Source: a virus
DNA length: 6,806 nucleotides
Direction: 5' to 3' (one strand)
Virus record (IMG/VR): IMGVR_UViG_3300011982_000007
Span: 1-6,806 of that record
Part shown: piece after piece, positions 1 through 6,806 of the stretch
Layout of the letters: each line of letters opens with the position of its first letter
Numbering within the stretch: the first letter of the stretch is position 1
Notes under the pieces: generated by a model
Databases searched by the model: none
What the model was told of the DNA's origin: nothing
The model's input: the letters and a program-made list of their open reading frames with translations, nothing else
Translations under genes and position numbers: made by a program

Positions 1-99
1 ATATCACGAGCGCGAGCAATACTCCAATACGATAACGGCTCTTCCCGACTGAATTGTCCGTGATTGATGTCTAATGCAGTCTTATACTCACTATAACGA
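1..99. repeat. Terminal redundancy (left copy), identical to 6708-6806. It marks a circular molecule of 6,707 nt.
   Basis: Base-by-base comparison shows atatcacgagcgcgagcaatactcc...cactataacga at both ends. Confidence 0.97.
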
Positions 100-1475
100 G
101 GCTGATAACCATAAGAGGGTACAACCTTAGAAGTAGATATAAACAGGGGGTTAAGCGGCTGCATTCCTAAGTTTTCAAACTCTGGAATAAAATAGTCTCC
201 ACGACCCTGCTTAACAACAAAGGGGTCGATGCGTTGGCAGTCGTACTGCATAGCAGGCACAAGAGAGTAAATACACATCAACACACCAGGCTCTTTGGCA
301 TCAAATTGAATTTCACCAGAACCACTAGCAGTACCTTTACCAGTCACCTTACCAAGATAACCTGCTAATTTGGCATTTCCTAAATCAGATACATTAGGAT
401 TAGTAGTACCACTAGTCTGGGTTACATCACCTACTTGAATATTGCTGTCAAATCCACCTAGATAGTACACTTGTCCGTCTCGCCCTTCAGACACCTCAAA
501 ACCAAAATGCGCCTTGATTTGTTCTGCATAGGTTTTGCCAGCACGCATAGTAATGGATAATAGCTTGTCAAGTGCAAAAGCACTTCTAATCGACTGGACA
601 GATACGTCAAAACGACCAGAACCACCATCAGGCTCAAGCAAAAACTGGTGTTGTGATTGAGCAGAATAAGTACCGACATTAATAGACTCTTTAGAGTCCA
701 ACAGATTAGAAGACGAAGAATTAAGATGCTCAAGAATACCAGGCACATCACCAAATATCGGGCTAGGCCGCAGATTGGTGAAATAATCAAGAGGAGCATT
801 GCGATAATGAAGATTAACATAGCTAGCCCATTCAGTCGGAGTAGGGTTAAATGTACCATTCTTATCGTCGACATTAAACGAAGAAACATCTAGAGTTTCG
901 TACGTATTGTTACGATAAAAATCAGCATACACCTTATTATAAGCCAACAAACGGAACAAATTTACATTACCTGTATAAGCATTTGCAATATCAACACCTT
1001 TGGAGTTACAAGGACGGCCATAACCAAGTAAATCAAGCAAACGAACAGAATTATTTTTTTGCGAAAAGCCAAAAATATCCTTATCATTGCGAGAACGAAC
1101 ATACTTGTACAACTCAACAAACTTGATATTAGGAACTAGTGCAGGAATTCTATTCGCAGCAGCTTTCGCATAAGCAGCACTACGAAAATCAGTCATACCA
1201 GTGATAAATTGGTCATACTGATGCCACAGCTGTGAATAGGGGACGAAAAAGAACTCATAAACAGAACGCATAGAAATAAACGCACTTGAGTTCATGGGCA
1301 TAGTACGCATGAAATCAGATGCCTGTATACGGATATGGTCGTGTATGTTCAAATCAACAGCCAAAACAGGCAACAAAGCACCAGGGGGCGCAGTAAACAA
1401 ATGTTTCTGAGATAAGTCAAAGGCATTACGCGGACGATTAGCACGCGGTGCCTTAATTTGAGGAACTTTTTTCAT
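1..1475 (-). CDS. VP1: Major capsid protein VP1 (phiX F-like). This is the 5' part of the gene: it runs off the left window edge and continues at 6707..6533 on the circle (1650 nt, 549 aa in total).
   Basis: Manual translation of the minus strand from the ATG at 1475-1473 gives MKKVPQIKAPRANRPRNAFDLSQKHLFTAPPGALLPVLAVDLNIHDHIRIQASDFMRTMPMNSSAF... It is open all the way to position 1. The N-terminal RNxFDLS...GxLxP signature and the length are typical of Microviridae capsid proteins. It is missing from the ORF track because there is no stop on this side of the window. Confidence 0.93.
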   Translation of the reverse strand, partial: MKKVPQIKAPRANRPRNAFDLSQKHLFTAPPGALLPVLAVDLNIHDHIRIQASDFMRTMPMNSSAFISMRSVYEFFFVPYSQLWHQYDQFITGMTDFRSAAYAKAAANRIPALVPNIKFVELYKYVRSRNDKDIFGFSQKNNSVRLLDLLGYGRPCNSKGVDIANAYTGNVNLFRLLAYNKVYADFYRNNTYETLDVSSFNVDDKNGTFNPTPTEWASYVNLHYRNAPLDYFTNLRPSPIFGDVPGILEHLNSSSSNLLDSKESINVGTYSAQSQHQFLLEPDGGSGRFDVSVQSIRSAFALDKLLSITMRAGKTYAEQIKAHFGFEVSEGRDGQVYYLGGFDSNIQVGDVTQTSGTTNPNVSDLGNAKLAGYLGKVTGKGTASGSGEIQFDAKEPGVLMCIYSLVPAMQYDCQRIDPFVVKQGRGDYFIPEFENLGMQPLNPLFISTSKVVPSYGYQPRYSEYKTALDINHGQFSREEPLSYWSIARARD

Positions 1476-1493
1476 AAAACAATAAATTAATAA

Positions 1494-1574
1494 TTAAAGA
1501 AAAACGAACATAATGAACGTATATAATAAAACAAAAAAAACAAATATCACAAAGAGAAAAACACTATCTTTCAT
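1494..1574 (-). CDS. Candidate 26-aa hydrophobic micro-ORF filling the VP4-VP1 spacer.
   Basis: The ATG lies 2 nt after the VP4 stop, and the ORF ends 18 nt before the VP1 ATG. Translation: MKDSVFLFVIFVFFVLLYTFIMFVFL. It is on the same strand as the core genes. The spacer is poly-T rich, so a Phe/Leu/Val-rich ORF can arise from composition alone. Confidence 0.2.
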   Translation of the reverse strand: MKDSVFLFVIFVFFVLLYTFIMFVFL

Positions 1575-1576
1575 AA

Positions 1577-3298
1577 CTAATCAATTACACGTGAACCATA
1601 TACGAATGTATTATTACGCTTTTTCGACTTATTTTTGTCATTAAACCGCTTGGTTTGCTGATTGACATAAGTCTTATAATAATCACTATAAAACAATGAA
1701 TACCGATGCAATTTTCTAGAATTGAACACACCAACAGAATAGAAATTACACATAGGGGCTACAGACCTAACAAACGTATCAGAATAAGCATTGCAAACAA
1801 CGCCATTAAGAGTATAATTATCGAATGCAGGTGAATAATTCGGCAGAGCAAGAGGAATATTATCATAAATAAGAGGATAAGCAGCCAACATAGCAGTCTG
1901 AAAATCAATCTTATCAACGATATAGTTAAACAACTCATAGAAGTTAACCATTTGGTCAGATTTACGCAATGTTTCATATCGGTCAAATAATCTAAGATAA
2001 ATAACTAACGGGTCAAGATACGGAGCAATCAAACTAAAATCAAACGAAATAGATACCTTATAAGCATTACGCACAGCGTAATAAGTCTGGTCGACATCAT
2101 ACTCATACGTATAATAGTCATAAGGATAATTACGCTCTAACCACTTTCGGTAATTCCATTGCCTATTGCTTTGCAGATAATCCGCAATAGACATTACATC
2201 ACCTATAAGAGAGTTATGCTCAATTACAGCACAATTCAACTCGTCTTTCCATTCGTTAAACTTTTCACCATAGAAAGAGTATACTCGAAATTTTTGAGCA
2301 GCAGAAAAAGAACTAAATCCTTTACACTTGCGGAAGATGGCAGAGCATAAATCGCGATTAAGTGGAAGAGATTTACACTCGAATTGTCCAAGTTTTTGGT
2401 TATAGACTTGCGTATCAACTCGATAAGTTCCTCGGTCGATGTTTCGGAATATTTCAAGTGCATCACTTTTAAACAATCCGATAACCGGCGATTTAGATGA
2501 GAGGTGGAACGGATGGACTTCGCGACATGCCAAAATTCTAGGTAAATCAGAGTTGCCAGACACATATTGCGCAACATAGTAGCTGGTGTTTGGGTCGCAC
2601 ATTTTACAATTTTGTCGGGTAAGGCGTACATCCGCATACGTCCTAGTTTCAAAACGATGGTTTGCGCCTGTAACTCGTTGTGTGACAGCCCAACACCGAA
2701 TGATGTAATCAACAATCTTTGTGAGAATAACCTCATTATCGAATGATAGGACACCGTGATAATGCGGACGGTAAGTCTTTGGCCCATACTCTGATGCGAA
2801 GTAATATCTAATTTTCTTTTCATTATTAGGTATATTTAATTTTGAAATAAGTTTACGAAGACGTTTCATAAAGTTTTGAATGTCCTTTTTACACACAGCT
2901 GCATAAACATTCGGTTGGTCATCATTCTCAATTTTCGGAAGAAAATCATCATCGTCAAATCTAAACTTTCCCGTCTTTGGGTCAAAATAATTCAACGGAC
3001 ATGAATTATACATGTATTCACATCTTCCAATAGGACGGAATTGAGGACAATCATTATCGTCATATATCTTTTCCCATCTAGGAACAAACTCGTTATTATA
3101 AGTAAGGGTCACCATCAAATTATAACGATGTTGACGAATTTCAGCATTAAGGCGAATAGACTGCTTTTCGGCAGCGGCATTCAAACAAGATACGCACTTT
3201 CCACACGAACAAAACATGGGTTCACCAGTCCACTTATTGTAAGTGAACACAGGGCTTTGACAACCACCAAATATTTTAAGCCTATTCGGGTCAATCAT
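1577..3298 (-). CDS. VP4: Replication initiation protein VP4 (HUH rolling-circle endonuclease, phiX gpA-like) with a long C-terminal extension.
   Basis: 573-aa ORF. Motif I is MVTLTY (aa 62-67). Motif II is RPHYHGVL, with HYH encoded at nt 2756-2764. Motif III is YVAQYVSGN, with two Tyr spaced YxxxY (nt 2564-2578), resembling phiX174 gpA YVAKYV. There is an N-terminal Cys cluster CSCGKCVSC. Confidence 0.93.
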   Translation of the reverse strand: MIDPNRLKIFGGCQSPVFTYNKWTGEPMFCSCGKCVSCLNAAAEKQSIRLNAEIRQHRYNLMVTLTYNNEFVPRWEKIYDDNDCPQFRPIGRCEYMYNSCPLNYFDPKTGKFRFDDDDFLPKIENDDQPNVYAAVCKKDIQNFMKRLRKLISKLNIPNNEKKIRYYFASEYGPKTYRPHYHGVLSFDNEVILTKIVDYIIRCWAVTQRVTGANHRFETRTYADVRLTRQNCKMCDPNTSYYVAQYVSGNSDLPRILACREVHPFHLSSKSPVIGLFKSDALEIFRNIDRGTYRVDTQVYNQKLGQFECKSLPLNRDLCSAIFRKCKGFSSFSAAQKFRVYSFYGEKFNEWKDELNCAVIEHNSLIGDVMSIADYLQSNRQWNYRKWLERNYPYDYYTYEYDVDQTYYAVRNAYKVSISFDFSLIAPYLDPLVIYLRLFDRYETLRKSDQMVNFYELFNYIVDKIDFQTAMLAAYPLIYDNIPLALPNYSPAFDNYTLNGVVCNAYSDTFVRSVAPMCNFYSVGVFNSRKLHRYSLFYSDYYKTYVNQQTKRFNDKNKSKKRNNTFVYGSRVID

Positions 3299-3549
3299 TT
3301 TACAAACTCAAGATTATAGAAGTGAACACCATCAATCAAAGAATACTTTTGAACACGAACTAAACCAAATGAAATAAGCGTTTGAACAACAGAATTACAC
3401 TTGTCAAACTTACGTACATTAGTTTCTCCAAAACACAATGTAGTATAAGTAGGAAATATTGAAAAAACAATAAATTCAAAATCCTCTCCAAGCAATTCAA
3501 CTAACAGCTTGTGAAGTATAGCATTATTTATATTACTCTTATTGCTCAT
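3295..3549 (-). CDS. Hypothetical 84-aa protein, translationally coupled to VP4. An alternative upstream start at 3633 would give 112 aa.
   Basis: The sequence runs MSNKSNINNAILHKLLVELLGEDFEF...GVHFYNLEFVK. Its stop overlaps the VP4 start as ATGA (3295-3298). A TATCTTTG box at 3577-3570 lies between the two candidate starts and favours 3549. I recognise no family motif. Confidence 0.55.
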   Translation of the reverse strand: MSNKSNINNAILHKLLVELLGEDFEFIVFSIFPTYTTLCFGETNVRKFDKCNSVVQTLISFGLVRVQKYSLIDGVHFYNLEFVK

Positions 3550-3569
3550 ATTAACAATTAATTTTAATG

Positions 3570-3577
3570 CAAAGATA
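3570..3577 (-). promoter_or_regulatory. Candidate Bacteroidota-type -7 promoter box (TAnnTTTG) upstream of the 84-aa ORF / VP4 operon.
   Basis: The minus strand reads TATCTTTG, and its last G is 21 nt upstream of the ATG at 3549. There is no clear -33 TTTG. The motif is expected by chance several times in this AT-rich genome. Confidence 0.2.
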
Positions 3578-3661
3578 TAAAATAAAACATAATGCCAATT
3601 ATGAAAATGAAATAAATAGAATATATTTAACATATATTACCAAGCCCACCCACCTTTTTAA

Positions 3662-3669
3662 CAAAAATA
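3662..3669 (-). promoter_or_regulatory. Second candidate TAnnTTTG box.
   Basis: The minus strand reads TATTTTTG. A TTTG (plus-strand CAAA at 3695-3698) lies 25 nt upstream, which is longer than the usual 19-21 nt spacing. Confidence 0.15.
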
Positions 3670-3759
3670 TAAAATACCCAAAAATCGACTTCGACAAAAA
3701 CATAAACATAAAACTATAATTAACTAAAAAACAATATATAATACAATATTATTTGATAG

Positions 3760-3786
3760 TTCGGGGGCGGGAAACCCGCCCCCGAA
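3760..3786. other. Perfect 12-bp GC-rich stem with a 3-nt loop, sitting in an AT-rich spacer.
   Basis: ttcgggggcggg (3760-3771), aaa loop, cccgcccccgaa (3775-3786). There is no adjacent U/T tract on either strand, so it is not a classical intrinsic terminator. Confidence 0.85.
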
Positions 3787-3795
3787 CCCCCACCC
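3775..3795 (-). other. Canonical G-quadruplex motif on the coding-sense strand, overlapping one arm of the 12-bp hairpin.
   Basis: The minus strand reads GGGTGGGGGTTCGGGGGCGGG: four G runs of 3 or more, with loops of 1, 3 and 1 nt. Confidence 0.6.
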
Positions 3796-3924
3796 AACGA
3801 TAACAATGTACAATAATAACGCGCACACGCGTAATATCACGTGCGCACGATTTATAATATATACAACATTATAGTCATAGTGAAAAACATGGTGTCAGTT
3901 TTTCCATTATAAAACAAGGGGTAG

Positions 3925-3945
3925 GCACAACGCGGAGGGTTGTGC
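3925..3945. other. 7-bp stem, 7-nt loop hairpin.
   Basis: gcacaac / gcggagg / gttgtgc. It is immediately preceded by ggggtaggc (3918-3926), a 9-mer that recurs at 5850-5858. Confidence 0.6.
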
Positions 3946-3996
3946 AGATAATAACAATATATGCCTTGCAAATAGTCCGTTCGGTGTGGTCGCTAG

Positions 3997-4079
3997 CGCT
4001 GTGCACTTCACTTCGTTCAGCTTAAGGCCGTCCCGTCGACGGCCACATTTCGCTATTACTCCGCTGCGTCACTTCGTTC
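3997..4079. repeat. Direct repeats CGCTGYG(CACT)TCACTTCGTTC flanking hairpin 4026-4044.
   Basis: cgctgtg-cact-tcacttcgttc at 3997-4018 and cgctgcg-tcacttcgttc at 4062-4079. The 11-mer tcacttcgttc is exact at 4008-4018 and 4069-4079. Confidence 0.85.
4026..4044. other. Hairpin with a 7-bp GC stem and a CCGTC pentaloop (copy 1).
   Basis: ggccgtc / ccgtc / gacggcc. The overlapping 10-bp palindrome ccgtcgacgg offers an alternative fold. Confidence 0.8.
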
Positions 4080-4167
4080 CTCGCTACATAATAACGCTCA
4101 ATGTTAAGAGTGTATAAGAGTGCTCGTACCTCGCACATGCGCTCATAAATTTCGCGCGTGTGTCTTA

Positions 4168-4188
4168 CGCGCCGTCCGTCACGGCGCG
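4168..4188. other. Hairpin with an 8-bp GC stem and a CCGTC pentaloop (copy 2).
   Basis: cgcgccgt / ccgtc / acggcgcg. It has the same loop and the same GCCGT...ACGGC stem core as 4026-4044. Confidence 0.8.
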
Positions 4189-4210
4189 CGCTCGTTGCAG
4201 AGTTAGCGGT

Positions 4211-4292
4211 AAATGTTAATAAATATATACAAATGGTTCAATATTTACATTATGTGTTAAAATACGTATTAAATTGGTTCAATATTTATAGT
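4211..4292. repeat. Two tandem, imperfect 41-bp units (about 73% identity) containing an exact 14-mer TGGTTCAATATTTA. Iteron-like.
   Basis: The exact 14-mer lies at 4234-4247 and 4275-4288. By hand alignment, 30 of 41 positions match between units 4211-4251 and 4252-4292. TGTTAA occurs at the same offset in both units. Confidence 0.85.
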
Positions 4293-4314
4293 GTCGCGTA
4301 AAATTTGTTAACTG

Positions 4315-4354
4315 CAACAAAACGAAATAACACCGCACTTCACAGCGCAGTGTT
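4315..4354 (-). terminator. Candidate intrinsic terminator for the minus-strand operon, downstream of VP2.
   Basis: Minus-strand RNA AACACUGCGC-UGUGAA-GUGCGGUGUU forms a 10-bp stem including 2 G.U pairs. Those two positions would be C.A/A.C mismatches on the plus strand, so the stem is strand-specific. It is followed by AUUUCGUUUUGUUG. Confidence 0.35.
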
Positions 4355-4405
4355 AAATTATCAAAAATCAAAATCAAAATAAACTAGATAATGAACTAAA
4401 ATAGA

Positions 4406-4413
4406 TATTTTTG
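4406..4413 (+). promoter_or_regulatory. Candidate TAnnTTTG -7 box on the plus strand, upstream of the 38-aa ORF.
   Basis: tatttttg matches TAnnTTTG exactly, 18 nt before the ATG at 4432. No -33 TTTG was seen. Confidence 0.2.
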
Positions 4414-4431
4414 CAATAAAACATATAAGAT

Positions 4432-4548
4432 ATGAAACAAATTATCAAAATAGCAATAGGAATAGCAATAGGAATAGCATTAAGCGTTATAGCAGTAATG
4501 GCATTTCTAGTAGCAATCGGATTAATAACTAGATTAGCTACTTCTTAA
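4432..4548 (+). CDS. Candidate 38-aa single-pass membrane peptide on the strand opposite all core genes.
   Basis: Translation: MKQIIKIAIGIAIGIALSVIAVMAFLVAIGLITRLATS. It has a basic N-terminus, a hydrophobic helix of about 25 residues and a short polar tail. Part of it is encoded by a 12-bp tandem repeat, atagcaatagga, at 4450-4479. It overlaps the VP2 stop codon convergently by 11 nt. It is below the length cutoff of the ORF track. Confidence 0.35.
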   Translation: MKQIIKIAIGIAIGIALSVIAVMAFLVAIGLITRLATS

Positions 4549-5818
4549 CAGCCATACCTTTACGCCTATTTCTCCAAGCTTTAGCAATGGTATCTACATC
4601 ATTAGCTTGACTATCATACGATGTACGATGTCCTGTATTTCTATCATATACCATATCCAGAAGATAATTGGCAAACTCAACGAAGTTATGCGGCCGAGCC
4701 TTTTGCGTAATTTCGGCAACTTTTTCAGCAGAGCCATAATGATTTTGAAGTTGTTGAAATAAGGTCTTTTGTTCCTCGGTCAATGTTTGTTGACCAATTA
4801 ATTTAGCAACTTTTCGCTGAACAGAAGAATTGACAGAATTAAGCTGAGTTTGGCTCTTATTTAAACCAACTTGAGAACCTAACACCTCAATTTCCTTTTT
4901 AATCTTCTGATTTTCCATTATCAAGTTGGAAATAGTCTGATGAACCACATCATATTGAGCAGGCTCAAGGTACTCCAAGTGATACCTCTTAAGTAGTGTA
5001 TCAGCATTGATATTATCCCAGGTAATGCTATCATTCATAATAGCACTCTTAAGCTTATCAATTCGCTTAAACAATTCCTTATTTTCACCGCGCTTACGTT
5101 GTTCAGCGAGTGTAACAGGTCTGCCAGTTGTCTCATCTACCATAGGCATAGAGTTCTCATCGGTAGCTTGCAAGTTCATTAGAGTATAATCCATTTCTTG
5201 GAGGTTGGCTTGAGCGGCCTTAACACGGGCTTCAGCCGCAGATGCTTGCAACTGCGATTGAGTGATAGAGCTTTCAGTACCGCCGACTACACCTGCCGCT
5301 TGGTCATTACGCTTATCAATAGCCTTTTGACGTCTCAACTTATACGCATCGGTAGCAGCTTGTACGCCTTGCGCCATAGCATTACCAACCGATGAACTAA
5401 TATCACCGAAAGGCTCTAATTCATTAAGATAACTCATAGAGCCAGGAGTAGCAGAATTGGACAAATTAGCAGCATTAGCGGCACCAACAGATGATGCAGC
5501 AGCTTGGTTGTTGTATAAGTAGGGGTTATAGCCTGCTTTCTCAACACGCTCACGAACAGCACTCTCATCAGCCCATGCACGATTTTCGGCATTGACCTTA
5601 TCCTGATAGGCCATTTGCTGCTTATTGACCTTATCCTGCTGGGCGACTTGCTTTTCCCACATTTCTCGCTGAAAATCAATATTCTGATTATTCGCTTTTC
5701 GCGCGCCACGAGAAGAAATAAGACTACCAACAATAGCGGCACCTGCACCAATCAAGGCAGGAATAAAGGCTAATTGAGTAGGATAATTTGCAATCCAATT
5801 TGTTAAATCATATACCAT
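4538..5818 (-). CDS. VP2: Minor capsid / DNA pilot protein VP2 (phiX H-like).
   Basis: 426-aa ORF. It has an N-terminal Gly/Ala-rich hydrophobic segment (LAFIPALIGAGAAIVGSLI). This is followed by FQREMW...AW...RERVEKAGYNPYL, which resembles the conserved AGxNP block of Microviridae VP2 proteins. The centre is long, Q/A/K-rich and coiled-coil-like. Confidence 0.85.
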   Translation of the reverse strand: MVYDLTNWIANYPTQLAFIPALIGAGAAIVGSLISSRGARKANNQNIDFQREMWEKQVAQQDKVNKQQMAYQDKVNAENRAWADESAVRERVEKAGYNPYLYNNQAAASSVGAANAANLSNSATPGSMSYLNELEPFGDISSSVGNAMAQGVQAATDAYKLRRQKAIDKRNDQAAGVVGGTESSITQSQLQASAAEARVKAAQANLQEMDYTLMNLQATDENSMPMVDETTGRPVTLAEQRKRGENKELFKRIDKLKSAIMNDSITWDNINADTLLKRYHLEYLEPAQYDVVHQTISNLIMENQKIKKEIEVLGSQVGLNKSQTQLNSVNSSVQRKVAKLIGQQTLTEEQKTLFQQLQNHYGSAEKVAEITQKARPHNFVEFANYLLDMVYDRNTGHRTSYDSQANDVDTIAKAWRNRRKGMAVKK

Positions 5819-5834
5819 AATCTGAAAGAATTGA

Positions 5835-5858
5835 GCCTACCCCATAATAGGGGTAGGC
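5835..5858. other. Perfect 9-bp stem, 6-nt loop hairpin between the 46-aa ORF and VP2. Possible attenuator or mRNA-stability element.
   Basis: gcctacccc / ataata / ggggtaggc. On the minus strand it is followed by UCAAUUCUUUCAGAUU and then the VP2 AUG. Confidence 0.75.
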
Positions 5859-5878
5859 GGTTAAAAAATCACAGGAAA

Positions 5879-6019
5879 TCAAACATAGTCAGTAGGGTCT
5901 ACTTTTTTAGGGTTGTCACCAGACGGCTTGTCCTTGTCCTTTTTAAATTGGTCAAGAACCATTTTGAGGAATGGAATTGCAATCTCCAAAACACGAAGAA
6001 TTTTACCAAAAAGTTTCAT
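5879..6019 (-). CDS. Hypothetical 46-aa protein with an amphipathic/hydrophobic N-terminal half and a charged, Lys/Asp/Pro-rich C-terminal half.
   Basis: Translation: MKLFGKILRVLEIAIPFLKMVLDQFKKDKDKPSGDNPKKVDPTDYV. It is on the same strand and in gene order between the VP3-like gene and VP2. The internal ATG at 6019 is preferred over the 105-aa version in the ORF track, which would overlap the VP3-like gene. Confidence 0.45.
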   Translation of the reverse strand: MKLFGKILRVLEIAIPFLKMVLDQFKKDKDKPSGDNPKKVDPTDYV

Positions 6020-6083
6020 AATAAATAATTTAAATAATGAATAATGAATAAATAAAATAAAATAGTTATTGGCCGAGTGAATT

Positions 6084-6521
6084 TTATTCACTTTGGCCAC
6101 CTTGGTCACCTTGGCCACCTTGGTCACCTTCGTCACCTTGTTCACCTTGGTCAACATCGGCCATGATAGTACTTTCATAGAACTCACGCACAGCATCCAT
6201 ATCAGTAAGAGTAGAATTGTACCTACTAGGTAGCAGGTTAATTAATTCCTCATCAGACAAGTTATTACGCTTAGATGCAGGCATAGCTTGTAATTGCGAC
6301 AAAATTTTGTCACGCTCAAGGGCAGACAAGTTACCACCTAACAACTTGGTAACGGGATTTTCATACGTACCTGTTACAGGGTCTACAGGAAACAACACAT
6401 CCTGAACTTGTGCTATTTCAGCATTAAGAATAGGCGACTTATCATTCGGCTTAGCCTGCACAAGTGCCACGTCAATCATATCATCCGACAAATGCGGATA
6501 TAAAAAATTAAGTACTTGCAT
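6084..6521 (-). CDS. Putative internal scaffolding protein (VP3-like) with an acidic tail that has Gly at every third residue.
   Basis: 145-aa ORF starting 11 nt after the VP1 stop. It is acidic overall. The LLPSRY...REFYES segment recalls the LPSxIR..F region of gokushovirus VP3, as I remember it. The C-terminus reads DQGEQGDEGDQGGQGDQGGQSE. I rate the coding call at about 0.85 and the scaffold function at about 0.5. Confidence 0.7.
   Translation of the reverse strand: MQVLNFLYPHLSDDMIDVALVQAKPNDKSPILNAEIAQVQDVLFPVDPVTGTYENPVTKLLGGNLSALERDKILSQLQAMPASKRNNLSDEELINLLPSRYNSTLTDMDAVREFYESTIMADVDQGEQGDEGDQGGQGDQGGQSE
6091..6153. repeat. Seven tandem copies of a 9-bp unit, CCTTGGYCA (plus strand).
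   Basis: The copies read ctttggcca ccttggtca ccttggcca ccttggtca ccttcgtca ccttgttca ccttggtca. They are in frame within the VP3-like ORF and encode triplets of the (G-D/E/G-Q) type. Confidence 0.95.
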
Positions 6522-6532
6522 AACAATAAGAA

Positions 6533-6806
6533 TTAAATTCGGGGCATACCATCCTCGGACATATCCGATACCTTTTCTATATTAAAGTGAGCATAACCAA
6601 ACATACAATCGGTAAGTTCAGTGCCATTGTAATCAACAGCGAATACAGAGTTAAGCCACCGAGGGTTAATCTTTAAGCTAGCAGCCTTAAATGATTGTAG
6701 CACATCCATATCACGAGCGCGAGCAATACTCCAATACGATAACGGCTCTTCCCGACTGAATTGTCCGTGATTGATGTCTAATGCAGTCTTATACTCACTA
6801 TAACGA
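6533..6806 (-). CDS. VP1: Major capsid protein VP1, 3' (C-terminal) part. Positions 6708-6806 duplicate 1-99.
   Basis: The same frame continues across the circular junction; codon 492 uses positions 2, 1 and 6707 (ATG). The sequence reads ...EEPLSYWSIARARDMDVLQSFKAASLKINPRWLNSVFAVDYNGTELTDCMFGYAHFNIEKVSDMSEDGMPRI with stop TAA at 6535-6533. 1475 + 175 = 1650 nt, which is divisible by 3. Confidence 0.92.
   Translation of the reverse strand, partial: RYSEYKTALDINHGQFSREEPLSYWSIARARDMDVLQSFKAASLKINPRWLNSVFAVDYNGTELTDCMFGYAHFNIEKVSDMSEDGMPRI
6708..6806. repeat. Terminal redundancy (right copy), identical to 1-99.
   Basis: Exact 99-nt match to the window start. It lies inside the VP1 coding sequence, so it is an assembly overlap of a circle and not a biological repeat. 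Confidence 0.97.

Follow-up and report, generated by a model that had tools for sequence, protein, structure and literature searches.

A conserved reverse-strand membrane-peptide gene behind VP2 in Prevotellaceae microviruses, probably an inverted late cistron and tentatively a lysis gene

The locus and the phage that carries it

The stretch of DNA analysed here, referred to as the window, is 6,806 nucleotides long and represents a complete circular microvirus genome, in which a 99-nt terminal overlap leaves about 6,707 nt (IMG/VR record). The phage is small, has a genome of single-stranded DNA, and infects Prevotella-like bacteria of the gut and mouth. All large genes of the window are encoded on the minus strand, and the sole feature of the plus strand is a small gene, the product of which is MKQIIKIAIGIAIGIALSVIAVMAFLVAIGLITRLATS (Table 1). 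This gene and VP2 converge, and the final 11 nt of the small gene are shared with VP2 at its stop. VP2 has relatives that are 50–64% identical to it, and an orthologue carries the GenBank label ‘DNA pilot protein’.

Table 1. Genes and sequence elements of the window
Feature	Position	Strand	Basis or remark
Major capsid protein VP1	1475..1, continued 6806..6533	minus	
Rep/VP4	3298..1577	minus	
T-rich tail TTTCGTTTTG after the hairpin	4318..4327	minus	T-rich tail also in 16/16 relatives listed
VP2-sense hairpin, intrinsic-terminator stem, 12 pairs, GTGA loop	4328..4355	minus	hairpin scan
Candidate sigma-ABfr −7 box TATTTTTG (TAnnTTTG)	4406..4413	plus	exact match, 18 nt upstream of the ATG
Short A-rich leader without Shine-Dalgarno, inferred 5′UTR	4414..4431	plus	sequence
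Membrane-peptide gene (family A), 38 aa	4432..4548	plus	ORF list, orthologues, AlphaFold2
Exact 12-bp tandem repeat, 2.6 copies, inside the small gene	4449–4479	plus	Tandem Repeats Finder
VP2-like DNA pilot protein gene, 426 aa	4538..5818	minus	ORF list and weak PHROG pilot-protein match
145-aa ORF and one small ORF		minus	
112-aa ORF		minus	
Non-coding stretch, about 900 nt, many GC hairpins			

The sequence-only reading of this region had pointed to a plus-strand ORF encoding a peptide with a single transmembrane (TM) helix and overlapping the VP2 stop convergently by 11 nt. The overlap followed from the ORF coordinates, and the ORF list, the AlphaFold2 model, the relatives and the shuffle controls described below all spoke for a real single-TM gene. 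AlphaFold2, run on a five-sequence family alignment, predicted a single continuous helix over residues 2–37 with a mean pLDDT of 93, and the Kyte-Doolittle maximum of the peptide in a 19-residue window was 2.91. The orthologues, which together with the window's peptide are called family A, are 34 aa long in L011–L014, L106, and L109, and a 26-aa variant occurs in L001. The tandem repeat inside the gene, which had been noticed earlier with the caveat that it could be a DNA-level element, proved to be exact; alignment with the relatives, which have one copy fewer, settled it as a private in-frame duplication of the window that adds four extra codons (AIGI) to a 34-codon gene. A homologous-protein search with the 45-aa extended ORF of L013 returned only four clusters, none of them named. 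Seven peptide types compared with Pfam and PHROGs gave sub-threshold, TM-driven matches only, and those to a holin (E 0.034) and to XhlA (E 0.005) were discarded on this account.

The box 18 nt before the ATG was likewise present as claimed. TAnnTTTG is the −7 element of the Bacteroidota primary sigma factor, and the mRNAs of Bacteroides are without Shine-Dalgarno sequence and mostly have 5′UTRs of about 23 nt (PMC7366714). The number of TAnnTTTG matches in the window is not significant by itself (13 vs. 8.6 expected). Of 25 genomes, 24 had the box 15–48 nt 5′ of the ATG, and among these were relatives with a VP2 identity of about 31–40%; most members of the clade have the longer form TAnnTTTGCAA, and the clade alignments showed the box unchanged amid substitutions and indels of the surrounding DNA. 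A −33 TTTG at suitable spacing was seen in some relatives, for example in L003, and by eye none was apparent in the window. Longer ORF calls (45 aa in L013 and L014; 62–67 aa in L004 and L020) were rejected as the true genes, since their extensions contain the promoter box itself, thus the conserved internal ATG was taken as the true start. These observations support the view that the small gene has its own putative promoter box of the Bacteroidota type.

On the other side of the box lies the VP2-sense hairpin, which is 100% paired on this strand in all 144 cells of an alignment of 12 sequences, with three compensatory pairs and an invariant G-U pair, and which folds with −19.2 kcal/mol on the minus strand vs. 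−10.2 kcal/mol on the plus strand. A stable GC-containing hairpin followed by a T-rich tail, conserved with covariation, is the pattern by which an intrinsic terminator is recognised, and the earlier placement of a candidate terminator at 4315–4354 was about right. The small gene and its promoter sit wholly between the VP2 stop and this terminator, and the inferred 3′UTR of VP2 (4537 down to about 4318) would be antisense to both over their entire length. Consequently, the geometry allows the antisense cover of the ORF and its leader by the VP2 3′UTR that had been suggested, as the terminator lies beyond gene and promoter. In 17 genomes the VP2-sense strand was scanned for consensus boxes over positions −400 to +260 relative to the VP2 stop; no conserved TAnnTTTG turned up there, and the window had none.

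IMG/VR, metagenomes, and GenBank were searched with profiles of VP2 and VP1 to collect the relatives used throughout. Five relatives (L014, L022, and L106–L108) are prophages lying between fur, which is preceded by hisS, and rpsA in contigs of up to 3.6 Mb, and the small gene is retained in prophages integrated at this site. The hisS gene flanking L014 showed up to 78% identity to Prevotella and Segatella genomes. Judged against OR149004.1, a circular relative in GenBank, the prophage junction falls within the long non-coding region, and about 24 nt are duplicated. The integrated relatives and the hisS match argue for a temperate phage with a host in Prevotellaceae, and the window is regarded here as a temperate microvirus of this family. 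Such a host is in line with the type of promoter and with previously described Alpavirinae-like proviruses (PMC3091885). A megablast search of the whole window against GenBank phages gave no match, and no prophage relatives were found by a VP2-profile scan of GTDB genomes.

Conservation and codon-level selection of the small gene

A reverse-strand ORF encoding a one-TM peptide of 26–74 aa was present in 25 of the 25 relatives with a readable post-VP2 region, its end falling anywhere from −13 to +17 nt relative to the VP2 stop; TM calls were based on Kyte-Doolittle thresholds. Conservation of the reading frame in relatives had been named earlier as a check, and the TM ORF at the same site in all 25 is in keeping with it. 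The peptides of these 25 genomes fell into about 11 mutually unalignable sequence types, therefore frame, promoter, position, and TM character were kept while the sequence itself turned over. Dinucleotide shuffling of the 320-nt region gave ORFs with 25 or more codons, an end at the VP2 stop, and a TM-grade hydropathy window in at most 0.2% of shuffles per genome, and the combination of ORF, TM, and box appeared in none of 2000 shuffles, while the real sequences had the ORF–TM arrangement in 16 of the 16 genomes included in this test. When the whole genomes of L119, L121, and L122 were scanned under strict criteria, the small-gene locus was the only one returned on the reverse strand. A chance hydrophobic ORF in AT-rich DNA was rejected on the basis of the shuffle controls together with the positional conservation.

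Codon-level selection, which had been proposed as a further check, was strong in one family and weak in that of the window. Family B (L004, L005, L015, L020, and L021) occupies the same site, and in the part overlapping no other gene its variable sites were distributed 5/3/16 over the three codon positions, with a pN/pS of 0.14, the lowest among the six frames; family C had a pN/pS of 0.34. In family A (the window, L011–L014, L106, and L109) pN/pS was 0.69 and the variable sites were 12/5/9, mostly first-position swaps between hydrophobic residues. A simulation of neutral mutation gave only modest support for family A, and common descent inflates this support. All members of family A have retained the frame, TM character, and C-terminal RLATS, and their indels are in frame.

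In a close pair, the peptide changes 3–6 times faster than the core proteins (pN 0.142 vs. 0.024–0.055), and when the window was compared with L011 or L012, the pS of the small gene was 0.10–0.20 vs. 0.62–0.66 for VP2. Recombination breakpoints were detected inside the small gene, and the C-terminal type of the peptide co-varies with the C-terminal tail of VP2.

These features leave some room for other explanations of the locus, namely that the peptide has another membrane role in the lytic cycle, as a partner of VP2 in DNA delivery or exit or as an anchor in replication or assembly, or that the family A ORF is decaying and its conserved promoter mainly makes a regulatory antisense RNA against VP2. 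The gene adjoins and overlaps VP2 and co-varies with its tail, purifying selection in family A is weak, and the low pS relative to VP2 hints at constraint at the nucleotide level or at recent exchange. Nevertheless, the maintenance of frame, TM character, C-terminus, and in-frame indels in family A and the strong coding selection in family B argue against such explanations. Signs of virion association or of an interaction were not found either, and these explanations are considered improbable. Considering the above results, the ORF at 4432–4548 is very probably a genuine protein-coding gene that has its own transcript and lies opposite to all other genes.

In the largest curated microvirus data set every gene facing against VP1 was removed, because microviruses are treated as unidirectional (PMC9239249), and GenBank records of the clade, such as OR149004.1, leave the site empty. 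Literature searches, the coverage of which was incomplete, found no description of the small reverse-strand gene. Microviruses are treated as strictly unidirectional, and a conserved reverse-strand gene shows that this rule hides real genes.

Same-strand relatives and the probable inversion of the last late cistron

In distant relatives, with VP1 28–50% identical, GenBank lists ‘hypothetical proteins’ with one TM just after VP2 and on the same strand, for instance WMC01559.1 in OR149011.1 and XCD05221.1 in PP511531.1. The occupation of this post-VP2 slot was surveyed in 66 IMG/VR genomes and then in 73 genomes placed on a VP1 tree (FastTree, LG model, midpoint root; the tree is approximate), from which contigs under 5.4 kb and contigs without recognisable VP1 and VP2 were left out. 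A same-strand TM gene of 30–46 aa, starting 17–62 nt after VP2, was found in 29 of the 73 genomes and the reverse-strand gene in 11, while 15 genomes carried a Peptidase_M15_3 gene, identified by a Pfam check, and no post-VP2 peptide. The remaining 18 had neither, and several of them are close kin of positive genomes and probably represent threshold misses.

On the VP1 tree the reverse state formed one clade nested among same-strand lineages, and the sister of this clade, L125, has a same-strand gene. Comparison of the reverse family B with the same-strand family S1 by hhalign gave a probability of 95.4% (E 1.7e-8), with the common motif EK[AD]KLF[KR]xIR. In the same-strand genomes L125 and L129 the order is VP2, small gene, and hairpin terminator, and the hairpin loop of L125 is GTGA, as in the window. 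The homology of B and S1, taken together with the same-strand survey, argues that the window's clade flipped its last late cistron in place, and for the clade as a whole the reverse gene is probably such a flipped copy. The hhalign comparisons of family A with family B, with S1, and with the peptidase-linked peptides were not significant; the assignment of family A to the slot rests on synteny and position, orientation, and the shared promoter and leader. That the window's own peptide family is also a flipped copy of the conserved small gene is thus stated with more reserve, as the likelier course of events.

According to the simplest history, which is proposed here, Alpavirinae-like microviruses would keep a small one-TM gene as the closing cistron of the late unit, behind VP2 and ahead of the terminator. 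At the base of the window's clade this cistron would have been inverted in place and would then have come under a sigma-ABfr promoter (TAnnTTTG), so that the inverted gene was enclosed by the VP2 stop on one side and by the VP2-sense terminator, itself unchanged, on the other. After the inversion, late transcripts would necessarily read antisense across the small gene and its promoter, and convergent transcription or RNA pairing might then damp the expression of the peptide, a regulatory step that we infer. Such an in-place inversion would be a natural case of convergent transcription in a 6.7-kb genome.

The antisense arrangement had earlier been likened to type I toxin-antitoxin loci, which would mean that the peptide is a membrane toxin, its mRNA is neutralised by the VP2 3′UTR, and the pair stabilises the prophage or aborts infections. 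The peptide is small, hydrophobic, and has a single TM helix, its 38 aa lying below the limit of about 60 aa for such toxins, and any VP2 transcript that reaches the terminator would be fully complementary to the peptide mRNA. However, this interpretation was not favoured, because the scanned part of the VP2-sense strand has no conserved TAnnTTTG for a dedicated antisense RNA and the same-strand homologues exist without an antisense partner. In addition, the lysogen, which needs protection most, would contain the least of an antitoxin carried on late mRNA, and the peptides had no Pfam or PHROG match to known toxins. The order found in the same-strand genomes accounts for the geometry best as a by-product of the inversion in place, and a toxin-antitoxin function is accordingly judged highly improbable.

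Possible function of the peptide and comparison with known systems

Searches of the window's ORFs against Pfam and PHROGs gave no match to a peptidase, lysozyme, holin, or other lysis enzyme, in keeping with the earlier remark that the genome has no recognisable lysis gene. A small membrane protein in a phage without a muralytic enzyme, as found here, is what characterises the single-gene lysis proteins. The ancestral place of the gene as the last late cistron indicates a role in the lytic cycle. Lysis is further favoured by the M15 peptidase clade, all 15 genomes of which are without the post-VP2 gene and 12 of which have a separate TM peptide of 26–29 aa abutting the start of the peptidase, with the reservation that this pattern of peptidase vs. 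small gene represents one clade and one evolutionary event. The peptide would insert into the inner membrane and become a lysis effector once copy number and expression suffice, acting either alone, like the single-gene lysis proteins of ssRNA phages and phiX174, or as a holin-like membrane lesion. Among the options named in the sequence-only reading (lysis, a holin-like function, or superinfection exclusion), lysis or a holin-like function is therefore the most supported, and exclusion stays as a rival. Lysis effector is the most likely function that we can propose, tentatively and with somewhat less than balanced confidence. It also has to be considered that a consensus promoter on a lytic peptide in a single-copy prophage looks risky for the lysogen.

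The rival interpretation is that of a prophage-expressed accessory membrane protein (a ‘moron’), which would serve superinfection exclusion or another change of the host envelope, the likely role being to block DNA delivery by incoming related microviruses. Its own promoter and the inversion would allow expression while the lytic genes are quiet, and late transcription would shut the gene off in the course of lytic growth. The gene has what marks a moron, that is, its own promoter, an orientation independent of the lytic genes, being the sole gene in the opposite direction, and a position near the prophage end; in the prophages of this temperate phage it lies in the arm beside the non-coding att-proximal region, codirectional with hisS and fur. 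Its hypervariable, cassette-like sequence at a fixed position, with internal breakpoints and a C-terminus co-varying with the VP2 tail, and its amino-acid change, fast relative to the core genes, are also in line with exclusion. In most related phages, however, the homologue is the last late cistron on the same strand, which speaks for a role in the lytic cycle, and the gene is absent exactly in the clade that gained the peptidase with its own TM peptide. The moron interpretation is thus regarded as rather unlikely. The fast change of the peptide and the co-variation of its C-terminus with the VP2 tail weigh against lysis, since both would suit an exclusion protein equally well, and the fast change also fits an arms race.

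Returning to lysis as the preferred function, the explanation as a whole, in which a real gene, its inversion, and a lysis role are combined, is held with evenly balanced confidence. If it applies, it bears on the question of the means by which microviruses apart from phiX174 bring about host lysis. The small post-VP2 gene of the related phages is the best candidate for their lysis factor, and a membrane-peptide slot that is occupied on the same strand, flipped, or replaced by a peptidase with a mini TM peptide offers a concrete lysis candidate in abundant gut and oral phages. Should the peptides inhibit cell-wall synthesis, they would also provide new ‘protein antibiotic’ leads for Bacteroidota. 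It is conceivable, though unlikely, that the reversed last cistron in the VP2 3′UTR, encoding a lysis or exclusion peptide, acts through head-on transcription as a lysis timer or as an element of the lysis–lysogeny decision in a phage without a repressor.

The systems closest to the proposed function are the single-gene lysis proteins. Expression of such a protein alone lyses the host, and the target lies in the lipid II pathway, with MraY, MurA, and MurJ as the candidates. E of phiX174, LysM/SglM of levivirus M, and L of MS2 are tiny one-TM proteins of phages that have single-stranded genomes and no holin-endolysin pair, as is the case here. LysM has 37 aa and one TM segment (PMC12506998), and in MS2 L the TM domain comes after an N-terminal domain that is soluble (PMC10688784), an architecture resembled by family B and by the peptides of L110 and L112. 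The single-gene lysis proteins are a highly sequence-diverse class, as are the peptides described here; up to an E-value of 1, Pfam and PHROGs linked the peptides to none of the families of E, L, and LysM beyond TM-driven noise, but as the class is not one homologous family, the lack of a match does not speak against the function. E of phiX174 lies within a second gene of like orientation, unlike the window's gene, which is free-standing, faces the other way, and has a putative promoter to itself, in a phage of a Bacteroidota host. Holins and pinholins are small membrane proteins with charged ends as well, and in the sister clade the 26–29 aa TM peptide abuts the M15 peptidase in the manner of a holin-endolysin cassette; in contrast, the window has no adjacent endolysin-like gene, and one TM in 34–38 aa is shorter than most holins.

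Type I toxin-antitoxin loci, such as hok/sok and the txpA/RatA and bsrG/SR4 pairs of Bacillus prophage elements, resemble the window in layout, as each consists of a short, hydrophobic membrane peptide and an antisense transcript that overlaps its mRNA completely, and some of them are prophage-borne. Their antisense RNA is a dedicated small RNA with its own promoter, whereas in the window this part would fall to the 3′UTR of a structural-gene mRNA.

Among microviruses, the nearest counterparts are the same-strand post-VP2 ORFs, which share the slot, the size class, and the single TM with the window's gene and differ in orientation; S1 among them is homologous to family B, while family A has no demonstrable homology to them. 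A gene on the complementary strand has been reported before in Human_gut_33_003, where an ORF of 153 codons was described as unique (Roux et al., 2012, PMC3394797). It adjoins a lysis-associated M15 peptidase gene and is the only complementary-strand gene of Microviridae that we found reported. That ORF comes from a single genome and no conservation was shown for it, whereas the small gene described here occurs throughout a clade, has a promoter box, and is under codon-level selection in one of its families.

Divergence of the small gene and VP2

When the window was compared with the related genomes L011 or L012, the synonymous divergence (pS) of the small gene (0.10-0.20) was found to be far below that of VP2 (0.62-0.66). 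The small protein's C-terminal type also varied in step with the C-terminal tail type of VP2. Taken together, the low pS and this co-tracking of the C-termini suggest mosaic exchange whose breakpoints fall within the small gene.

Coordinates of the features discussed in the window and its relatives
Feature	Sequence	Position	Strand
Small gene	window	4432-4548	+
VP2	window	4538-5818	-
47-codon ORF, MCLTRRPSRRALVAEL...WFNIYSVA	window	4158-4301	+
45-aa ORF, MKLFGKILRVLEIAIPFLKMVLDQFKK...	window	5879-6016	-
Peptidase-adjoining TM peptide gene	L186	5365-5454	
Peptidase-adjoining TM peptide gene	L133	4196-4276	
Prophage	L106	8273-15020	
Promoter box and frameshifted small gene	L022	4180-4650	
VP2-CRISPR junction	L017	4180-4700	

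Integrated relatives and a CRISPR-linked VP2

Five relatives (L106, L107, L108, L014, and L022) are prophages integrated between fur and rpsA in Prevotellaceae-like chromosomes, with a junction duplication of approximately 24 nt that lies within the long non-coding region. These prophages carry no integrase, consistent with integration by a host Xer-type system. On the 3.6-Mb contig carrying the L022 prophage, the promoter box was kept and the small gene was frameshifted at an A-run; since VP2 and the host hisS gene are likewise split there, assembly errors are as likely an explanation as decay.

In the metagenome contig L017, the 3′ part of a clade-type VP2 gene is fused directly to a CRISPR array with at least eight copies of a 36-nt repeat (GTTGTATTATATCGTTTCTCTACATCAAACCACAAC). 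This junction was probably produced by an assembly running through a phage-matching spacer; if true, it would attest directly to host targeting.

Further short reading frames

The 47-codon ORF of the window is near-identical in L003, L005, L015, L019, and L021, and a stop interrupts its frame in two other relatives (L001 and L018). The segment looks like part of the repeat or iteron region conserved at the DNA level rather than a gene. The 45-aa ORF, located on the same strand as the scaffold-like gene and VP2 and between them, has a counterpart in OR149004.1 annotated as a 38-aa "hypothetical protein"; the N-terminus of the 45-aa product is amphipathic and its tail is charged, and there is no clean TM segment.

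In the clade possessing a Peptidase_M15_3 gene (L185-L202 and L133), a conserved gene for a TM peptide of 26-29 aa (MKSETKSKIWSAIIAAAVSLLTSIAQIFS or MKxNNIWKIxIGAVSAALGYILNAIGL) terminates at the peptidase gene start or overlaps it in 12 of the 15 genomes, with L186 and L133 as examples. This peptidase-linked peptide is a candidate mini-holin.
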